From contig OY970296.1 in NCBI GenBank assembly GCA_963716175.1, forward strand, positions 3,200,001 to 3,264,000: 64,000 bases of DNA. The letters are read 5' to 3'. How positions within the stretch are numbered: position 1 is the stretch's first letter; each line of letters opens with the position of its first letter. Both the position numbers and the translations under genes were made by a program. The notes below the pieces were generated by a model. It had not been told where the DNA came from, did no database searches, and saw only the letters and a list, made by a program, of their open reading frames with translations. The DNA is from an uncultured Armatimonadetes bacterium (lineage in GTDB: Bacteria > Armatimonadota > Hebobacteria > Hebobacterales > Hebobacteraceae). This document shows positions 1 through 64,000 of the stretch, in pieces.

Positions 1-308
1 TTGTGTGGTCTCTGTTCCAGGCGGCGCTGCTGGCCGCGCCGTCGCGTTTGCTGCACCTGGTGCAGCCGGCCGTGGGCTCTTTGCCTGTCGGTCGGCGAGA
101 CGCGCGCTGGCGCAGCGCGCTGCTCCCTCCCACCGGCCTGGTCACTCGGCGTTTCGCCCGGCGAGAGCATGCGGCCTCCGACCGTCCCCACCATGGCGTG
201 GCCAGTCGCCAGGTAGTAGGTCACCCTGAAATCATAGATAAGCACTACCAGCACGGCCACCATCAGGATGATGGTGATCCCCAGCAGTGTCGGCACAGAC
301 CGATCCAT
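1..308 (-). CDS. Hypothetical membrane-anchored protein, runs off window start
   Basis: RBS GAGGAGG then ATG at 308; MDRSVPTLLGITIILMVAVLVVLIYDF (N-terminal TM helix); no stop before position 1. Confidence 0.6.
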   Translation of the reverse strand, partial: MDRSVPTLLGITIILMVAVLVVLIYDFRVTYYLATGHAMVGTVGGRMLSPGETPSDQAGGREQRAAPARVSPTDRQRAHGRLHQVQQTRRRGQQRRLEQRPH

Positions 309-511
309 GGTCCACCTCCTCTCCCGCTGATCCATCCCTGGCGCGGCCGCCCCGGCCGCCACACGGCGGGCGGGAAAGCCCGGCGCAAGCGAAGGCCCTC
401 ATAGGAAGGTATCGGCAAGTGGACCGGCCGACTGTAGCGGCGCAGACAGCAGCAGAGGGGCAATGGGGACGCAGGCACACCCGCCGCCACTTCTCCGGCA
501 GCTCCCCGGGG

Positions 512-670
512 TCAGTTGCGCTGGTGCCGCACCACCAGGTGCCAGATCACGCCGACCACGAGCAGCAGCACCCCGAGCGGGACCGCGACATGCACCAGGA
601 ACGCTACCAGTTGCAGCAGCGCTCCCACCACGATCAGCACCAGTCCCACCACGATCAAGGTGTGGGCCAT
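512..670 (-). CDS. Small 52-aa two-helix membrane protein (not in ORF track)
   Basis: Hand translation MAHTLIVVGLVLIVVGALLQLVAFLVHVAVPLGVLLLVVGVIWHLVVRHQRN; start 3 nt after upstream stop. Confidence 0.7.
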   Translation of the reverse strand: MAHTLIVVGLVLIVVGALLQLVAFLVHVAVPLGVLLLVVGVIWHLVVRHQRN

Positions 671-673
671 GGC

Positions 674-1658
674 TCACCCTCTGCCGGCAGTGGCGCGGGT
701 GGAGGAAGGCCTTGCGGCTTCGGCCAGCCTTGCCTCCGGGAACAGCACGCACCAGGACAGGGGAATCACGATCGGGGCTAAAGGCAGGTAGACCCGCACC
801 TCTTGCGCGATCGCCACCGCGTAGTGCAGGGCCACATAGGGCGGCACCAGCCAGAGCGAGCGCCGCAGCATCTCCCGGCCCTCGGCGCTGGCCCATGAAA
901 GCCAGCACCCACAGCGCACCGAAAAGCAGGAAGACGTAGACCGTTGGCAGCACTGTGCTCAGGTTCCGCCACAGCATCACTACATCGCAGTAGTAGCCGC
1001 GCGGGCCGTAGATCATCAGCATTCCGCCATACACCAGCACCCAGGCCGCCCCCAACGCAACCGTGGTCCAGGCCAATCGCAGCGGCCGCTCTTTTCCCCA
1101 GCCGATGATGAGATAGAGGGCCGGGATCATCGCCACCGTCTCTCGGTTCAGCGTTCCCACCAATACCAGCGGGAGCAGCAGCAGGTCCCTCCGCCGCGCC
1201 AGCGCCCAGAAGGCGAGCACGAAGACCAGCAGATTGATGGGGTCGCTCTCCTGCACTACGCGCCAGTAGGTGAAGGGGATGATCGCCGCCAGAAAGAGGG
1301 CGCCGGCCGCGGCCGCGGCCGGCGAGAACCATATCCTCAGATAGCGGTCGAAGCAGAACAGGCCCAGGCCGGTGGCCGCCGCCCGCACTGCGAAGTAGGC
1401 GGCGTAGATGCTCTCGCCCGGCATCAGGTAGCGCACCATCTCGGCCAGCCAAGGGGTCAGCGGCCGGTACTGATTGGGGGCCGGTGCGGAGCCGGAGATC
1501 ATCTGGAGATGCCAGGAGGGGAGCTCCTGCAGATTCGCGATGCGGGCCCAGATCAGCGCGCTGGCCGCGCCCAAGCCCAGATAGAGCAGGAGAAGGCCGA
1601 TCGAACCTGGCAGAGCCGTTTCCTCCGAGCTGGCCGTGAGTTTCTCTCGCGGGGGCAC
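674..1658 (-). CDS. Polytopic membrane protein (GT-C-like), apparent frameshift at ~874-876
   Basis: Multiple TM segments, motifs YRPL and LNRET; hydrophobic C-terminus continues in the 674..919 frame after a CCC run. Confidence 0.65.
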
Positions 1659-1733
1659 AGTGGGATCTCAGTCCCGGCCCGGCGCGCTTGTCGGCCGGCC
1701 GCGCACCGCCGTCTCCGCGGTCGAGCACCCCAT

Positions 1734-2291
1734 CTAGCGCTCGCCCTTGTTCAGTTCCGCCAGAATGGCAGCCCTCAACTCGGCCTCATGATCCGGCCCC
1801 ACCTCCCCCTCATAGCGCACCTCATTGATATACAACGTCGGCGTGCCATTTACCCCGCTGCGAACCCCCAGCATCTTCTCCCTCTTTATCTTCTCCAGCA
1901 GGGCCGGGTCCTTCATATCCCGCTGAAAGCGGTCTTCCTCCAGGCCCAGCTCCCGAGCATAGCGGGAGAGCTCATCATCGCCGAGCGCTCCTCTGGCCTC
2001 GAACAGCCGCTGGTGCATCTCCCAGAACTTCCCCTGCCGTCCCGCCGCCTCCGCCGCCAGCGCCGCCTTCTCCGCCCGGGGATGGAGGCTGAATACCGGG
2101 AATGGGCGGACCACGAAGCGCACCCGGGGCTCCAGCGCCTTCAGCACCCGCTCGATCACCGGGTGGGCGGCCTGGCAGAAGGGGCACTGGTAGTCCATGT
2201 ACTCGACCAGCGTCACCGCGCCCAGGGGGCCTCGCGCCCAATCCTCGTCCGAGACCGGCCGCTTCAGCCGGGGAGGCTGTTCCGAGGTCAT
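1734..2291 (-). CDS. DsbA-family thioredoxin-fold protein
   Basis: EYMDYQCPFC (CxxC) and GVNGTPT cis-Pro motif. Confidence 0.9.
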   Translation of the reverse strand: MTSEQPPRLKRPVSDEDWARGPLGAVTLVEYMDYQCPFCQAAHPVIERVLKALEPRVRFVVRPFPVFSLHPRAEKAALAAEAAGRQGKFWEMHQRLFEARGALGDDELSRYARELGLEEDRFQRDMKDPALLEKIKREKMLGVRSGVNGTPTLYINEVRYEGEVGPDHEAELRAAILAELNKGER

Positions 2292-2761
2292 GCTCCCTCT
2301 GCCTGCATCTTCTCCAGCACGTTGAGCAAGCGATCTGCGCCCGGATTCTTACCGATCTCCGAGACGTAGCTATAGCGCACTACTCCCGTGTGGTCAACGA
2401 TGAAGAGCGCGCGCTCTGCCATTCCGTCCTCACGCATCACTCCGTACTGTGACGCCACTGCCCCTTTTGGATGGAAGTCGGCCAGCACCGGAAAGGTCAG
2501 CCCATTGCTCTGGGCAAAGGCGTGCTGCACATACTTGCTGTCCACAGAGACCCCCACCACGCGGGCCCCCAGTCGCGCGAGCTCGTCCTTTACCTCCTCG
2601 AGCAGGTTCATCTCGTTGGTGCACACCGGGCTGAAGGCCAGGGGGAAGAACGCCAACACCACATGGTGCCCTTCCTTCAGCAGCTTCGACAGACGCACTT
2701 TTCCCGCTGATCCGTCGAGCTCGAAATCGGGCGCCTTGACGCCCACGGCAAGTGGCGGCAT
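2288..2761 (-). CDS. Peroxiredoxin (AhpC/TSA, AhpE-like)
   Basis: FFPLAFSPVCTNE peroxidatic motif, ERALFIVD; stop overlaps DsbA start. Confidence 0.9.
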   Translation of the reverse strand: MPPLAVGVKAPDFELDGSAGKVRLSKLLKEGHHVVLAFFPLAFSPVCTNEMNLLEEVKDELARLGARVVGVSVDSKYVQHAFAQSNGLTFPVLADFHPKGAVASQYGVMREDGMAERALFIVDHTGVVRYSYVSEIGKNPGADRLLNVLEKMQAEGA

Positions 2762-2902
2762 GGTGATCTCCTTCCCATCGTGCTGCCGCTTGTGTTCTCC
2801 ACCCGCGGTGAGCGGCCTTGCCCAGGTAGGTATGTAATGTCGCAAGCGGCGACCAATGTGCGCCGGCGCAGCAGAGCACGACGAGCAGGCCTGGCCCGCA
2901 GG

Positions 2903-5542
2903 TCACATCGGCAGCTCCAGGGCTCGCTGCACATATACGGCCATCTGGTCCCGGCTGCATACGTACTCGGGATGGTAGAGGCCATCGAGGTAGCCGCGTA
3001 CGACAGCGACGCTGCCCTGCGCCAGGTACTCGATGTACTTGAACGCCCAGAATGCGGCCGGAACATCCGCGAAACTCGGGTGGGTGGGAGGGACATATCC
3101 GGCCAGGCCTTCGTCTCCCATAGGATAGGCGATGGCGCGGGCGATGAAGGCGGCCATCTGCCCCCGGTCGAGCGTGGCCAGCGGCCGGTAGCTGCCGTCC
3201 TCGTAGCCCTCCACGATCTGGTTGGCGCGGGCGTATTCGATGTACTTGTAGGCCCAGTGAGAGGTGGGGACATCGGAGAAGTAGGCGTGGCCAGGCCCCG
3301 GGGGCACGCCCGCCTCGCCCCCGGCCACCGCCCGGGAGATGTAGACGGCCATCTGGTCGCGAGTGACTGGCAGGCTGGGCCGATAGGTCACGTCCGGGTA
3401 GCCGAGGACAATCCTCGCATCCACGCAGGCGATGATCTCCAGCCAGGCCCAGAACCCGGGAGGGGCATCAGGGAAAGCGACACGGATGCCGCGGCGCCCG
3501 ATCGCGGTGTCATAGCCCCAGCCGTTGGTCACCATCAGCTTCACCGTCTTCGAGCCTGGCGCTTCGTAGGTGTGAACGGGGTTGAGCTGCCTGCTGGTGG
3601 CGCCATCCCCGAACTGCCACAACCGGCTGAGGGGGGAGCCGCTCGAGCGGTCAGCGAACCTCACCATCAGGGGCGCGATCCCGGCCGTGGGAAAGGCGCT
3701 GAAATCTGCCGTCGGCGATCCGGTGATGGCCAGGTGCACTACCTGCCCGTTGCCCGTGTCGGCCACCCAGCAGGAGCCATTGCTCTCATCCACCGAGATG
3801 GAGCTGGGCAGGTAGAAGCCACCTCCCCACCAGAGCCTGGTGCCATCCTGGGCCAGGTGCGCCACCTGGTAGCGATAGCTATCAACCACCCAACACGAGT
3901 CGTCAACCGGGTTGACGGATAGCGAGCCGCCGGCGCTGAACCCAGGGGACTGGCCCACCTCTGCGCCGGTCTGGTCCAAGTGCAGCACGCGGCCGCTCCC
4001 CTCTCCCTCGTCGAGCAGAACCCAGCACGACCCATCCTGCGAGTTCGCAGAGACGAATGCGGGCGAGCCGCGCAGACCCCCGATCCGCACCAGCTCACTG
4101 CCGTCTGCGGCCAGATGAACCACCTGCTCAGCCCCCGCATCCGCCACCCAACACGACCCGTCTTCCTGATCAACCGAGAGCGATATGGGCTGGCCGAAGC
4201 TGCCGCGCCAGAGCTCGATCCCCCGCCGCGAGAGGTGGACCACTTCGCCTGCGCCGGTGCTCTGGCTGAAGTCGGCTACCCAGCAGGAGCCGTCGGTGGC
4301 ATTGGCCGCCAGCGCTCTGGGTTGGCCCAGCAAGCTCCCACCACGCCAGGCCTCACTGCCATCGCCTCTCAGGCGGATCACCTGTGCATCATCCGCCACC
4401 CAGCAGGAGTCATTGGTCGGGTTGACGGCCACTAGGTTGGGCTGGCCGGAGAAGCTGCCCCCACGCCACAGCTCGGCCCCGTCCTCGGCCACGTGCACCA
4501 CCTGTGCGTCGAGGCTGTCGGTAGCCCAGCAGGAGCTGTCGTACAAGTTCACTGAGACCGACTCCGTCTGGTAGCGCCCGCCCCCGCGCCACAACTCCTC
4601 GCCGTCTTCGGCCAGGTGCACGAGCTGGTTGCTGGCCAGATCGGCCACCCAGCAAGAGCCATCTATGGGGTTGACCGCTGCCGACCTGGGCCACTGGAAG
4701 CTCCCGCCTCTCCATAGCTCCGCGCCGCTCTCCGCCAGGTGCACCACTTCGTCGCGGCCATAGTCGGCCACCCAACAGGAGTCATCCTGCGGGTTGGCGG
4801 AGACCGAGACGGGGTTTTCGAATCCCCCGCCCCGCCACAGCTCGGTCCCGTCCTCGGCGAGGTGGACCACCTGGTTCCCCGCCCAGTCTGCCACCCAACA
4901 GGAGCCGTCCTCCGGGTTGACGGAAAGAGAGGCGGGCCCGCCAAACTGCTGGCCCCGCCACAGCTCTGTCCCATCCCGATCCAGGTGCGCGACTCCGGAG
5001 GCGTGTGGGTCCACCGCCCAGGCCACCCAGCACGAGCCGTCCGCCGGATTCACTGAGATCGCAGACGCGCCGGGGAAGCCGCCCCCCTCCCACAGCGTGG
5101 CCCCAAACTCAGAGAGATGCTCGATCTGCCCACTGCCCCGGCTTGCCACCCAGCAAGACCAGTCCGTCGGATTGGCCGAGACTGACACGGGGAAGTCGAA
5201 ACCCCAGGTTCGCAACTGCTCCGCGCCGTGCTTGTCCAGATGCACCACCGCATCGTTCCAGGTGTCAGCCACCCAGCAGGAGCCATCGCTGGGGTCGACC
5301 GATAGCGACTCCGGCGCCCAGAAGCCGTTGGTCTGGCTGAGCAGCGTCCCGCCGTCAGCCACGTGCATGACACTCGAGCCCACCGCCGCCCAGCAGGACC
5401 CATCGCTCGGATCAACCGCCACCGCGCGAGCGGAGCCAAAGGGGCTGCGCCAGGCCTCGGTGGCGAACTGAGCGGCGCTGGCAGGGCAGGCCACGGCGAC
5501 GAGGAGGAGGGGCAGTTCAGACATTAGGCGAGGCCATCTCAT
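2903..5542 (-). CDS. Secreted surface protein: 14 NHL-like beta-propeller repeats, PKD domain, three SLH domains
   Basis: Signal peptide; 14 repeats of SVNPxDGSCWVADxxxxQVVHL; WQFGDG..NPVHTY (PKD); FPDxP..FWA / TRDQMA (SLH). Confidence 0.85.
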   Translation of the reverse strand: MRWPRLMSELPLLLVAVACPASAAQFATEAWRSPFGSARAVAVDPSDGSCWAAVGSSVMHVADGGTLLSQTNGFWAPESLSVDPSDGSCWVADTWNDAVVHLDKHGAEQLRTWGFDFPVSVSANPTDWSCWVASRGSGQIEHLSEFGATLWEGGGFPGASAISVNPADGSCWVAWAVDPHASGVAHLDRDGTELWRGQQFGGPASLSVNPEDGSCWVADWAGNQVVHLAEDGTELWRGGGFENPVSVSANPQDDSCWVADYGRDEVVHLAESGAELWRGGSFQWPRSAAVNPIDGSCWVADLASNQLVHLAEDGEELWRGGGRYQTESVSVNLYDSSCWATDSLDAQVVHVAEDGAELWRGGSFSGQPNLVAVNPTNDSCWVADDAQVIRLRGDGSEAWRGGSLLGQPRALAANATDGSCWVADFSQSTGAGEVVHLSRRGIELWRGSFGQPISLSVDQEDGSCWVADAGAEQVVHLAADGSELVRIGGLRGSPAFVSANSQDGSCWVLLDEGEGSGRVLHLDQTGAEVGQSPGFSAGGSLSVNPVDDSCWVVDSYRYQVAHLAQDGTRLWWGGGFYLPSSISVDESNGSCWVADTGNGQVVHLAITGSPTADFSAFPTAGIAPLMVRFADRSSGSPLSRLWQFGDGATSRQLNPVHTYEAPGSKTVKLMVTNGWGYDTAIGRRGIRVAFPDAPPGFWAWLEIIACVDARIVLGYPDVTYRPSLPVTRDQMAVYISRAVAGGEAGVPPGPGHAYFSDVPTSHWAYKYIEYARANQIVEGYEDGSYRPLATLDRGQMAAFIARAIAYPMGDEGLAGYVPPTHPSFADVPAAFWAFKYIEYLAQGSVAVVRGYLDGLYHPEYVCSRDQMAVYVQRALELPM

Positions 5543-5719
5543 CTTGCTCACCTTCGGCTGCAAGTCAACACAGGGCAGCGCCCGCGGGCCCAACTGGATG
5601 AGTTCCAGAGGTGGTGAGGCCTTCCTGCCGGGCGTTAGCCGAGAGGTCCGCCCGGCACCACCGGCGAACCCTGGTGCTTCGTGTCGGTGGCTAGCATGAC
5701 ACGCTGAGAGGAGACGGCC

Positions 5720-6961
5720 ATGGCCCTTTCGCCACTTGAGCAGAGCCTGCTAACTGCCCTGGAGAGTATCGAAGTCATCGACGCCCATGAGCATCTGTCG
5801 CCCGAGGCCGATCGCGTCAAGGCCAGGGTGGACGTCTTCACGCTGTTCTCTCACTACACTTACGGTGACCTGATGGCGGCCGGCATGTCCGAGTCGGACT
5901 ATCGGGCGACTCAGAATGCCGATCTCCCTCTGGACTATCGCTGGCGCTTGTTCGCCCCCTACTGGGAGCAGATTCGCTGGGGCAGCTACGCCCGCGCCGC
6001 CTTGCTTGCGGCCGCCAAGTTCTACGGCGCCGATGACATCAACGAGAAGACCTATGTCTCCATTTCCGAGAGGATGGCAAAGGCGAACACGCCCGGCATC
6101 TACCAGCGGGTGCTGCGCGAGGCCTGCCACATCCGCACCTCCCTGACGCAATGCGGGCGCACCGACCTGGGCACGCCCCTGCTCACGCCGGTGATGCCGC
6201 TGCTGCTTCACGATCTGTGGGAGGTGGAGTCGTGGCGCCGCATCAGCCAGCCCGACCTCGCCCCCGGCGCCGCCATTCGCACCCTCGACGATCTGCTCGC
6301 CGTGACCCGCGCTTACATCAACCGCGTGAAATCGGAGGGGGCGGCCGGCCTGAAGATGGTGTCCAATCCCTACGGTGAGCCCAACCGCGGCGGCGCCTAT
6401 CAGGCCTTCGAGCAGCTCCGCACCGGCGCGGTCTCATCTCTCCCCTATGTCAACCCGCTGCGCGACTACCTGGTGGACGAGGCAGTCCGCTTCGCCGGCG
6501 AGCAGGACCTGGCGGTGGCCGTCCACACCGGCTACTGGGGCGATTTCCGCACCCTCGACCCCCTGCACATGATTCCCATCCTGCAGCGGCATCCGCGGGT
6601 GCGCTTCGATCTCTACCATCTCGGCTATCCCTGGTTGCGCGAGTCCATCATGTTGGGCAAGGGCTTCCCCAATGTCTGGCTCAACTTCTGCTGGACTCAC
6701 ATCATCTCCCAGCGTTTTGCCATGGATGCCCTCGACGAGGTGATTGACGTCGTACCCATGAACAAGGTCGTCGGCTTTGGCGGGGACTACGGTGTCCCCG
6801 TTGAGAAGGCCTACGGCCATCTCGTGATGGCCCGGGAGGACATGGCGCGGGTGCTAGCCCGGCGGATCGAGCGGGGCCAGATGAGTGAGGATCAGGCCTT
6901 GGCACTCGCCCGCAAGTGGCTGTGGGATAACCCCAAGCAGCTCTACCGCCTCAATGTCTAG
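5720..6961 (+). CDS. Amidohydrolase family protein
   Basis: IDAHEH, VHTG, LYHLGYP, FGGD metal-binding motifs. Confidence 0.85.
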   Translation: MALSPLEQSLLTALESIEVIDAHEHLSPEADRVKARVDVFTLFSHYTYGDLMAAGMSESDYRATQNADLPLDYRWRLFAPYWEQIRWGSYARAALLAAAKFYGADDINEKTYVSISERMAKANTPGIYQRVLREACHIRTSLTQCGRTDLGTPLLTPVMPLLLHDLWEVESWRRISQPDLAPGAAIRTLDDLLAVTRAYINRVKSEGAAGLKMVSNPYGEPNRGGAYQAFEQLRTGAVSSLPYVNPLRDYLVDEAVRFAGEQDLAVAVHTGYWGDFRTLDPLHMIPILQRHPRVRFDLYHLGYPWLRESIMLGKGFPNVWLNFCWTHIISQRFAMDALDEVIDVVPMNKVVGFGGDYGVPVEKAYGHLVMAREDMARVLARRIERGQMSEDQALALARKWLWDNPKQLYRLNV

Positions 6962-6968
6962 GCCTTTT

Positions 6969-6994
6969 GTAGGGCGGGCATGCCTATGCCCGCC
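6969..6994 (+). repeat. GTAG-type REP palindrome
   Basis: GTAGGGCGGGCATGCCTATGCCCGCC; related copies at 25423, 39244, 61014, 63381. Confidence 0.7.
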
Positions 6995-7026
6995 GCCAAT
7001 GCCGGCGCGCCGGATCATGCGGACCG

Positions 7027-7908
7027 ATGAAACTGGAACGCCCCGCCTCGCTCCGCGCTGACCTCGCCCTGGTCGGCATCGCCGCCATCTGGGGGTTCAC
7101 CTTTCCCGCCATCCAGTTGGCGCTTCGCGACGCCGGCCCGCTCACCTTCATCTCCCTGCGTTTCGGCCTTGCCGCGGCAGTCCTGGCCGCGATCTTCCGC
7201 GGGCGCGCCTTTCGCTTCACTCGCTCCGGCCTGGGCTTCTCGCTCGCGCTGGGCCTGTGCCTCGCCTCCGGCACGGTGCTGCAGACCTTCGGGCTGCTCT
7301 ACACCACCGCCTCCAAGTCGGCCTTCATCACCGCCCTCTACGTGGTGCTGGTGCCGCTGATGGCAGTGGCCGCCATCCGGGTGCGGCCTCGAGCCAGCTC
7401 CCTGCTCGCAGTGCCGGTGGCCACTGCCGGGCTGTACGAGATCACCTCCGCGCGTGTCACTGGGTTCAACCTGGGGGATCTGCTCACCGTGGGCTGCGCG
7501 GTGGCGTTTGCCGCGCACATCGTGATCGCCGAGATCGCCGCCCCCAAGCACGATCCGGTCGCGCTGACCTTCGGGCAGGTGCTCACCACCGCGGTGCTCA
7601 GCGCAGGGCTGATGCTGGGCGCGGAGACTCCCCATTTCGCCCTCACCCCGTGGACCATTACCGCCCTGGTGGTCACCGGCCTGTTTGCCACCGCGCTCGC
7701 CTTCGCAGTGCAGATGTGGGGCCAGCGAGAGACCAGCGGCACCCACGTCGCCCTGATCTTCACCGCAGAGCCGGTCTTCGCTGCCATCTTCGCCCGGCTG
7801 ATCCAGCAGGAGAGACTGGGCGCTCACGGGCTCATCGGCGGCGCGCTGATCGTGGCGGCGATTCTGCTGTCGGAGATCGGCGCTCGCCCGCACCCCCGGC
7901 GCGACTGA
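7027..7908 (+). CDS. DMT/EamA family transporter
   Basis: IWGFTF, ~10 TM, two EamA halves, EPVFA motif. Confidence 0.9.
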   Translation: MKLERPASLRADLALVGIAAIWGFTFPAIQLALRDAGPLTFISLRFGLAAAVLAAIFRGRAFRFTRSGLGFSLALGLCLASGTVLQTFGLLYTTASKSAFITALYVVLVPLMAVAAIRVRPRASSLLAVPVATAGLYEITSARVTGFNLGDLLTVGCAVAFAAHIVIAEIAAPKHDPVALTFGQVLTTAVLSAGLMLGAETPHFALTPWTITALVVTGLFATALAFAVQMWGQRETSGTHVALIFTAEPVFAAIFARLIQQERLGAHGLIGGALIVAAILLSEIGARPHPRRD

Positions 7909-7945
7909 GGAAGCCATCTGCAGATTCCGCAGATCACACAGACAC

Positions 7946-7975
7946 GGCGGCTTCGGGATTTCTCCCGAAGCCGCC
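7946..7975. terminator. Hairpin between convergent genes (possible bidirectional terminator), flanked by CGCAGA-type short repeats
   Basis: GGCGGCTTCGGGA-tttc-TCCCGAAGCCGCC. Confidence 0.55.
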
Positions 7976-8028
7976 AGACCATGCTGTCTCTGCGGTCTCC
8001 GCGTGTCTGCGGTGAACCGCGAGCTCCG

Positions 8029-9531
8029 CTACCAGAGGTGGATCAAGGCATCCACAGGCGCGTAGTCGTCGGTCAAGGTCGGCACATCCTTGGTCTGCAC
8101 CGAAGGACCGATGTAGTTCGCCACCCGGGAAGCAAGCAGGCTGTCCTTGATCAGTTTGCCCTGCATCTGGGCGGTGCGGCTCCGGATCTTCTCGATCCCG
8201 ATACGCTGGTCCGAGTTGACCGCGAACACCTCGAAGTTGAAGGCCGAGGTATCGCTGTCCACTACCTTGAACCCATAGAGCTGCGGGAACACTTCGGCCA
8301 TGGTGCGATAGACAGAGCGGAAGAACTTGCTCTTCGGACCGGCCATCTGGCCGATGAGGTTGTTGGCGAACACCCCGCCAGGCCGCAGGTGGGAGCGCGC
8401 GATCTGGAAGAACTCCCGGGTGGCGAGGAAGAAAGGGACGGTGTCCGCATAGTAAGCGTCGAGCAAGATCAGATCGTACTGGTTCTTCGTGCGCCTCAGA
8501 AAGATGCGGCCGTCCGCCTGGTGGACAGCTAGCCTGGGCCCCGGGTGGACGTCGAAGTAGCGAGCCGCGATCTTGATCACATCCGGGTCAATCTCCACCG
8601 CGTCCACCTTCACCTGCGGGTAGTCGCGCACCAGCCGCTTCGGCACCGAGCCGCCGCCCAGGCCAATGACCAGCACGTCGTGGATGCCGGGGTTGAGCAG
8701 GAAAGCGATGTCCACGTAATCGGTGTAGGGCAGGCCCCGTCCGTGGGGGTCCTTCCGGTCCATCCGGGTGTGCCAGATGTTGTCCGCTCGCAGGTAGCGA
8801 TAGGGTCCCTCATCAGTCACGAACAGCCGGTGGTAGGGGCTGTCCCGCTCCAGCAGGATGCGCTCGGCCGCGTATCCCGGCTGCGCCAGGCCCAGGGCCG
8901 CCAGGGCCAGCACGGCGGCCGCCGCTCGCCCCGGCCGGCGCCAGGCCCCAGCCACGATCGCCAGCGTCCCGGTGCAGATCAGGCCGAGACCCAGGCAAGA
9001 CAGTATCTTCCTGGTGCCATAGGCCGGGATCAGGTAGAACGCGGAGCCCAGGGTGCCGACGATGCTGCCCAGAGTGGAGATGGCATAGACCATCCCCGCG
9101 GTCCGCCCCACTTGCGTCACGGTGCGGGCGGTGAGGCGGATAACGAAGGGCGAGGTCGTGCCCATGAGCAGACCTGGCAGAAAGAAGAGGACGAGGGAGG
9201 CCAGCAACGGATTAGCCCGGGGCCCGAGATCGCGGAGGGCGATGCGGTCGGAGATGGCGACTCCCCAGTGAGGCAGCAGCAACACGCAGCCCCCGGCGGC
9301 GAGCAGCAGCAAGCCCAACAGCCAGGGCCGCGGGGCGCGATCCGCCAGGCCGCCTCCCAGGTAGTACCCGATGCTCAGGGCGGCCAGAAACACGCCGATC
9401 AGACTGCCCCAGACGAAGATGGATCCCCCGAAGTTGGGTGCCAGCACCCGGCTGCCGACGATCTCCAGCGCCATGAGAATGGCGCCTGACAGGAATGCCA
9501 CCAGCAGCAGGAGGTACTCGATCCAGGCCAA
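8029..9531 (-). CDS. Fused MFS-like membrane domain / spermidine synthase-like SAM-dependent enzyme
   Basis: N-terminal TMs with LEIVGSRVLAP; VLVIGLGGG, VEIDP, YDLILLDAY. Confidence 0.9.
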   Translation of the reverse strand: MAWIEYLLLLVAFLSGAILMALEIVGSRVLAPNFGGSIFVWGSLIGVFLAALSIGYYLGGGLADRAPRPWLLGLLLLAAGGCVLLLPHWGVAISDRIALRDLGPRANPLLASLVLFFLPGLLMGTTSPFVIRLTARTVTQVGRTAGMVYAISTLGSIVGTLGSAFYLIPAYGTRKILSCLGLGLICTGTLAIVAGAWRRPGRAAAAVLALAALGLAQPGYAAERILLERDSPYHRLFVTDEGPYRYLRADNIWHTRMDRKDPHGRGLPYTDYVDIAFLLNPGIHDVLVIGLGGGSVPKRLVRDYPQVKVDAVEIDPDVIKIAARYFDVHPGPRLAVHQADGRIFLRRTKNQYDLILLDAYYADTVPFFLATREFFQIARSHLRPGGVFANNLIGQMAGPKSKFFRSVYRTMAEVFPQLYGFKVVDSDTSAFNFEVFAVNSDQRIGIEKIRSRTAQMQGKLIKDSLLASRVANYIGPSVQTKDVPTLTDDYAPVDALIHLW

Positions 9532-9675
9532 GGTTTCGTTCCAGACCTACATTCCTACATGCTAGGTTCCCCGATGGCAGGGAGGGTTCCTCTGGGGGAA
9601 GGCGGCGCAAGCGCGGAATGCAGCGGGGCCCCGGCTCGTCTCTAACAGCGGACAATCCCCGTCCGTCACGCGAGT

Positions 9676-9720
9676 GACAAGCTAACGGAGTCCGCCGTCG
9701 GCGGACTCCGTTAGCTTGTC
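9676..9720. repeat. Perfect 21-bp inverted repeat, 3-nt loop
   Basis: GACAAGCTAACGGAGTCCGCC-gtc-GGCGGACTCCGTTAGCTTGTC. Confidence 0.85.
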
Positions 9721-9823
9721 CGGAGACTGATCTGCCCGGCGCTGCCAGCAAGCTGCGCGAAGACGTCTCAGGGGAATCACACCTCGGATCTGGCAGAACC
9801 CCGGCTGCCGGAGGCGCGCAAGC

Positions 9824-10018
9824 TCAGTCCACGATGACGAGCTTCGGCCCGGCTTGTCTCCCCTGGTGAGGCATCACCAGGTGGAAACCGTGCCTGCGAA
9901 GTGCCTGCCTCAGCTCCCTATCCCCATTCACCCAGCCGAACAGCTCCCCCGTGCGCGGGTCTCGCACTTCCTGCAGCAGCCTGACTTCGACGGGTAGTGC
10001 GGTTGGTGCTTGGCTCAT
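9824..10018 (-). CDS. Small hypothetical protein (64 aa)
   Basis: ATG start, non-repetitive globular composition, fills intergenic gap. Confidence 0.5.
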   Translation of the reverse strand: MSQAPTALPVEVRLLQEVRDPRTGELFGWVNGDRELRQALRRHGFHLVMPHQGRQAGPKLVIVD

Positions 10019-10171
10019 GGCTTCGACTCCTGGTTCCCCGCCGGCTTGTTCAGCTATTCACTTGACTTGATGCCACTTCTTGCGCGTTCTTTCCCACATT
10101 TCAGGGCTGGATGTGGACACCGCTCATCCGGATATGGCATTAGAGTGCAATCTCAGCAGAGTCGGATTCCC

Positions 10172-10525
10172 ATGGCCAGGAGAGAGCACATCGCCTACGT
10201 GCCTTACGCCGAGCTCGCCCGCGCGTTCCGGGAGAGCGGGGGCTGGACCTGCGCGGTGTGTGGGGGCGCCGTGGTGTTCATGGGGTTCGGGCACGAGCCG
10301 CAGCCGCGGGTGCCTCTGTTCGAGTGCACGCGCTGCGGGCGACGCTCTGATGGCTGCCAGACCTTTGAGGGACATCACCTGCTCTACGGTGGTTGTCCCC
10401 TGGCGGACGAAGCGAGCAGCCGATGCGGCTACTGGCTGGGGCAATGGGCGCGTCCCCGCGGCGGGTGCCCAGTGTGTGGCCGGGCGCGGACGCCACCAGA
10501 AACGGCTGCGGCCCGGGGGCATTGA
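10172..10525 (+). CDS. Small multi-CxxC zinc-finger-like protein
   Basis: CAVCG, CTRCG, CPVCG plus three further Cys in 117 aa. Confidence 0.6.
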   Translation: MARREHIAYVPYAELARAFRESGGWTCAVCGGAVVFMGFGHEPQPRVPLFECTRCGRRSDGCQTFEGHHLLYGGCPLADEASSRCGYWLGQWARPRGGCPVCGRARTPPETAAARGH

Positions 10526-10595
10526 CCTCCCCGGGCCGAGCTGGATTCGGTGCGAGAGACCGCCGCTTACGAGGCCTCTCACGGAAGAAGGGCTG

Positions 10596-10754
10596 CTACT
10601 TGCAGCAGGACTCCTTGGTCTCCTTCTTCTCGGTCTCGCAGGTTTCTTTCTTCTCCGTCTCGCAAGACTGCTTGGTTTCCTTCTTCTCGGTCTCGCAGGT
10701 CTCTTTCTTCTCCGTCTCGCAAGTCTGCTTCTTTTCCTTCTCTTCGCATCCCAT
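10596..10754 (-). CDS. 52-aa Cys/Lys/Glu repeat peptide (CETEKKET x4, ends SCCK); not in ORF track
   Basis: RBS AAGGAGAGAG then ATG; MGCEEKEKKQTCETEKKETCETEKKETKQSCETEKKETCETEKKETKESCCK; synonymous variation between repeats. Confidence 0.8.
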   Translation of the reverse strand: MGCEEKEKKQTCETEKKETCETEKKETKQSCETEKKETCETEKKETKESCCK

Positions 10755-10886
10755 TCTGCTCTCTCCTTAGTAAGGTGCTTTGCGCCTGGATTCGCCAGGG
10801 CAGTGGCTTCCTCCTGCTGGACTTTGCCACTCTGGGTACGCTAGCAGCAACACCCCCCGTGGCGCCCGTGGTGCCCGCAGGGGCCC

Positions 10887-10892
10887 ATTATA
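10887..10892 (-). promoter_or_regulatory. Putative -10 box for the Cys-repeat peptide gene
   Basis: TATAAT on minus strand ~130 nt upstream of ATG; -35 weak. Confidence 0.4.
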
Positions 10893-10951
10893 TCTTTGAA
10901 GGCCATCAGGAGCAGACCCACGGCGACTGCCGCGATCGCCCCGACCAGGAG

Positions 10952-11695
10952 CTACCGCCGGCCGCTCTCCCCTCGCTTCCGCTCGCCCTCAATCCGATCC
11001 AGCTCGGCGAAGGTCTTCCTGATGTACTCGACCGTCCTCCGGGTCGCCTCCCGGAGGCTCTGCTCTCCCTGCTCGGCCGAGGCCCTGCTGGGCGCGCCCC
11101 ACAGGCCGGTCGGGCTCACACCCCGAGTCCCGACGTAGTCGAAGAACTCGCGTCCCTGCGAGGGGGCGAAGTCCGGCCTCGCCCGGTCCATCTTCACCAG
11201 CTCCGGACGTAGGTGCATGATGAGGGAGGTCTCGCTCTGGCCTGCGTGCAGTTCGGCGAATTCGCCCTGCTCTACGGTGAACGCGTCGGGTCCGCTCCAG
11301 ATCACCTGCACACCCCTGCGGTCCAGGTTGATCTCCCTTAGTGTGGGCTTGATGATCCAGTTCCCACCGTGCGCCACCAGCAGCACCACCTTGTTGATGC
11401 CATGGTAGTGCAAAGCGCCCACCAGGTCCTCGATCACTGCCGCCAGAGTGGCAGGCCGAAGCCACACCGTGCCGAAGAAATCCATGTGTTCGCGGGCGCA
11501 GCTGAACGGCAGGGCCGGCAGCAGGTAGCAATTCTCCAGCTCCCTTGCCACCCGCTCGCCCAGGGCCTGGGCCACCAGGTAGTCCGTGGCCAGCGGCAGC
11601 TGGTAGCTGTGCTGCTCGATGGAGCCGATGGGAAGGATGGCGATCTGCGGCTTCGCCTGCTCGATCTCGTGAAACGTATTCTCCCAGGTGACCAT
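10952..11695 (-). CDS. Creatininase family protein
   Basis: LPIGSIEQHS..LPLATD, HGGN, HAGQSETS. Confidence 0.9.
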   Translation of the reverse strand: MVTWENTFHEIEQAKPQIAILPIGSIEQHSYQLPLATDYLVAQALGERVARELENCYLLPALPFSCAREHMDFFGTVWLRPATLAAVIEDLVGALHYHGINKVVLLVAHGGNWIIKPTLREINLDRRGVQVIWSGPDAFTVEQGEFAELHAGQSETSLIMHLRPELVKMDRARPDFAPSQGREFFDYVGTRGVSPTGLWGAPSRASAEQGEQSLREATRRTVEYIRKTFAELDRIEGERKRGESGRR

Positions 11696-11844
11696 CTCGC
11701 TGCCTCCTGGCGGGATATTCAGAGCCGGGGGCCGGCGCTCCTGCTGCCGGTCCACCTGAGGGTCGCGTGGCAGCAACTTTGACGAAGGATATGCTAGCTG
11801 CATGTGGCAGTTACATGGTAGGATGGTACTAGGCGGGTAACGGG

Positions 11845-14157
11845 ATGCAGGCCACGGTGCCGACAACTGAAGAGCAGCGGGTTCAGGCCCAGGCGCTGCC
11901 AGCGGATGTCGCGGCTTGGCTGAAAGAGCAACTGCCAGACGAGCAGGTGCGCTTGAGCCAGTACGCGGACCTGCACGGGCCCGGCCACTTTGGCGTCGCC
12001 TGGGTGGCGGCCACTGACAGCTCCCTGGTGGGAATGCGGGAGGATGCGGATGGCCTGAAGCTGCAGGCGCGGGTGCCCCTGGAGCAGATCGAAGCCCTGG
12101 AGCTGCGGGAGTTTGTGGGCAACGGCCGGCTGGAGGCGGTGACCGCCGAGGGCAAGGTCGCCATGGTGCGGTTCACCCGCTCCCTGGCGCGGCCCATGGA
12201 GCAGGTCAGCCGCGAGTTCGCGCGGCTCGCCACTGAGCGCCGGGCCACCGTGGGCAAGCCGGCGGTGGCGCTGACCGGTGATGTGGGCGAGCGGACCGCG
12301 GCGCGGTGTGCCATCTGCGGGCGCGTGCTCAGCCAGGAGGGGGTCTGTTCCCAGTGCTTGGACCGGCAGCAGCTGGCCTGGCGCATGCTGAACTTCATCC
12401 GGCCCTACAGCTTTCAGGCGATCATGGGCCTGGTGCTGGCCGGGGCCGCCACCTTCGTCTCCTTGCTGCCTCCCTGGTTCACGAAGACCCTGATAGATGA
12501 TGTCCTGATCAAGGGCCAGGGCCAACTGCTGGGCCCCATCACGGCCTGGCTGGCGGTCATTTATATCTTCCGCTCGGCGCTGAGCTATGCCCGCTCCTAT
12601 CTGCTGGCCTGGCTGGGCCAGCGAGTGGTGGCCGATGTGCGGTCCCGCACTTACCGCCACCTGCAGCAGCTCTCGGTTGGCTTCTACGAGCGCCGCCAGA
12701 CCGGTCAGCTGATGTCTCGCTTGACCCACGACACCGGCCACATCCAGGATTTCGTGGCCGACTACATGCAAGAGATCGTGGTGCAGTCATTCACCGTCAT
12801 CATCATCATGGCCATCCTGCTGTGGCAGTCGCCCATGCTCACCCTGTTCGCGCTCCTCCCGGTGCCTCTGATCGTGCTCACCACCACCATGATCCGGCAG
12901 CGCGTCCGCCGCTACTACCGGAGCGTGCGCCGGCGCATGGGCGGAATGCAGGCCGTGCTCGCCGACGCCATCCCGGGGGTGCGGGTGGTGAAGGCCTTCG
13001 CCCAGGAAGATCGGGAGAGCGAGCGGTTCGACGTCCGCAACGAGGGCTACACCCAGACCAGCATCAGCGCCGCCCGGCTGCGCAGCGGGTTCATGGCGAT
13101 CGTGGCCCTGATCACCTCCCTGGGCTCTCTCCTGGTGTGGTACTTCGGCGGGACGATGAGCCTTCAGGGGACGCTCACGGTCGGCACCATCGTGCTCTTC
13201 ACCAGCTATATCTGGCAGCTCTACGGGCCCATCGGGCAGATCAGCAACATGTACGAGCGCTTCCAGTTCGCCGCCACCGCGGCCGAGCGCGTGTTCGAGG
13301 TGCTCGACACCCAGTCCGAGCTAGAGCAGACCGGCCAGCGCCGCTCCGCCTCCGGGCTGGAAGGAGCGATCCGGTTCGACCGCGTTTCCTTTAGCTATGA
13401 GGACGGCGCCCCGGTATTGTCCGACATCTGCCTGGACGTGGCGCCGGGAGAGATGATCGGGCTGGTGGGCCGGACCGGCGTGGGCAAGACCACCATCATC
13501 AACCTGCTCTGCCGGTTCTATGATCCCGACCGGGGCGTGATCTATGTGGACGGCCAGGATCTGCGCGATTACGACCTCCGCTCCTGGCGCAGCCAGATCG
13601 GGATGGTGCTGCAAGAGCCCTTCCTCTTCCACGGCAGCATCGCCGACAACATCGCCTATGGGCGGTCGGATGCCAGCGAGCGGGAGATCATCGCTGCCGC
13701 CAGGGCGGCGAACGCACACGAGTTCATCATGGGGCTGGCCGACGCCTATGACACCCAGGTCGGGGAGCGGGGAGTGCGCCTCTCCGGGGGAGAGCGCCAG
13801 CGGATTTCCATTGCCCGCGCCATCCTGCACAACCCGCGGCTCTTGATCTTCGACGAGGCCACCTCCTCGGTTGACACCGAGACCGAGATGCTGATCCAGA
13901 CCGCGATCCAGCGCCTGGTGGCAGACCGGACCACCTTCGCCATCGCCCATCGGCTGTCCACGCTGCGGCATGCCCACCGCATTGTGGTGTTGGAGGAAGG
14001 CCGGGTGGCCGAGGTGGGCACGCACGATCAGCTGATGGCGCAGTCGGGGACCTATGCCCGGCTGGTGGAGGCCCAGAGCCGGATGGCCGCCCACGGCGTG
14101 CCGGTGGAGAACGAGGATCACGAGGCCGAGACGGACAACGGCGAGTACGGTGTGTGA
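11845..14157 (+). CDS. ABC exporter (TMD+NBD) with N-terminal extension and Zn-ribbon
   Basis: [25 protein letters not shown]; CAICG..CSQC before TMD. Confidence 0.92.
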
Positions 14158-14684
14158 TGGCACCGGACACTGAATTCGAGTTCGGCCGTACGGTGCGTGA
14201 GGTGCCAGTGCTGGACCCCGGCAGCGTGAAAGCGCGGCTGGACCAGCAGGGCCGGGTGCGGCTGACCTTGCGGGAGGCCGAAGAGCATGTCAACGTGCGC
14301 GTGGTGCCGGCCTTCCCCATCACCCGGCCCGATCATTTCATCTACTTCCAGGACGAATCCGGCAAGGAGCTGGGCCTGCTGGTGGAGCCGCGCCGCCTGG
14401 ACCGGGAGTCGCGGGATCTGATTCTGGCGCAAGCGGACCAGGCCTACTTCATGCCCCGCATCACCCGCATCATCCGGGTGGACGAGCAGGCAGGCGTGGC
14501 GACCTGGGAAGTGGAGACCGACCGCGGCTGGAGCCGGTTCGAGACGGTGCCCCGGGGCGAGTCCACCTGGTTTGTGGGCCGCGACCGGGTGCTGATCCGG
14601 GACGTGGACGGCAACCGCTATCTGATCGAGGAGCTGGGTAAGCTCGATCTGCGCAGCCGCCGCTGGGCCGAGCTCTACCTCTAA
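14157..14684 (+). CDS. DUF1854-like protein
   Basis: AFPITRP..YFMPRITRI..WEVETDRG..DVDGNRY; coupled to ABC exporter. Confidence 0.8.
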   Translation: MAPDTEFEFGRTVREVPVLDPGSVKARLDQQGRVRLTLREAEEHVNVRVVPAFPITRPDHFIYFQDESGKELGLLVEPRRLDRESRDLILAQADQAYFMPRITRIIRVDEQAGVATWEVETDRGWSRFETVPRGESTWFVGRDRVLIRDVDGNRYLIEELGKLDLRSRRWAELYL

Positions 14685-14777
14685 TGGCGTTCGCACAAAG
14701 AAGTAATGTGCGAACGCCGCTCTGGGCCCGTCTGAGCAGTTGCCTGAGCTTCGCCCGCTTGCTTCTTTGAGCGAAGC

Positions 14778-15662
14778 TCAGTAGCTGCGTCTGCGCAGCA
14801 GACTCTCCAGCACCGGCTTGATCTTCCCCCACTCGCTGGACCGCGCATAGCTGACCGGCACTCCGTCATCCGTTAGCCGCAGCCGACCGGACGCATCCAT
14901 GGCCACCCGCAGCTCATCGAAGAGGAACGCCTCCGGCGCCACCAGCGACAGCAGCGTGATGGCATCGAACAGCGTGAGCGGAGCCTCCTCCCGCACCGTC
15001 CCTCCCCGGTTGCGGTATTCCCGGTAGCAGTCGAGCAAAAAGGCCGAGGCTGGGTCCGCCGGGTTCAGCAATGCTTCCACCTCCGGCCTGGTCAGGATGT
15101 CGCTGCACGCCTCCAGCCCCACCAGCTTCGGGTTAGTCCTCTGGAAAACCAGCTTCGCCCCTACCGGGTCGCACCAGATATTGTACTCCGGCGCATTGCG
15201 CTCCGGATCCCCTTCCAGGCGGCCGGCCATGCACGTCACCGATCGCCAGCAGCTCGCGATCCCCGGATCGCTGGCAAGCATGCGGCCGATGTTGGTCAGG
15301 GGCCCGATGGTGATCAGATCGAACTCCTCCGCCACCCTCATCGCGGCGGCGATCGAGCTGGCGCGAAGCTCATCGTGCTCTGCTGAGAGGCGAGCCAGAT
15401 GGACCGGCGCCAGCGTCTCATAGGAGGGCAGCTCCTCGGGAGGAGCCTGGCCGCCCAGGGGGGTGATCGCCCCCGCGAGCACCGGCAGATCCAGCCCCGC
15501 TCGGCTCAGCAGCTCCTGCGCCAGCCACTGCCGCGCCTCTACCCGGCCATAGACCGTGGAGACTCCTACCACCTCGATCTCGGGGTGCCGGGCCGCGCAC
15601 AGCAGCGCCACCGCGTCATCTATGTCTGAGCCGATGTCAGTGTCAATCCACACCTTGCGCAT
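14778..15662 (-). CDS. Nucleoside hydrolase (IU-NH family)
   Basis: IDTDIGSDIDD, IGPLTN, EYNIWCDP. Confidence 0.9.
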   Translation of the reverse strand: MRKVWIDTDIGSDIDDAVALLCAARHPEIEVVGVSTVYGRVEARQWLAQELLSRAGLDLPVLAGAITPLGGQAPPEELPSYETLAPVHLARLSAEHDELRASSIAAAMRVAEEFDLITIGPLTNIGRMLASDPGIASCWRSVTCMAGRLEGDPERNAPEYNIWCDPVGAKLVFQRTNPKLVGLEACSDILTRPEVEALLNPADPASAFLLDCYREYRNRGGTVREEAPLTLFDAITLLSLVAPEAFLFDELRVAMDASGRLRLTDDGVPVSYARSSEWGKIKPVLESLLRRRSY

Positions 15663-15863
15663 CTCGCTTACCCTTTCTTGCCCGCCTCCGGCGGGCCCGG
15701 CGGTTCGTCTGCTCTTGCTGCAGGCCGCGCCAGAACGCAACAGGCCCCGGTTGTGTCCCCTCCTGCCGGCGCCAACCTGGGCCTATCGCGAGGTTCGCTC
15801 CTTCCGCTAGGATTCCTCGGCCGGCGAGAGGACCGGCAGCCAGCAAGGGCTAAAACTCCGCAC

Positions 15864-16925
15864 ATGGGACGATCACCAGCACCAAGCATCATCATCACCG
15901 GGGGCGCGGGCTTCCTGGGCTGCCATCTTGCCGCCGGTCTGGCCGGGCGCGCCGGGAGGCTGACCCTGATAGACGTGGCCCCCTTTGTCGCCGACGAATA
16001 CCCGCCCGGGGCCGAGCTGGTGCAGGCCGACGTGCGCGACGCGGCCGCCCTGGGCCAGGTCGTGGCCGCACATCCCTGCGATGTCGTCATACACGCCGCC
16101 GCCGCGCTGCCTCTGTGGACGCGCGAGGACATCTTCGGGGTGAATGTGGAGGGCACGCGGAATGTGCTCGCGGCGGCCCTCGCCTATGGGGTGAAGCGCG
16201 TGGTTTTCATCTCCTCTACTGCGGTCTACGGTGTCCCCAAGAAGCACCCGATTGAGGAGGACGATCCCCTGATCGGCGTCGGGCCCTATGGGGAGAGCAA
16301 GATCCAGGCGGAGCGGCTTTGCGAGGAGTATCGCATCAAGGGCTTGTGCGTGCCGATCATCCGCCCAAAGACCTTCATCGGCACCGGGCGGCTGGGGGTG
16401 TTCGCCATCCTCTACGACTGGGTGAAGAGCGGCGTCCGCATCCCGGTCATTGGTTCGGGGAAGAACCGTTATCAACTGCTGGAGGTGGAGGACCTGGTAG
16501 AGGCGATCTGGCTCGCCTGCGCCGCGCCCGCGGAGAAAGCGAACGTCGCCTTCAACGTCGGGGCGAAGCGGTTCGGCACCGTCCAGGAGGACGTGGGCGC
16601 GCTCTGCCAGTACGCGGGCAGCGGCGCGCGGGTGATGGCGACCCCGGCCTGGCTGGTGAAAGCGCTGCTGCGGTTCTTCGAGTTGGTCAAGCTGTCGCCG
16701 CTCTACAAGTGGGTCTATGGCACCGCCGACAAGGACTCGTTTGTCTCCAGCGAGCGCATCGAGCGGGCGCTGGGCTGGTCGCCGCGTTACAGCAATGCAG
16801 AAGCCCTGATCCGGTCCTATCAGTGGTACCTAGACCACTACACCGAGGTGGAGCAGGCCGTCGGCATCACCCACCGGGTGGCCTGGAAGCAGGGCGTGCT
16901 CAAGCTGTTGAAACGCCTGCTCTGA
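15864..16925 (+). CDS. NAD-dependent epimerase/dehydratase; last codons supplied by the integrated element
   Basis: ITGGAGFLG, YGESK (YxxxK); attL at 16908-16909. Confidence 0.92.
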   Translation: MGRSPAPSIIITGGAGFLGCHLAAGLAGRAGRLTLIDVAPFVADEYPPGAELVQADVRDAAALGQVVAAHPCDVVIHAAAALPLWTREDIFGVNVEGTRNVLAAALAYGVKRVVFISSTAVYGVPKKHPIEEDDPLIGVGPYGESKIQAERLCEEYRIKGLCVPIIRPKTFIGTGRLGVFAILYDWVKSGVRIPVIGSGKNRYQLLEVEDLVEAIWLACAAPAEKANVAFNVGAKRFGTVQEDVGALCQYAGSGARVMATPAWLVKALLRFFELVKLSPLYKWVYGTADKDSFVSSERIERALGWSPRYSNAEALIRSYQWYLDHYTEVEQAVGITHRVAWKQGVLKLLKRLL

Positions 16926-16932
16926 TTGGCAG
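16889..16932. other. attL (host arm + TT core 16908-16909 + element arm)
   Basis: gcagggcgtgctcaagctg-TT-gaaacgcctgctctgattggcag. Confidence 0.8.
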
Positions 16933-18462
16933 GGCGTTTTTGCCCCTCAGGTCCTTTCCAGCCCATGCTATCTCGATCTCATACTTCCGGTCCTTCGACG
17001 GGGCGCGCCAGTTGTCGCAGGCCACCGTCACCTTGAAATCAAGCTCTTGGAGAAGCCACCTCTTCTCTGGTAGTGTCATCGTGTCGAGTCGCCCGGCCAG
17101 GCCAGTGACTCTCTCGGCGACGGCGGCGGCGACCCGCTCCCGCAGCTCCGCGTCCTCGATCAAGGGCTCGATCTCTGCCAGGCGTGCCGCCCACTCCTCC
17201 TTGTCCTCCTCGATGTCCTTGCGGTGCGCAGCCAGCTCCGCAGCCGTGATCTCCTCGCCAGCACGCATCCGAATGTAGCGGTCAAGCTTCGCGTCCAGTT
17301 CCTTGAGCCTCCGCCTCAGCCGCTCGCGCTCCTCGCGGTACTCCGGCACCTTCCGGTCCTGCGTCCGCGCCATGTAGACCGCGGCCATCCTCGGGTCCGC
17401 CACCAGCTCCTCGATCAGGCCCCACACCTTCGCGTCGATGGGCGCCGCCGGCACGTAGCGCTCACGACAGGGCCTGCCCACGTTCGCCTTCCTCTGACAG
17501 CAGGAGTAGTAGCCCAACAGGGGCGCCTCCTGCACCATGCGGCCGAACATCTTCGACCCGCACTCCGCGCAGTGAATCACGCCGCCCAGCAGGAAGTTGT
17601 GCAGGAGCTTGCGCCGCGATCTGTGCTTGTGATAGCGGAGAGCCTTCTGCGCTTTCGCCCAGGTGGCCTCGCTCACCGCCGCCCCTGGTGTCAGGTCGGC
17701 CCGGGCGAAGCAGGCCTCCTCAACCTCCGGCGCCGATATGCGCCACTCGCCCTTGTACCGCGGATCCCTCAGCAGTTCTCGCACCACTGAGGGCCTCCAC
17801 GGCCGATGCGTCCTGGCGAACAGCCGGCGCCCGTTCAGCTCGTCACTGATCTCGCGCGTACCCTTGCCCCGGCAGGACAGGTCGAAGATCAGCCGCACCG
17901 TCGCCAGCTCCTCTTCGCAGGCCGCCGGGCGGCCGCACACCCCCCGCCGCTCGCCCCGCTGCCAGCGATACCCGAACGGTTCCTGCCACACCGAGAACTC
18001 GCCCCGTGCCGCCCTGCCCTGCTTGCCGGTCTTGGTGCGCCGGTAGATGTCGTCGGCCTCCCGCTGCGCCTTCCATGAGCCGATCATGGACACCAGCACG
18101 TCAATGTCGTCGCCGAAGTCCACGTCGCCCCGCGGGGTATGCACCCGAACCCCGGCCGCCTTCAGCCGCGCCGCGATCATCGGCCATACAAGCTGATTCC
18201 TGGCGAGCCGGTCCTGGTCATAGACGACGAGGTGCTTGAACCGTCCGGCCTCCGCGTCGTCCAGCAGTCGGCGCAGCGCCGGCCTGTTGCTGAGGTCATC
18301 CTTGCGCGCGGACTTACCGGCGTCCTCGTAGACCTCACTTAGCGGCCAGCCTGCCCGCTTGCAGACCTCGCGCCCCTGCCGGTCTTGCTCCGGCAAGCTC
18401 ACCGCGTCGAGCGTCGCCTGGCCTTGTGAGCTTACTCTGGTGTAAATCGCTGCCTTCGTCAT
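16900..18462 (-). CDS. Large serine recombinase (integrase)
   Basis: AIYTRVSS catalytic Ser, RPALRRLL, DRLAR, PFGY, Zn ribbon CAECG..C, coiled coil. Confidence 0.95.
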   Translation of the reverse strand: MTKAAIYTRVSSQGQATLDAVSLPEQDRQGREVCKRAGWPLSEVYEDAGKSARKDDLSNRPALRRLLDDAEAGRFKHLVVYDQDRLARNQLVWPMIAARLKAAGVRVHTPRGDVDFGDDIDVLVSMIGSWKAQREADDIYRRTKTGKQGRAARGEFSVWQEPFGYRWQRGERRGVCGRPAACEEELATVRLIFDLSCRGKGTREISDELNGRRLFARTHRPWRPSVVRELLRDPRYKGEWRISAPEVEEACFARADLTPGAAVSEATWAKAQKALRYHKHRSRRKLLHNFLLGGVIHCAECGSKMFGRMVQEAPLLGYYSCCQRKANVGRPCRERYVPAAPIDAKVWGLIEELVADPRMAAVYMARTQDRKVPEYREERERLRRRLKELDAKLDRYIRMRAGEEITAAELAAHRKDIEEDKEEWAARLAEIEPLIEDAELRERVAAAVAERVTGLAGRLDTMTLPEKRWLLQELDFKVTVACDNWRAPSKDRKYEIEIAWAGKDLRGKNALPIRAGVSTA

Positions 18463-18713
18463 CTATGCCCCTCCTGTCTGGGCCGGCGGCCAGCCGGTGA
18501 GGGGGTGTGCCGGCCAGCCGCGCGGCCCGATGTGATCGCGGTTCACCGGGCAGGGCGGCCTCCCGAGAGTGAGGGTCAAAGGGCCCCTCGGAAAGCGCAA
18601 GCCCCGCCCGGCAGACACCGCGTCAGGTGGTAAGGCCAGACGTAGTGCAACACGGACGGGGCGAATAGGTTCTCTACCAGAGTATGGTGTCTGCACCGTC
18701 TGACCTTACCGCC
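18463..18713 (-). ncRNA. Structured 5' leader RNA of the integrase gene (c4/CI-like antisense architecture, putative)
   Basis: ~27-bp imperfect stem 18626-18653/18687-18713; two 9-10 nt segments complementary to contiguous target 18601-18619; further stems with G-U pairs on the minus strand. Confidence 0.55.
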
Positions 18714-18716
18714 CCG

Positions 18717-18745
18717 ATTCTAAGCCACCAGGCCCGATCTGTCAA
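18717..18745 (-). promoter_or_regulatory. Sigma70-type promoter upstream of integrase leader
   Basis: TTGACA-N17-TAGAAT. Confidence 0.8.
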
Positions 18746-19192
18746 GCACGAAAACCGCCCAATCCACCTGCACCTCCACCCCATGCCCAGCACGAACCGC
18801 CCCGCACATCGCCACCTGCGAGGCCATTTCCGGCCGAACGTCCAGAATCGCCCAGGAATCGGCTTTGCCGGGGCCGCACCCACCACCCATGCCAGGCGCT
18901 AATCGCCTGCCCTGCCGCCACCAGTGCAGCCAGGGCAGGCCTTGTGGCGGCCTCGCGCCTCCAAGCAGGGAGGGCCGCCGCCTCCAGACAGACGGCGGCC
19001 CTCAACCCGGCGGCGCCGCCCCCGACGTCGGGGAAAAGTCGAGCCCGCTCCCGCGATCCCACGGGAGAAGGGCGGCGCCACTGATGCCGCCTCGGCGGAT
19101 CAGACCGCGGCTGCCAAAGTCAAGTCAGGTGGGGCCGGCCTGCCACCGGCGCGACCGGCCCCCGGCCTCTGGCTCGCAGGCGCGGCCGAGGC

Positions 19193-20449
19193 CTACACCA
19201 GACACACGAACGGCGAAACCTGGGTCAGACCGTCGGCAAGCGTGATAGGCGCGCGAAGCCACGGCTGCCCATCGGTGCAGGCGAACGCCTTCAACACGCT
19301 GCGGTTCTGAATGAAGTTCGTGCCGTGCGCGTTGGTCATGTCCACGGTCAGGTTCGTGCCGTCTTTGCAGATGTAGTACGACCAGTCCACCAGCAGCACG
19401 TCGCCCGCGGTCCCGAGCACCGGCGCGGCGTCCCATATGTCCACGGGAAAACCGAGCACCGAGCCCCAGGCGTTGGCCGAGGGCTGCCATAGAGGAGTCA
19501 GCCCGCCCGGCAGAGTCGCCATCGCGATCTGCGCGATCACGGTCTGACTGATGATCCACCGCTTCTGCCTACCGCGCGAAGCAGCGACCATGTTCACGAA
19601 GTCGGCGTAGGCCACCGCGCCCGGGCCGGCCCGCGTGACGTTGATCGTCGCCGGATGGCCGATCACGCCCAGCGGTTTCGCCACGCCATCGCCGGCCAAG
19701 TAGGCGTCATCCATCGTCGCCGCGATGGCCTGCGCGAACAACCCGCCCAGGAGCGCGGACACGCCGGGCACGTTCCGGATCAGCTTGTCCGTCAGTTCGG
19801 TGTACCCGGCCAGTTCGTTGGGCTTCAGGGTCAGCTCGCCGAAGGTGGGCTGAGACTCGGGCTTCGCCGCGCCCTCCCCGATCCACGAAACGGTCACGCC
19901 GCCGAACCGCCCGGCCGTGTAGTCGAGCAGCGGCATTTCGATTGCCGCGTCCGGCTGCTGGTCCGACCGGGGCGCATACCGCGCATAGGGCCGGACAAGT
20001 GACTGGTAGGTGATCGCCTCCACCAGCGCGTCGCTCCACTGAGTCGGAACCAAGAAGCCGCCGCTCGCGCCTGTTTGCACTTCCAGCGCGCGGGTGTTCA
20101 GCGCCTGAAGTCGGGAGTCACCGGGGTTCGCGTTCAGCGTCCGGATGAAATCGCCGAAGCTGTCGAAGCCACCGGCCGCCGAGTCCAGCGCCCGCAGCTC
20201 GGAGTCCGGCCGCCGCTCGGCGACGCCGCCGAGGTTGATCGCGGCCCGCTGCGCCGACAGGGAAGCCTGGTCGCGCTGCCCTTCGAGCGCCGTGATGCGA
20301 TCCACCACGGAGGTGCGAATCCGGGCGATCTCGTCCCGGAACTGCCGCACCACATCCTCGTCGCCGCCGGGCAGTGCCAGTCGCGCCCCGCAATCGCAAA
20401 AGAGTCGCGTACCGTCATACTGCTTGCCGCACTTCGGACAGACCTGCAT
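19193..20449 (-). CDS. HK97-fold phage major capsid protein with N-terminal zinc ribbon
   Basis: GGFLVP, WIGEG..KP, G.G..KPLGV, LGFPV, DVLLVDWS; N-terminal CPKCG..FCDCG then coiled coil. Confidence 0.9.
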   Translation of the reverse strand: MQVCPKCGKQYDGTRLFCDCGARLALPGGDEDVVRQFRDEIARIRTSVVDRITALEGQRDQASLSAQRAAINLGGVAERRPDSELRALDSAAGGFDSFGDFIRTLNANPGDSRLQALNTRALEVQTGASGGFLVPTQWSDALVEAITYQSLVRPYARYAPRSDQQPDAAIEMPLLDYTAGRFGGVTVSWIGEGAAKPESQPTFGELTLKPNELAGYTELTDKLIRNVPGVSALLGGLFAQAIAATMDDAYLAGDGVAKPLGVIGHPATINVTRAGPGAVAYADFVNMVAASRGRQKRWIISQTVIAQIAMATLPGGLTPLWQPSANAWGSVLGFPVDIWDAAPVLGTAGDVLLVDWSYYICKDGTNLTVDMTNAHGTNFIQNRSVLKAFACTDGQPWLRAPITLADGLTQVSPFVCLV

Positions 20450-20709
20450 GGTCTGCTCACTTTCCGACCTGCCCGGCCACCGCGGCCGGGTCAGGTCTCA
20501 CGCTTAGTGTGCATCCGCCGAGAGGTGGCTATGCCGGCCTCCCTGCGCTCGACTGCCGGCCCGGAAACAAGCGTGGTGGCCGCCGTCGCGAACGGCGAAT
20601 CCGTCGCCTGCCCCCGGGTGGCTCTGCCGGCCCGGTTGGGAGGTGGTGTCCTGCCGCGGCCGCGACAGTCCCGGCCTCCGTCCCCGGGTGGCGTATGCAC
20701 CAACGCCCC

Positions 20710-21345
20710 TCATCGCTGATACCGTTCATAGGGGTCCCACTCTTCGACGCTGCCATAGGTCTTCGAGCCCGGCGGCATGACGGGAGGATCCCCGGGCCGC
20801 CGCAGCACGATCACCTCAACCTCTTCCGCCGCCGGCGCCTCCTCAGAGACCGCCACCACCGCGTCAACCGCCGCCGTCATGCCCGCAGGCTGCGCACCCC
20901 GCCCCGGTGCCCGCGCCCTGGCGATGGCCTCGGCTTCCCCCTCATCGGGCTCGGCCCGGGCCACCACGATGGGCGGTGCCGGTTTCGGACGCAACTGCTT
21001 GGCCGCCGACGCCAGCGCCGACCAAGCATCGCTCCGCGGAAAGTGCCGCAGAAGCCCCTGCACGGCGACTTTCCAGCCAGAGGCGTCCTGGCAGAGGATG
21101 GCCCTCAAGGTCCTCACCACGTCGTCACGCAGAGGCTCCAGCGCACCTTCTGCCGGCAAGGCCGCGACCGCCGCCAGTAACGGCTCCGGCCAGTTCTCTG
21201 TAGTGGTGTCCGCCAGTGCCGACTTGGCTCTTTCGTAGCCGAGAAAGTCGAACACCAGGTCCGCTCCGTCTAAGAGTGACGGCAGCGCCCACCGCCGCAC
21301 CAGCCGCCCCGCCCTTTCCAGTAGGCTCAGCATAGCCTTACTCAT
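20710..21345 (-). CDS. Hypothetical element protein (helical N-terminus, Pro/Ala/Glu-rich tail)
   Basis: Start overlaps upstream stop; co-oriented in operon. Confidence 0.65.
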   Translation of the reverse strand: MSKAMLSLLERAGRLVRRWALPSLLDGADLVFDFLGYERAKSALADTTTENWPEPLLAAVAALPAEGALEPLRDDVVRTLRAILCQDASGWKVAVQGLLRHFPRSDAWSALASAAKQLRPKPAPPIVVARAEPDEGEAEAIARARAPGRGAQPAGMTAAVDAVVAVSEEAPAAEEVEVIVLRRPGDPPVMPPGSKTYGSVEEWDPYERYQR

Positions 21346-21775
21346 GCGCCGCCTCCAGCGCCGCCACCAGCCTTTCCAGTTCGACCAGCCGCTCCTCGAC
21401 CTCAACACCCCGCCTCACGGCCAAGGCCATCTGCGCGATGCTGGCGCAATCCCGCGCCCTGCCGGATGCCAGCTCGCCCCGAAGGACGGCCCGGGCCAGC
21501 GACTCAAAGAACCCGCGCACGGCCTCACCCGAAGAGAAGTCTATCTGCCCCACCAGCAGCTTCCGCCGTTCCGCCACCACGCGGCCCCCCTGGGCCTGAG
21601 CCTGCCGGCGCTTGTCCGCCAGCCGCTCTGAGTGCGCGAAGCACATGCCGCTGCCATCTGCCAGGGGTATGCCCCGACACCGCTTCCCTGCCCGTGTAGT
21701 GGCTGAGCAGAACTGCCCAGCCGTCTCTGACCCGATCACGCCGCGCTCATTGTCCCTGTGAGTCTCAGAGGCCAC
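21338..21775 (-). CDS. CCCH (HGGxSTG-like) Zn-binding protein, candidate terminase small subunit
   Basis: CSATTRAGKRC..MCFAH; C-terminal EERLVELE coiled coil; RBS CAGGAGG. Confidence 0.6.
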   Translation of the reverse strand: MASETHRDNERGVIGSETAGQFCSATTRAGKRCRGIPLADGSGMCFAHSERLADKRRQAQAQGGRVVAERRKLLVGQIDFSSGEAVRGFFESLARAVLRGELASGRARDCASIAQMALAVRRGVEVEERLVELERLVAALEAAHE

Positions 21776-21930
21776 TGTGGCCCTCCTGGTGCGTCCTGCG
21801 TGTTTTCACCTGACACCCATGTAAAGCGTGCTTGAACAGCCGCCCCCTACATGGGCCGCCGCCCAGCCAGGCCGCGGCCTGGCGCCACCCAAAGCAAGCA
21901 AGTACACGGTTCACTGAATCTCACTCTGCC

Positions 21931-22713
21931 TCACCACTTCACCCTGCCGCCCTTGTCCCCGAACTCTTCGGCCGCGGCTGGCGCTCCACGAGGTGGCCAG
22001 TATGGTTGCTTCTTATCGTCATCGCTCATCCGTGCGTCGCGGAAGTCCCTGCGCGGTGGCGGCCAGTTGCCCTTGATGGATGCCACCAGCACTCGGATCG
22101 GGTCATCGGCCGTCCGCTGTGGGAGCAGTTCGATCTGCGCCTCGATGACCTCGATGCCGAAGTCCTGCACCAGCTTTGCGGCCTGGCTTTTCCCCACGCC
22201 TTGACTTACCAACCGGGAAACAGCAGCAGCGCGCTCTGCTGCTCCCCCCTCTGAAATGTCTTTCTCTGAAGAGGGGGGGGTGTCGTTTTTGTTGTCACTT
22301 TGCCCGTGAGTGACAACACCCACGTTGTCACTAGTGACAACACCAGTGTTGTCAGTTGGCTGGTCCGAAGTGACAACACCCACGTTGTCAGTTGGCCGCC
22401 ATGCCGGGTTCAGATCGTGGCTCGAAGTAGCGCCTCGCCGGCGCATGATTTTGAGGTGTCCCCGCTGCTCGAGGTGGCGGATGGCCCGGGACACGATCCG
22501 CTTGCCGACCTGCACCTCCAGGCCGAGTTTCTGGGCGATCGTCCGGGTTCGAATCTTGGCGGGGATGAGGGCGCCACTCGCCTTGTCCTTCCGGCTGTGT
22601 CGGGCCAGCACGCAGAACACCCGGAGATCCCAGGCCGTCAGTAGCAGGTCGGAGATCACGCGCTCGGGCACTTGCGCAAACCTCGCTCGTGGGGTATCAT
22701 CTGGTCGCCGCAC
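21931..22713 (-). CDS. HTH replication initiator-like protein
   Basis: FAQVP..DLRVFCVL..TIAQKLG..VSRAIRHLEQRGHL winged-HTH pattern; internal iterons; GTG start with RBS. Confidence 0.7.
   Translation of the reverse strand: MRRPDDTPRARFAQVPERVISDLLLTAWDLRVFCVLARHSRKDKASGALIPAKIRTRTIAQKLGLEVQVGKRIVSRAIRHLEQRGHLKIMRRRGATSSHDLNPAWRPTDNVGVVTSDQPTDNTGVVTSDNVGVVTHGQSDNKNDTPPSSEKDISEGGAAERAAAVSRLVSQGVGKSQAAKLVQDFGIEVIEAQIELLPQRTADDPIRVLVASIKGNWPPPRRDFRDARMSDDDKKQPYWPPRGAPAAAEEFGDKGGRVKW
22311..22390. repeat. Three 20-bp palindromic iterons (putative origin)
   Basis: TGACAAC-N6-GTTGTCA at 22311, 22335, 22371; half-site at 22291. Confidence 0.8.
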
Positions 22714-22921
22714 TCTCCAGCTCCTGGGTGCGGCATGAACCGGCCTGGCAGGGCCGGTTTTCTTCTGGCCATCGCAGCGCGCCGCCCGGGCCTCGGGCTC
22801 GGCGGAGACGCCACGCGCGCACCTCGCTGAGATGCTTCCCGTGGGCAAACGGATCTACGTGGCGCATCCGGGGCGAGTGGGGCAAGACGCAGCCGGCGTG
22901 TGTATGGTAGCGGCCGGTCAT
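22697..22921 (-). CDS. Small hypothetical element protein (74 aa)
   Basis: ATGA overlap with MTase stop; MTGRYHTHAGCVLPH...; ends inside rep start region. Confidence 0.45.
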   Translation of the reverse strand: MTGRYHTHAGCVLPHSPRMRHVDPFAHGKHLSEVRAWRLRRARGPGGALRWPEENRPCQAGSCRTQELESAATR

Positions 22922-24183
22922 GGCGCCCCCTCCTGCACCGCCACCTGCCTGGCCTGCTCCGCCTCGCGGATGCGCGCCTCGGCCGTCGCCATCGCCACCG
23001 GGTCGATCTCTATCCCCACGAAGTCCCGGCCCAGCTCGACCGCGGCCACGCCGGTTGTGCCGCCGCCGAGGAAGGGATCGCACACCAGGTCCCCAGGCGA
23101 AGTCAGCCGGCCGATGTAGTACCGGGCACAGCCGATGCTCTGCTGCCAGGGGTGCGCGTCCTTCTGGACGTGCTCGCTCACATAGACGTTCTCGAACCAC
23201 GCCCGTGGCCCGGTGAAGTCGTGCCGCACGAAGAAGAGAAGCGGCTTGCTTCTCGTCCAGATACACATGGTGAAGAGGCGGCCCTCGGCGCCCGGCAGGA
23301 AGATGCTGCCCGAGCACCAGAAACGGAGCTGCTGCCGTAGGCCGTCGAACGCCGCTGGCAGGCAGATGTTCCCCGAGTATGCGATCAGCATACCGTCGGA
23401 CTTGAGGACGCGCGCCGCGAACTCGCTCAGTGCCGGCCAGAGGTGTTCGGCCTGCTTGAGATAGGGCGGATCGGTAAAGAGCAAGTCAACCGAGGCGTCG
23501 GCGATCTCCGCGCCTCGCTCGCGCATATCGCCCAGCAGTAGCGTCGCCGTGCCGATGGTGGCGTCGGCCTCGGCCGCGCCGTTCGCAGAGTAGCCGTCTC
23601 TGCGGGCCAGTTTCTCCAGGCCGCGGGCGTCGAGGACCCGATGGGGCAGATCCCCACCGAAGCTGGCCAGGGCCTTCAGCGCGCGGTCGCGCTCCAGGCG
23701 GTTCTTGGCGATCACTGCTGGCCGCGACGGACGGTACAGCTTACCGTCCCGGCCAAGCACCTCCCCAGGTGTATGATTCTGAACACCTGAAAGGTCGGCG
23801 GCCACGGTGCCCAGGCTCATGCCCACCAGCTCGGCGATGCGGCGAAGGCTCAGGCCGCGGCCGCGCAGTTCGCCGCAGAGTGCGCCCCTCTGCTCCTTGC
23901 TCAACTGGCGGCGAGCGAGGTTCAGCGTCAGCACGTGCTCAAGCTTCTGGCCTTCGGTCAGGCCAGGGCGAACGATCGTGGGGTAGTCCGTGATGCCGAG
24001 TTCGGCGCAGATGGCAAGCCGGGTGTGGCCGTCGAGTACCTGCCCTTTCTCGTCGAGTTCTATCGGGACAAGCACGCCCTCCCAGGCGATGGAAGCCTTG
24101 AGCGCGGCGCGCCGGTCGGTGGCCAAGGGTAGAAACAAATCGGCGAACCTACCGGGCCGCACTTCGGGCTTGGGCGCGCTCAT
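22918..24183 (-). CDS. ParB-like N-terminal domain + HTH + N6A/N4C DNA methyltransferase (beta class)
   Basis: VLDGHTR (ParB-like); SLRRIAELVG HTH; TDPPY precedes DPFLGGGTT. Confidence 0.88.
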   Translation of the reverse strand: MSAPKPEVRPGRFADLFLPLATDRRAALKASIAWEGVLVPIELDEKGQVLDGHTRLAICAELGITDYPTIVRPGLTEGQKLEHVLTLNLARRQLSKEQRGALCGELRGRGLSLRRIAELVGMSLGTVAADLSGVQNHTPGEVLGRDGKLYRPSRPAVIAKNRLERDRALKALASFGGDLPHRVLDARGLEKLARRDGYSANGAAEADATIGTATLLLGDMRERGAEIADASVDLLFTDPPYLKQAEHLWPALSEFAARVLKSDGMLIAYSGNICLPAAFDGLRQQLRFWCSGSIFLPGAEGRLFTMCIWTRSKPLLFFVRHDFTGPRAWFENVYVSEHVQKDAHPWQQSIGCARYYIGRLTSPGDLVCDPFLGGGTTGVAAVELGRDFVGIEIDPVAMATAEARIREAEQARQVAVQEGAP

Positions 24184-24347
24184 CGCGCCCGCCCCTCCGC
24201 CAGCGCGGCGATCGCCTGCTCACAGCGCCGCACCGCTTCTTCCGGCGTCATCCCCACGGGCAAGCGCTGGCGGAACGTGAAGGTCGGGCCCTTGCGCTCG
24301 GCCTTCTGCTTTCGTTGGTCTTCGGTTTTCGCGCCGATCATCCGCAC
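24180..24347 (-). CDS. Small basic protein (~55 aa), candidate directionality factor
   Basis: RBS GGGGAG, GTG start, stop overlaps MTase start (ATGA). Confidence 0.5.
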   Translation of the reverse strand: MRMIGAKTEDQRKQKAERKGPTFTFRQRLPVGMTPEEAVRRCEQAIAALAEGRAR

Positions 24348-24573
24348 GTGTCTCCCCAAACAGAACGCGAGCCCGCTCGGTTCTCCGAGCTGTGGGCTCG
24401 CGTCGGCCACCGCGAGGCGGTCTGGGTTATGTCAACGGGCTTGCGCCCGGTCTTCGCTGGGCAGGCCAGCCGCTAGGACAGCCGACCTGCCCATGAGACT
24501 GCACTCGTTCCAACTGCGAACTCGCCGCGCCCTGTGGGCGCACGTCAAGCCGCGCACCGCGCGGCAGGGGGTG

Positions 24574-25113
24574 TCACCCTTCAGCTAGCAACCAGCGCCA
24601 TCGCGCGCACACGGTCTCCGCGATTTTCTGATCGCCCTCGCCGAGTCTCACGCCCGCGCGCTCGGCCAGGAACTCGGGCGTCAACGCCGCCGCCACTCGC
24701 GCCTGATGTTCAAGCAGCAGACGATGACGCTCAGCCCTGCCGGCAAGCTCGGCGGCGACTTCGTCGGCATCTTCCTGCCAGGCCCACGTTACGCCGGGGT
24801 AACCCTCCGCGAGGAACTCTGCCGCGGCCCGATCCAGCCGCGCCGTCATCTGTGCCGCCATGAGCTTCATGGCCTCGGCCTCGGCGCGGTCGCGCTCCTC
24901 CTCGGCCACGAGTGCGGTGACTTCCTCGCCCAGGACGAGGCGCAGGGTGCGCGCGTACGTCATGAGGCGGCGGGTCCCGGTGTCGCGAACAAGGTCCGAC
25001 AGTATGGCAGGGTGAACCCTCGCCCGCCGCGCTGCCTCGTTCAAGCTGAATCCGGCCCGTTCTATGAGCTGGCCCAGCCGCTTACCCCGGGAAGGGGTTT
25101 CAGGTGTTCCCAT
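24574..25113 (-). CDS. XRE-like HTH regulator
   Basis: LGQLIERAGFSLNEAARRARVHPAILSDL. Confidence 0.7.
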   Translation of the reverse strand: MGTPETPSRGKRLGQLIERAGFSLNEAARRARVHPAILSDLVRDTGTRRLMTYARTLRLVLGEEVTALVAEEERDRAEAEAMKLMAAQMTARLDRAAAEFLAEGYPGVTWAWQEDADEVAAELAGRAERHRLLLEHQARVAAALTPEFLAERAGVRLGEGDQKIAETVCARWRWLLAEG

Positions 25114-25162
25114 GTTTCTCTCCGTTTCATCACAGCCGACTGTATGCCCCATAACACGGCTC

Positions 25163-25191
25163 AGTATACCACATCGGGGCTGGCCTGTCTA
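25163..25191 (-). promoter_or_regulatory. Sigma70-type promoter of the element main operon
   Basis: TAGACA-N17-TATACT ~50 nt upstream of XRE start. Confidence 0.7.
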
Positions 25192-25241
25192 TAGCGATTT
25201 TGCCCCTCCGGCCAGGTTTTTTTCGCGCCCCCGCCCGGGCC

Positions 25242-25277
25242 AAAGAGAAGGACCCCGCACCCGAGGGCGCGAGGTCC
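25242..25277 (-). terminator. Rho-independent terminator, placed to end the integrase transcript in the circular form
   Basis: GGACCTCGCGCCC-tc-GGGTGCGGGGTCC then TTCTCTTT on minus strand. Confidence 0.65.
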
Positions 25278-25385
25278 GGTCCGCCCGATCAGGTTGTCAG
25301 CCGCTCACGCCGCCCAGCGCCCGACCGCCCTCAGGCCCACAAGGTCGCACCGCTTCTCACAGAGCCGCAGGACGCTCCTGGTGGA

Positions 25386-25429
25386 CTCGCAATCTGAGCG
25401 GGGGCTTCTTCAAGCGGGTCTTGTAGGGC
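25386..25429. other. attR (element arm + TT core 25409-25410 + host arm with displaced epimerase 3' end)
   Basis: ctcgcaatctgagcgggggcttc-TT-caagcgggtcttgtag; encodes FKRVL*. Confidence 0.8.
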
Positions 25430-25452
25430 GGGCATGTCTGTGCATGCCCGCC
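25423..25452 (+). repeat. GTAG-type REP overlapping the displaced epimerase stop codon
   Basis: GTAGGGCGGGCATGTCTGTGCATGCCCGCC. Confidence 0.7.
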
Positions 25453-25544
25453 GGCCTCTCTCTCCTCCGCCTCGCCGGGGAGGTGGGCGAGCGACGACAG
25501 CGAACACAGTTGGCCGTAGTCCACTACATCGCAAGGAGACTCCA

Positions 25545-27812
25545 ATGGCCGATACTTCGCCCTCAGTCTGGCCCATCCCCCAAGAGATGAAGCTGCGCGA
25601 GGACGCGCTCGCGCTCAGCCGCGCCGTGCTCGTCGTTCCTCCGCAGGCCAGGGAGGCTGACCTGGGGCCGACGCATCTCTTCGCCGATATGGTGGCCGAT
25701 GACTTCGGCCTGGTGGTGCCAGTGGTGCGCGGCGAGGCGCCGGCCGGCAAGCTGCCCATTCGCATTCGCGTCGCCGGCCAGCGCGGCGGAGGGCGGACGC
25801 CGCGGCATCTCCCCGGCGCCGAGGGTTATCTGCTGCGCATCACCGCGGATGGCGCGGAGGCCGTAGGCCGGGACCGGCGCGGCGCGCAGTACGCAGCGGC
25901 CACCATGCTCCAGCTCGCCCAGCGGCAGGGTGGGGAAGCGGTGCTGCGCGGGGCCGAGATTCGGGATTGGCCCTACAAGCCGGTGCGCATGGTGCACCTC
26001 TATCTGCCCGGCACCGAGCATCTGGGTTACGCCCGGCGCTATCTGCGCGACTTCCTCCTGCGCTACAAGTATAACGGTCTCTTCCTGGAGCTGGGCGGGG
26101 GGGTGAGGCTGCGCAACCGGCCCGAGATCGCCCAGGGATGGCGGCGCTTCGTCGAGGAGCTGCGCGCTATCGGCGACACCGGGCCCATCTATGGCGAGCA
26201 CTGCCCGCTGGGGCCTGGTGGGCGATTTGCCGCCTCCGTGCACACCCATCTCGCGGACGGGCGCTACCTGGAGCCCGGCGACCTGCGCCTGATCAGCGAC
26301 TGGGCGCGAGCATACGACCTCGACCTGGTCCCGGAGATCCAGTCCCTTGCCCACGCCTACTACCTGGCTTGCACCTATCCCGAGATCGCGGAACTGAAAG
26401 AGGCCGATTTCCCAGATACCTACTGCCCCTGCAACCCGAAATCGTATGAGATCCTGTTCGATGTCATGGCCGCCTACATCGAGCTGACGCAGTGCCGCAG
26501 CCTGCACATCGGGCACGATGAGTGGCGCGCCGCCGGCCTCTGCCCGGAATGCCGTCAGAAGGACACCGGCGTGCTGTTCGGCGAGGACGTGGTCAAGATC
26601 GCCTCCTGGCTGGCTGAGCGAGAGATCGGCGTCTGGATGTGGGGCGACCACTTGGTGCCCAAGCACAATGCCCGCGCGCGCAGCCATCGCAGTGCCAAGG
26701 TGTGGTACGACCATCCCGACACCCAGGCTGCGGCCGAGATCGTGCGCCGCGGGGCCCCGCAGATCACCATGCTGAACTGGTCCTGGTACCTGGGCGCAGA
26801 GGACGGCGACCGCGTGCTCGCCGACCTGGGGTTCAAGCAGATCTACGGGAATTTCCATGCCCGCGGTTTCCCCGACTGGCCCGGCCGCAGCGCGCATCCC
26901 AGCGTGCTCGGGGCGGAAGTCTCCTCCTGGTGTGCCTGGGACGATTTCGAGCTGGGCATGATCCACTACCCGGACGCCGTTCACTCTGCCAACGCCATGT
27001 GGTCTCAGCATTGGCCCGCGGCCGGCGAAGTGGAGAGGATCGTGGCCCAGCAACTGCCCAAGCTGCGGGACCGGATGCGGCGCGGCTGGGAGAAGCCGCG
27101 ACTGCTGTCAGAGGCCACCCCGCGAAAGCGCAAGCAGATCATCTCCATTCGCCAGGCCTGCAACGCTCTGTCGAGAACGGAAGACTGGGACCTGAGCGGC
27201 CTTCGCTTCGGCCCCCAGGAGTCGGACGGCCTCGCCTATGAGCTGCTCGATCCGGCCGCGAATCAGGGGTGCGTGGGCGTAGTGGTGGAGCGGCTGCAGA
27301 AGCCCGAGACTCAGTATCCGCAGGCCTCAAAGGCGATTCGCATTGGCGGCAAGTACGCGAGCCTGATCTTCTGGCAGGTGGCAACCGCTGCCGGCGGGAG
27401 ACCCGCCCACGCTGGAGATGGCACCAATCACCCTCGCGAGGCAGCCGAGCTGCTGGGCTGGTATGAGATCAGATTCGCCGATGGCCTGACCCGGCAGGCC
27501 GAGGTCCGCTATCACGAGAACGTGGGCGCCTGGGATGAGGGCCACGTGTTGCTGTACTACGCCAGGGAAGTGGAGTCCGGCCGCCTGCCCGAGGGCAAGC
27601 CGCTGGTGATCTGGGGCCTGGAGTGGACGAACCCGCGGCCGGAGGTCGAGATCGAGTCAGTAACCCTGCACGGCGCCAGGACCATGCCTGAGCGTGGGGA
27701 GGGGCACTTCTCCGGGGCGCGGCCCATGCTGCTGGGGATCACCGCAATCGAGGCCCTCAAGTGGGAGGACTACCGCCCGGGGAAGGAGGGGAAGCTGCCG
27801 GGGGTGCCCTAG
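25545..27812 (+). CDS. GH20-like glycoside hydrolase
   Basis: EGYLLRI..IRDWP domain-2 motif, VPEIQSLAH, HIGHDE catalytic motif. Confidence 0.85.
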   Translation: MADTSPSVWPIPQEMKLREDALALSRAVLVVPPQAREADLGPTHLFADMVADDFGLVVPVVRGEAPAGKLPIRIRVAGQRGGGRTPRHLPGAEGYLLRITADGAEAVGRDRRGAQYAAATMLQLAQRQGGEAVLRGAEIRDWPYKPVRMVHLYLPGTEHLGYARRYLRDFLLRYKYNGLFLELGGGVRLRNRPEIAQGWRRFVEELRAIGDTGPIYGEHCPLGPGGRFAASVHTHLADGRYLEPGDLRLISDWARAYDLDLVPEIQSLAHAYYLACTYPEIAELKEADFPDTYCPCNPKSYEILFDVMAAYIELTQCRSLHIGHDEWRAAGLCPECRQKDTGVLFGEDVVKIASWLAEREIGVWMWGDHLVPKHNARARSHRSAKVWYDHPDTQAAAEIVRRGAPQITMLNWSWYLGAEDGDRVLADLGFKQIYGNFHARGFPDWPGRSAHPSVLGAEVSSWCAWDDFELGMIHYPDAVHSANAMWSQHWPAAGEVERIVAQQLPKLRDRMRRGWEKPRLLSEATPRKRKQIISIRQACNALSRTEDWDLSGLRFGPQESDGLAYELLDPAANQGCVGVVVERLQKPETQYPQASKAIRIGGKYASLIFWQVATAAGGRPAHAGDGTNHPREAAELLGWYEIRFADGLTRQAEVRYHENVGAWDEGHVLLYYAREVESGRLPEGKPLVIWGLEWTNPRPEVEIESVTLHGARTMPERGEGHFSGARPMLLGITAIEALKWEDYRPGKEGKLPGVP

Positions 27813-28090
27813 GCGGAGCCGAAGGGCCGGCCCTGACTGGCCCTGGCGATGGGAAGGCGGCTGGCGCGCGTGGTAATCGCTATTGGTGTAGAGGGGCCGG
27901 GCTGGCCGCCTCAATCCGCTTCGCTATTGACCTGGAGGGGCCAGCCCGGCTCGTCCATTTCGGATTGTTCCGGCCTCCCTCAGGCCTGCCAGGGCATGCC
28001 CATGAGCCCTGACAAGTAACCGGTACTGCTATCTTTCTCCGGCAGCGCCTGCCTTATGCCTGCTTCTGTCACGGTCTTCAGACACCGCCC

Positions 28091-30220
28091 CTACCTGGTC
28101 AGGACAAACAGCTTCGCTTCTCGCTTGCTCCCGCGAAGCAGGCTGCGGCCATTATACTCGAGGTAGCTTCCGTCCAGCAAGAAGCACTTGACCGGCTCTC
28201 CGGCCGCGTTCAGGTGCAGCCAGGCAAAGGGCGCATCGGTCACGACCGGGTCCCCGTCGTCCACCGGCAGGCTCAGGCCGTTGGTCCAGCTTATGGAATC
28301 GGTCGAGCCGTCCGGCAGCCGCAGTTCGAGATGATGGACCTGACCCCAGCCGGTGCTGGAGGCGCGCTTGATGGCGAAGCTGGGCTTCTCGGTCCCCTGG
28401 AATGGCGCCAGCAGCACCGCCGAAGTGCTGCCGCCGCCTCCCCCGCTGGGATAGCGGAACTCCACTAATGGGGCCGGTATGGCATCGTGCCCATGTGAAC
28501 CCACCCATCCCCGCAGCGGCTCTCGACTGCCCTCGAAGCATTCCATCTCGGCCTTGCCCTCGAACGGGATGAGCTGGAGAAACAGGTTCACGCCCTCGTT
28601 TCGCGACCACCAGCTCAGCGTTTCCTCCTCCTTGGACCAGCCCTCCATGGGCCCCATCTGCCAGCAGTTGTGCACCGTCGCTTCACCATCGGCTTCCATG
28701 GTGTCGAGCGCGAGCAAGTACTCTCCCTTGACCCAGAACAGCACTCGCTCGTGGCTGCCGAAGACGCCCTTCCCGTGTCCGCGCTCGAAGCTCCAACCAT
28801 AGCTCCCGGGCCAGTACCCGCCCTGGTAGCTGGCGTGGATGAGCGCGGTCTCCGCGGTGAACTCGGTTCGCAGCAGTTGGGCGTCGGCCTCTGACTGGTT
28901 CCAGCCATTCAGGTTGAGCGTGCTGTGGGCAGGAGTGGACTTGCCATACGGCCCCAGGGGATCGCTCATCTCGTAGTTCAGGATCCCCGGGTCGGCAATC
29001 AGCTCCCGGCCTTTGGACCGGAACACGAAAGAGAGGCGGTTGAGATGGCAGTGCCCGCCTCCCCAGGTGCCGGCGTCGAAGGCCAGGTAGTCGGCGCCTG
29101 GCTGCCAGGCCGAACGCGCGAACACCTGGCCGGCGTCAGGGAATACCTGCTCGAGCGGCGGATAGTCACCGATTACTTGATCGGAAAGCAGGCGCCGCAG
29201 CACCTCTCTTCTGTGCTCGGCCCCGCGCAGGATTTCCGGGTCTCGGTGGCGCGAGCCGGAATCGTTGACCCCAAAGAGGTCGCTCTGCGCGCTGTAATCG
29301 AACGCCCCCACCAGCAGCGCGGGGTCAACGTGAGCATCGGCCTCCGGGAAGCGCTTCGCCAGGTCGTAGTAGTTGGCGGCCACGTTCGCCATCCAGTCGT
29401 GGTAGCTCGGCGTTCGCTCGACGTGCACGCCGTCGGGCAGAAACTGGGTGGCGAAGGCATTGCGCAGGCCCTCGACGCCGATGTCGAGCAGCTCCTGCGC
29501 GTTCTCGAGGAAGGGGAGACGCAAGGCCGTGAAGACCAGCGCGTCCAGCTCGGAAATCCGCCAGTTCGCCCTCGGCGTGAGGTGGCGAGAGAGAAACCGG
29601 GCCTGGCTGGAGATGGATACCATCATCGTCTTCAGGAACTCGTCATCGAAGGCCGGGCTGTCGAGGAAAACCGGCAGCACTCCGGCCCATCCCGAGGCCA
29701 CGCTCGTGCCCAGGCGGATACTCATGTTGAGGCTGCTGTCGCTGGGCCGGAACCGATCATATCCCGGGTTGCTGCGAATCCAATCCTCGATGTAGGCGCG
29801 CGCGGCCGTGGCGAAGCGCTCGTCATGAGTCGCCCGGTAGGCGCTCGCCAGTTGGCGCAGGTAGCCGAAGCGGTTGAGTTGAGCCGGCCATTCCTGGTGC
29901 TTGAGATGTCCGCCGCTCCAGTCTATGTCGCGCAGGCCCACCTTCACCGGCACCTCGCCGTAGAAGAAAACAGTGCCGCTCGCGATCTCCTCGGTCCTCC
30001 CCAGGTCTCCGCTTACCTCCGGAATCGCCTGCCCCGCAAAGCCCTGCAGAGCGCGATCTCGTTCCAATATCATCTCTCGCATGCTCATCTCCGCCATCTT
30101 TGGGTTGCCCGCGGCGGCCTGCGCCGCGACCGGCAGTAGCAGATACCACGTGAGTGCGAGCAAGACCTGGAGCATAGGGTGAGCTTTCACGGGAATCACC
30201 TCTCGTCCCCTCACTGCCAC
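28091..30220 (-). CDS. Heparinase II/III family protein (secreted; start uncertain)
   Basis: Signal peptide, QLNRF, DGVHVERTPSYH, HCH, DPG..Y, AHSTL. Confidence 0.85.
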   Translation of the reverse strand: MAVRGREVIPVKAHPMLQVLLALTWYLLLPVAAQAAAGNPKMAEMSMREMILERDRALQGFAGQAIPEVSGDLGRTEEIASGTVFFYGEVPVKVGLRDIDWSGGHLKHQEWPAQLNRFGYLRQLASAYRATHDERFATAARAYIEDWIRSNPGYDRFRPSDSSLNMSIRLGTSVASGWAGVLPVFLDSPAFDDEFLKTMMVSISSQARFLSRHLTPRANWRISELDALVFTALRLPFLENAQELLDIGVEGLRNAFATQFLPDGVHVERTPSYHDWMANVAANYYDLAKRFPEADAHVDPALLVGAFDYSAQSDLFGVNDSGSRHRDPEILRGAEHRREVLRRLLSDQVIGDYPPLEQVFPDAGQVFARSAWQPGADYLAFDAGTWGGGHCHLNRLSFVFRSKGRELIADPGILNYEMSDPLGPYGKSTPAHSTLNLNGWNQSEADAQLLRTEFTAETALIHASYQGGYWPGSYGWSFERGHGKGVFGSHERVLFWVKGEYLLALDTMEADGEATVHNCWQMGPMEGWSKEEETLSWWSRNEGVNLFLQLIPFEGKAEMECFEGSREPLRGWVGSHGHDAIPAPLVEFRYPSGGGGGSTSAVLLAPFQGTEKPSFAIKRASSTGWGQVHHLELRLPDGSTDSISWTNGLSLPVDDGDPVVTDAPFAWLHLNAAGEPVKCFLLDGSYLEYNGRSLLRGSKREAKLFVLTR

Positions 30221-30347
30221 CAGTGGCCGCCTGGCAGTGGCGTGGGTTTGTCACGAGCCCGCCGGAGGCGGACAAGCGCAGCCAGGCGCAACCCGCTAAG
30301 GGGCGGAGCCCCTTCCCCTTCGCGCTGTGCGCCCACTCAGGTGCTTC

Positions 30348-30479
30348 CTAGAAGCTGTTTCATAACCCTCCCAGGGGAGGTTATGAAACAGCACTGCACA
30401 ACGTCAGGCCGTGGCAGGCGCATTTCATGCGAGGGCGTGGTGCGGCCAGCCAGCAGGTAGGTTATGAAATGCGCTCTAG
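30348..30479. mobile_element. 132-bp MITE-like element, copy 1
   Basis: CTAG at both ends, TIR core TTTCATAACC; 127/132 identical to 61132-61263. Confidence 0.8.
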
Positions 30480-31561
30480 ATGACCTCCAGGTAATCCTTC
30501 TCCGGCAGCGCTGGAAACGGGTTGGTCGGCAGGGTCTGGTACCAGTAGGCGACTGACGCGATGTCATCCTGCAATGGCAGGTAGCGACCGCCGCTCCGCC
30601 AGCCGAGGGCCTGGATGGTGACGCGCAGGTCCTGCTGAAAGCGAACGGGGTCCATGATGTGCCAGCGGTAGAGCCCGAAGCGGGTCTGGGAGGAGTACAG
30701 CCCATCGGGCCGGATTACCTGGGGCAGGCCGGAGTAGGGGGTGGTGAACTCGCGGTACCCGCCCTGCTCCTTGCCGACATCGAAGTTGTAGGCGCCGCAG
30801 AAGTAGTCCTCGGTGCCGGTGCCGCAGATGGTGGGGAAGTCGCCATCGCCGTCCAGGTAGAACTTGATCTCCCCCTCCCCCCACCAGCCGCAGTTATTCA
30901 CCCCCCAGGCCATATAGGCGCCGACGTACTGGCCCTGCCCTTTCACCCCATCGAGGATGGTGTGGACACTCTTATAGGGCAGCGGATTCACGCGGCGGAA
31001 CTGGGCGTGGAAGTAAGCGGCATCAGCGGGTACCTCGGTCAGGGTGTAGTTGATCTGGTAGTAGAGCGTCATCGCCTCCTCGGCGATGTTGGTCACGGTG
31101 ATCTTGCAGGCTTTGCGGAAGGGCATCTCCCAGTAGCAGTTCAGGCCGCTGCCCGGGTTCACGCACACCGCGAGCGACGAGACCTGCGCGTACTTGCCCC
31201 AGCCGCAGGCGAAGAAATCGCCCACCGGGCACTCCACCGCCGGCGTCTCCGCCCCATCCCAGTAGATGCGCAGAATGCTGAACCGCCAGTGGCCGGTGGG
31301 GGTCATCCAGATCTGCTGGATCGCTCCCGAGCCCTGGATATCGGCGATGGCGCGGCACTCCCCCGGCTCGATGCGGATGAACGGGTTGACCTTCCAGCCC
31401 TGGCCCAGGTCGCGGGCGCTGCCGGAGGCGCTGCCCTCGGCGGCCATCCCCCCCTTGCCCTTCTCGCCGCCGGGGTTCTCCGGGCTGATGGAACGCGTCT
31501 TGGCCGATGATAGGCGAGACAAGTTCCCGAGGTGTAGTCCGAGTCCGTTGAATGGAGACAT
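30476..31561 (-). CDS. DUF2961 (GH172-type) glycoside hydrolase
   Basis: RSISPEN, WWGEGEIKFY, GTGTEDYF, YRWHIMDP. Confidence 0.9.
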   Translation of the reverse strand: MSPFNGLGLHLGNLSRLSSAKTRSISPENPGGEKGKGGMAAEGSASGSARDLGQGWKVNPFIRIEPGECRAIADIQGSGAIQQIWMTPTGHWRFSILRIYWDGAETPAVECPVGDFFACGWGKYAQVSSLAVCVNPGSGLNCYWEMPFRKACKITVTNIAEEAMTLYYQINYTLTEVPADAAYFHAQFRRVNPLPYKSVHTILDGVKGQGQYVGAYMAWGVNNCGWWGEGEIKFYLDGDGDFPTICGTGTEDYFCGAYNFDVGKEQGGYREFTTPYSGLPQVIRPDGLYSSQTRFGLYRWHIMDPVRFQQDLRVTIQALGWRSGGRYLPLQDDIASVAYWYQTLPTNPFPALPEKDYLEVI

Positions 31562-31765
31562 GGACGGCTCCTTGCAGGTTGGTCTGCGAGAATGGGCGGG
31601 ATCGCAGATCCCGCTTCAGGACATGCCACAGGCGGGAAGTGCGGACTTCGCCCGCGCCCAATATAGCGGACAGGCGAGGGAAGGTCAAAGCCGTTTGCGT
31701 GCCCGCAGGCCGCGCGGTGAGAGGAGGGCCCGCCGCCACCTGCTCTGTCCGCGGAAGCGGGGGCG

Positions 31766-33295
31766 TCAGTGGCCGGCCGCGATCGCGGCCGCCGCCGCCG
31801 CGCCCACCATATCGCTGATCAGATAGCCGGCCACCGGGTACCGCTTCTCGAACCATAGGAGAGTGGCCTCTAGCCCCATCGGTACACCCTCTTCACTGAG
31901 CCTTGACGCCGGGTCTGTTGCCACCAGGTACTGCCCATAAAAGTTCCAGGACCAGTCCGAATTCATGCCGCGGATGTCCAAGAGCACGTCCCCCAGGGTG
32001 AGCTCGTGCCCCTCGACGTTGGACCTGGGCACCGCACAGCTGGGAGGAAGATAACTGGCGACCACCGCGAGCAGGCACTGGCGGGCGGCCTGCTCCAGCA
32101 GGTCGGGCACCGCGAGCTGCTCGCTCTGAAGGCTGACGAGGTCGAGCTTCGCCGCGAGTCGGGGATCCGCGCGATTCGGGGGGAAGGGATAGGTTTCGGG
32201 GTCAATACCCGAGTCCGCGACGGCGGCTTCCGCGGCCGCGAAAGGGTCTCGCTCGGGGTGCGCTTCGCGCCACGCTTCCTCCTCTCGCGTGATCGCCGCG
32301 AGGCGCTCAGGCGTTTCCTCGGAATAGCCGAGGGCGATCAAGCGGCGACGCGCGTCGCCCGGAGGGGTGTCGCTCACCGTGAGGATGGTGGCCTCGCAAG
32401 TCCAATCCTCTGGTATCTCTAGATGAAGCTGAACGTCCCATCCATTCCATCTCAACTTCGCCACCGCGTGCTGCCAGCGCTCTTCCTCACTCGCGAAGGC
32501 GGGCCTTTCGCCGGACTGCCGGGCATAGGACACGTCCGTGTTGGGGCCCGACTGAACCTCCTTGGACCACGCTGCCAGATGACTTCGGAGACTCGGGTCG
32601 AGATCGCGCATCGGCCTCTCCACCAGGCCGCTCTGGAGCAACTGCTGCATTTCTGCCTCACGCAGGTCAGACAGCCAGGCCAGCATCGGCGCCGTGGCGG
32701 GGTCGAGCACCTCCGCGCACAGCATTGGATCGGTCTCCTCGTAGCGCTGCAGGACCTCCTGCGGCGCGAGGGCGCGCGCTCTCTGGTAAAGGGCCAGCCG
32801 TGCTCTCAGGTCTTCTCCTCGCTGCCCCACTGTCTTACCTGTGGCGCTCTGGAAGAACCGACTCATCCCCTCATCGAACAGGGGCAGCAGGGAGCGGAAC
32901 GTCACCAGCAGGTAGGTGCGATCGGCCGGCGCCTGGTCCCGCCTGAACTCCCAGTAACCATCGAAGAGCCGCGCCAGCGCTACCATGATCCCGTCCAGGG
33001 TGCCGTGCTCGGCGAAGACGGTGAGGTGAAGCGGGAGCAGCCCTTCTTTGGCGGCGAGTTGCACCGAGCAGGTCTCAGAGAACCGGGCGAGGAGTTGCTT
33101 GAGTTCGATGTCCCGCTCCCATACCGAGACGGGGGCCTCGAGTCGCGGGTCCGAGCGGTCTGTCTCCGGCTGCCATTGCTCCCATGCTTGGGGGGTCGGC
33201 GGCGACGCCTCCTGGCACATAGCCGGAGCGAGCGCGGGCAATAGCAGTGCCAGCGCCCCTGCCAGACGGAGCAGACAAACAGGGCCCACCCTCAT
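31766..33295 (-). CDS. Secreted hypothetical protein
   Basis: RBS, signal peptide, two DPRL-initiated subdomains. Confidence 0.65.
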   Translation of the reverse strand: MRVGPVCLLRLAGALALLLPALAPAMCQEASPPTPQAWEQWQPETDRSDPRLEAPVSVWERDIELKQLLARFSETCSVQLAAKEGLLPLHLTVFAEHGTLDGIMVALARLFDGYWEFRRDQAPADRTYLLVTFRSLLPLFDEGMSRFFQSATGKTVGQRGEDLRARLALYQRARALAPQEVLQRYEETDPMLCAEVLDPATAPMLAWLSDLREAEMQQLLQSGLVERPMRDLDPSLRSHLAAWSKEVQSGPNTDVSYARQSGERPAFASEEERWQHAVAKLRWNGWDVQLHLEIPEDWTCEATILTVSDTPPGDARRRLIALGYSEETPERLAAITREEEAWREAHPERDPFAAAEAAVADSGIDPETYPFPPNRADPRLAAKLDLVSLQSEQLAVPDLLEQAARQCLLAVVASYLPPSCAVPRSNVEGHELTLGDVLLDIRGMNSDWSWNFYGQYLVATDPASRLSEEGVPMGLEATLLWFEKRYPVAGYLISDMVGAAAAAAIAAGH

Positions 33296-33425
33296 CTCTT
33301 CCTCTCCTGGCGGCTCCATTTGTACTGCGAACGAATCGCGGCGTCAAGGAGGCCTGGCGCTGGCCTCCGGCCGCCCCGGAACTTCCCAGGAGGATGCTCT
33401 TTCCTGCCCTGCGAACTATGCAAGC

Positions 33426-34052
33426 ATGGTGCGCGATCTACTGATCCTCGGCACCGGACCACATAGCGCCGAAATGGCGGAGATCGTCGCGCGCGTCAAC
33501 CGCACTCAACCGACCTGGAACCTGCTCGGGTCCGTCTCGGCCAGCGGAGCCGGGGTAGGGGAGGTGCGGAACGGCTATACTGTGCTGGGTTCGCTGGAGC
33601 AAGTCGCTCGCCATCCGACTGCTTGCCTGGTCCCGGACAATGAGTGGCCGCACCCGTTGGAGATCCCCCGTGATCGGCTGGTCTCTCTGGTTGACCCCAG
33701 CGCCTTCGTCTCCCGCACTGCAAGCATGGGAGTGGGCTGTGTCATCTACCCGCACTGCTTCATCGGCCTCCATGCCAGGCTCGGAGATTTCGTGTTCTGC
33801 CTCAGTGGGTGTGTGATCAACCACGATGATGTGCTGGAGGATGGCGTGGTGCTGGCGAGCAATGTGAGCCTGGCCGGAGGCGTCCATGTCGAGGTTGGGT
33901 GCTATCTGGGGCAGGGCTGCGCCATCCGGGAGAACCTGCGTATCGGCCGGGGCAGCCTGATTGGGATGGGCGCGGTGGTGACCAAGGACGTCCCGCCCAA
34001 AAGTGTGATGGCGGGCAACCCGGCGAGAAGGCTGAGGGATAGAGAGACCTAG
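33426..34052 (+). CDS. NeuD/PglD-like hexapeptide-repeat acetyltransferase
   Basis: ILGTG.H, left-handed beta-helix repeats, GAVVTKDV..GNPAR. Confidence 0.9.
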   Translation: MVRDLLILGTGPHSAEMAEIVARVNRTQPTWNLLGSVSASGAGVGEVRNGYTVLGSLEQVARHPTACLVPDNEWPHPLEIPRDRLVSLVDPSAFVSRTASMGVGCVIYPHCFIGLHARLGDFVFCLSGCVINHDDVLEDGVVLASNVSLAGGVHVEVGCYLGQGCAIRENLRIGRGSLIGMGAVVTKDVPPKSVMAGNPARRLRDRET

Positions 34053-34060
34053 AGTACGGC

Positions 34061-34136
34061 TGGCTCCGCGGCCAGGACTCGAACCTGGAACCTAGTGGTT
34101 AACAGCCACCCGCTCTGCCGATTGAGCTACCGCGGA
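34061..34136 (-). tRNA. tRNA-Asn (GTT)
   Basis: TCCGCGGTAGCTCAATCGGCAGAGC..CTGTTAA..GGTTCGAGTCC..GCCA cloverleaf with encoded CCA. Confidence 0.97.
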
Positions 34137-34204
34137 GCACCCGGCGTTGGTATCTTACCACAGGCCGCGGCTGCCCTGCAACGCTGTGCCGTGCCGGCGG
34201 CGCG

Positions 34205-35608
34205 TCAAGACAGCCGGGCCAGCCACTTCCTTTCGATCTCCCGCAGCCGCGCCGCCTGGTCGGGGTCTACACATGGCTCATGCGGCTGACGCAGGATCTC
34301 CTCGACCTTCCTGGCGGCGCGTTCCACCAGGTCGAGCCCGCCCGCGGCCAGCCACTCACCGCGCCGCTGCGGAGCGGTGAGATCGCCGGCAACCAGCTCC
34401 TCACGGAAGTGCACCAGAGTGTGATCGTGTCCGAGGAAGTCGCCGCCGGCGACGCACTCGCGAATCACGTCTAACGCGAGCGTGTCATCAGTTACCTCGA
34501 TCCCCCGCTGCGCTCGCAGGAGTTGAGCGGCCATTTCGTCATCTATCACCGCCTGCTCTAGAGACAGCGTAAGCTCGGTCTCGAGCTGGCCGATACCCCA
34601 GATGATGTTCACCCCAGCGCGGGCGTGGAGCATGGCGGTGAGCGCCTTCTCCAGCGCGGACTGCGCGTCGCAAATGGGATTGTCGCTGCTGATCCAGGAG
34701 GCCGAGGGCAAGCCGTGATAGCGGGCGATCTCTGCTCCCGCGGCGGCGATCAAGCCGTCCTGCACTGCGCCGCTGGTGGCGAGGGCGGCGCGCATATCCA
34801 GCATGTGGGCGAACCCGAGGTTGAACACGCAGGGCCGGCCCGGCTCCAGCACCTGCAAGATGGCGATGCCGGAGAGCGCCTCCGCATTGGCCTGGACGAG
34901 CAGCCCGGCAAGGGTCACCGGCGCGGTGCCGCCAGCCAGGGGTTCGGAGTTGACCATCATGGGAATGCCGAAGCCGGAGGTGCGCAGAAAGAGGTCGAGC
35001 GCGGTGCGGCTCCAGTGGAACGGGCTCACGATGGAGTAGCCGAGGCTGACGATCGGTCTTTCGGCAAGGGAGGCGCCCTCCGAAAGCGCCTCGGCCATCT
35101 CCATGATGGCGATGGGTCCGTCAGGCGAGAAGATGACCGGCCGCAGGTGCTTGGTGGAGTTCTCGGCCAGTAGACGGAAGCCGACGAAGTCGCGCACGAT
35201 AGGGGGATAGTCGGCCAGGTTGGCGCCGACCACGCCGTGGACATGGGGAAGGGCGTCATTGACGCGGGTGATCTGGGCCAGGTCGGCCGAGGTGATCTCC
35301 GTGCGCTCGCGCCCGCGCGCGAGGTACATGGCATTCCCGCCCCAAAAAACCGTACCCCCATCCGCGCCCACCTCCGCCAGACCACCGCGGCGGTCAGCAA
35401 GCCGCAGGTTCCTCGGGGCGCTTTTCACACACTGCCCCACCAGTGCCCGGGGCAGGCAGACCGTGTGCTGATCGGCCCCGCCCTCAGCGCCGGCGGCGCA
35501 GAGGCGGCGGACAAGCTCCGGGTGATCCACCTTGACGCCCACTGTCTCCAGCAGGCCGAGGCTGGCCTCGTGGATGCGCGCGATGTCACTTGAGTTGAGG
35601 AGTCCCAT
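34205..35608 (-). CDS. MttB-superfamily methyltransferase, non-pyrrolysine
   Basis: IHEASLGLLETVGV, AGGTAPVTLAG, DAQSALEK, FLGHDHT; no in-frame TAG. Confidence 0.9.
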   Translation of the reverse strand: MGLLNSSDIARIHEASLGLLETVGVKVDHPELVRRLCAAGAEGGADQHTVCLPRALVGQCVKSAPRNLRLADRRGGLAEVGADGGTVFWGGNAMYLARGRERTEITSADLAQITRVNDALPHVHGVVGANLADYPPIVRDFVGFRLLAENSTKHLRPVIFSPDGPIAIMEMAEALSEGASLAERPIVSLGYSIVSPFHWSRTALDLFLRTSGFGIPMMVNSEPLAGGTAPVTLAGLLVQANAEALSGIAILQVLEPGRPCVFNLGFAHMLDMRAALATSGAVQDGLIAAAGAEIARYHGLPSASWISSDNPICDAQSALEKALTAMLHARAGVNIIWGIGQLETELTLSLEQAVIDDEMAAQLLRAQRGIEVTDDTLALDVIRECVAGGDFLGHDHTLVHFREELVAGDLTAPQRRGEWLAAGGLDLVERAARKVEEILRQPHEPCVDPDQAARLREIERKWLARLS

Positions 35609-35611
35609 CGC

Positions 35612-36178
35612 CTACTTCTGACGCTGGAAGCGGCCCGGCTCTCCGAAGAGCTGGGTCCCCTCCGCGTGTTTCAGGACCAGGGCCTGGAGGTCTTGCGTGG
35701 GCGCGGTGAGCACGGTGGTGTCTTCGATCCGCTCATGGCCAATCTGGGTCTCTCCCTGCTTGATCTTCTGATCCAGAGCGTCGGGGTCCATGGATGCGAT
35801 CTCCAGGCTGTCACCTTTGATCTGGAGACGGGAGCAAGTGTGCGCGGGCACGAAGTGAAAGGCCCAGAAGGCGCTGATGTTCTCGCACTGCTTTTCCTCA
35901 ATGGGTTTGGGGAAGAGGTCCAGGAAGAGGTGGTCTCCCAGCTTCAGCAGGTGTCCCTGGAACTTGCCGGGCTTGCCCTCCTCCAAGACGGTCACCTGAT
36001 AGGCCTTGTCTCCCTCCTTCTCGAAGGTCCACGTGTCCTTGCTGTCGGAGGGCACCCAGGTGCCGACCAGGGCCGGCTCGAAGACCAGGTCCTTCTCGGT
36101 GTAGAAGGGGTGGATCGAAGGCACGCATCCGGACAGCAGGAGTACCGGCGCCAGCCAGAACAGGCTTCGGGTACGCAC
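35612..36178 (-). CDS. Lipoprotein
   Basis: RBS AAGGAG, GTG start, lipobox LLSGC, VPSIHPFYT. Confidence 0.75.
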   Translation of the reverse strand: MRTRSLFWLAPVLLLSGCVPSIHPFYTEKDLVFEPALVGTWVPSDSKDTWTFEKEGDKAYQVTVLEEGKPGKFQGHLLKLGDHLFLDLFPKPIEEKQCENISAFWAFHFVPAHTCSRLQIKGDSLEIASMDPDALDQKIKQGETQIGHERIEDTTVLTAPTQDLQALVLKHAEGTQLFGEPGRFQRQK

Positions 36179-36492
36179 GGTTATGCTCCTTTCCTGAGCC
36201 GAAGTTAGACTGCGGCCGGGATGGTAGCAGGCCTCGGGCAAGGGGTCAATGACGGCTGGTGGGAGGGGCTGGGAGGACCGCTGGGTGCGGTCAGGCCGTG
36301 TGCCAATGAGCCCCCACGTGGTCTTGACAGGCCCCTCGCGCAGACTATACTCTGTCGCAAAGAGCGGTTTTCCTGCTGGGTAAGCAAGCGGATGGAATGG
36401 CGCGACGAGGGCCGCTTGCGGGAAGAGAGGCCGGTCGGAGAAGGCGCGGCAGTGGGCGCCTGGGATTGGACCTTGCACAAGGAGGCTGTGAC

Positions 36493-37926
36493 ATGTCTCT
36501 TTCCAGTGCTAGACTCACTGCGATCAGGTATCTGGCGAGCCAAACCGCGCCGTTTCTGCTGAGTCACGCCAGTGACAGCCGCCTGATCACCTTAACGCGG
36601 GTGCTGGAGCGCGTGGCGCGCACTGAGCACCACAAGGCCCAGGTCAGATACCTGCGTCAGCTCGTCGTGGAGCAGCACCCCTCTGTGGTGCTGATGCGCC
36701 GCGTGCTGGAGCTACACCCCAATGCCAGGCGCGGCATCATCAACTCCCTGGGCATCAACGCCACCTGGTTGGGCGAGGCGGAGCGTACCGCTTTCGCGGC
36801 CGAGCACGGGGTACGGCCGCCCTATCTGATCGTGATCAGCCCGACCATGCGCTGCAACCTGCGCTGCCTGGGCTGCTACGCCGGCAACTACCCCCGAGAT
36901 GGGCAGGACCCGCTCTCCTTCGACGACCTGGATCGGATCGTGTCGGAGGGCAAGGAGATGGGCGTCTACATGTACACCATCTCCGGAGGCGAGCCCTTCA
37001 TGAGGCCGGATCTGCTCGACCTCTACGACAAGCACCGCGACTGCGTGTTCTTGATCTACACCAACGGCATCTGCATAGACGACAAGACGGTCGCGCGCCT
37101 GCAGGCCTGCGGCAATGCCGCGCCGGGCATCAGCGTGGAGGGATGGGAGGCACAGACGGATTTCCGGAGGGGCAAGGGCGTCTACCGCAGGGTGATGGCC
37201 ACCATGGACGCGCTGCGGGAGGCGGGGATCTTCTTCGGCTTCTCGGCCACCGCCACTCGGCTCAACGCCGAAGTCTACTACGACGAGGGGTTCTACGACT
37301 TCATGGCCGAGAAGGGCTGCCTTTTCGGCTGGTTCTTCATCTTCGTGCCGGTGGGGCAGGACAGCTCGGTGGACCTGATGGTGACCCCACAGCAGCGGGA
37401 CAGGCTCCGCCGGGCGGTGTCTCGCATGCGCGCCACCAAGCCCATCTTCGTGGCGGACTTCTGGAATGACGGCTGCCTCACGGGCGGCTGCATGTCCGGG
37501 GGGACTCTCTATCTTCACGTCAACTACCGGGGCGACCTGGAGCCCTGTGTGTTCATGCACTTCGCCGAGGACAACATCCTGGAGATGCACGCCCGCGGCC
37601 AGCATCTATGGGAGGTGCTGAAGAGCCCCTTGTTCACCCGGATTCGGGGGGTGAACCGGCGCGATCCGAACCCCCTGCGGCCCTGCCCCATCATAGACCA
37701 TAACGAATGGCTGGCAGAGGCCCTCGCCGGCACTCGGGCTCGGCCCACTCACCCCGGTGCCGAGGACATCGTCACCCGCCTGGCCCCGCAGGTGCGGGCC
37801 TGGGCGGCCGAATACGGAAAGCTGGCCGATCATGCTTGGTATCAGAGCGGTGAGTACGCCTGGGCCCAGCGGCCGGGGGACCCGCTCTGGACCTCCGATC
37901 ACGAGCTGTCTGAGCGGGCCAGCTAG
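36493..37926 (+). CDS. Radical SAM protein with SPASM/twitch domain
   Basis: CNLRCLGC, GGEPF, GC..G..GDLEPC. Confidence 0.92.
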   Translation: MSLSSARLTAIRYLASQTAPFLLSHASDSRLITLTRVLERVARTEHHKAQVRYLRQLVVEQHPSVVLMRRVLELHPNARRGIINSLGINATWLGEAERTAFAAEHGVRPPYLIVISPTMRCNLRCLGCYAGNYPRDGQDPLSFDDLDRIVSEGKEMGVYMYTISGGEPFMRPDLLDLYDKHRDCVFLIYTNGICIDDKTVARLQACGNAAPGISVEGWEAQTDFRRGKGVYRRVMATMDALREAGIFFGFSATATRLNAEVYYDEGFYDFMAEKGCLFGWFFIFVPVGQDSSVDLMVTPQQRDRLRRAVSRMRATKPIFVADFWNDGCLTGGCMSGGTLYLHVNYRGDLEPCVFMHFAEDNILEMHARGQHLWEVLKSPLFTRIRGVNRRDPNPLRPCPIIDHNEWLAEALAGTRARPTHPGAEDIVTRLAPQVRAWAAEYGKLADHAWYQSGEYAWAQRPGDPLWTSDHELSERAS

Positions 37927-37948
37927 CGCCAGCGCCAGAGGAGGCCGG

Positions 37949-39247
37949 TTGCGAATCCTATTGCTGTCACCCAACCGCAAGCGCGATCCTGGAGCGGGGC
38001 CGGAGCGGCGGCTGAGAGGCACTTTCCCGCCGCTTTCGCTCCTCCAGGTGGCCGCGCTCACACCCCCCGAGTATGACCTGAGGATGCAGGATGAGGCGGT
38101 GCAGGAGATTGACCTCCGGGCCGACTGCGACCTGGTCGGGATCACCGCCTTCACCTCCTCCGCTCCTCGCGGCTACGACCTGGGCGATGCGTTTCGCGCC
38201 CGAGGGATTCCCGTGGTGATCGGTGGAATGCACGCCTCCGCCTGCCCGGAGGAGGCCCTTCAGCACTGCGACGCGGTGGTGGTGGGCGAGGCCGAGGGGG
38301 CCTGGCCGCGGCTGCTGTCGGACTGGCGCCAGCACCGGCTGGCGCCCATCTACCGCAGCGCCGACTACCCCGATGGGAGCGCCATTCCTGCGCCGCGGCG
38401 GGACCTGCTGCGCCGGGAAGACTACCTGGTGCCGGACACGGTGCAGGCCACCCGCGGCTGCGCCCACAACTGCTCCTTCTGCTCCGTGAGCACGTTCTTC
38501 GGCCAGCGGGTGCGAAGCCGGCCGGTGGACGAGGTGGCGGCCGAAGTAGCAGCTCTCCCCGGGCGGGTAGTAGTGTTCGTGGACGACAACATCATGGCTC
38601 TCCCCCGCCAGGCCGGCCGCTTGTTCGAGGCCCTCTCCGGAACCGGCAAGAAGTGGCTGGGGCAGGCCTCCACCGCGGTGGTGCAGAATGCCGAGCTGCT
38701 GCGGCTGGCGGCGCGCAGCGGCTGCCGGGCGCTGTTCATGGGGCTGGAGAGCCTGTCCAGCGCGGCCCTGGGACGGGTCAACAAGAGCTTCAACCTGGTG
38801 AGCAAGTTCGAGGACACCATCGCCCGCATGCACGACCTGGGCATTGGTGTCATCGGGGCCTTCATGTTCGGCTTCGACGGGGAAGACGACTCCGTCTTCG
38901 CGCGCACTGCTGAGTTCGCCGACCGCGCGCACATTGACGTCCCTCAATACTCCATCCTCACACCTTTGCCTGGCACCCCCCTCTACGACCGGATGGAGGC
39001 GGAGCACAGGATCTTCGACCGGGACTGGTCGCATTACGACGGAGGGCACGTCGTATTCGCGCCGCGGGGGACCACGCCGGAGAAGCTGGAACAGGGGCTG
39101 AAGGCGGCGTTGAGACACAGCTACTCTCGGCTCGGGATTCTCCGACGGCTGTTCGGGCTGTCAACCCGGCTGCCACTGATGCTGGCGCTCAACCTGGCCT
39201 TTCGCCGCCGCGCCATACCGTTCGCCATGGGGCCGACCCGCCTGTAG
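37949..39247 (+). CDS. B12-binding radical SAM protein
   Basis: VVIGGMHAS, VVGEAE, TRGCAHNCSFC, FVDDN, PLPGT. Confidence 0.92.
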   Translation: MRILLLSPNRKRDPGAGPERRLRGTFPPLSLLQVAALTPPEYDLRMQDEAVQEIDLRADCDLVGITAFTSSAPRGYDLGDAFRARGIPVVIGGMHASACPEEALQHCDAVVVGEAEGAWPRLLSDWRQHRLAPIYRSADYPDGSAIPAPRRDLLRREDYLVPDTVQATRGCAHNCSFCSVSTFFGQRVRSRPVDEVAAEVAALPGRVVVFVDDNIMALPRQAGRLFEALSGTGKKWLGQASTAVVQNAELLRLAARSGCRALFMGLESLSSAALGRVNKSFNLVSKFEDTIARMHDLGIGVIGAFMFGFDGEDDSVFARTAEFADRAHIDVPQYSILTPLPGTPLYDRMEAEHRIFDRDWSHYDGGHVVFAPRGTTPEKLEQGLKAALRHSYSRLGILRRLFGLSTRLPLMLALNLAFRRRAIPFAMGPTRL

Positions 39248-39303
39248 GGTAGGCATGCCCATGCCCACCGCCTCTCTGTCCGGCAGGAGCTCGCCTCCTG
39301 CCA
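39244..39303. repeat. REP cluster after stop codon
   Basis: GTAGGGTAGGCATGCCCATGCCCACC plus opposed GTGGCAGGAGGCGAGCTCCTGCC. Confidence 0.55.
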
Positions 39304-39376
39304 CTGTGGGGTGGGCACGGCGACGCCAGCGGCTCGCGTTCATGCCGACATCACCCCGATATGCGAAGCTGAATAG

Positions 39377-41314
39377 GTGAGCCTTTCCCCCCGGTCCCTG
39401 CTCGTAGGCCTGGTCGGCATCGTCGTCGTCTCTTTCATCGTCTCCTGGGCCGAGCTGGTCACCGGGCAGATCATGATTGGCTTTCTGCAACTCCCGCCCG
39501 TGGTGGTGGCCGCGCTTTTCCTGCTGGTGCTGCTGACCAAGGCCATGCGGCGAATAGCCCCTCGCCTCTCCCTCCGCCCCGGCGAGATCGCCGTGGTCTA
39601 CTGCATGCTGCTGATGGCCGCCATGCTCTCCTCCCGGGGCCTGATGGAGGACCTGCTGCCCACCCTGGTCGGCGTGAACTACTACGCCGACCCTGGCAAT
39701 CGCTGGGAGGAGCTGTTCTTCCGGTATATTCCAGCCTGGGCGGTTCCCTGGGACCCGGGCGGGGGCGTGCACCAGTTCCCCGCCACGGCCTTCTATCAGG
39801 AGTTGCGAGAGGGAGAGCGCCTCCCCTGGGGGCTCTGGCTGGGGCCTCTGGCCCGCTGGCTGCTGCTGGTAGCCGCCATCTTCATCGCCTTCCTCTGCCT
39901 GGCCGCCATCCTGCGCCGGCAGTGGAGCGACTACGAGCGCCTCTCCTATCCCCTGGTCCAGCTCCCGGTCGAGATGATCCGGGAGCCAGCCGGGCGCTCC
40001 TTCCTCAGCAATCGCCTCACCTGGGCCGGCTTCGCCATTCCTACCCTGCTCTTTGGCCTCAACGGCCTGCACAACTGGGACCCATCTCTGCCTTCCATCA
40101 ATGTCGAGATCTCTCTCAACAACTACTTCACCGCGCGGCCCTGGTCCGATATCACCTTCTTCGTCGCTTATCTCTCGCCCGGCGCCGTGGGCTTCTTCTA
40201 CTTGCTGCCGGTGGAGCTGCTGCTGAGCTTCTGGCTCTTCCACGTGGTGGCCAAGGTGCAGGATCTGCTGTTCTCGGCCCTGGCATTTCCTCCCATCTCC
40301 ACTCCCCACGGCAGCGGTGATGGCTACATGGACTACCAGACCGCGGGAGCTTACTTCGTCCTCGTCATCTACCTGGGAGCGGTGGCCCTGCCGCATCTGA
40401 AGGGAGCCCTGCGTCGGGCGATAGGTCGCGGGGGACCGTCCGGCCGGGAGGAGATGATCCCCTATCGCGGAGCCGTCTGGGGCCTGGGGCTGGGTTTGGC
40501 CGGGGCGGTGGTGTGGCTTCACCAACTGGGCATGAACGTCGGCTATGCCTGCTTCGTGCTCCTGGTCTACGTCTTCGTGGAGGCGATCGTGATGGCCCGC
40601 GGCTGCACCGAGGGCGGTCTCCCCATGTCGGAGGGCTGCTTCACCCCTATGGACATCAGCGCCCTGGTGATCCCCTCCATGGCCCTGGGTCCCAAGAACC
40701 TCATCGGCTCCGCCTTCTTCGATGCCATGTTCACCCGGGACCTGAGGGGGCTGGTGCTGACCGGGTTCCTGGACGGACAGAAGCTGGGCGACGAGATCGG
40801 CGTCAGGCGCCGCAGCCTCCTCTACGTGTTCGCCATCGCCATCCTGGTCACCATCCCGGTGGCCGGCGCCATCCAGCTCTGGCTGCCCTACCACCGGGGC
40901 GCCGCCGGTATGTACTCCTTCACCTACTATGGCAACAACATCCAGTTCTTCCGCGAGAACGGCGCCTTCCTGGAGGGTGAGACCCAGCATCTCTCCGGCG
41001 CCCTCGTCGCCTTCATCGCGGGAGGCATGGTCACCGCCCTGCTGGCCACACTGAGAGTCCGCTACGTGGGCTGGCCTCTCCACCCTCTGGGCTACGCTCT
41101 TTCCACCTCCTGGACCACGATGGTGTTCTGGTTCCCCATGCTGGTGGCCTGGGTGGTGAAAACCGTGATCGTGCATTACGGCGGGATGCGCCTCTACACG
41201 CGGCTGCGGCCATTCTTCCTGGGCCTCATCTTCGGCGAGTTCACCTCGGCCGTGATGTGGACCTTGATTGCCATGATCTGGCAGGTCCCGGCACCCATGT
41301 TTCCGTGGCCGTGA
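39377..41314 (+). CDS. DUF6785/DUF6784-type polytopic membrane protein, paralog 1
   Basis: RRQW...ERLSYP, WPLHPLGY, YGGMRLY..RPFFLGLI.GE. Confidence 0.8.
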   Translation: MSLSPRSLLVGLVGIVVVSFIVSWAELVTGQIMIGFLQLPPVVVAALFLLVLLTKAMRRIAPRLSLRPGEIAVVYCMLLMAAMLSSRGLMEDLLPTLVGVNYYADPGNRWEELFFRYIPAWAVPWDPGGGVHQFPATAFYQELREGERLPWGLWLGPLARWLLLVAAIFIAFLCLAAILRRQWSDYERLSYPLVQLPVEMIREPAGRSFLSNRLTWAGFAIPTLLFGLNGLHNWDPSLPSINVEISLNNYFTARPWSDITFFVAYLSPGAVGFFYLLPVELLLSFWLFHVVAKVQDLLFSALAFPPISTPHGSGDGYMDYQTAGAYFVLVIYLGAVALPHLKGALRRAIGRGGPSGREEMIPYRGAVWGLGLGLAGAVVWLHQLGMNVGYACFVLLVYVFVEAIVMARGCTEGGLPMSEGCFTPMDISALVIPSMALGPKNLIGSAFFDAMFTRDLRGLVLTGFLDGQKLGDEIGVRRRSLLYVFAIAILVTIPVAGAIQLWLPYHRGAAGMYSFTYYGNNIQFFRENGAFLEGETQHLSGALVAFIAGGMVTALLATLRVRYVGWPLHPLGYALSTSWTTMVFWFPMLVAWVVKTVIVHYGGMRLYTRLRPFFLGLIFGEFTSAVMWTLIAMIWQVPAPMFPWP

Positions 41315-41480
41315 GCCGCGGTAGGGCACAGCCGTTCCCACCCACCCTGTCGGGGCAGGTCAGCAAGCACACGGCGCCTAATCCCTGGGCCGTCAGTGGG
41401 AGCAACGTTCTTGTCGCGATCGGCCCTGGTCGCCCTCGGCGCAAGAATGTGCCTGCTACGATGTGAACGGGGCTCATGGG

Positions 41481-43418
41481 ATGAGGCTGTCGCTACGAGC
41501 ATTGGCTGTGGGCCTGGTCGGGATCGTGATCGTGGCCTTCATCGTCTCGTGGGCGGAGCTGGTCACAGGACAGATCATGATCGGCTTCCTCCAGCTCCCC
41601 CCGGTGGTGGTGGCGGCCCTGTTCGTGCTCGTGCTGCTGACCAGAGGAGTGCGGAGGTTCGCTCCCCGCCTCGCCCTCCAGCCGGGCGAGATCGTGGTGG
41701 TCTACTGCATGCTGCTGCTCACTGCCATGATCTCCTCCCGCGGCCTGATGGAGGACCTGATCCCCATGCTGGTGGGGATCAACTACTACGCCAACCCTGG
41801 CAACAAGTGGGAGGACCTGTTTTTCCCCTACCTCCCCGCCTGGTCGGTGCCCTGGGACGTGGGCGCGGGCGCCCACCAGTTCCCGGCCACTGCCTTCTAC
41901 GAGGGATTGAGGGAAGGGCAGCATATCCCCTGGCTGCTCTGGCTCAAGCCCCTCGCCCTCTGGTTGATCCTGGTGGTCGCGGTGTTTGCGGCCTTTCTCT
42001 GCCTCTCCGTGGTGCTGCGCAAGCAGTGGAGTGAGAATGAGCGGCTGGCCTATCCCCTGGTGCGCCTCCCGGTGGAGATGATCCGGGAGCAGCCCGGCCG
42101 CTCCTTCTACAGCAACCCGCTGACCTGGATCGGCTTCGCCATCCCGACCCTGCTGTTCGGGCTCAACGGGCTGCACAACTGGAACCCGTCGCTGCCATCG
42201 GTCAACGTCGAGATCGTGATCAACAACTACTTCAGCGAGCGCCCCTGGTCGGACATCACCTTCTTCGTCGCCTACATCTCTCCGGGCTCGGTCGGGTTTT
42301 TCTACCTGCTGCCCACCGAGCTGCTGCTCAGCTTCTGGTTCTTCCACCTGCTGGTGAAAGTGCAGGACCTGCTGTTCTCGCTGCTGGCCTTCCCCAGGAT
42401 TGCGTTCCCGCACGTGGATGCCAACGGCTACTCCGCCTATCAGACCTCGGGGGCCTACTTCGTGCTGGTGGCCTTCCTGGGGGCGGTGGCCCTGCCCCAC
42501 CTGAAGAGCGTGCTGAGGCGGGCGGTGAGCGCGGCCGGCCCCACCGGCCGGGATGAGATGATCCCCTACCGGGCGGCGGTATGGATTCTGCTGCTGGCCT
42601 TGACCGCGGCCGCGGTGTGGCTGCACCAGTCCGGCATGAGCATCGGCTTCGCCATCTACGCGCTGCTGGTCTACGTGTTCGTGGAAGCGATCATCATGGC
42701 GCGGGGATGCACCGAGGGCGGAATGCCCATGAGCGAAGGCACCTTCACCCCCCTGGACATCAGCTCCCTGGTGATCTCGCCCATGTCTCTGGGGGCCAGG
42801 AACCTGACCAGCGTGGCCTTCTTCGATACCCTGTTCGCCCGCGACCTGCGCGGCCTGGTGCTCACCGGCTTCCTCGACGGCCAGAAGCTGGGGGATGAGC
42901 TGGGCGTGCGGCGGCGCACCCTGCTCTACGTGTTCGTGATCTCGATTCTGGTGGCGATACCAGTGGCCGCAGCGATGCAGCTCTGGCTGCCTTACCACCG
43001 CGGCGCCGACACCATGTACTCCTGGATCTACCGCCGGAGCAATGTCCTCTACTTCGAGGAGAACGGCGCCTTCCTCCAGGGCGAGGCCCAGCACCTGACC
43101 GGAGGCTTGATCTCGTTCCTCGCGGGCGGCGCCTTCGCCGCCTGGCTGGCGATGATGCGGGTGCGCTATGTGGGGTGGCCCTTCCACCCATTGGGCTATG
43201 CCCTGTCCACCTCCTGGACCGCCACCGTCTTCTGGTTTCCCATGTTCGTGGCCTGGGTGGTGAAGACGCTGATCGTGCACTACGGCGGCATGCGCCTCTA
43301 CAACCGGTTGCGGCCTATATTCCTGGGGATGATCTTCGGGGAGTTCACTTCCGCAGTGATGTGGACACTCATCGCCATGATGTGGCGCGTGCCGGCCCCC
43401 TACTTCCCGTGGCCGTGA
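41481..43418 (+). CDS. DUF6785/DUF6784-type polytopic membrane protein, paralog 2
   Basis: Colinear and highly similar to 39377..41314. Confidence 0.8.
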   Translation: MRLSLRALAVGLVGIVIVAFIVSWAELVTGQIMIGFLQLPPVVVAALFVLVLLTRGVRRFAPRLALQPGEIVVVYCMLLLTAMISSRGLMEDLIPMLVGINYYANPGNKWEDLFFPYLPAWSVPWDVGAGAHQFPATAFYEGLREGQHIPWLLWLKPLALWLILVVAVFAAFLCLSVVLRKQWSENERLAYPLVRLPVEMIREQPGRSFYSNPLTWIGFAIPTLLFGLNGLHNWNPSLPSVNVEIVINNYFSERPWSDITFFVAYISPGSVGFFYLLPTELLLSFWFFHLLVKVQDLLFSLLAFPRIAFPHVDANGYSAYQTSGAYFVLVAFLGAVALPHLKSVLRRAVSAAGPTGRDEMIPYRAAVWILLLALTAAAVWLHQSGMSIGFAIYALLVYVFVEAIIMARGCTEGGMPMSEGTFTPLDISSLVISPMSLGARNLTSVAFFDTLFARDLRGLVLTGFLDGQKLGDELGVRRRTLLYVFVISILVAIPVAAAMQLWLPYHRGADTMYSWIYRRSNVLYFEENGAFLQGEAQHLTGGLISFLAGGAFAAWLAMMRVRYVGWPFHPLGYALSTSWTATVFWFPMFVAWVVKTLIVHYGGMRLYNRLRPIFLGMIFGEFTSAVMWTLIAMMWRVPAPYFPWP

Positions 43419-43432
43419 GGTAGCAGAGAAGG

Positions 43433-45160
43433 ATGGCAGCCAAGCGGCAGAGACAGAGAAGCAGGAAGACAGAAGCGGACGTGAGGGCGGGTCGCGGCAC
43501 GCTGCTGGCCCTCTGCGCGCTGGCGCCGGTTATCATCGCGGCCCTGGTCGTCTATTACCTGCTGGCCTCCAAGAGCGCGGCCGGGGAGCTTGGGTATCCC
43601 CTCGACGATAGCTGGATTCACGTCCGATTTGCCCAGCACCTGGCCCGGGGGCAGGGATTCTCCTTCAACCCGGGCCAGCCCACCAGCACCACCACGGGGG
43701 CGCTCTGGACGCTGCTGCTGGCCCTGGCCTATCGCCTCACGCACGAGTTCTTCTTCACCTCCATGGTAGTGAATGGCCTGCTCTCGGTTCTGCTGTGCCT
43801 CCTCGTCTACCAGCTCGGCCTCACGCTCCACCCCTCGCGGTGGGTGGCCTTGCTCGCCGGCCTCGCGGTGGCCGTCACTCCACCTCTGCCCTGGTGGGTC
43901 CTTTCTAGTATGGAGCCACCTCTCTACGGGACACTGGCCTTGCTGGGGGTGCTGCTGCATGTGCGAGGGCGAGTCGGCGGGAATGGGCACGCCCGGCCCA
44001 CAGCCACCACCGACCTGCTGGCGACGGTGGCCTTCGCGCTCGCCGGGCTGGCGCGGCCGGAATGCCTGCTCCTGTTCCCACTGGCGATGCTGGATCGCCT
44101 GGTGATGGCGCGGTGGGTGAGGAGAGAAGACGGCGGCCTCCGGCGCTGGCTGCAGCAGTTGGCCTGGCAGGCGCCCCTGTTCGCGGTGCTGGTGGCCCCG
44201 CCCTTCGTCTACGACCACCGCGTCACCGGCTACCTTCTGCCCAGCTCCTTCTACTCGAAGCAGCAGTGGATGAGCATCTCGGGCGCGCTCGCAACCGGCC
44301 AGACGAAGAACCTGCTCTACGTCCTGTTCGCAGCTCCCTGGCGGGAGCTGGGATCACTAGTGGTGACATGGGGCGCCGACAACTTGGTGCTGATCCTGCC
44401 TTTCCTCGCCGGCCTGATCTGGTTGACCTGGGAGACGGTGAAGGGCCGGTCCCGCGGTCAGTCGCTCCTGATCCCGCTGGCCCTGCTGGTGCAGCCCGTG
44501 GTCTGGGCGCTGGTCGCCGGCTACCGGCCCGCGGATTTCCAGAGCCAACGTTATCTCGCTGCCCTCAATCCTCTCTATCTGCTGGTAGGCGTGGTGGGCG
44601 GCGCCTGGATCGTGGGGCGAGCGGCCTCGCTGCGGCCTGGCTGGGCGCGCCTGGGGCTGGCCGCGGCCGTGCTGGCCGCTTCCTTGGCCCGACAGCCGGC
44701 GAGCGCGGCCACCTATGCCCTGAACGTGAAGAACATCACCGAGATGCAGGTTCGGATCGGGCGCTGGGTGCGGGATCACGTGCCCCACGGATCGCTGCTG
44801 GCGGTGAACGATGTCGGCGCCATCGGGGTTATCACCGATGACCCGGTGCTGGACCTGCAGGGGCTGGTGACGCCCCAGGTATTGGCGCTGCGGAGCATGA
44901 AGCAGCAGATCGCCGGGCGGGCTCCCGAGCTCCTCTCCCAGTATCTCTTCGATCACCGCCCCGACTACCTGATCATCTTCCCTGAATGGTACCCCGAGCT
45001 AGCCCAGCGCGGCAACCTGTTCACCCCGGTGTTCGGGGTGCGGTTGGAGGACAACATCACCTCCGGCCGCTCCATCATGGTGGTGTATCGGACGGTCTGG
45101 GCGGAGGAGAAGGGCAGAGGGAGAATCGCTCAGCCTGCACCGAAGGAGGAGAGGCGGTGA
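43433..45160 (+). CDS. GT-C-like membrane glycosyltransferase
   Basis: PLDDSWIH..FAQHL..G, MEPPL, LARPE, DVGAIG, DLQGL. Confidence 0.7.
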   Translation: MAAKRQRQRSRKTEADVRAGRGTLLALCALAPVIIAALVVYYLLASKSAAGELGYPLDDSWIHVRFAQHLARGQGFSFNPGQPTSTTTGALWTLLLALAYRLTHEFFFTSMVVNGLLSVLLCLLVYQLGLTLHPSRWVALLAGLAVAVTPPLPWWVLSSMEPPLYGTLALLGVLLHVRGRVGGNGHARPTATTDLLATVAFALAGLARPECLLLFPLAMLDRLVMARWVRREDGGLRRWLQQLAWQAPLFAVLVAPPFVYDHRVTGYLLPSSFYSKQQWMSISGALATGQTKNLLYVLFAAPWRELGSLVVTWGADNLVLILPFLAGLIWLTWETVKGRSRGQSLLIPLALLVQPVVWALVAGYRPADFQSQRYLAALNPLYLLVGVVGGAWIVGRAASLRPGWARLGLAAAVLAASLARQPASAATYALNVKNITEMQVRIGRWVRDHVPHGSLLAVNDVGAIGVITDDPVLDLQGLVTPQVLALRSMKQQIAGRAPELLSQYLFDHRPDYLIIFPEWYPELAQRGNLFTPVFGVRLEDNITSGRSIMVVYRTVWAEEKGRGRIAQPAPKEERR

Positions 45161-46171
45161 AGCCCGGGAAGCTACCGCTCGATCTGCTCGCCGACCTGCT
45201 GGCGCGGCTGCCGGGTGGCGATCCTCGCGTGCTGGTGGGGCCCAGGGTAGGGGAGGACGCGGCGGTGATTGACCTGGGGGATCGGCTGCTCGTCGCCAAG
45301 ACCGACCCGGTGACCTTCGCCACCGATCTCATCGCCTGGTACACGGTCAATGTCAACGCCAACGACATCGCCACCATGGGGGCCGAACCGCGGTGGTTCA
45401 TGGCCACCCTCCTGCTTCCGGAGAGCGTCCGCGAGCGGGAGATCGAGGCCCTCTTCGACCAGCTCTCCCAGGCCTGCCGGCGCCTCGGCGTCACCCCGGT
45501 GGGAGGCCATACCGAGATCACCATCGGCCTGCCTCGGCCCATCATGATCGGGTGTATGTTGGGCGAAGTAGGGCGCGATCGGCTCGTAACCAGCGCGGGG
45601 GCGCAAGCCGGCGACGCCGTGATTCTCGCTGGGTCCATCGCCATCGAGGGGACCGCTCTGCTAGCGCGGGAGGTAGGGGAGGAGCTGCTGGGCAGAGGAC
45701 TGGATGAGGCGACGGTGGCGCGGGCGAGAGACTTGCTGTTCGATCCCGGGATCAGCGTGGTGGCGCCGGCCCGCGTAGCCCTGCAAGTTGGCGGAATCAC
45801 CGCCTTGCACGATCCCACCGAGGGCGGCCTCGCCACCGGCCTGCGGGAGCTGGCCCTCGCCTCCGGGGTCGGCCTCGAGATCGTAGGGGAGGCCATCCCC
45901 CTGCTCCCCTTGACCGGTCAGGTGTGCGCCGCGCTCGGGGTTGGACCCGCTCGGGCTCATCGCCTCCGGCTCCCTCCTGATCGGGGCCCGGCCAGATGCT
46001 GCCGACCGGGTACTTCGCGCCCTTGGGGCAGCCGGAGTGGCGGCGGCCATCATCGGTCGCGCATTGCCAAAGGAAAGAGGCCTCACCCTGGTCGCCCGCG
46101 GCCGCGCCGGCCCGCTGCCCGCGTTCGCGCGCGATGAGCTGGCCCGGTTCTTCGACCAGAGGCCGACCTGA
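45157..46171 (+). CDS. AIR synthase-related (PurM/HypE-like) protein, apparent frameshift at ~45937-45940
   Basis: GEDAA, NANDIATMGA, GGHTE, HDPTEGG; DPLGLIASGSLL continues in another frame after GGGG. Confidence 0.85.
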
Positions 46172-46184
46172 GCCTGCCTCCAGC

Positions 46185-48708
46185 CTACTTCTTCTCCTGC
46201 TCCACCGGCGCCGACGGCGTTCGCAGAGTGCGGGGCACATCGCCCAACTTCTGCTTCTCCGACTCGGCCAGCACGGCCGCCTCTGCCGGGCTCCGCACCA
46301 CCCGCGGGGTCAGGAACACGAGCAGCTCTGACTTCTCTCGATGCGACGTGGTGGACCTGAACAGCGACCCGATCAGCGGTATGTCCCCCAGCAGCGGCAC
46401 CTTGCTCGCGCTGCGCGTGATGGTGTCCCGCATCAGCCCACCGAGCACGATGGTGTAGCCGTCCTTGACGCTCAGGGTGGCATTGGTCTGCCGGCGCGCC
46501 ACGCTGGGGTACTCCTGGCCCGCGATATTCACCGAGGCCCCCGGCTCGTCTGCTGACACCGACACGGTCATCTGCACCACGTTCCCTTGCGTCACCCGCG
46601 GCGTCACGCTGAGCACGATACCAACGGACTGATAGTCAATGCTGGTGCTGATGGCGGCCCCGGTGCCCACGGTAGTGGTCAGGCTGCCTCTGGGGAAGGG
46701 ACGGCTGCTGGAGACGTCTATCTGCGCCGGCTGGTTGTTGGAGGTGAAAATGCTGGGCGTGGAGAGGATGCGGGCATGGCTGTCGGTGGTAAGGGCCTTG
46801 AGCATCGCGTGGAACTCCCCGCCGCTGATCTGCCCGAAGAAGCCGGTGGGCCCGGTGACATTACCGGCGGAATCTTTGGCCAGGGTGCCCACGCCGAAGT
46901 TCGAGGACAGGTCTCCGGTGTACGTGTTGCCCTGGAAGGTGCCGAAGGTGCGGCCCAGGTCCTGCCACTGGAAACCGAGGCTGGTGTCGCGGGTGAGCGT
47001 GACCTCGGCGATAATCGCCTGGATGCTGACCTGCGCGGGAGCGACGTCCAGCTTCTCGAGGAGCTGCTTGATCAGCTCGAGTTGCTCGGGGGAGGCCGCG
47101 ATCAACAGCGTGTTGGTATTATCGTCCGCCGTGATCATGGTCTCCCTCGTCCCCTCCCATCGGCACTGCCGCCCCCTCTTCCGCCCCTGGTGCCGGGGCC
47201 ACCTCGACCAGCGGTCCCAGCGGCTGTGGCGGCAGCGGCAGCACCCCTTCGGGAACCTGAGCCACCGTCACCGGGTTGGCCGCGGCATGGCCGGGGGCGG
47301 TGCCCGCAAGCGGCTCCACCTCCACCCTTGACGCGCCCTCCGGGCCGCGGCCTGGGGCCGCCGGTAGCGCAGCCATCTGCACCGGGCGCCCACCACCGGT
47401 GGGCGCGGCGCCCGTGGCCCGCGTCCCTCGAATCACCCCGGTCCCAGGCGTCCCGTACCCCGAGATGCCGGGCCTGGTCCTGGCGGTCGCCGCGGCCGCC
47501 GCGGCTGGCGCCGCACCCGGCACCGCGCCCGCCGCCGCCACCTGGGCCCCGAGCAGCGGGCCCACTTTCTGCGCCAGGTCGCTCGCCACCAGGTTCTGTA
47601 CCGGATAGACAAAGAAGGTGTCCCGCAAGTTGATGGGCCGATCCAGTTGATCTACCAGCACCTCGATCTGCTGGAGGTGGATGGGGATGGCCAGCACGAT
47701 CAGCGAGTTGGTGCGCAGATCCGGGTAGCAGAACTCCGGGCCTGCACCGCCAGCCGCGCCGCCCGCCGCCCGAGGCGCGACGGGGGCGCGCTGGATCAGC
47801 CGGCGCTCGTAGGGCAGGCCGGTGCGAGCCGCCGCCGCCGCCCCGCCCCCCGCCCCTCCCCCTCGGCCCAGCACCAGTGAGTTGACCAGGTCCGTCATGT
47901 CCTGGGCGTCGTAGTAGCGCAGCGGGTACACCTGTAGCCCTCCGGAGAGCTGCGACTCCGTCTCCGCGATCAGGGTGAGCGCGCGCTGGATGCTGGCCGC
48001 GGTATCGGTGATGATCAGGGAGTTGGTGGAAGTGGGGATGAGGCTCGCGTTCTGGGAGAGCAGCCCCTGAAGCTGAGACGCCACGTCTCCCGCCGACAGG
48101 CTGGTCAGGGGGATAACCTGGGTGATGAAAGTGTCGCTGGTCGGTACGTCCTCGGGCCGGGCCCCGAACTGCATCGGCGGCCCCGACTGCACTGCGTCCG
48201 CGATCGACAGCACCTTGTAGATCCCCGTGGGCGCGCGGACCATGGTGAAGCCCCGCACCTCCAGCACCGAATTCAAGATCTGGAAAGCGACATCCAGGGG
48301 AACCGGCTCCGGCGCGATCACCGTGATGGGTCCGGTCACCTGTTCTGATTTGATGATAGTGACCCCGGCCTCCCGGCTCAGCAGGCGCAGCAGATGATCG
48401 ATATCCAGCCCGTAGAACTCCATCCGGATCATCTTGGTGCCGCCCGCGCTCTGCACCACCTCCAATGGCTGCGAAAGCGGCGAGGTCGGCGCTCCCCCGC
48501 GGGGCGCGGCAGGCGCGGCAGGCGCAGCACTGGGGCCAGGCCTGGCTTGAGCCGGGCGGCTGGGGCGCTGGCGCCGGCCGGGCATGCGCATCGAAGGCCG
48601 TCCTCGCTGCTGTGCCGAATCGGCCACCGTGATCAATTCGGAGACGCAGGCCAGCGACAGCATGACCGCTATTCCCCAGATCGCCCTGCGATGCCACACG
48701 CTCATCAT
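46185..48708 (-). CDS. gspD: T2SS secretin, apparent frameshift at ~47143-47157
   Basis: N domains (TNSLII), C-terminal QVSIQAIIAEV..KVPLLGDIPLIGSLF..ELLVFLTPR split over two ORFs. Confidence 0.9.
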
Positions 48709-48871
48709 GGTCTTCCCTCTTGGCCCGCCCCGCGTGGACCCGGATCTGCTGCTCCCTCGCCCAATGACTCGTTGCAGGATCGAAGCCCTTGAGGCACCTG
48801 AGAGGCTTCCTCGCCCCGCGAGTCGCTTCAGCCTATGTGACACCTATCCCGGCAAAAGGCCCCGTGGCCCC

Positions 48872-49612
48872 TCATCCCTCAGCAGGTGGTGAGCTGGGGG
48901 GCTGACCGAGCGGTGGGTTGGGGCCCGCGTTGGCCGGCGGGCCTGGCGCTGGCTGAGCCGGCCCTGCCGAGGGCGCTGGTTGCGCTGGCCGCGGTGCTGC
49001 CGGCCGAGCCGTCGGCTTTCCCGCGGCCGCGGCCTTGGTCAGCGGCACCAGGTTGAACGTCTCAGTCCGCGCCAGCGTCGCCGGAGCTCCCCCCGCGCTC
49101 AACTGAACCTGCTTCGGAGTCACCTGTTCCACCTTCGCACCCCTGAAGGTATCTCCCACCGCCACGTATTCGACCGACCGGTCGCCTGCATTCTCCAGTA
49201 TGCCAAGCATCTTGCCATTGATCTCGACATACCCCAGGTAGGACCACCCAGGGAAGCTGGGAGGCGGCGGAGGGGGCGGCGGGCCCGGGGGCGTCGGGTT
49301 GCTGGGTTTGGGGGGCGTGGTCCTGAGCGGCGGCAGGGGCTGCTTCCTCACCGGCGGGGGAGGAGGCGCGGGCGGGGCGAAGACATTGCGCTGCACGATC
49401 ACCTCATAGCGACTGTACTCGACATCGGCCGGGGCCGCCGGTGGCAGCGCCTGCGCCATCGTGATCGGCGCCGCAGTTGTGATCGCCCGCCGCGCCGTGC
49501 GGCGCCCCTTCGCCTTCGGGGGCCGGGCGCTGTTCAGCGTGTAGACCAGAAAGGCGGCCGCCGCGCAGAGCACGATCGCGAGCACCACTGAGCTGCTCCT
49601 AGCTCTTTTCAT
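48872..49612 (-). CDS. GspC-like T2SS protein
   Basis: TM anchor, RNVF, Pro-rich linker, VGDTF..KVEQV. Confidence 0.65.
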   Translation of the reverse strand: MKRARSSSVVLAIVLCAAAAFLVYTLNSARPPKAKGRRTARRAITTAAPITMAQALPPAAPADVEYSRYEVIVQRNVFAPPAPPPPPVRKQPLPPLRTTPPKPSNPTPPGPPPPPPPPSFPGWSYLGYVEINGKMLGILENAGDRSVEYVAVGDTFRGAKVEQVTPKQVQLSAGGAPATLARTETFNLVPLTKAAAAGKPTARPAAPRPAQPAPSAGPAQPAPGPPANAGPNPPLGQPPSSPPAEG

Positions 49613-50161
49613 CGCTTGCCTTCTTCGCCGACTTCAGTTGGTAGGTGGCGGCGTGCAGGAAGATGAGCAGGCCGCTCCCTCCAGCCGCTCCCGGCCCGAT
49701 CTCCACTCCCTCCACCCACAGCCGGTGAGGCCGCTGCTCCAGCTCATAGAGCAGACGCGCAAGATGGGGGAAATCGGTCTCCACCCGGAAGCCCACCGGG
49801 TACCTCACGCACTTCGCCAGCGGCTCTGGCTCACCGGGCCGAATACTGGTCAAGCGCACCCCCAGATCGCTGGTGAGCTGCGCGATCTCGCGCAGCAGGT
49901 CGGCCTGCACGTCCCCTTGCTCCGGCCTGAACAGCTCCTGCACCTCCGACCGGAGCTGCTTGGTCTCCTGCTGCGCTGCTGGCATTCGCGGTACATGCGC
50001 TGCGCCCGCTCGACGGTGGCGGTCAGGCTCTTCTCCTGGCGCGCCAGCGCCCGCGCCGTGTCTCGCATCGGCAGCAGCAGGAAGAAGATCAGCAGGAACA
50101 AGGCCAGGGCGCCGAAGCCCCCGATGAGCAGGAGTCGCTCCCGCCGGGATGCCCTCCTCAT
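49599..50161 (-). CDS. PilO/GspM-like protein, apparent frameshift at ~49985
   Basis: RRERLLL TM helix, coiled coil, ferredoxin-like domain (LLYELEQ) in second frame. Confidence 0.7.
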
Positions 50162-51896
50162 CACTCCCCTCCCAGAGAGGCGCTGGTGACCGGCGTGGCC
50201 GTGCTTTCCCGTTCCGTCCACAGGTGGACGGTGAGCGAGAAGCTCACCCCCAGCACCTGGGTGACAGTGGGCCCGGCGGCGCGCGCCCCCGCACCCCACC
50301 CGTCCGGCGAGCGCCTGCGACACGCGCTACCCCCGCGGGTGCCGGCGTGGACTCAGTCTGCACCACGGTTTGGTCCAGGCGGTCGAGGCTAACGGCGGTG
50401 ACCAGTCGAGAGCGGCCCAGGGCGACCTGCAGGTCGGCCACGGCATCGGAGCTGGGCGCGCTGCCCTGGATCACCAGGGGTTGACCTGGCCGCCAGGTGA
50501 AATGGGTGAGAATCAGGCCCGTGGGCGCGTTCTCGCTGATCGTGCGCAGCAGTTCCAGGGCAGCATAGCGGCGCGCCTGGGCCGGCTGCAGCTCGTCCAG
50601 TTCCTGGCTCAGCCCGTCCCGCTGATCCAGCACGAGCTGGGCCTGTTCCTCCTGCTTCCCCGCCACCTTCTCTTCCTGCTGCAGGGTCTTCACGTGCGCC
50701 CTCTGCCGGCCAATGGCCCTCGCCTCGATCACGTAGCCTGCAACCAGCGCCACCAGCACCAGCGCCCCGACTGCGCTGCCCACCCGGCGGACCTGCTGGG
50801 CCCGCCGGACCTGGGCCACCTCCCGGGGGACCAGGGAAATCGTCCAGGCGGTCTGGCTGGTGCCCCGCAGCGCCTGCCCCATCGCCAGCAGGCAGTGTCC
50901 CGCGGCCTCGCCATCGGGAACTCGCAGGTGGGCCTGCGGGAAGAGGCGCGCCGCCGAGAGCCGGGTCGGGGCCACGCCGAACTGGGCCTGCACCGCCTCC
51001 GCCAGGCCGGGCACGGACGATCCCGCGCCCACCAGGAAGATGCGCGCGAGCGCGGCCGGTCCGAAGGAAAGGGCGGACCGGCGCAGCTCCCCGTGGAAGT
51101 TTTCCAGCCAGGCCGCCGTGCGCGTGAGCCGCCTATCGTAGCCCGCGCTTCCGGCCTGGGCCGCGGTGAGCAGCGCCAATCCCTGGGTGCGCTTCAGCTC
51201 CTGCGCCTCCTCCAGGCTCACCTCGAGGTCATCTCTGATGGCGAGCGTGAGCTGCTGGCCCCCCAGGCCCACGGATCGGGTCAGCCGCAGGCGGCCCCCC
51301 TCCGACAGGTTGATGGTGGTGGCGCGGGCTCCGGTCTCGATGGTGAGCGTGATCCCGGGCGGGCCCTCCGGCGCCATCCGGATCAGGTCGTGCAGAGCGA
51401 GCACGTCCAGGGTGAGAGTCGTCACCCGCATTCCCAGCTCTTTCGCCAGCGCCAGGTACTCGCGCACCAGGTCTCGCTGCGCCGCCACCACCAGCACATC
51501 GGTAAGGCCCGGCTGCTCCCGGGAGGGTCCCAGCGGCTGGAAATCCAGCACCACCTGCTCCACCGGGAATGGGATCTGATCGGCCAGGTCATACTCGATC
51601 ACGCGGCGCAAGGCGGCTCGATCTGCCGGCGGGTAGGCGCTGACGCGGGCCGTCACCTGACGCCGCGGAAGCGCCAGGATGACCGACCGGGAGCGAATGC
51701 CGGCCTTCGCCAGGGCTTGGCGGATGGCCTCCACCAGGGGCCTGCGATCGGCCCCCGCCTCCCAGCGGAACCCCGGCGGCAGCGGCTGCTCGGCGCAGCG
51801 GATGGCGCGGACCCCGCCCCGGCCCTCGCGCACCTGGGCCACCTTCACCGAGTAAGACCCGATATCTACGCTAACTGGCTGGCTGCGCAAGCGCAA
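50161..51896 (-). CDS. PilM-PilN fusion (GspL-like), apparent frameshift at ~50290
   Basis: VDIGSYSVK actin-like fold, ISLVP, TM, PilN-like domain; terminal strand VSFSLTV in shifted frame. Confidence 0.8.
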
Positions 51897-53196
51897 ACCT
51901 TTCTCCCCCGGCGGCGGAGGCCTGCATCCACTCTTCCCGCGGCGGCAACGGGGAGTCCTCCTCCGACTGTTGCACCACTATCACCTGCCCTCCGTCGCGC
52001 CGGACGAGCGCGCGCAGGGTGCGGAAGGTCCGCTCGGTGGCCGGGTATCCCATGGACTCGATGATGAAGCTCGAGGACTTGACATTGACGTGGTCTATGA
52101 TCAGGGTGAAGATGTCGGGCCCGTCAGGCTGGTTCAACAGGAACTCGGTGAAGTCCCCCAGGGAGGTGAAAGGCGCCTTGCGCCGCCGGCCCTCGATCGC
52201 CATCCCCAGCCCGATCGAGCCTCCCGGCAGAGCCGCGATCACTGCGGGTGCAGCCGTGTTGACGTTGACCAGTCCCCGCGTCTGCAGCCCCGGGTTCACC
52301 GTGAAGTAGTCTATGATGCTGATCACCCGATCATACCCCAGACCGGCGACGGTGACGAGTTGAGCCAGAGAGGTATACTGCTGGCCTATGCTGTTCAGCC
52401 GGGACAGCCCGCTGCAGACGGAGTCAATGTCATAGGTGGTGAAGGCCGCCCCCAATCTCGCCATCACATACGTCTGGAAGGCCTCAGACAAGGACAGCTC
52501 CTCACAGTTCCTGAACTCGTTCAGCCCTATCCTCATGCCCCCGGTGCTGCTGGTGTTCGCCGACAGCGACTCCACGGTCAGCACATCCGCCAGACCGGGC
52601 TTGTCCTTGGTCCCGAAGAACATCTCCGGGGTGACGCCCCTCACCAGCAGCAGTTCGCCCAGGGTCTGGAATGGCGCGCCTCGCGCCGAGTAGGGATAGG
52701 CCAGCGCTTGGTAATAGCCCTGATCGCCACCTACCCCTTCCCGCCAGGCGATGATATCCGCGGCCACCTGGGCATTCCCCGTGAGCCGGAACAGCGTGTC
52801 CAGGTCGGCGGTGTTGACGTCAATGCGGCCGCATGCGTCCTCCACCCGGACCTGGTAGAACCCGTCGCCGAGCTGGTGGGGCAGATCCAGCGGCAACCGC
52901 GCCTGCGGGCCCCACGCCTCTTGCAGGGTATCGAGGGTCTCGTCATCATAGACCAGGATGGCGCGCGCCTGCTGCAGGCCGGCCTGCGCGAGCAACAGCG
53001 CCTGCTCCCGCTCCAGATTGGCGTGGGAGGCGCGCAGCTCCACTCTCACCGCGGCCACGATGCCCACCGCCAGCACCGCCAGCAGCACCACCGCGAACAC
53101 CGCGAGGATCAGCACTACTCCTCGCTCGCCCCGGGGCCCGCTAGCGCGAAGCGATAGCCACCGCGGTCTGAAACTCGTGTTCCTTTTGCTGCTCAT
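51871..53196 (-). CDS. gspK: T2SS minor pseudopilin K
   Basis: RGVVLILAV, EDACGRIDVN, ELLLVRG, VNVNTA. Confidence 0.85.
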   Translation of the reverse strand: MSSKRNTSFRPRWLSLRASGPRGERGVVLILAVFAVVLLAVLAVGIVAAVRVELRASHANLEREQALLLAQAGLQQARAILVYDDETLDTLQEAWGPQARLPLDLPHQLGDGFYQVRVEDACGRIDVNTADLDTLFRLTGNAQVAADIIAWREGVGGDQGYYQALAYPYSARGAPFQTLGELLLVRGVTPEMFFGTKDKPGLADVLTVESLSANTSSTGGMRIGLNEFRNCEELSLSEAFQTYVMARLGAAFTTYDIDSVCSGLSRLNSIGQQYTSLAQLVTVAGLGYDRVISIIDYFTVNPGLQTRGLVNVNTAAPAVIAALPGGSIGLGMAIEGRRRKAPFTSLGDFTEFLLNQPDGPDIFTLIIDHVNVKSSSFIIESMGYPATERTFRTLRALVRRDGGQVIVVQQSEEDSPLPPREEWMQASAAGGERFALAQPAS

Positions 53197-53860
53197 CCCG
53201 CAAGCTCACCCTGATCGAGACCGCAGCCGGTACCTGGTAGTCTCTCCGCTGCGCGTCATAGTCGGCCGTCCACTTCCGGCCATCGTAGTAGCGAAGCACC
53301 AGCTTGCTCATGTTTCTCGAAATCAGCTCCGACCTCTGAGGCCCGGGACCCGCGCCTTGTGGCAGTCCGATCCAGCCTCCCGGAACCACCCAGCTGGTGC
53401 GGTAAAGCCCCCCGGGCCCTCCTCTCGGGGGTGCCCGGTACTCATAGCGGACACCGACGTAGTCGGTGATCGGTGGGCGCAGCCGCTGGGGCACGGATCG
53501 CATCCTGTCCGGCAGCAAAGCGGCCCGCGCCACGCTGCTGCTCTCGGTGCAGAGCTGGACACCATCGAAAGGCGCCGCCCCCTGGGGGGCGGGGTGGGCG
53601 ACGAAAAGCCCGGCATTCCGGTAAAGCCCCAGGTGCGCCCCGCGCAGATCCCGGGTGATAATCTCGAAGATGGCCCGCGCTTCCTGGTTGAGGTCGGCCG
53701 CGGCCACGCAGCGCTTCCACACGTTCAGGCAGGTGGAGATGCTCAGCACGATGCCCCCTGCCAGCAGGGCCACGAAGGTCATCGCGATGGTCACCTCTAG
53801 CAGCGTGAAGCCGCGCCGCGCGCTGCTGCGGGCACCAGCGTGTCGCGAACCCAGGCGCAT
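53141..53860 (-). CDS. gspJ: T2SS minor pseudopilin J
   Basis: GFTLLEV prepilin motif, C-terminal P.AVSIRV. Confidence 0.75.
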   Translation of the reverse strand: MRLGSRHAGARSSARRGFTLLEVTIAMTFVALLAGGIVLSISTCLNVWKRCVAAADLNQEARAIFEIITRDLRGAHLGLYRNAGLFVAHPAPQGAAPFDGVQLCTESSSVARAALLPDRMRSVPQRLRPPITDYVGVRYEYRAPPRGGPGGLYRTSWVVPGGWIGLPQGAGPGPQRSELISRNMSKLVLRYYDGRKWTADYDAQRRDYQVPAAVSIRVSLRDEQQKEHEFQTAVAIASR

Positions 53861-53861
53861 C

Positions 53862-54236
53862 TCAGAATACCGCGGTGGAGAAGCGGAAGGCACGGGTCTT
53901 GCCTGCCTCCGGCGCGTAGATGGTCAGGTCAACCCTGACCACGTGAAGTGGGTCGGCCCGGTGGACGGTCAGCTCCCAGAAGTAGTCGGGGTAGGCTGAG
54001 CCGAAGTCCCCGGTGGTGGTGCGGGCCTGCAGATGGGCCGCGTCGGAGGCCTGCACTTGGGCCAGCTTCTGCTGCGCCAGGAAGGAGGCCGTGGTCTCGG
54101 TGGTAGACACCCCGACCACGCGCGCGGCCATGGAGAACGCGGTGAGCGCGGCCAGCAGCCCAATCGCCAGCACCACCGTGGCCACCACCACCTCTACCAG
54201 CGTGAAACCGGATTGGGTGGGCCGCCTACGCACCAA
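53862..54236 (-). CDS. gspI: T2SS minor pseudopilin I
   Basis: GFTLVEV, short size, position. Confidence 0.75.
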   Translation of the reverse strand: MVRRRPTQSGFTLVEVVVATVVLAIGLLAALTAFSMAARVVGVSTTETTASFLAQQKLAQVQASDAAHLQARTTTGDFGSAYPDYFWELTVHRADPLHVVRVDLTIYAPEAGKTRAFRFSTAVF

Positions 54237-54747
54237 CCGTTACCCTCCCTGTGGCCGGTGACAGCCTGATCACCGTCTCCCTGCCGGCCTCATCTGCCAG
54301 CGTGAGGCTGACGCCATCGGTACGCCCGTCAGGGTAGAAGTAGATCTCGGCTCCGCCCTGATCTCCGGTGAGCTGGCCCACCACAGTGAGCTCGCTCACG
54401 GCCAGCGACTCGGGCACACGCACCGCGCTGCGGCCCAGCGTCGGCAGCAGGGCGAACTGGGATCGCGCTCTCTGGGGGTCAACCTGCGCCTCCGCCCAGA
54501 ACACACCCTCGTTCAGGTCGCAGTTCACTCGCACCAGCCTCCCGGTTGCCACCGCCTCCGTCCGGGCGCAGGTCAGCAGTCCTGCCAGCTCGCGCAGCGC
54601 TGCCTTCTTCTCCGAGCTCCGCAGCACGCCCATGAAGGCCGGCTGCGCGGCGAAGAAGACGATGGCGATGATCGCCATCACCACCGCCAGCTCGACCAGA
54701 GTGACGCCCGCCAGCTTCCGCCGTCCTGCCTGACAAGCCAGCGCCAT
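54226..54747 (-). CDS. gspH: T2SS minor pseudopilin H
   Basis: GVTLVEL, ARTEA, IYFYPDG. Confidence 0.75.
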   Translation of the reverse strand: MALACQAGRRKLAGVTLVELAVVMAIIAIVFFAAQPAFMGVLRSSEKKAALRELAGLLTCARTEAVATGRLVRVNCDLNEGVFWAEAQVDPQRARSQFALLPTLGRSAVRVPESLAVSELTVVGQLTGDQGGAEIYFYPDGRTDGVSLTLADEAGRETVIRLSPATGRVTVGA

Positions 54748-54748
54748 C

Positions 54749-55201
54749 TCACTCCTCTTCGAAGTTAGTGATGTCCGCGTCATCGTCCTCGCCCCCGGGC
54801 TGGCCATCGGCACCATAGCATATGACATCGTATCCGTCGGGATTCTGCTGGCCCGGGGATCGGTAGACGAACTCATTGCCCCACGGATCCTTGGGGACCG
54901 CCTTCTTGATATAGGGGCCATTCCAGTTGCGCGGCACCGGGGCCGAGGTGGGTTTCTTACGCAGGGCGACCAGCCCCTGCTGAGTGGTCGGCGGAGCCCC
55001 GCTATCCGCGGTGTACATATCCAGGGCCAGCTCGAACACGCGGATGTCCTCCAACGCCCGCGCCCGGCGGGCCATCTTCGTCCGGTTGGTAGCTTGCACC
55101 ATCACCGCCCCCGCCAGGATGGCGATGATGGTCACCACCAGCACCAGCTCCACCAAGGTGAAGCCAGCGCTTCGGCGGATGCCACCCCAGTACAGTCTCA
55201 T
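54749..55201 (-). CDS. gspG: T2SS major pseudopilin G
   Basis: GFTLVEL, WNGPY..DPWGN..YGADGQPGG. Confidence 0.92.
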   Translation of the reverse strand: MRLYWGGIRRSAGFTLVELVLVVTIIAILAGAVMVQATNRTKMARRARALEDIRVFELALDMYTADSGAPPTTQQGLVALRKKPTSAPVPRNWNGPYIKKAVPKDPWGNEFVYRSPGQQNPDGYDVICYGADGQPGGEDDDADITNFEEE

Positions 55202-55221
55202 GGCAGTCTCCGCTCCCTCCG

Positions 55222-56439
55222 TCAGCGACCAATGGTCGCATTGATCTGGAATATGGGCAGCAGCACCGCCAGCACGATGAAGCCGACGATGATGCCCATG
55301 ATGATAATCACGAACGGTTCCAGCAGCGTGGTCAGCCTCCCCATCGTGCTGTCCACCTCGAAGTCCAGGCTGTTGGCCACCCTGCTCATCATCTCGGGCA
55401 GTTGCCCTGTCTCCTCGCCCACCGCGGACATGTGGATGAGCAGGGGTGGGAACACGCCCGAGTGCTCCAGCGCCGTGGTGAGCCGGGTTCCCTGGCGCAC
55501 CTCCTCCCGCACTGCTTCCGCCGCTCGCATCAGCGGCCGGTTGGCGATGGCGTTGCCGCTGATCTCCAGGCTGGTGAGAATGGGCACCCCGCCGCCCAGC
55601 ATCGTGCCCAGGGTGCGGGCCAGCCGGGAGACCGCCATCTTGTGCCAGATGGGCCCCAGCAGAGGAGCGCGCAGAATCAGCAGGTCAATCGCCTCCCGGC
55701 CTGCGGCGGTGCGCCCGTACCACCGCAGCCCCAGCACCAGCACCACGATGAAGATTGCGATCAGCCACCAGGTCTTGCTCAGCACCCCGGCCACCGCCAG
55801 CAGCACCTGGGTGATCAGGGGCAGCGTCTGTTGCAGTTCGGCGAACAGCGCCGACAGCTTGGGGATGAGATAGCCGATGATGAAGGACACCGCGCTGATG
55901 GCAACGGTGATCAGCACCGCTGGGTACATCAGGGCCGAGACCACCTGAGACCGCCTCTGCTGGGACTTCTCCAGGAACTCCGCCAGTCGCATCAGGATGG
56001 CGTCGAGGTGACCGCTGGTCTCACCCGCATGCACCATGTTCACGTAGAGGTCGTGGAAGTAGCGGGGGTGGCGCCTCAGCGCTTCGGAGAGAGGCCGTCC
56101 CTGCTGCACGTCGGCGCGGATGCTCTCCACCAGCTCTCGCAGCGCCGACTTGTCCGCCTGCTCCACCAGCACGGACAGGCTGCGGAACATGGGCAGCCGC
56201 GCCGCCGTCATGTCCGCCAGCTGCCGCGTCAAGATCACGATATCGCTGGAGCTCAGGCCGCGGGACTGGCGCAGCCGGCCCGGGCGGCCGAGGGAGAGCT
56301 GAGCCGCTTCGCCGATATCGGTGGGGAAATAGCCCATGTCCCGCAGGCGGCGGGTCACTTCATCCGGGTCTTCGGCCGCGATCTCCCCACTCACGGTCTT
56401 CCCCGCGCGATCCAGCGCCACGTAGCGAAAGCGCGCCAT
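55222..56439 (-). CDS. gspF: T2SS inner-membrane platform protein F
   Basis: GETSGHL, ALMYP, GEETGQL, LLEP. Confidence 0.92.
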   Translation of the reverse strand: MARFRYVALDRAGKTVSGEIAAEDPDEVTRRLRDMGYFPTDIGEAAQLSLGRPGRLRQSRGLSSSDIVILTRQLADMTAARLPMFRSLSVLVEQADKSALRELVESIRADVQQGRPLSEALRRHPRYFHDLYVNMVHAGETSGHLDAILMRLAEFLEKSQQRRSQVVSALMYPAVLITVAISAVSFIIGYLIPKLSALFAELQQTLPLITQVLLAVAGVLSKTWWLIAIFIVVLVLGLRWYGRTAAGREAIDLLILRAPLLGPIWHKMAVSRLARTLGTMLGGGVPILTSLEISGNAIANRPLMRAAEAVREEVRQGTRLTTALEHSGVFPPLLIHMSAVGEETGQLPEMMSRVANSLDFEVDSTMGRLTTLLEPFVIIIMGIIVGFIVLAVLLPIFQINATIGR

Positions 56440-56501
56440 CTAGCTCCGGCTCCTTCGCACCAGACTGGACCGCCGGCCTGCCTCACCGGCACTGCCCGGC
56501 A

Positions 56502-58187
56502 TCACACCTCATCCCGCTGGCAGACCCGGACCAACTCCTCGATAGTGGTGCGCCCTTCTATCACTTTCTGCCGGCCATCCGCGAGCAGAGTCCGCATGCC
56601 CTTGTCCACCGCCCCCTGCTTGATCACGCCGGAGGAGGCCTTGTCCACCACCTGACGGCGCACTTCCTCATCCACCGGCAGCAGCTCGAACACCCCGGTC
56701 CGTCCCAGATACCCACCCCGGCAGAGGTCGCATTCCCCACTCTGGTAGAGCGCGACCGAGCCCGGCTGCGCCAGCGCTAGCTGCATCTCCCGCAGATCCT
56801 CCCCTGTGGGAGTGAACGGTATCTTGCAGTGGGGGCAGAGCGTTCGCACCAGCCGCTGCGCCAGCACCCCGATCAGGGAAGAGGCCACCAGGTAGGGCTC
56901 GATGCCCATGTCCAGCAGTCGGGTCACCGCGCCGGCGGAGTCGTTGGTGTGCACCGTGCTGAACACCAGGTGCCCGGTGAGGGCGGCGTGAATGGCGATG
57001 TCTGCGGTCTCCCGATCTCTGATCTCGCCCACCATGATGATGTCCGGGTCCTGGCGCACGATGTGCCGCAGCCCGGTGGCGAAGGTGAGCCCGATCTCGG
57101 GCCGCACATTGATCTGATTCGCCCCCGCCAGCTGGTACTCTACCGGGTCCTCGATGGTGATCACCTTCTTCTCCGGGGAATAGACCACATGTAGCGCGGC
57201 GTGCAGGGTGGTGCTCTTGCCCGACCCCGTGGGCCCGGTCGCCAGGATGATGCCGTGGGGCCGGACGATCAGGTGGCGGAATTCGGCGAAGGTGTCCTCT
57301 CTCATACCCAGGTCGGTGAGCGCAAAGGCCCCGGCCGACTGGTCCAGCAGCCGGATCACCACACTCTCCCCATGCAGGGTGGGGATGGTGGACACTCGCA
57401 AGTCTATGTTGCGCCCACCGATCTTGATGCGAACCCGGCCATCCTGGGGGAGGCGCCGCTCCGCGATATCCATCTCTGCCAGGATCTTGATGCGGGAGAT
57501 GATCGCCGGGTGGAGGTGGCGAGGAGGGGAGGAGGCATCGTGCAGCACGCCGTCCACTCGATAGCGAACCCGCAGTTCCCTCTCGTGCGGTTCCACATGA
57601 ATGTCGGAGGCCCGCTCTTGGATCGCCTGGTGGATGATCAGGTTCACCAGCTTGATGACCAGCGCCTCTCGGGCCATCTTCTGCAGATCGGCGATCTCGA
57701 GGTCTTCCTCCGCTACCGCCTCGGTCTGCATGTCATCAATGTCGCGGAACATCTTCTCCATGTAGCACTGCTCGATCGCCTCCGAGATCTGGCGCGGGTT
57801 GGCCACCACTGCCCGTACGTCCCGGCTGGTGAGTAAGCGCAGGTCGTCCAGCACCGTGACGGCAAAGGGGTTGGCCATCGCCACCACCAGGGTGTGATCC
57901 TCCGCCCGCAGAGGAAGCACCTGGTGCCGCATGGCGAACTCGCTCGGCACCTGGGCGAGCAGCGCTGGGTCAATCTCCCGGTCCAGCTCCGCGACGTACT
58001 GCAGCCCCAGTCGCATGGCCACCGCGCGGTAGATGTCCGTCTCCCGTGCCAGGCCCAGGCGGGTGATGGTCTCGTCCAGCCGCTCCAAGCTGTTGGCCCG
58101 AGCCGCGGTGGCGGCTTCCAGCTGCTCCCGGGTGATCACCCCAGCGTCCACCAGGACTTCGGCCAGCGGGTCTTGCGGCGAGATCAT
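56502..58187 (-). CDS. gspE: T2SS ATPase E
   Basis: GPTGSGKST, TIEDPVE, RQDPD..GEIRD, CPHC. Confidence 0.95.
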   Translation of the reverse strand: MISPQDPLAEVLVDAGVITREQLEAATAARANSLERLDETITRLGLARETDIYRAVAMRLGLQYVAELDREIDPALLAQVPSEFAMRHQVLPLRAEDHTLVVAMANPFAVTVLDDLRLLTSRDVRAVVANPRQISEAIEQCYMEKMFRDIDDMQTEAVAEEDLEIADLQKMAREALVIKLVNLIIHQAIQERASDIHVEPHERELRVRYRVDGVLHDASSPPRHLHPAIISRIKILAEMDIAERRLPQDGRVRIKIGGRNIDLRVSTIPTLHGESVVIRLLDQSAGAFALTDLGMREDTFAEFRHLIVRPHGIILATGPTGSGKSTTLHAALHVVYSPEKKVITIEDPVEYQLAGANQINVRPEIGLTFATGLRHIVRQDPDIIMVGEIRDRETADIAIHAALTGHLVFSTVHTNDSAGAVTRLLDMGIEPYLVASSLIGVLAQRLVRTLCPHCKIPFTPTGEDLREMQLALAQPGSVALYQSGECDLCRGGYLGRTGVFELLPVDEEVRRQVVDKASSGVIKQGAVDKGMRTLLADGRQKVIEGRTTIEELVRVCQRDEV

Positions 58188-58369
58188 AAACTTGGCGCTC
58201 CTTGACAGGTCAAGGCTGGAGGGGTTAGCTCTTTGTCACCGTATTTAGACACCGGGCCGGGCGGCGAGTTCCCCGATTCGTGCCAGGCCCGACCGTACGC
58301 GCTCATTATACCCGAAACCATCGCGCCTGGCTAGGAACTGGCGAGGCCCTACTGAGAGGAGAGCGAGGC

Positions 58370-59872
58370 GTGGAGATCAGAATCTCGGCCGAATCTGTCG
58401 GGGAATATCAGGGCGACGCAGTGGTGGTGGCGGTGATGGAGGAGGCGCCCCTGGCAGGGCCTGCCGCCGAGGCCAACCAGCGGCTGGAGGGGTTGATCCA
58501 GCGCCTGCGGGAGGCGAAGGAGATCAGAGGCAAGGCCTCCGAGGTGACCGTGCTCCACACCTACGGCCGGCTGCCCAGCCCGCGCGTGGCAGTAGTGGGC
58601 CTGGGTCGGCCGGAGGAGGCGGACCTGTTCGCCCTCCGCCGCGCGGCGGGGGCCGCGGCGCGGGTGCTGCGGGATCGCGGCTGCCGGCGCGTGGGGATCA
58701 CTTTGCACCAGACCCCGCTGGCGACAGCGCGGCCGGAGCATGCCGCCCGCGCCGCCGTCGAAGGCGCCTACGTCGGGCTCTATCGGGGAGAGGAATGCAA
58801 GACCCAGCCGGAGCTTCCCAATGAACTGGATGAGCTGTGTCTGCTTGGCATCGCCGACCAGCACCGGGAGGCCGCCGCGCGCACGGCGCAGGCTGCCTCC
58901 ACGGCCGGCGAGGCCACCAACTACGCCCGTCGCCTGGTGAACCTGCCAGCCAACCAAGTCACCCCCTCGGCGCTGGCGGAGGAAGCTGCCAATCTCGGAA
59001 AGGAGACCGGGCTGCGGGTAGCGGTGCTGGAACCGAACGAGCTCAGGGAGCTGGGGATGGGAGCTCTCCTCGCGGTGGCCGAGGGCAGCGACCAGCCCGG
59101 CCGTCTGATCGTGCTCCGCCACCGGGGAAGCGAGAGCGGCCCTCGCGTGGCCTTCGTGGGCAAGGGTCTGACTTTTGACAGCGGCGGCATCTCCATCAAG
59201 CCTTCTGAGAATATGCACCTCATGAAAAGCGATATGGCCGGGGCCGCCGCGGTGCTCGCCGCCATGGGTGCCGCTGCCAGGCTCAAGCTGGAGGTGGACC
59301 TGCTGGGGGTGATCCCGGCGGCAGAGAATCTGCCCAGCGGCCGCGCCTACAAGCCGGGCGATGTGCTCAAGGCCTTCGGCGGCAAGACCATCGAGGTGAT
59401 CAGCACCGATGCCGAGGGGCGGCTGCTGTTGGCCGACGCACTGGGATACGCCCGGCACCTGGGGGCAACCCATCTCATTGATGTCGCCACCCTCACCGGG
59501 GCCTGCATCGTCGCCCTGGGTCACGTCGCCTCCGGGGTGATGGGGAATGACAACCGCCTGGCGGAGGCGGTGTTGGCCGCGGGAGAGCGGGCGGGAGAGC
59601 GGATGTGGCGCCTTCCCCTCTTCCCCGAGTACCGGCGCCAGCTCGACAGCAAGGTGGCGGACCTCAAGAACGTGGGCGGCCGGCCCACGGGGGCCATCAC
59701 TGGCGGCTGGTTCATCCGCGAGTTCGTCGGCGATACCGCCTGGGTGCACATTGACATCGCCGGCTCTTCCTGGAGCGAGCAGGATGAGCCGCATCAGGTC
59801 GAAGGCGCCACTGGCGCCGGGACGCGCACACTGATCGCGCTCGCAGAGCGCATGGCCGGAGGTGCCATATGA
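58370..59872 (+). CDS. pepA: Leucyl aminopeptidase (M17)
   Basis: VGKGLTFDSGG, MKSDMAG, STDAEGRL. Confidence 0.95.
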   Translation: MEIRISAESVGEYQGDAVVVAVMEEAPLAGPAAEANQRLEGLIQRLREAKEIRGKASEVTVLHTYGRLPSPRVAVVGLGRPEEADLFALRRAAGAAARVLRDRGCRRVGITLHQTPLATARPEHAARAAVEGAYVGLYRGEECKTQPELPNELDELCLLGIADQHREAAARTAQAASTAGEATNYARRLVNLPANQVTPSALAEEAANLGKETGLRVAVLEPNELRELGMGALLAVAEGSDQPGRLIVLRHRGSESGPRVAFVGKGLTFDSGGISIKPSENMHLMKSDMAGAAAVLAAMGAAARLKLEVDLLGVIPAAENLPSGRAYKPGDVLKAFGGKTIEVISTDAEGRLLLADALGYARHLGATHLIDVATLTGACIVALGHVASGVMGNDNRLAEAVLAAGERAGERMWRLPLFPEYRRQLDSKVADLKNVGGRPTGAITGGWFIREFVGDTAWVHIDIAGSSWSEQDEPHQVEGATGAGTRTLIALAERMAGGAI

Positions 59873-61008
59873 GACAGACTGGTCGCGCTGCAGCCGTACT
59901 CCTGGCCGGCCTGGTTGGGGTGCTGATCGGGGCCGGGCTGGTGTGGGAGTTGGTCGCGGGTAAGGCGGGTCCCCGGAGTGAGACGGTGCCGATCGCGGCC
60001 GGCGGAGGGCTGCGCCCTGTCAGCGCTACCTCGGAGAACGCCATCGTGTCCGCGGTGCAGCGGGTGGGCCCCGCGGTGGTGAACATCAGCACCCTCTACG
60101 CGCCGCCCAGGGAGAGCCAGACCGAACGGTTCCTGCGGCAGTTCATGGGCATTCCCAGTCAGCCCTTTCCTCGCGCCGGCGAGGGCAGTGGCATCATCAT
60201 TGACGGCGGGAACGGATATGTCCTGACCAATGCGCACGTGGTGAAGGGGGCGGCCCGGGTAAGGGTGATGCTTCAGGACAAGCGCACCTTCGACGCCCAC
60301 GTCGTCGGGTCGGACCCGCTCTCGGAGGTGGCGGTGGTGCAGATCAAGGGCGGCAGCCTGCCGGCCGCCGTCCTGGGGAGCGCGGCGAAGGTGCCCATCG
60401 GCTCCTGGGTCATCGCCATTGGCAATCCCTTTGGCTTCCAGAACAGCGTCACGGTCGGGGTGCTCAGCGCCAAGGCCCGGCAGATCGCGGACCCCAGTGG
60501 GGTGGAGCTTCAGGATCTGCTCCAGACCGATGCTTCCATCAACCCCGGCAACAGCGGGGGCGCGCTGGTGGACCTGAGCGGCGAGGTGATCGGCATCCCC
60601 ACCGCCATGATCCCCCAGGCCCAGGGCATGGGCTTCGCGGTCTCCATTGACACCGCCAAAGACGTGGCCCAGAAGCTGATCAAGACCGGGAAGATGCCCT
60701 GGCTGGGGGTGATGCACCACTACCTGCTGCCAGATGAGGCCAAGAAGCTGAAGGTGCCGGGCGGGCAGGGCACGCTCGTGGTGCGGGTGGTGCCCGGCGG
60801 CCCGGCCGCGCAGGCTGGGATGCAGGCCGGCGATGTCATCCTCCGCGCCGGCGGCCGCGCCATCAGCAGCGAGCGATCTCTGGGCGAGATCATCCGCGCC
60901 CACAACGCGGGAGACAAGCTCGAGGTTGAGGTCTGGCGCAAGGGGAGAGAGGTGAAGCTGCAGGTCACCCTGGGCGCCGTGCCGCAGGAGGTAAGTCCTG
61001 GCCGCTAG
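59869..61008 (+). CDS. htrA: HtrA/DegP-family serine protease with PDZ domain
   Basis: TNAHVV, QTDASINPGNSGG, PDZ. Confidence 0.92.
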   Translation: MRQTGRAAAVLLAGLVGVLIGAGLVWELVAGKAGPRSETVPIAAGGGLRPVSATSENAIVSAVQRVGPAVVNISTLYAPPRESQTERFLRQFMGIPSQPFPRAGEGSGIIIDGGNGYVLTNAHVVKGAARVRVMLQDKRTFDAHVVGSDPLSEVAVVQIKGGSLPAAVLGSAAKVPIGSWVIAIGNPFGFQNSVTVGVLSAKARQIADPSGVELQDLLQTDASINPGNSGGALVDLSGEVIGIPTAMIPQAQGMGFAVSIDTAKDVAQKLIKTGKMPWLGVMHHYLLPDEAKKLKVPGGQGTLVVRVVPGGPAAQAGMQAGDVILRAGGRAISSERSLGEIIRAHNAGDKLEVEVWRKGREVKLQVTLGAVPQEVSPGR

Positions 61009-61013
61009 CCTCC

Positions 61014-61064
61014 AGGGCGGGCATGTCGGAGTTCACCCTGAGCGGAGTCGAAGGGCATGCCCGC
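61014..61064 (+). repeat. REP stem with nested second REP-like motif in its loop
   Basis: GGCGGGCATG..TCACCCTGAGCGGAGTCGAAGGG..CATGCCCGCC. Confidence 0.55.
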
Positions 61065-61131
61065 CGGCCGTTGTCTGTTGTGCAGGGGCCCGCCCGAGGC
61101 GGGTGAACTTGCCTTCTGCCCGTCGGTGCCG

Positions 61132-61263
61132 CTATAAGCTGTTTCATAACTTTCCCAGGGGAGGTTATGAAACAGCACTGCACAACGTCAGGCCGTGGCA
61201 GGTGCATTTCATGCGAGGGCGTGGTGTGGCCAGCCAGCAGGTAGGTTATGAAATGCGCTCTAG
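61132..61263. mobile_element. 132-bp MITE-like element, copy 2
   Basis: Near-identical to 30348-30479; terminal CTAG overlaps nadB stop. Confidence 0.8.
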
Positions 61264-62834
61264 TCCCGCCGGTAGTGGCACCCCCGGCTGACCGGGTTTC
61301 GCCGCGCCGCCTGGGCGACGATCAGGGCGGCCGCGATGCCGTTGCGCAGCCCGATCAGAGAATCGGCCAGCCGCGTCTCCCGGTAGAACTGCTCGATGCG
61401 GTGGGCGAGGTAGCCCAGGTCGGCCTCGGCCCGGTCCAGCCGCTTGCTGGTGCGCACGATCCCGGCGTAGTTCCACATCGTACTCTTGATCATCATCCAG
61501 TCCTGGATGATGAGCAAGGGGTCAATCGCCTCCGTCAGGCCCTCATCGTGCCAAGAGGCGATCTGCCGGAGCTGCCCCCGGTCCCAATCTCCATGCTTGC
61601 GGGCCGCATCCTCCGCCGCCCGCCGGCCCCACAGCATCGCCTCCAGCAGCGAAGTCGAGGCCAGCCGGTTGGCGCCGTGCACCCCGGTGCAGCTCACCTC
61701 CCCGACCGCGTAGAGCCGGCGGATGCTGCTGCGGCCCCAGGTGTCAACCTTGACCCCGCCGCAGAAATAATGCGCCGCCGGGACCACTGGGATGGGCTGC
61801 TTGGTGATATCCAGGCCGTACTTGAGACAGGTCTGGTAGATCATCGGGAAGCGAGCGCGGGGATCCACTTTCAGCGGACTCAGGTCCAGCAGCGCGTACT
61901 CGTCGCCGTGCTTCAGCATCTCCTCGTGGATGGCGCGAGCCACCACATCCCGCGGGGCCAGCGACCCGTCCGGGTGGTAGTCGGGCATGAAATCCCGGCC
62001 CTCCCGGGTGCGCAGGATCGCCCCCTCTCCCCGCACCGATTCTGAGATCAGGAATCGGTCGGCATCGCGGTGGTAGAACGCGGTGGGGTGGAACTGAATG
62101 TACTCGGCGTTGATGATCGTTGCCCCCGCGCGATAGGCCATTGCCAGGCCGTCGCCGCGGGCGGTCCGGGGGTTAGTGGTATGCAGGTAGAGCTGGCCCA
62201 CGCCGCCGGTGGCGAGCACCACCGTGGGCGCGAAGAAGCGCCTCACCTTCCCCGCGGTCCGGTCCAGGAGATAAGCCCCCAGGCACTCGATATCCCCGTA
62301 CACGGTGAGCGGGTTGAGCGAATGGTGGGGGGTGGTGATCAGGTCAACTGCGCTGTGCCGCGGGAGAAGCCGGATCCGGCCTTCCGCCTGCGCCGCCTCC
62401 AGCAAGCGCTTGGCGATGGCGTGACCGGTGGCATCATCGGAGTGCACTATGCGCCGGCAGGAGTGGGCCGCCTCCTGGGTGTAATCCAGGTTGCCCTCGC
62501 CATCGCGGTCGAAGTGCACACCCAGCTCGCCGATCAGAAACCCGTCAACGATATCCGGCGCGCTTTCGGCCAGCAGCTGCACCGCCTCCGGGTTACAGAG
62601 CCCGTCCCCGGCCGCGGTGACATCGGAGATGAGCTGCTCCGCGCTGTCGCCCGGCGGGCGGGCCACAATCCCGCCCTGCGCGCGATCGCTGCTGGACTCA
62701 GCCAGGTCGTCGGCGTTGCTGACCACGATCACCGACAGCCCGGCCCGGGCCGCCTGCAGCGCGCAGGAGAGCCCGGCCGCGCCGGAGCCGATGACGAGGA
62801 GGTCTGCAGTTACGTCTGGGTTGCTGTCGTTCAT
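61260..62834 (-). CDS. nadB: L-aspartate oxidase
   Basis: GSGAAG, AQGGI, QFHPT, SESVRGEG, HGANRLASTSLLE, SRGCHYR. Confidence 0.95.
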   Translation of the reverse strand: MNDSNPDVTADLLVIGSGAAGLSCALQAARAGLSVIVVSNADDLAESSSDRAQGGIVARPPGDSAEQLISDVTAAGDGLCNPEAVQLLAESAPDIVDGFLIGELGVHFDRDGEGNLDYTQEAAHSCRRIVHSDDATGHAIAKRLLEAAQAEGRIRLLPRHSAVDLITTPHHSLNPLTVYGDIECLGAYLLDRTAGKVRRFFAPTVVLATGGVGQLYLHTTNPRTARGDGLAMAYRAGATIINAEYIQFHPTAFYHRDADRFLISESVRGEGAILRTREGRDFMPDYHPDGSLAPRDVVARAIHEEMLKHGDEYALLDLSPLKVDPRARFPMIYQTCLKYGLDITKQPIPVVPAAHYFCGGVKVDTWGRSSIRRLYAVGEVSCTGVHGANRLASTSLLEAMLWGRRAAEDAARKHGDWDRGQLRQIASWHDEGLTEAIDPLLIIQDWMMIKSTMWNYAGIVRTSKRLDRAEADLGYLAHRIEQFYRETRLADSLIGLRNGIAAALIVAQAARRNPVSRGCHYRRD

Positions 62835-62925
62835 AGAGGGCCAGGTTATTCTTCCTGCTCCCCTGTGGCTCTCCTGCCAATGGGTCTGCTTGTCTTCACT
62901 CATGCCCTGTGCTAAAATCGAGCAC

Positions 62926-63384
62926 ATGGAGACCAGACTGCGCCGCGCGCGGATGCAGGACGTGCCCGCGATGCAGCGCTTGATCAACTACTTCGCTGAG
63001 CGCAACGAGATGCTTCCTCGCTCCCTCAGCGAGATCTACGAGAACCTGCGCGACTACGTCGTCGCCGAGGCGGACGAGACCCCGGCCGGCTGCTGCGCTC
63101 TTCACGTCACCTGGAGCGATCTCGCCGAGATTAAGAGCCTGGCGGTGCGAGAAGACCGTCGTGGCCTGGGGCTCGGCGCCAAGCTGGTGAACGCCTGCCT
63201 GGAGGAGGGGAAAGCGCTTGGGGTCCCGCGGGTGTTCGTGCTCACCTACATCCCCCGGTACTTCGCCCGGTTCGGCTTCCGCCAGGTGGAGAAGGCGGAG
63301 CTGCCGCAGAAGGTGTGGAGCGAGTGCATCCGCTGCCCCAAGTTCCCGGATTGCGGGGAAGTGGGGATGATTCTCGATCTGTAG
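62926..63384 (+). CDS. GNAT N-acetyltransferase (short ArgA-like)
   Basis: MLPRSLSEIYENLRDY, LAEIKSLAV, LPQKVWSECIRCPKFP. Confidence 0.85.
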   Translation: METRLRRARMQDVPAMQRLINYFAERNEMLPRSLSEIYENLRDYVVAEADETPAGCCALHVTWSDLAEIKSLAVREDRRGLGLGAKLVNACLEEGKALGVPRVFVLTYIPRYFARFGFRQVEKAELPQKVWSECIRCPKFPDCGEVGMILDL

Positions 63385-63441
63385 GGCGGGGATTCCTATC
63401 CCCGCCTAGCGGGCTGGCAACCTAGCCGCATACCCGCCCTA
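63381..63441. repeat. Inverted REP doublet (REPIN-like)
   Basis: GTAGGGCGGGGATTCCTATCCCCGCC and opposed GTAGGGCGGGTATG.. Confidence 0.65.
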
Positions 63442-63462
63442 CAGCAAGACAAGGGGGAGAGC

Positions 63463-63912
63463 GTGGCCAAACACGTGATGGTGATCCACGGCTGCAACCT
63501 CGACCTTCTGGGTACGCGCGAGCCGGAGATCTACGGGCGGGCAACCCTGGCCGAGATTAACCGCCAGGTCGAGGCTCTGGCCCGCGAGCTGGGCCTGGAG
63601 GTCCGCATCATCCAATCCAACCACGAGGGCGAGATCATTGATGCCATCCACGAGGCCGCCGGATGGGCCCAGGGGATCATCATCAACCCCGCCGGTTTCA
63701 CCACCACCAGTGTCGGGATCCATGACGCCCTGAAAGGGGTGGGCCTGCCTGCGGTCGAGGTCCATCTCTCCAACATCCACGCCCGCGAGGAGTTCCGCCG
63801 CCACTCGCTGATCGCGGCCGCCGCTATCGGCCAGATCTCCGGTTTCGGCGGGGTGAGCTATCTGCTGGCCTTGCGGGCGTTGGCGGCGCGCTTCGCCGCA
63901 GCCCAGGGATGA
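63463..63912 (+). CDS. aroQ: Type II 3-dehydroquinate dehydratase
   Basis: NLDLLGTREPEIYG, QSNHEG, INPAG, EVHLSNIHAREEFR. Confidence 0.95.
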   Translation: MAKHVMVIHGCNLDLLGTREPEIYGRATLAEINRQVEALARELGLEVRIIQSNHEGEIIDAIHEAAGWAQGIIINPAGFTTTSVGIHDALKGVGLPAVEVHLSNIHAREEFRRHSLIAAAAIGQISGFGGVSYLLALRALAARFAAAQG

Positions 63913-64000
63913 GCGAGGCCCACCAGGCGCGGCTCGGCCGAGTGCGCGCGGGCATGGCCCAGGCCGGAGTCCAAGGCCTGGCGGTTTCCGCTCTCAGCAA
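63909..64000 (+). CDS. Partial CDS, likely Xaa-Pro peptidase N-terminus
   Basis: ATGA overlap with aroQ; MSEAHQARLGRVRAGM; commonly follows aroQ. Confidence 0.5.
   Translation, partial: MSEAHQARLGRVRAGMAQAGVQGLAVSALS

What the first reader, a model, noticed from the sequence alone, without database searches (positions are those of the whole stretch)
16908..25410. Capsid-only phage satellite with a large serine integrase
Seen: an 8.5-kb element bounded by att sites, with all genes on one strand (XRE, small ORF, ParB-MTase, small ORF, rep with ori, TerS-like, unknown, HK97 capsid, structured leader, serine integrase). No portal, TerL, prohead protease, connector or tail gene fits inside the boundaries, and both att ends are intact, which argues against a decayed prophage. 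Known: cf-PICIs encode a whole head module and a tyrosine integrase; SaPIbov5 uses a lone capsid homolog (Ccm) to redirect helper heads; some tycheposons carry an integrase with capsid and TerS but target tRNA genes. Inference: a distinct satellite family that hijacks or blocks a helper phage head pathway and integrates in a protein-coding gene.
Basis: partly seen in the sequence, partly recalled or inferred. Interest (0 to 1): 0.9.

Follow-up and report, generated by a model that had tools for sequence, protein, structure and literature searches.

The report
Small capsid-gene satellite-like integrated element
An 8.5-kb mobile element sits in the tail end of a sugar-epimerase gene and carries a phage capsid gene but no other virus-particle genes, so it is probably a parasite of an unknown phage; similar small capsid-only elements were described recently.

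Summary
An 8,501-bp element (window 16910-25410) interrupts the last six codons of an NAD-epimerase gene. Related genomes have the uninterrupted site, and joining the two junctions restores their C-terminus GVLKLFKRVL*. All genes lie on the minus strand: XRE-like repressor, 76-aa ORF, ParB-methyltransferase, Rep-like protein with internal iterons, Zn-finger protein p145, p232, HK97 major capsid protein (MCP), a structured leader and a large serine recombinase. The element has no portal, prohead protease, terminase or tail gene, and I found none elsewhere in the 4.56-Mb genome.

It is not a remnant. The p145-p232-MCP module recurs in three other contigs. One of them, L017, is a near-complete ~8.8-kb element that also ends in a serine recombinase but has a different replication module. 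These MCPs form their own clade and keep 35-38 of 38 invariant capsid residues. Of 62 MCP loci with enough flank, 60 have portal or protease.

The "TerS-like" label for p145 is not supported. Distant sibling elements carry p145 together with a true TerS and have no MCP.

The most likely reading is a helper-dependent satellite that builds its own small heads (confidence 0.58, inferred). Lone-MCP tycheposons and 8.75-kb portal-less "mini genomes" are precedents, so this is a new variant of a known kind.

The parts
16908..16909 (.). attL crossover dinucleotide TT. It lies inside the last six codons of the epimerase gene, whose present stop is at 16923-16925.
   Evidence: Alignment of attL and attR with the empty sites of G005 and G011.
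16918..16941 (+). Terminator-like hairpin plus T-run supplied by the element directly after the substituted epimerase stop codon.
   Evidence: 7-pair stem at 16918-16936 followed by TTTTT.
16900..18462 (-). Large serine recombinase of 520 aa. Its ORF runs across attL, so the excised form would read on to 552 aa.
   Evidence: Pfam Resolvase 4.3e-25, Recombinase 2.2e-13, Zn_ribbon_recom 1.1e-7. phrog_95 integrase 1.3e-86. C-termini of the integrated and excised forms computed.
18463..18716 (-). Predicted highly structured 5' leader of the int gene, with three long hairpins.
   Evidence: RNA fold z = -5.36, 0 of 200 shuffles as stable. No Rfam family reached its threshold.
18717..18745 (-). Sigma-70-like promoter TTGACA-17-TAGAAT (11 of 12), here called P_int.
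   Evidence: This is a consensus match only.
18767..18927 (-). Conserved non-coding block just upstream of P_int. It is probably a DNA-level site (operator or packaging signal), not a folded RNA.
   Evidence: nhmmer against L016 gave 2.4e-15 and found a single copy in the own genome. The core ...GCCTGG..TGGTGGGTGC... is also present in L017 (alignment A2). RNA fold z = -0.67.
19128..19192 (-). GC-rich hairpin directly after the MCP stop (GGGGCCGG...CCGGCCCC).
   Evidence: The hairpin sequence is conserved in L017 and is paired in the fold.
19193..20449 (-). HK97-type major capsid protein of 418 aa. It has an N-terminal Zn-ribbon (CPKC...CDC) and a coiled delta-like region.
   Evidence: PF05065 2.9e-33. 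TIGR01554 8e-47. A profile of its family matches the RcGTA capsid 6TBA at 7e-21. It holds all 38 invariant columns of alignment A1.
20710..21345 (-). p232 (211 aa counted from the ATG at 21345). It has a helical N-terminal part, a disordered Ala/Pro/Glu linker and a strongly conserved C-terminal peptide, PGDPPVMPPGSxxYGSxExWxPYERYQ. It is a candidate scaffold-like partner of the MCP.
   Evidence: Only 5 homologs were found among 5.8 billion proteins. Alignment A4. AF2 pLDDT 52. The motif occurs only next to MCPs of this clade.
21338..21775 (-). p145, with an N-terminal Zn-finger (C..T..G..C....C..H, a weak DUF5763 match) followed by four helices. It belongs to the backbone of a wider element family, and its function is unknown.
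   Evidence: AF2 pLDDT 70 with no PDB fold match at E <= 0.001. A profile finds 2854 cluster representatives.
21931..22848 (-). Rep-like initiator with a winged-helix region. The origin iterons lie inside its coding sequence.
   Evidence: HTH_36 1e-3 and phrog_270 replication initiation protein 4e-4. Both matches are weak. No PDB match.
22309..22396 (.). Three iterons built on AGTGACAACACC...GTTGTCA (spacing 24 and 36 nt), next to a lower-GC stretch. This is the putative origin of replication.
   Evidence: Repeat family D1. The GC dip is visible.
22918..24183 (-). ParB-like N-terminal domain fused to an N6/N4 DNA methyltransferase. No restriction partner was found, so it is an orphan methylase.
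   Evidence: PF01555 4.8e-16. phrog_67 3e-31 and ParB-type PHROGs. PADLOC matches only MTase models.
24180..24410 (-). 76-aa ORF of unknown function.
   Evidence: GC3 phase fits this frame. No family hit.
24574..25152 (-). XRE-like HTH protein of 192 aa, the first gene of the element. It is the candidate master repressor.
   Evidence: HTH_3 5.5e-3, a weak match. Translation.
25163..25191 (-). Sigma-70-like promoter TAGACA-17-TATACT with an upstream TG (P_xre), placed just ahead of the XRE-like gene.
   Evidence: This is a consensus match only.
25250..25277 (-). Terminator-like hairpin inside the right end. It would stop transcription entering the element from the host side.
   Evidence: 12 pairs, 9 of them G-C.
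25409..25410 (.). attR crossover dinucleotide TT. The displaced original epimerase tail (FKRVL, stop at 25424-25426) follows it.

Best explanation
This is an integrated, helper-dependent phage satellite from a previously undescribed lineage. A large serine recombinase places it at a TT inside the last six codons of an epimerase gene (shown). An XRE-like repressor probably keeps it silent (inferred). On infection by an HK97-type helper phage it would excise and replicate from its Rep and iteron origin (inferred from the anatomy). It would then express p145, p232 and its own MCP.

The MCP, guided by p232 through that protein's conserved C-terminal peptide, would co-assemble with the helper's portal and be processed by the helper's protease. 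The resulting heads would be sized for about 8.5-8.8 kb, would be filled by the helper terminase and would be joined to helper tails (all inferred). That would spread the element and waste helper resources. The conserved DNA block downstream of the MCP gene is the best candidate for a packaging or regulatory site (speculative).
For: 1. Discrete, intact element.
- Empty sites exist in G005 and G011, and attB can be reconstructed exactly.
- The recombinase has all three domains.

2. PICI-like layout. It has a regulator, a replication module with iterons, a morphogenesis module and an integrase. It has no portal, protease, terminase or tail gene.

3. The module is maintained, not decaying.
- p145-p232-MCP-recombinase recurs in L017. 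There the MCP is 46% identical, the replication module is a D5-type primase-helicase instead, and the neighbouring host genes are different.
- p145-p232-MCP also recurs in L177, and p232-MCP-conserved block recurs in L016.
- L016 and L017 keep 38 of 38 invariant MCP columns, and L177 keeps 35 of 38.
- NG86 dN/dS is 0.35-0.56. This is an upper bound, because synonymous sites are near saturation at GC3 of about 0.9.

4. Origin within phage capsids.
- These MCPs form a 9-row clade (SH-like support 90) that contains no row with a portal or protease context. The sister clade has TerL, portal, S78 protease and MCP.
- Of 62 unique MCP loci with at least 2.5 kb upstream, 60 have portal or protease. 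The only two that do not are the window and L017.

5. Distant sibling elements support a phage-parasitic backbone.
- They occur once more in this genome and five times in G011.
- They share the p145/p232-N-terminus gene pair, a ParB-MTase and a serine recombinase.
- They carry a TerS homolog (phrog_309, 1e-14 to 5e-9) and no MCP.
- This mirrors the published 'either MCP or TerS' pattern of PICI-like tycheposons (passages).

6. The C-terminal p232 peptide is present only where this MCP is present: in 4 of 4 MCP loci (diverged in L177) and in 0 of the 3 sibling loci examined.

7. The two near-complete elements are 8.5 kb and about 8.8 kb, which fits a head-capacity constraint.
Against: - No helper is known. 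The 4.56-Mb single-contig genome has no PF04860, PF20441 or PF04586 match. tblastn with up to 60 members each of the portal, S78, TerL, TerS and tape-measure clusters found nothing.
- The element has no TerS and no recognised pac or cos site.
- p145 gave no terminase-like fold.
- Pattern scans of IMG/VR found no p145 or p232 relative, and the single-protein MCP scan found no close MCP relative. The lineage has therefore not been seen in contigs classed as viral.
- dN/dS is not very low.
- Nothing here shows excision, induction or encapsidation.
Confidence: 0.58

Rival explanations
1. The element is a helper-independent, portal-less HK97 'mini virus' or encapsulin-like compartment carried on a mobile element. 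The MCP would form a closed shell that takes up p232 as cargo or scaffold through its C-terminal peptide. It might also take up the element's own replicon by a Rep-coupled route.
For: - Published mini genomes of 8.75 +/- 0.7 kb with MCP, scaffold, integrase and RepA but no portal, terminase or tail are discussed in exactly these terms (sections 9 and 14 of PMC13669383).
- p232 has the build of a cargo protein: a folded N-terminal part, a disordered linker and a conserved C-terminal peptide.
- No helper-type head genes were found in the genome.
Against: - The MCP matches only the phage capsid family PF05065/TIGR01554 and no encapsulin family.
- It nests among MCPs from ordinary TerL-portal-protease modules.
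- It keeps a delta-like N-terminal region that normally needs a prohead protease.
- The Rep is an iteron-type winged-helix initiator, not a HUH rolling-circle enzyme by any hit.
- Sibling elements carry TerS, which is a terminase-dependent packaging part.
Confidence: 0.13
2. The element is an integrative, self-replicating island whose capsid homolog serves mainly as an anti-phage decoy. The MCP would poison the head assembly of related phages, and the island would not itself travel in capsids.
For: - Satellites and islands commonly interfere with capsid assembly (introduction passages of PMC12409344).
- A lone MCP with an altered partner protein could act as a dominant-negative subunit.
- No packaging gene is present.
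Against: - No known defence family matched apart from an orphan methylase.
- All 38 invariant capsid residues are kept, which points to a shell-forming protein rather than a mere poison.
- The two near-complete elements have a conserved size of about 8.5-8.8 kb, which fits a packaged genome.
- This reading overlaps with satellite interference and is not exclusive of it.
Confidence: 0.12
3. The element is an integrative or mobilisable plasmid-like element that picked up a capsid gene by chance recombination, and the gene has no role in the element's life cycle.
For: - The backbone (recombinase, replication module, ParB-MTase, p145) exists without an MCP in sibling elements.
- Replication modules are swapped freely between members.
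Against: - The MCP, its dedicated upstream partner p232 and the gene order are kept across MCP divergence down to about 44-49% identity.
- Invariant residues are intact.
Confidence: 0.1
4. The element is the decayed remnant of an HK97-type prophage that lost its portal, terminase and tail genes by deletion.
For: More distant MCP relatives lie in full head modules: 60 of 62 loci with enough flank.
Against: - Both att sites and the recombinase are intact.
- The element is compact and has its own promoters, origin and regulator.
- The same portal-less module occurs in independent contigs with different neighbours.
- No fragments of head or tail genes were found.
Confidence: 0.03

Closest known systems
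Portal-less 'mini' twilight-zone HK97 genomes (Aguilar et al., Nat Commun 2026, PMC13669383). I read the abstract, sections 6, 7, 9 and 14, and passages.
   Same: - Size class: 8.5 kb here against their 8.75 +/- 0.7 kb.
- An HK97-fold MCP with a scaffold-like partner as the only structural genes.
- Integrase, Rep-type replication genes and transcription regulators.
- No terminase, portal, connector or tail.
- The satellite hypothesis is raised for them too.
   Different: - Their dominant group comes from human gut samples and has MCPs enriched in encapsulin Pfam domains. This MCP matches only PF05065/TIGR01554.
- This element is seen integrated, with exact att sites and a large serine recombinase. 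The word 'serine' does not occur in their main text.
- The p145-p232 module is not described there. Their supplementary genome lists could not be seen.
PICI-like tycheposons of Prochlorococcus (Hackl et al., preprint 10.1101/2020.12.28.424599; passages read).
   Same: - Small integrative, self-replicating elements that carry either a predicted MCP or a small terminase subunit.
- A minority use a large serine recombinase.
- They are read as phage satellites.
- The MCP type here and the TerS-bearing siblings show the same either/or pattern.
   Different: - The passages read show only that tRNA genes are labelled in its figures. This element sits in the 3' end of a protein-coding gene.
- The host phylum is different.
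- No sequence relationship was tested.
SaPIbov5 Ccm, a capsid-homolog size switcher of a cos-type PICI. Passages of PMC12409344 were read. That Ccm is an MCP homolog is recalled, not read.
   Same: A satellite with a single capsid-related gene that redirects helper head assembly to small capsids, while using the helper's portal, terminase and tail.
   Different: - SaPIs use tyrosine integrases, Stl/Str regulation and cos or TerS packaging functions (recalled).
- There is no p145/p232 module.
- The host is a Firmicute.
- No homology was tested here.
Capsid-forming PICIs (cf-PICI) as modelled in SatelliteFinder (de Sousa et al., NAR 2023, PMC10085698; passages read).
   Same: Integrative satellites that encode their own MCP and make their own small heads.
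   Different: cf-PICIs are defined by a whole head module: portal, head-tail adaptor and connector, and terL among 11 core components. None of these is present here.
Marine VEIMEs, module 3, and PLEs: satellites with serine recombinases (Eppley et al., PNAS 2022, PMC9618062; passages read).
   Same: Satellites of a few kb to about 20 kb that use a serine recombinase for integration.
   Different: - The passages describe terminase small subunits, primases and AlpA. The term 'capsid protein' does not occur in the main text.
- No sequence relationship was tested.

Membership tests
Large serine recombinase (phage-type integrase) | N-terminal resolvase catalytic domain, then the Recombinase domain and the zinc beta-ribbon domain. 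| tested here: met
   PF00239 4.3e-25, PF07508 2.2e-13 and PF13408 1.1e-7, in that order along 520 aa. phrog_95 integrase 1.3e-86.
Large serine recombinase (phage-type integrase) | Short att sites that share only a central dinucleotide, with an imperfect inverted repeat in attP. | tested here: met
   attL and attR share TT. In attP, GAGCGGGGGCTTC-TT-GAAACGCCTGCTC has arms that match at 10 of 13 positions.
cf-PICI (SatelliteFinder model) | Own major capsid protein. | tested here: met
   PF05065 2.9e-33.
cf-PICI (SatelliteFinder model) | Portal, head-tail adaptor and connector, and terL among the core components (passages). | tested here: not met
   No such hit in the 10 element ORFs. No hit in the whole genome to PF04860 or PF20441, or by tblastn with the portal and TerL clusters.
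Classical PICI | Integrase plus a primase-replicase or Rep with an origin. | tested here: inconclusive
   An integrase is present, of the serine type; serine and tyrosine recombinases are given as an example of 'exchangeable' integrases when the SatelliteFinder models were built. The Rep is supported only by weak HMM hits plus iterons. L017 has a clear D5_N/Pox_D5 primase-helicase.
Classical PICI | TerS or another packaging-redirection gene. | tested here: not met
   The element has no TerS hit. p145 gave no terminase fold. Only 1 of 60 members of the p145 family touched a TerS PHROG.
Classical PICI | Induction by a helper phage and transfer at high frequency. | not testable with these tools
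   No helper is known. The public runs hold only small contig pieces and show no att junctions.
PICI-like tycheposon | Site-specific integrase, replication genes, and either an MCP or a TerS (passages). | tested here: met
.
   The insertion is in the 3' end of the epimerase coding sequence.
Mini twilight-zone HK97 genome (Aguilar 2026) | Genome of 5-11.6 kb with an HK97-fold MCP (section 6). | tested here: met
   8,501 bp between the crossovers. MCP.
Mini twilight-zone HK97 genome (Aguilar 2026) | No terminase, portal, connector or tail genes, with integrase, Rep and regulators present (section 9). | tested here: met
Mini twilight-zone HK97 genome (Aguilar 2026) | MCP enriched in encapsulin Pfam domains, the feature of their dominant group. 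| tested here: not met
   PF05065 is the only Pfam family at E <= 0.01.
Encapsulin system | Shell protein of an encapsulin family. | tested here: not met
   Only the phage capsid families PF05065 and TIGR01554 match.
Encapsulin system | Adjacent cargo protein with a terminal targeting peptide that binds the shell. | tested here: inconclusive
   p232 has a conserved C-terminal peptide after a disordered linker. Binding has not been established.

The most novel reading that the evidence does not exclude
The MCP and p232 form a closed, portal-less HK97 shell. p232 would be loaded, or would act as scaffold, through its conserved C-terminal peptide, and the shell would carry the element's own 8.5-kb replicon or a protein cargo without any helper phage. 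That would make this a free-standing, integrating 'mini virus' or mobile nanocompartment. It would be a living intermediate between tailed-phage capsids and encapsulins, and its exact att sites and promoters would make it directly testable.
Probability: 0.12. Interest if true: 0.9.

Novelty: new variant of a known kind. Interest (0 to 1): 0.55.

Why it matters
Capsid-bearing elements too small to be phages have so far been known mostly as loose metagenome contigs or from a few model satellites. Here one is caught integrated in a complete genome. Its recombination sites are known to the base, and it has predicted promoters, a putative origin and a two-gene partner module (p145, p232) that is conserved alongside the capsid gene.

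That gives a concrete system for three questions:
- Can a lone capsid gene redirect a helper's head assembly?
- Can it form shells on its own?
- What do p145 and the p232 tail peptide do?

The sibling elements carry a small terminase subunit instead of a capsid gene. This suggests one backbone that parasitises phages in two alternative ways, in a host lineage for which my searches turned up no described satellites. The serine recombinase, with its defined attP and attB, is also a candidate genome-engineering tool.

Tried and rejected
Searches and tests that gave no usable result:
- Rfam on the element. Three matches at E 0.21-1, all far below their gathering scores, so no known RNA family.
- p145 as TerS. 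Pfam and PHROGs gave nothing for it. The AF2 model (pLDDT 70) had no PDB match at E <= 0.001 (best 1.2). The ESM Atlas gave only look-alike 'hypothetical protein' clusters, mostly viral. Only 1 of 60 family members hit a TerS PHROG. I dropped the label.
- p232. The AF2 model was too uncertain (pLDDT 52) for a fold search. The ESM Atlas gave no usable hit.
- Complex prediction with MCP 90-418 and p232 150-211. The verdict was 'no answer', so it counts neither way.
- PDB sequence searches with the Rep-like protein and with the single MCP found nothing.
- Single-protein locus scans found no close MCP relative in genome contigs or in IMG/VR.
- IMG/VR scans with p145 and p232 patterns found no relative.
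- A phylum-wide MCP search found only 2 of 401 genomes, G000 and G006.

Sequencing runs:
- Seven holders were listed, all with small shares (<= 0.14) and all kept as contigs. No RNA holder was listed.
- X1 and X2 hold identical 150-330-nt pieces across the element.
- No contig bridges attL or attR or shows an attB or attP joint. This says nothing about excision.

Caveats on my own analyses:
- dN/dS as a selection test gave 0.35-0.56. It is weakly informative because synonymous sites are near saturation at this GC3. I rely more on the invariant-residue count.
- My greedy ORF filter lost the MCP ORF of 13 of the 161 loci with a tblastn MCP hit. L016 was one of them. I take P0008 to stand for it in the tree because the two share the same N-terminal 30 residues.
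- Identical MCPs were merged before counting, reducing 148 loci to 111.
- I considered the direct repeat TTTTGCCCCTC near both ends as the att core. I rejected it once the empty sites showed the crossover lies elsewhere.

Tools and files that were closed:
For that reason the 9,972-nt and 56-kb contigs that hold close relatives could not be read.
- Supplementary files of papers were not opened. The genome lists of PMC13669383, and the datasets of PMC9618062 and PMC10085698, may contain relatives of this element.

Full report
**What is there**

The region lies in a 67-69% GC stretch. Between 16900 and 25152 every convincing gene is on the minus strand, and third-codon-position GC supports these frames. 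In order of transcription the genes and signals are:
- An XRE-like HTH protein, 24574-25152 (HTH_3 5.5e-3, weak).
- A 76-aa ORF, 24180-24410.
- A ParB-like/N6-N4 DNA methyltransferase fusion, 22918-24183 (PF01555 4.8e-16; ParB-type PHROGs).
- A Rep-like protein, 21931-22848 (HTH_36 1e-3; phrog_270 4e-4). Three iterons lie inside its coding sequence at 22309-22396.
- p145, 21338-21775.
- p232, 20710-21345. Its start overlaps the p145 stop by 8 nt.
- An HK97-type major capsid protein (MCP), 19193-20449 (PF05065 2.9e-33; TIGR01554 8e-47).
- A 730-nt spacer.
- A large serine recombinase, 16900-18462 (Resolvase, Recombinase and Zn_ribbon_recom domains; phrog_95 1.3e-86).

PADLOC matched only methyltransferase models.

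**Boundaries**

The flanking genes are an NAD-dependent epimerase (15678-16925, +) and a GH20 hydrolase (25434-27812, +). Two genomes of the same family, G005 and G011, have these two genes next to each other without the element. Their epimerases end in GVLKLFK(K/R)VL*.

In the window the gene ends in GVLKLLKRLL*. The displaced original tail, FKRVL*, sits at the other end of the element. Joining the left side of attL to the right side of attR restores GVLKLFKRVL* exactly.

The two junctions share only TT, at 16908-16909 and 25409-25410, as expected for a serine recombinase. The reconstructed attP has an inverted repeat around that TT, GAGCGGGGGCTTC-TT-GAAACGCCTGCTC, with arms matching at 10 of 13 positions.

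The element replaces the last codons of the host gene with a near-identical tail. It follows them with a terminator-like hairpin and T-run. The integrase ORF itself crosses attL, giving 520 aa when integrated and 552 aa in the excised circle.

**Regulatory anatomy**

Two sigma-70-like promoters stand out against 0.6 expected by shuffling. One lies just upstream of the XRE-like gene (25191->25163). The other lies 255 nt upstream of int (TTGACA-17-TAGAAT, 18745->18717).
- The int leader (18463-18716) is predicted to fold far better than shuffles: z = -5.4, with 0 of 200 shuffles as stable. The whole spacer gives z = -4.4. No Rfam family fits.
- Immediately upstream of the int promoter lies a 160-nt block (18767-18927). 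It is conserved in L016 (nhmmer 2.4e-15) and partly in L017, and it is single-copy in the genome.
- That block does not fold better than shuffles (z = -0.7). I read it as a DNA-level site.

**Absence of other virion genes**

None of the 10 ORFs tested matches a portal, prohead protease, terminase, connector or tail family. In the whole 4.56-Mb single-contig genome:
- The element's MCP is the only PF05065 match.
- There is no match to PF04860 (portal), PF20441 (TerL nuclease) or PF04586 (S78 protease).
- tblastn with up to 60 members each of the portal, S78, long-S78, TerL, T4-type TerL, TerS, tape-measure and two unnamed clusters, all taken from related phage contigs, hit nothing. Only the MCP cluster hit, and only at the element.

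**Is it a remnant?**

MCP homologs are abundant. One search gave 183 at E <= 1e-3 among the 8,000 candidates scored. Locus scans gave 156 relatives in metagenome contigs and 441 in IMG/VR, and the best 80 of each were kept.

I clustered the ORFs of these loci. Pfam on representatives named cluster 1 as portal, cluster 2 as S78 protease, cluster 4 as TerL and cluster 5 as TerS.

After merging identical MCPs, 111 unique loci remained. Of these, 62 have at least 2.5 kb upstream of the MCP. Sixty of the 62 have portal or protease. The two that do not are the window and L017. As caveats, my ORF filter lost the MCP in 13 of 161 loci, and loci with short flanks could not be scored.

L017 is a 14-kb contig whose MCP is 46% identical. 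It carries the same p145-p232-MCP-spacer-serine recombinase order, but its replication gene is different: a D5_N/DUF5906/Pox_D5 primase-helicase. Its neighbouring host genes are also different. The element part spans about 8.8 kb.

Two shorter contigs carry parts of the module. L016 (MCP 67% identical) holds p232, the MCP and the conserved block. L177, from genome G006 (MCP 42%), holds a frameshifted p145, a diverged p232 and the MCP. Profiles of p145 and p232 hit only these four loci among the six-frame ORFs of all loci held at that point (L014-L177).

In a FastTree of 119 MCPs, the window groups with five protein-only relatives (support 100), then with P0011 and L177 (96), then with L017 (90). 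No member of this 9-row clade has a portal or protease context. The sister clade (L173, L148) has T4-type TerL, portal, S78 protease and MCP.

L016 and L017 keep 38 of 38 columns that are invariant across the 40-sequence alignment A1, and L177 keeps 35 of 38. NG86 dN/dS between members is 0.35-0.56. This is an upper bound, because synonymous sites are nearly saturated at this GC3. Together these results argue strongly against a deletion remnant.

**The two partner proteins**

p232 is rare, with 5 hits among 5.8 billion proteins, one of them the window's own. One homolog, P0126, shares the longest-contig length of 9,972 nt with MCP homolog P0009. This suggests, but does not prove, that they lie on the same contig.

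Its N-terminal part is variable and helical. A disordered Ala/Pro/Glu linker follows. The last ~35 residues are strongly conserved...EEVEVIVLRRxPGDPPVMPPGSxxYGSxExWxPYERYQ.

p145 has a Zn-finger (C23, C33, C45 and H48 are invariant) followed by four helices. It belongs to a large family: 2,854 cluster representatives at E <= 1e-3 and 324 at E <= 1e-10. No fold match was found, and only 1 of 60 members touches a TerS PHROG.

**Sibling elements**

Searching 401 genomes of the phylum with the p145 family profile found matches in 13 genomes. These include a second copy in this genome and five in G011. These loci share the order p145-like, then one or two proteins weakly similar to the p232 N-terminus (E 1e-3 to 3e-2, without the C-terminal peptide), then a ParB-MTase.

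In the two loci read most fully, a serine recombinase is also present. All three loci read have a protein matching phrog_309, 'terminase small subunit' (1e-14 to 5e-9). The copy in this genome also has an AEP primase-polymerase, a sigma-70-like protein and an IS110 insertion. None has an MCP.

So there is a wider backbone of serine-recombinase elements in this host family, whose members carry either a TerS or an MCP with the tail-peptide form of p232. This has two consequences:
- p145 is not the TerS.
- The backbone looks phage-parasitic, which raises the odds that the MCP type is a satellite too.

**Mechanism (inferred)**

The MCP keeps a delta-like N-terminal region and nests among MCPs that are made next to a prohead protease. 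I therefore expect it to be processed by, and to assemble around the portal of, a related HK97-type helper phage. p232 would act as an internal scaffold or size determinant through its tail peptide.

The nearest solved relatives of the MCP family are the RcGTA capsid proteins (7e-21). That the RcGTA head is small is recalled, not read. The similar sizes of the two near-complete elements (8.5 and ~8.8 kb) fit a head-capacity limit.

How the DNA would be recognised for packaging is open. There is no TerS, and the conserved block is my only candidate. None of these steps is shown.

**What is known**
- PMC13669383 (abstract, sections 6, 7, 9 and 14, and passages) reports 536 MCP-bearing genomes under 11.6 kb. 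Its dominant group measures 8.75 +/- 0.7 kb and has MCP, scaffold, integrase, RepA and regulators, but no terminase, portal or tail. The authors consider both a satellite and a non-canonical packaging explanation.
- The tycheposon preprint (passages) describes PICI-like elements carrying either an MCP or a TerS, a few of them with large serine recombinases.
- Ccm of SaPIbov5 is cited as a capsid-redirection factor (passages).
- cf-PICIs need portal, adaptor, connector and terL (passages), which are absent here.
- VEIME passages mention serine recombinases but not capsid proteins.
- Three literature searches listed no paper whose title or abstract describes this p145-p232-MCP-recombinase architecture. 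That is all I can claim about print.

**Verdict**

The satellite interpretation is the best reading but remains inferred (confidence 0.58). The novelty is that of a new variant within a recently recognised class of capsid-only mini elements. The added value lies in the exact att sites, a conserved partner module and the TerS-bearing siblings.

Noticed in passing
L197 = G000:C1:811000-830500 (outside the window); also G011 loci L181, L191, L194, L195, L196, L198 and L199: A second, distantly related element type. It has a serine recombinase, an AEP primase-polymerase (919 aa), a sigma-70-like protein, a p145-like Zn-finger protein, one or two proteins resembling the p232 N-terminus, a ParB-MTase and a TerS homolog (phrog_309), but no MCP. 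There is one copy in this genome, interrupted by an IS110 transposase gene, and there are five p145-like loci in G011 whose p145 copies are 90-96% identical to one another.
   Followed up: partly
window 16938-16948 and 25198-25208: The 11-mer TTTTGCCCCTC occurs as a direct repeat just inside both ends of the element, within a 17-of-21 match. In the excised circle the two copies would flank attP at about +30 and -210 nt. This could be a binding site for an accessory factor or a chance match.
   Followed up: no
window 16900-16912 with 25300-25410: The integrase ORF crosses attL, so its C-terminus depends on integration state: ...RAGVSTA* (520 aa) when integrated, and a 35-residue longer tail (552 aa) in the excised form.
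   Followed up: partly
L177 (G006:C376), MCP columns equal to K196, E212 and N382 of the window's MCP: The only three family-invariant MCP residues lost in L177 are a Lys, a Glu and an Asn. That trio is reminiscent of a capsid cross-link triad, but the mapping to HK97 was not tested.
   Followed up: no
MCP N-termini (window 20350-20449; L017, L177, L173, L134, L072): An N-terminal Zn-ribbon (CxxC...CxC or CxxC...CxxC) precedes the delta-like region. By a strict pattern it is found in 9 of 119 MCPs. It also occurs in sister-clade MCPs from true phage head modules such as L173, so it predates the capsid-only elements.
   Followed up: partly
L003 2130-2970 (G011): At the same epimerase/GH20 junction G011 carries about 850 nt of extra DNA with small ORFs on the opposite strand. 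The spot may therefore be a recurrent insertion site. The ORFs were not annotated.
   Followed up: no
window 18929-19131: A wetland-metagenome contig (run X5, record 21) matches both sides of this stretch but has 15 other letters in place of the 201 nt. A second contig covers 18513-18822 with 20 differences. So a close variant of the spacer and leader exists elsewhere.
   Followed up: no
window 20450-20709: A 260-nt gap without coding signal lies between p232 and the MCP start. Gaps of similar size occur in L016 (~180 nt) and L017 (~220 nt). This may be a conserved leader of the capsid gene.
   Followed up: no

Follow-up and report, generated by a model that had tools for sequence, protein, structure and literature searches.

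How can a foreign segment of DNA begin within the last codons of a host gene and still leave that gene a proper end? This question is raised by a 64,000-nucleotide stretch from an uncultured Armatimonadetes bacterium (the window, to which the coordinates below refer unless another genome is named), in which a preliminary description had placed reconstructed att sites and a non-disruptive integration at the 3' end of an epimerase gene. At the stretch flagged there, 16889-16932, an insertion has its left junction with host DNA. Very probably, 16910-25408 is an integrated mobile element, inserted by its own large serine integrase through conservative recombination at a TT dinucleotide; the partners would have been a pseudo-palindromic attP and an attB lying across the last codons of the epimerase. 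The host genes on either side are as follows.

15864..16925, plus strand: NAD-dependent epimerase/dehydratase, integrated allele (PF01370, E 8.6e-43)
25545..27812, plus strand: GH20 hexosaminidase-like host gene, right-hand neighbour (PF02838 and PF00728)

The epimerase start was set at Met63 of the ORF 15678-16925. The GH20 gene probably starts at 25545 and not at 25434, collinearity with the relatives G005 and G011 beginning at this ATG.

The insertion is defined by genomes that lack it. When the left and right host flanks were searched separately against 40 relatives, the 8,499 bp at 16910-25408 proved to be an insertion relative to two of them, G011 and G005. In both, the epimerase reading frame passes the junction uninterrupted. 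Its end is LKLFKRVL* in G011, the very ending that the preliminary description had expected of empty-site alleles, and LKLFKKVL* in G005. The GH20 gene is syntenic downstream of the epimerase in G005, where both flanks lie on one contig (epimerase match up to 1491, GH20 match from 1610, a gap of about 120 bp). In G011 the flanks are 864 bp apart on the chromosome, with two small minus-strand ORFs in the gap. These empty sites come from another genus, at 77-78% nucleotide identity, and the attB of the present lineage was therefore assembled from its own attL and attR. In the alignments to G011 and G005, attL is collinear through the TT at 16908-16909 and attR is collinear from the TT at 25409-25410 on; the base preceding TT differs from the empty sites in attR, and the base following TT differs in attL. 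Given these mismatches on either side, the segment common to attL and attR is exactly 2 bp. The resulting sites, to which no strand is assigned, are listed with the evidence for each.

16888..16907: B arm of attB, the host side of attL (collinear with G011 and G005 through TT)
16908..16909: crossover dinucleotide TT in attL (empty-site comparison)
16910..16928: P' arm of attP (15/19 inverted repeat with 25390-25408; ORFs)
25390..25408: P arm of attP (15/19 inverted repeat with P')
25409..25410: crossover dinucleotide TT in attR (empty-site comparison)
25411..25430: B' arm of attB, carrying the former end of the gene, now displaced, with its TAG at 25424-25426 (G011 comparison)

The B' arm is identical to G011 over its first 9 bases and at 15/20 positions overall, and the P arm has a single match within the window at three or fewer mismatches. 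The att sites reconstructed earlier, attL 16889-16932 and attR 25390-25426, read as claimed, with the junction bracketed by the empty sites, and the near-palindrome ascribed to attP is there as well: aligned with the reverse complement of P', the P arm matches in 15 of its 19 bases. We also scanned 500 x 500 junction pairs near the two ends blindly, and 15/19 was reached by 6 of the 250,000, at 3 independent places; the inverted repeat alone could thus not have located the site, and is within chance in so wide a scan. The position of the junction is fixed independently by the empty-site alleles, and at a position set beforehand a match of 15/19 has a frequency of 2.4e-5. The half-sites of attB have little symmetry (7/20). 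The core common to attP and attB is the 2-bp TT, a hallmark of the serine-integrase family; as set out in Rutherford 2013 (PMC3783163), attP is pseudo-palindromic in the systems of large serine integrases, and the 2-bp core is not palindromic. The A118 structure predicts that the outer (zinc-ribbon) motif is shifted inward by about 5 bp in attB relative to attP. When we scanned the four half-sites, a very small sample, for such a shift (from -2 to +9), no peak at 4-6 stood out from shifts 1, 3 and -2.

By analogy with the rest of the family, dimers of the integrase would bind attP and attB and bring them into synapse. Both sites would then be cut at TT, the subunits would rotate, and religation would yield attL (16888-16928) and attR (25390-25430). 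The integrase is presumed here to bind the two attP arms. Since TT is not palindromic, the orientation of integration would be fixed. A search for the free form by way of the exact 19-nt P arm matched one IMG/VR contig, which had unrelated low-GC flanks and was discarded as a chance match; the P' arm had no match in IMG/VR.

Inverted ends beside a duplicated TT are formally identical to attP arms around a TT core, and the same bases could also be described as a transposon whose terminal inverted repeats are imperfect and 19 bp long and whose target duplication is the 2-bp TT, moved by a loose-target transposase (DDE or TnpX-like serine). Against this, the element contains no recognisable DDE transposase, and Pfam and PHROG searches found no transposase of any kind among the 12 ORFs scanned. 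The element is present in one copy in a 4.56-Mb genome, and its ends re-encode the end of the target gene, which is sensible only for a fixed target. We therefore consider a transposon highly improbable and return to site-specific integration by a serine integrase, the gene for which adjoins the left junction.

16900..18462, minus strand: large serine integrase, 520 aa in the prophage (PF00239, PF07508, PF13408; phrog_95, E 1.3e-86; Foldseek)
18717..18745, minus strand: promoter-like site some 255 nt ahead of the integrase ATG, matching the consensus at 11/12 positions (consensus scan)

By every sequence and fold test, the ORF at 16900-18462(-) is a large serine integrase. Three Pfam domains exceed their curated cut-offs: PF00239 (Resolvase; E 4.3e-25, residues 4-155), PF07508 (Recombinase; E 2.2e-13) and PF13408 (Zn_ribbon_recom; E 1.1e-7). 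Its YTRVSS motif aligns with the catalytic region of the TP901-1 integrase, S11 and R9 are invariant among 6 integrase homologues, and the cysteines at 298, 301, 321 and 332 are also invariant. In a structure model built on six homologues, the catalytic domain is followed, as expected, by a long helix, the recombinase domain and zinc-ribbon strands, with a helical hairpin at 372-453; this coiled-coil hairpin is modelled as helices 372-401 and 407-453 between the zinc-ribbon strands, at pLDDT 83-93. With E of 2.6e-17 to 4e-16, the top Foldseek matches were full-length cryo-EM chains of large serine integrases, some of them named as PhiC31 and Bxb1. The domain order (resolvase, recombinase, zinc ribbon with helical hairpin) and fold family are those of the Bxb1, PhiC31, A118/LI, TP901-1 and SPbeta integrases, although sequence identity is low, at 15-19% over whole chains in the structural alignments and 29% against the catalytic domain of TP901-1. 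The sites of the phage enzymes are likewise built around a 2-bp non-palindromic core, with a pseudo-palindromic attP of about 40 bp and a weakly symmetric attB inside a host gene. The integrase is present in single copy in the host genome (G000) and its clade is rare, occurring in 2 of 401 genomes of the phylum at E <= 1e-60. Database homologues are 74 (P0122, the closest), 50, 47, 43 and 31% identical, and a copy in G006 is 46% identical; among the relatives found in scans, those at L040 (in G006) and L047 are at 45-46% and the rest at 24-27%. At L040 and L047, the surroundings of the integrase ends yielded no inverted repeat.

What does integration do to the epimerase? Its last five codons and stop (16908-16925) come from the TT core and the P' arm of the element, and the integrated allele terminates in WKQGVLKLLKRLL*. 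Joining B to B' by coordinates yields an end of the same length, ...WKQGVLKLFKRVL, which is the one borne by the natural homologues P0005, P0006 and P0008. The element's P' arm exchanges the host FKRVL* for LKRLL*, and the earlier reading of a same-length replacement holds, with three residues and the stop kept. All five replaced codons and the stop differ in bases (among them aag/aaa, cgg/cgc, gtc/ctg, ttg/ctc and tag/tga), and the meaning of K, R, the last L and the stop is kept in P' through codons other than those of B'. This points to a constraint at the level of the protein.

A profile of natural epimerase tails allows the new end to be judged. Homologues reach 83% identity among the matches listed; the profile was drawn from the best 120 of these, less P0046 and P0105, which are without the W.QG anchor (n=118 of the best 120 listed). 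After W.QG it reads [IV]-L-x-[LVI]-[F85 I15 V11 L6]-K112-[R53 K37]-[L33 F30 W22...]-[L88 M30]. Position 2 is L in 118/118, position 6 is K in 112, position 7 is R or K in 90, position 8 is hydrophobic and position 9 is L or M in 118/118, and the tail is exactly nine residues long in 85/118. Of the 30 closest homologues, 7 end in LKLFKRVL, more than share any other ending, and the LKRLL* supplied by the element is compatible with every position of the profile. When genomic 16-mers (every seventh, on both strands of the genome) were placed after TT, 64 of 1,303,118 gave a profile-compatible end of the right length (4.9e-5). One natural homologue, P0025 of G003, ends in ALLKRLL*, which places the element's version within natural variation. 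Its coding sequence is identical to P' at 15/18 bases, which is expected of the same encoded peptide and fits both capture of host DNA and convergence.

We infer that the P' arm has probably been shaped by selection that keeps the epimerase whole. A weaker rival is that the host-like reading of P' is a by-product of an integrase that recognises similar half-sites in attP and attB, with no selection for the epimerase. Some similarity between half-sites is known in serine integrases (PMC3783163), and B' and P' have 8/20 bases in common, more than any of the other three B/P half-site pairs. However, 8/20 is near random expectation (the other pairs share 2, 2 and 5 of 20), and a by-product would not readily explain why four of six replaced codons keep their meaning when all six have changed in bases, nor why an end of such low chance frequency is found there. 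In addition, P' deviates from a perfect mirror of P at four positions, and three of these hold the bases to which Arg, Leu and the stop are due, although this is a post hoc reading. We think it quite unlikely that half-site recognition accounts for the match, and favour selection on the epimerase end. A weak transcriptional signal also lies at the new stop.

16916..16941, plus strand: terminator-like hairpin and T5 (weak), element DNA directly 3' of the new epimerase stop (consensus scan only)

With its length, key residues and stop kept and a hairpin and T-run following, the host epimerase probably stays functional.

The same bases are read on the opposite strand. As first described, 16908-16928 is doubly coding, with epimerase codons (KRLL* in P') on the plus strand and integrase codons 512-519 on the minus strand. 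P' holds codons 512-518, codon 519 lies across the core, and the integrase stop (16900-16902) is in host DNA beyond the crossover. When the ends of the element are joined by coordinates, as in an excised form, 518 residues are shared and 34 more follow to a stop at 25305-25307, for a total of 552 aa. Since the integrase ORF spans the crossover, and P' also encodes its unconserved C-terminal tail, integration would shorten the enzyme from a would-be 552 aa to 520 aa. Two features belong to the excised form.

25305..25408, minus strand: stretch that would extend the integrase ORF after excision by 34 codons, up to ...GRWAA, the 3' part being the P arm (coordinate join)
25250..25277, minus strand: strong terminator-like hairpin, 12 pairs and a T-rich tail (consensus scan)

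This hairpin lies 28 nt after the extended stop on the same strand, and the integrase gene would therefore have a proper end in the free form; in the prophage form it runs antisense into the epimerase gene. It is tempting to see a state switch in this overlap, in which a free 552-aa form with a Trp-Ala-Ala end (a possible protease tag) would differ in level or activity from the 520-aa prophage form. Tags of the ssrA type end in Ala-Ala, which the end of the free form may be said to resemble. If true, integration-dependent immunity would have a parallel among serine integrases, with one arm under three constraints (binding, host protein end, integrase tail). The evidence is nevertheless against a strong functional role for the tail. 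Conservation among the five database homologues and the G006 copy stops at W500-A-G502, the tails of the six aligned sequences are 9-30 residues long and unrelated even at 74% identity, residues 501-520 are modelled at pLDDT 42-48, and 34 open codons are about what chance would be expected to give at 67% GC. A switch therefore seems quite unlikely to us. The overlap has a practical side, in that the integrating enzyme would be the 552-aa read-through form and not the 520-aa prophage ORF, which matters for engineering tests. Narrow phrase searches of the literature returned no description of a serine integrase gene overlapped by attP, which is not evidence that such a case is unpublished.

The remaining gene content bears on what kind of element this is, and on whether it is still capable of movement. 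Other than the integrase, its main features are as follows.

19193..20449, minus strand: HK97-type major capsid protein (PF05065, E 2.9e-33; phrog_10; 44% homologue in G006)
20710..21408, minus strand: ORF of 232 aa, function unassigned (without Pfam or PHROG match; weak collinear G006 match, E 0.004)
21338..21775, minus strand: ORF of 145 aa, function unassigned (DUF5763 only, sub-threshold)
21931..22848, minus strand: ORF of 305 aa, HTH_36 or replication-initiator-like, weak (PF13730, E 0.001, below cut-off; phrog_270, E 4e-4)
22918..24183, minus strand: DNA methyltransferase with a ParB-like N-terminal domain (PF01555, E 4.8e-16; phrog_67 and phrog_620)
24574..25152, minus strand: ORF of 192 aa, candidate regulator with a weak HTH_3 (PF01381, E 0.0055, below cut-off)
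25191-25163, minus strand: promoter-like site of the 192-aa ORF (consensus scan)

The element also carries a 76-aa ORF. About 730 bp between the capsid and integrase genes are without a convincing ORF and hold the 11/12 promoter-like site. The Cys-rich N-terminus of the capsid protein looks like a zinc ribbon from its CxxC...CxC pattern, without assignment by any tool. Within 16000-26500 and 14000-28000, neither Rfam nor tRNA scans gave a match.

The att sites could be right and the element still be a fossil, that is, a decayed prophage remnant unable to excise or integrate, whose integrase and sites form a pair of historical interest only. The element has just 8.5 kb and a capsid gene, and Pfam and PHROG searches found no terminase, portal, protease or tail genes in it; nor was a candidate recombination directionality factor (RDF) recognised. 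No excision junction appeared in sequencing reads, but the four runs examined (X1, X2, X5 and X6 of 7 listed) gave low-depth contigs of 150-330 nt, some identical to parts of the element or the host flanks and none across attL, attR, the attP junction or an empty attB, and these are uninformative on excision either way (the run search itself returned small shares only, 0.05-0.14 of sampled words). On the other hand, the integrase ORF is intact and keeps all the residues invariant among 5 homologues, both arms are intact, and the nine listed ORFs are all on the minus strand, none requiring read-through of a stop. G006 has a diverged counterpart with the same architecture on two short contigs (integrase 46%, capsid 44%, faint collinear matches upstream), which suggests a maintained small type of element rather than debris. 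On balance we regard a fossil as unlikely, and continue to read the locus as an integrated element with a complete integrase and sites. The G006 element was also considered as a second att case, and there the downstream permease aligns with its relatives only inside the coding region, so that no junction could be placed.

Our guess is that the element may be a capsid-encoding phage satellite, a kind of element that relies on a helper phage for virion parts; its gene content is compatible with this; a search of IMG/VR with the capsid protein returned no relatives. Like the capsid-encoding satellites (cf-PICI, Streptomyces), it is small and has an integrase, regulators, a replication-like gene and a capsid gene of its own, with no full virion module. 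The cf-PICIs also carry portal, protease and packaging genes, in which they differ from this element, where such genes were not found.

Several well-studied integration systems share one or another trait with this locus. In a number of classic serine-integrase cases the target is altered or split (groEL1, comK, spsM); here, in contrast, attP overlaps the 3' end of the integrase gene and integration preserves the target gene. In mycobacteriophages such as BPs, which have integration-dependent immunity, attP lies inside an ORF and integration alters the C-terminus of the encoded protein, as it does here. In the BPs type, however, the integrase is a tyrosine recombinase and the ORF crossed is that of the repressor, whereas here a serine integrase crosses its own attP, and any functional role of the tail would be conjectural. 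The archaeal integrases of the SSV type are tyrosine recombinases with attP within the int gene, which integration splits into two large parts. The integrase gene is likewise interrupted by its own integration in our case, but an unconserved tail of 34 residues is merely exchanged for 2 residues. Less usual here are the conservation of the target gene by non-homologous re-coding, the position of attP over the integrase end and the uncultured Armatimonadota host.

Overall, the element is a cleanly delimited example of a well-known type, and the established understanding of the serine-integrase mechanism is unchanged. It illustrates that an arm re-encoding the end of the interrupted gene can evolve even in a serine-integrase element, for which homology to the target is not needed. 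Three readings coincide in these 19 bases (a binding arm, as presumed above, a host C-terminus and an integrase tail), an overlap that is neat and would not surprise a specialist. The locus also provides a delimited integrase/attP/attB set of a rare integrase clade, from a phylum with almost no genetic tools. The preliminary description had presented a ready integrase/att pair for tests in genome engineering; as a predicted pair this is true, yet it is not special, since thousands of such pairs are already available as predictions made in this way. Durrant et al. 2022 (PMC10083194) predicted att sites for 6,207 large serine recombinases, from genomes with and without the integrant. There, as here, attP and attB are rebuilt from attL and attR, and TT cores are also present in that set. 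Its genomes are those of isolates, in contrast to the uncultured Armatimonadota lineage of this study.

At the right junction, the displaced end of the epimerase gene is covered by a repeat of the host.

25423..25453, plus strand: host REP, GTAG and a palindrome with a 10-bp stem, overlapping the displaced stop (repeat copies in G000 and family genomes)

That a REP overlaps the displaced TAG (25424-25426), as REPs overlap other host stop codons, had also been noticed earlier, and the repeat counts agree: the 5' GTAG of the REP supplies the TAG. The GTAG-plus-palindrome REP occurs in 134 copies in G000 and is also present in other genomes of the family. Two further copies in the window (39244 and 63381) have TAGs that close open frames of 516 and 299 codons, respectively. 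In 33 of the 134 copies the TAG of the REP ends an open frame of 200 codons or more, compared with 13 and 5 in the two shifted frames; the placement of REPs on stop codons is thus a habit of the host genome. The corresponding epimerase ends in G011 and G005 read CTGTAG without a REP. Loose ends of read contigs at 25422 and 25453 bound the repeat. Short palindromes with a 5' GTAG, which we take to be the defining feature of REPs, are found here in many copies and beside a Y1-transposase-like gene, as in REP/RAYT systems. Five such Y1-transposase-like genes have PF01797 matches at or above the cut-off, and one of them (962134-962391) adjoins REPs at 961068 and 961986.

The epimerase family ends in a strongly conserved nine-residue motif, G-[IV]-L-x-[LVI]-F-K-[RK]-hydrophobic-[LM], found across several phyla when the C-terminus of the window's epimerase (16884-16925) is compared with the 120 best listed homologues (P0001-P0120), one of which is named a 2-alkyl-3-oxoalkanoate reductase by one source. 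Such conservation suggests that this C-terminus is a functional amphipathic end. The natural epimerase end in the related genome G003 (L004, about 1460-1500) reads ALLKRLL*, its last five residues being those which the element supplies in the window. The gene that follows there is not the same neighbour as in the window, and inspection of this end by eye revealed no element remnant.

The intergenic spot between the epimerase and GH20 genes seems to collect insertions. In the window it carries one of the REP sequences, a family defined by GTAG plus a palindrome with the stem GGCGGGCATG/CATGCCCGCC and present in 134 copies across the source genome, G000. The copies in the window lie at:

25423-25453, REP
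6969, REP
39244, REP
63381, REP

Throughout G000, long open frames end in-frame at the REP TAG 3-6 times more commonly than they do in the shifted frames; of the 134 copies, 33 have a TAG that closes an open frame of at least 200 codons in-frame, versus 13 and 5 in the shifted frames. Five Y1-transposase-like genes are found in G000, one of which adjoins two REPs. In G011, another related genome, the epimerase-GH20 gap (L003 2510-3275) holds two small minus-strand ORFs of 145 and 140 aa, the first overlapping the epimerase stop, with motifs that we take to resemble a HEPN / nucleotidyltransferase toxin-antitoxin pair.

The element encodes one virion protein:

19193-20449, minus strand, major capsid protein of HK97 fold preceded by a Cys-rich N-terminal stretch

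From its sequence, this N-terminus looks like a zinc ribbon, and the capsid of G006 (L067 518-1768, minus strand) has the same Cys-rich plus HK97 architecture at 44% identity. No relatives of the capsid were found in IMG/VR. Since no other virion genes are present, the element is satellite-like. Between the capsid and integrase genes lie about 730 bp (18463-19192) with a strong AT skew, no convincing ORF and no Rfam match; a near-consensus promoter predicted at 18745-18717 (minus strand) would give a leader of about 255 nt ahead of the integrase ATG.

Each end of the element has, just internal to it, one copy of an 11-nt direct repeat, TTTTGCCCCTC: the copy at 16938-16948 is 10 bp past the P' arm (the attP half-site at the element's left end), and the copy at 25198-25208 adjoins the regulator gene's promoter-like site. 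The probability that two 300-bp pieces share an 11-mer by chance is roughly 0.02.

Follow-up and report, generated by a model that had tools for sequence, protein, structure and literature searches.

Positions 25242-25410 raise the question of whether an element that recombines inside its own integrase gene uses the resulting change of C-terminus as a switch, or whether the change simply comes with the place where the attachment site lies. The segment is the right end of an 8.5-kb element and includes the right-end half of attP. The element is integrated at 16910-25410 of the window (the whole 64,000-nt stretch of DNA analysed here), among the final codons of a host gene for an epimerase, and has a G+C content of 67.8% against 66.9% for the window.

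The integrase gene and its attachment sites

The features that define the insertion are the following:

15678-16925, plus strand: host gene for an NAD-dependent epimerase/dehydratase (Pfam Epimerase, 8.6e-43); its last five codons and stop are now element-derived
16900-18462, minus strand: large serine integrase gene in its integrated form, 520 aa; its last two codons and stop are host DNA
16908-16909: TT crossover dinucleotide at attL, straddling integrase codons 518/519
16910-16934: P' arm of attP, which falls within the final ~8 codons of the integrase gene
25384-25408: P arm of attP, at the right end of the element
25409-25410: TT crossover dinucleotide at attR, placed by comparison of the element ends and by empty sites
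25411-25426, plus strand: native end of the epimerase gene, last codons plus stop, displaced by the insertion (B' side of attB); the empty-site reading, ..LKLFKRVL and stop, agrees with loci L006 and L007
25434-27812: GH20-family glycosidase gene, to the right of the element

The epimerase and integrase genes are convergent, and the integrase stop (16900-16902) lies inside the epimerase 3' end. When the host sequences to the left and right were joined at the two TTs by script, the epimerase ended in ...LKLFKRVL and a stop; with the element inserted it ends in ...LKLLKRLL and a stop, the replacement codons and stop (16910-16925) being supplied by the element. At the junction, the reconstructed attP and attB have only TT in common; the bases to its left and right are different. 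As reconstructed, attP forms an imperfect inverted repeat in which 17/25 positions are symmetric about the TT, compared with 9/25 in attB.

With the left flank as query, a DNA search found orthologous epimerase genes in three genomes from the same family, at 80-82% identity. Uninterrupted sites were present in two related genomes, G011 (locus L006) and G005 (locus L007), whose epimerase DNA is 81-82% identical to that of the window. The G005 epimerase passes through the TT into ...F-KKVL and a stop, and the right flank with its GH20 gene follows directly; the G011 site reads ...F-KRVL and stop, nearly base for base as the reconstruction predicts. In a further genome (G003, locus L008), the epimerase C-terminus was different and the right flank was not found within the locus. 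The earlier note had left room for the real crossover to lie elsewhere, and sequence comparison with the empty sites in L006 and L007 independently confirmed it at this TT. Taken together, the 2-bp core, the symmetry of attP and the empty sites are the signature of a serine integrase site. In G011, about 0.85 kb of unrelated DNA lies beside attB, between the epimerase stop and the GH20 homolog (about 2125-2950 of L006).

Two further features complete the integrase frame once the element is free:

25308-25409, minus strand: 34 codons (RSPRS...GRWAA) joined to the integrase frame in the free (circular) form only
25305-25307, minus strand: stop codon of the free-form integrase

According to the earlier note, the integrated integrase reads across attL and ends in host DNA, and joining the element ends at TT gives a longer in-frame product. 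Both readings held. The ORF at 16900-18462 crosses attL, stops two codons into host DNA and ends in ...RAGVSTA after 520 aa, while translation and a scripted join of the ends at TT gave an in-frame ORF of 552 aa, whose last 34 residues come from 25409-25308. Because the TT cut falls inside codons 518/519, the free element would encode 552 aa and the inserted element 520 aa, a net gain of 32 residues for the free form. Recombination inside the end of the integrase gene is thereby confirmed to change the predicted C-terminus between the two states.

The integrase matched the Pfam families Resolvase (PF00239, 4.3e-25, residues 4-155), Recombinase (PF07508, 2.2e-13) and Zn_ribbon_recom (PF13408, 1.1e-07). 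At E <= 0.001, a protein search gave 35 matches, the window's own protein included. We aligned the window integrase with the five closest other proteins (31-74% identity) and the ORF of locus L017, and the catalytic motif Y7 T8 R9 V10 S11 Q15 was invariant in all seven sequences. By its domains, the 2-bp core and the palindromic attP, the enzyme classifies as a large serine recombinase, for which attP x attB catalysis is predicted. As read from its sequence, the locus is a genuine case, with clear boundaries, of attP lying across the end of the gene for the serine integrase that would use it, and the target is the last codons of a protein-coding gene.

The last invariant residues of the alignment are W500-A501-G502, with no conservation beyond them. 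We modelled the 520-aa form with AlphaFold on an alignment of six sequences. The model contains long helices at 372-401 and 407-453 and a last long strand at 493-500; its mean pLDDT is 73 overall, falling to 48 for residues 501-510 and 42 for 511-520. As both the fold and the conservation end at about 500-502, the crossover at 518/519 would lie beyond the conserved fold, in an end that is modelled with low confidence and is probably flexible.

Integrase ends in related elements

A metagenome scan yielded 19 close relatives of the integrase (43-74% identity). Viral contigs contained distant integrases only (<=31% identity), and the best relative in the genomes searched from the phylum was 46% identical (G006, on the same contig as L017). 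In fifteen loci, comprising metagenome relatives and L017, the gene is complete at its 3' end and the WAG motif is present. All fifteen diverge right after WAG, with tails of 15 to 50 residues, and none of the tails, which represent integrated or sense-oriented forms and not free ones, ends in Ala-Ala.

At eight of these loci (L025, L026, L031, L032 and L034-L037), a convergent gene faces the integrase, whose frame continues in antisense into the final codons of that gene; at L031 it encodes three SLH domains (1.3e-40). After a conserved '...cg AA', these integrases read host DNA in antisense and come to a chance stop 5, 9, 19 or 34 codons beyond the inferred core. Five other loci (L017 and L027-L030) have an integrase that ends on its own strand in F.LP. 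and a stop, which is how SLH proteins of this lineage normally end. Of the 22 long ORFs with an F.LP. end in the window's genome, 20 have the fuller pattern ...RDQ.A.....F.LP. The SLH-gene relatives thus apparently sit in the same kind of target in both orientations. The 20 SLH-type genes with this C-terminus in the window's genome represent a multi-copy target.

The closest relative (L024, 74% identity) ends across a TT into the codons FKRVM and a stop, which resemble the epimerase end, and host-like DNA follows. We considered whether L024 is a flipped insertion in the same epimerase site and did not retain this: its downstream gene has a homolog in the window's genome, at 1.926 Mb with different neighbours. 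The DNA is that of a host, and the epimerase site is at most a candidate.

The tails of the relatives differ after WAG because the 3' ends of their integrase genes run into host or host-type codons at the target. These ends at host target codons indicate that a crossover inside the last integrase codons is a habit of the family, and that a long or special tail is not. The element in the window has its attP across the end of its serine integrase gene, and the layout recurs in relatives. By analogy, if the host end is rebuilt as in the window, the sense-oriented relatives would probably have the same short integrase end in both states.

Several searches around these loci gave no match. Over the full available length of the eight antisense loci, scanned for the far ends of their elements, the best mirrors of the integrase-proximal arm reached 15-17/28, which is chance level, and a scan of six of the eight for displaced SLH last codons gave none. 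The helix-turn-helix gene at the right end of the element had no tblastn match in 81 related loci; it matched the window's own genome only and none of the 400 other genomes searched from the phylum.

Two of the antisense loci, L031 and L036, were tried as a pair with the same element in different flanks. This was discarded, as the two part ways within the integrase gene while the core is still ~230 nt ahead, and do not give a clean junction. They differ by one mismatch in the first 10000 nt and by none in 10001-11319, and divergence sets in over 11320-11655, which suggests chimeric assembly or recombination between related elements. At L029 (3168-3622) and L030 (7292-7746), the full integrase gene is tail to tail with a fragment of a second integrase on the opposite strand. 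The fragment matches residues 381-518 only, and a symmetric site with a central TT lies between the two; the arrangement could reflect insertions in series, in which a later element entered the attL of an older one that has since decayed.

The free-form tail and its surroundings

The following signals and the gene next to them lie in the DNA supplied by the element:

25240-25277, minus strand: terminator-like hairpin, 27 nt beyond the stop of the free form, with a 12-bp stem, a loop of 4 and TTCTCTTTGG after it
25163-25191, minus strand: promoter-like site (TAGACA-17-TATACT with TG) for the helix-turn-helix gene
24574-25152, minus strand: helix-turn-helix gene at the right end of the element (weak Pfam HTH_3 match, 0.0055)
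18717-18745, minus strand: integrase promoter-like site (TTGACA-17-TAGAAT, 11/12), ~255 nt upstream of the integrase start
16916-16941, plus strand: terminator-like hairpin (7 pairs), then the T run TTTTTGCCCC, element-supplied and just after the rebuilt epimerase stop

The earlier note had placed a hairpin and U-tract terminator (25242-25277) after the free-form stop, and in the integrated state had the transcript lose it; both statements agree with what we found. The 12-bp stem (25277->25250 on the minus strand) has G-C at 9/12 pairs and is followed by a T-rich tail. A hairpin scan gave 3 overlapping matches, compared with 0.5 +/- 0.9 in shuffles, and the fold of the 86 nt around the hairpin had z = -1.65, with 13 of 200 shuffles folding equally well. 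With a G+C-rich hairpin and a T run, which is interrupted, the site has the marks of an intrinsic terminator and is a predicted one. It lies just upstream of the promoter-like site of the helix-turn-helix gene, on the same strand, and by this position between the free-form stop and the next promoter it would end the integrase transcript and insulate that promoter. A consensus scan detected no minus-strand terminator-like site in 14700-16950, which includes the 2.2 kb downstream of the integrated stop. The integrase promoter-like site at 18717-18745 is inside the element, so the gene can be transcribed in either state.

On the other side of the crossover, the P' arm and adjoining bases form the plus-strand hairpin at 16916-16941. 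One 25-bp arm thus does three jobs, as integrase tail, as replacement C-terminus of the host protein and as part of a terminator-like hairpin for the host gene. In its predicted coding roles, the attP arm is used on both strands.

The length of the tail is not remarkable. The other two frames at the same place are open for 17 and 25 codons, and at the 66% G+C of the genome 57% of random positions are open for at least 34 codons; an open frame of 34 codons is expected by chance. Its G+C by codon position (0.62/0.65/0.85) can be set beside that of the integrase (0.68/0.48/0.85). The third position looks coding, and the second, at 0.65, does not, being unlike the 0.48-0.53 of the element's genes; a rough hand estimate for 34 codons puts the match at ~1 in 25, a weak hint. 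A tblastn search of the tail against the 81 related loci found no match.

We consider it probable that the long tail is a by-product of attP being placed in the end of the integrase gene, a disordered appendage with no dedicated switch. The 34 residues would then be unselected read-through across the P arm and a short spacer to the first stop, and the terminator beyond that stop would close the integrase transcript and shield the next promoter. At the other end, the P' arm would rebuild the last codons of the host gene on the opposite strand and provide its terminator-like hairpin. The enzyme would tolerate the tail through its flexible C-terminus, and any effect on stability would be incidental. 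Against this reading we counted the rarity of Ala-Ala ends, a tmRNA tag that ends in LAA, the presence of clpP and clpX, the third-position GC of 0.85 and the good terminator, as well as the functional rewiring known from Mx8 and BPs and the fact that free-form tails of relatives were not recovered.

Several of these points bear on the proposal that the tail is a state-dependent degron, with its -WAA end recognised by ClpXP like an ssrA tag, so that the free form is short-lived and the -STA form stable, or the reverse, and the level of integrase is coupled to integration. The tag of the host tmRNA, ANQPLALAA, ends in LAA where the free-form tail ends in WAA, and clpP (PF00574, 7.2e-75) and clpX (PF06689, 3.9e-15) are present and adjacent in the host genome. 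Ala-Ala ends are uncommon: among 1897 gene-like ORFs 38 have one (2.0%), and among 175324 stops, counted over the six frames, 1959 follow one (1.1%), a base rate of 1-2%; the match is, however, a single feature picked out post hoc, and the antepenultimate residue is W, not L. The model predicts that the tail follows an unstructured stretch, which would make it accessible.

Phage BPs provides the precedent that the earlier note invoked, in which BPs-type mycobacteriophages place attP in the repressor gene and integration removes a tag. The source agrees: integration of BPs removes 33 residues with an ssrA-like tag from the repressor, and the BPs integrase itself has a C-terminal proteolysis signal (PMC4557955). 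The likeness to BPs and to the phages of clusters G, I, N and P is that a C-terminal extension is lost on integration, 33 residues in BPs and 32 net here. It differs in that the gene split there is the repressor gene and here that of the integrase, the helix-turn-helix gene at 24574-25152 lying wholly within the element and untouched by recombination, and in that the degron here is a two-residue resemblance. The BPs integrase is of the tyrosine type.

In the relatives, the tails are unconserved and 0/15 end in AA; the tblastn search of 81 loci gave no homolog of the tail, and the sense-oriented relatives, with probably the same short end in both states, would make the switch no family trait. 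The expectation of the earlier note that homologs conserve an open tail ending in AA was thus not borne out among the integrated and sense-oriented forms compared, and its claim of a functional degron or directionality switch found no support, all 15 relatives being different after WAG. A lineage-specific degron may be compatible with these sequences, since the tails compared are not free-form ones. On balance we regard a state-dependent degron in either direction as unlikely, and the specific version, with a free-form integrase rapidly cleared by ClpXP and a stable 520-aa prophage form, as decidedly unlikely. If true, the degron reading would give a serine integrase a built-in sensor of integration state, comparable to the switch in the repressor of BPs; for now, a degron or directionality switch is an idea that hangs on two terminal alanines.

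Another way in which the tail could matter is through activity. The C-terminal domain of serine integrases carries a coiled coil that controls directionality. The 34 extra residues might alter DNA binding, synapsis or directionality, the free form favouring integration and the integrated form being different in excision. With 7 Arg and 1 Lys among its 34 residues, the tail is basic, and it starts at the P arm beside the C-terminal domain. The model is Mx8, whose attP is part of the int coding sequence: on integration the gene becomes a recombinant one, its 3' end is new, and the altered protein is reported to have changed properties, including specificity (PMC6070905). The prophage form, which changes from IntP to IntX, is described as still a working protein (PMC6070905, PMC4383910). 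As in Mx8, the crossover here is inside the integrase ORF and yields two C-termini (520 and 552 aa). Mx8 Int, however, is a tyrosine recombinase with a tRNA-linked attB, whereas the enzyme here is a large serine recombinase with a 2-bp core at the end of a protein gene, which makes it an analogue and not a member; a functional change was reported for Mx8 and is a conjecture here. Within its own family, the integrated-state tails of relatives are arbitrary host-derived stretches of 2 to 34 residues, which argues that the C-terminus tolerates any appendage; nothing is conserved after WAG, and model confidence is low beyond residue 500. A switch of activity is accordingly very doubtful in our view.

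Known systems and the remaining element

Among serine integrases, the element resembles phiC31, Bxb1, A118, TP901-1 and SV1 in having a three-domain enzyme, a 2-bp crossover and an imperfectly palindromic attP of ~50 bp near int. Tn4451 and Tn4453 encode TnpX, a large serine recombinase with state-dependent expression, the circular joint forming a promoter. The likeness is that a circular joint creates something absent when the element is integrated; the difference is that here the joint completes a coding 3' end and adds a terminator. SSV-type integrases are tyrosine recombinases, and integration splits their gene into two large parts. Both the Mx8 and the archaeal SSV integrases are described as extending across attP (PMC4383910), as here, with the difference from SSV that only the tail changes in the present case. 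A large survey of large serine recombinases kept sites within 500 nt of the gene, and its accessible text makes no mention of overlap (PMC10083194). Searches of the full text of articles, with supplements such as the att tables of PMC10083194 outside their scope, turned up no paper in which the gene for a serine integrase runs across its own attP.

If the layout is common, 'full-length' integrases annotated from integrated elements have host-derived ends, prediction of att sites can start at the 3' end of the integrase gene itself, and engineered use should copy the free-form ORF. A switch of stability or activity, if proven, would be a new regulatory principle for serine integrases; the present evidence shows none.

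All of these readings take the element to be able to circularise. It could also be a fixed remnant that no longer does so, in which case the 552-aa form would never be made. The element is small and has one structural gene only. Five sequencing runs, with no RNA run listed among them, cover small shares of the stretch (0.06-0.14); four of these metagenome runs were assembled into contigs, and no contig in these four bridges the attP junction or an empty attB junction, the pieces being short and of low depth, so that the result counts as a blank only, for excision and for expression. The integrase ORF, by contrast, is intact, with three domains and the invariant catalytic motif; attP keeps its symmetry (17/25), the two att sites are exact, empty sites occur in close relatives, and the promoter-like site is intact. 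An intact gene with intact sites makes a dead element unlikely, and we rate this last reading as highly improbable.

In its gene content, the element has an HK97-type major capsid gene (19193-20449, minus strand; Pfam Phage_capsid 2.9e-33, PHROG major head protein 3.1e-38), whose protein has a Cys-rich N-terminus (CPKC...CDC). No second recognisable virion gene was found among the genes of the 8.5-kb element. The others encode a ParB-like/DNA methyltransferase fusion, a weakly matching replication-initiator-like protein and small unknowns, and the whole has the look of a satellite of phages or of a minimal element with a capsid gene. The 730 nt that separate the capsid gene from the integrase gene (18463-19192) have no convincing ORF and contain the strong promoter-like site; in metagenome run X5, a divergent contig extends over 18513-18822, and 18929-19131 is skipped in a second contig. 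Three more distant serine-recombinase matches, including L002 (G000:C1:2041967-2043208), are present elsewhere in the window's genome, and one of the three has an in-frame TGA inside the match. The capsid gene adjoins the integrase gene also in the relatives L045 (42% identity) and L024.
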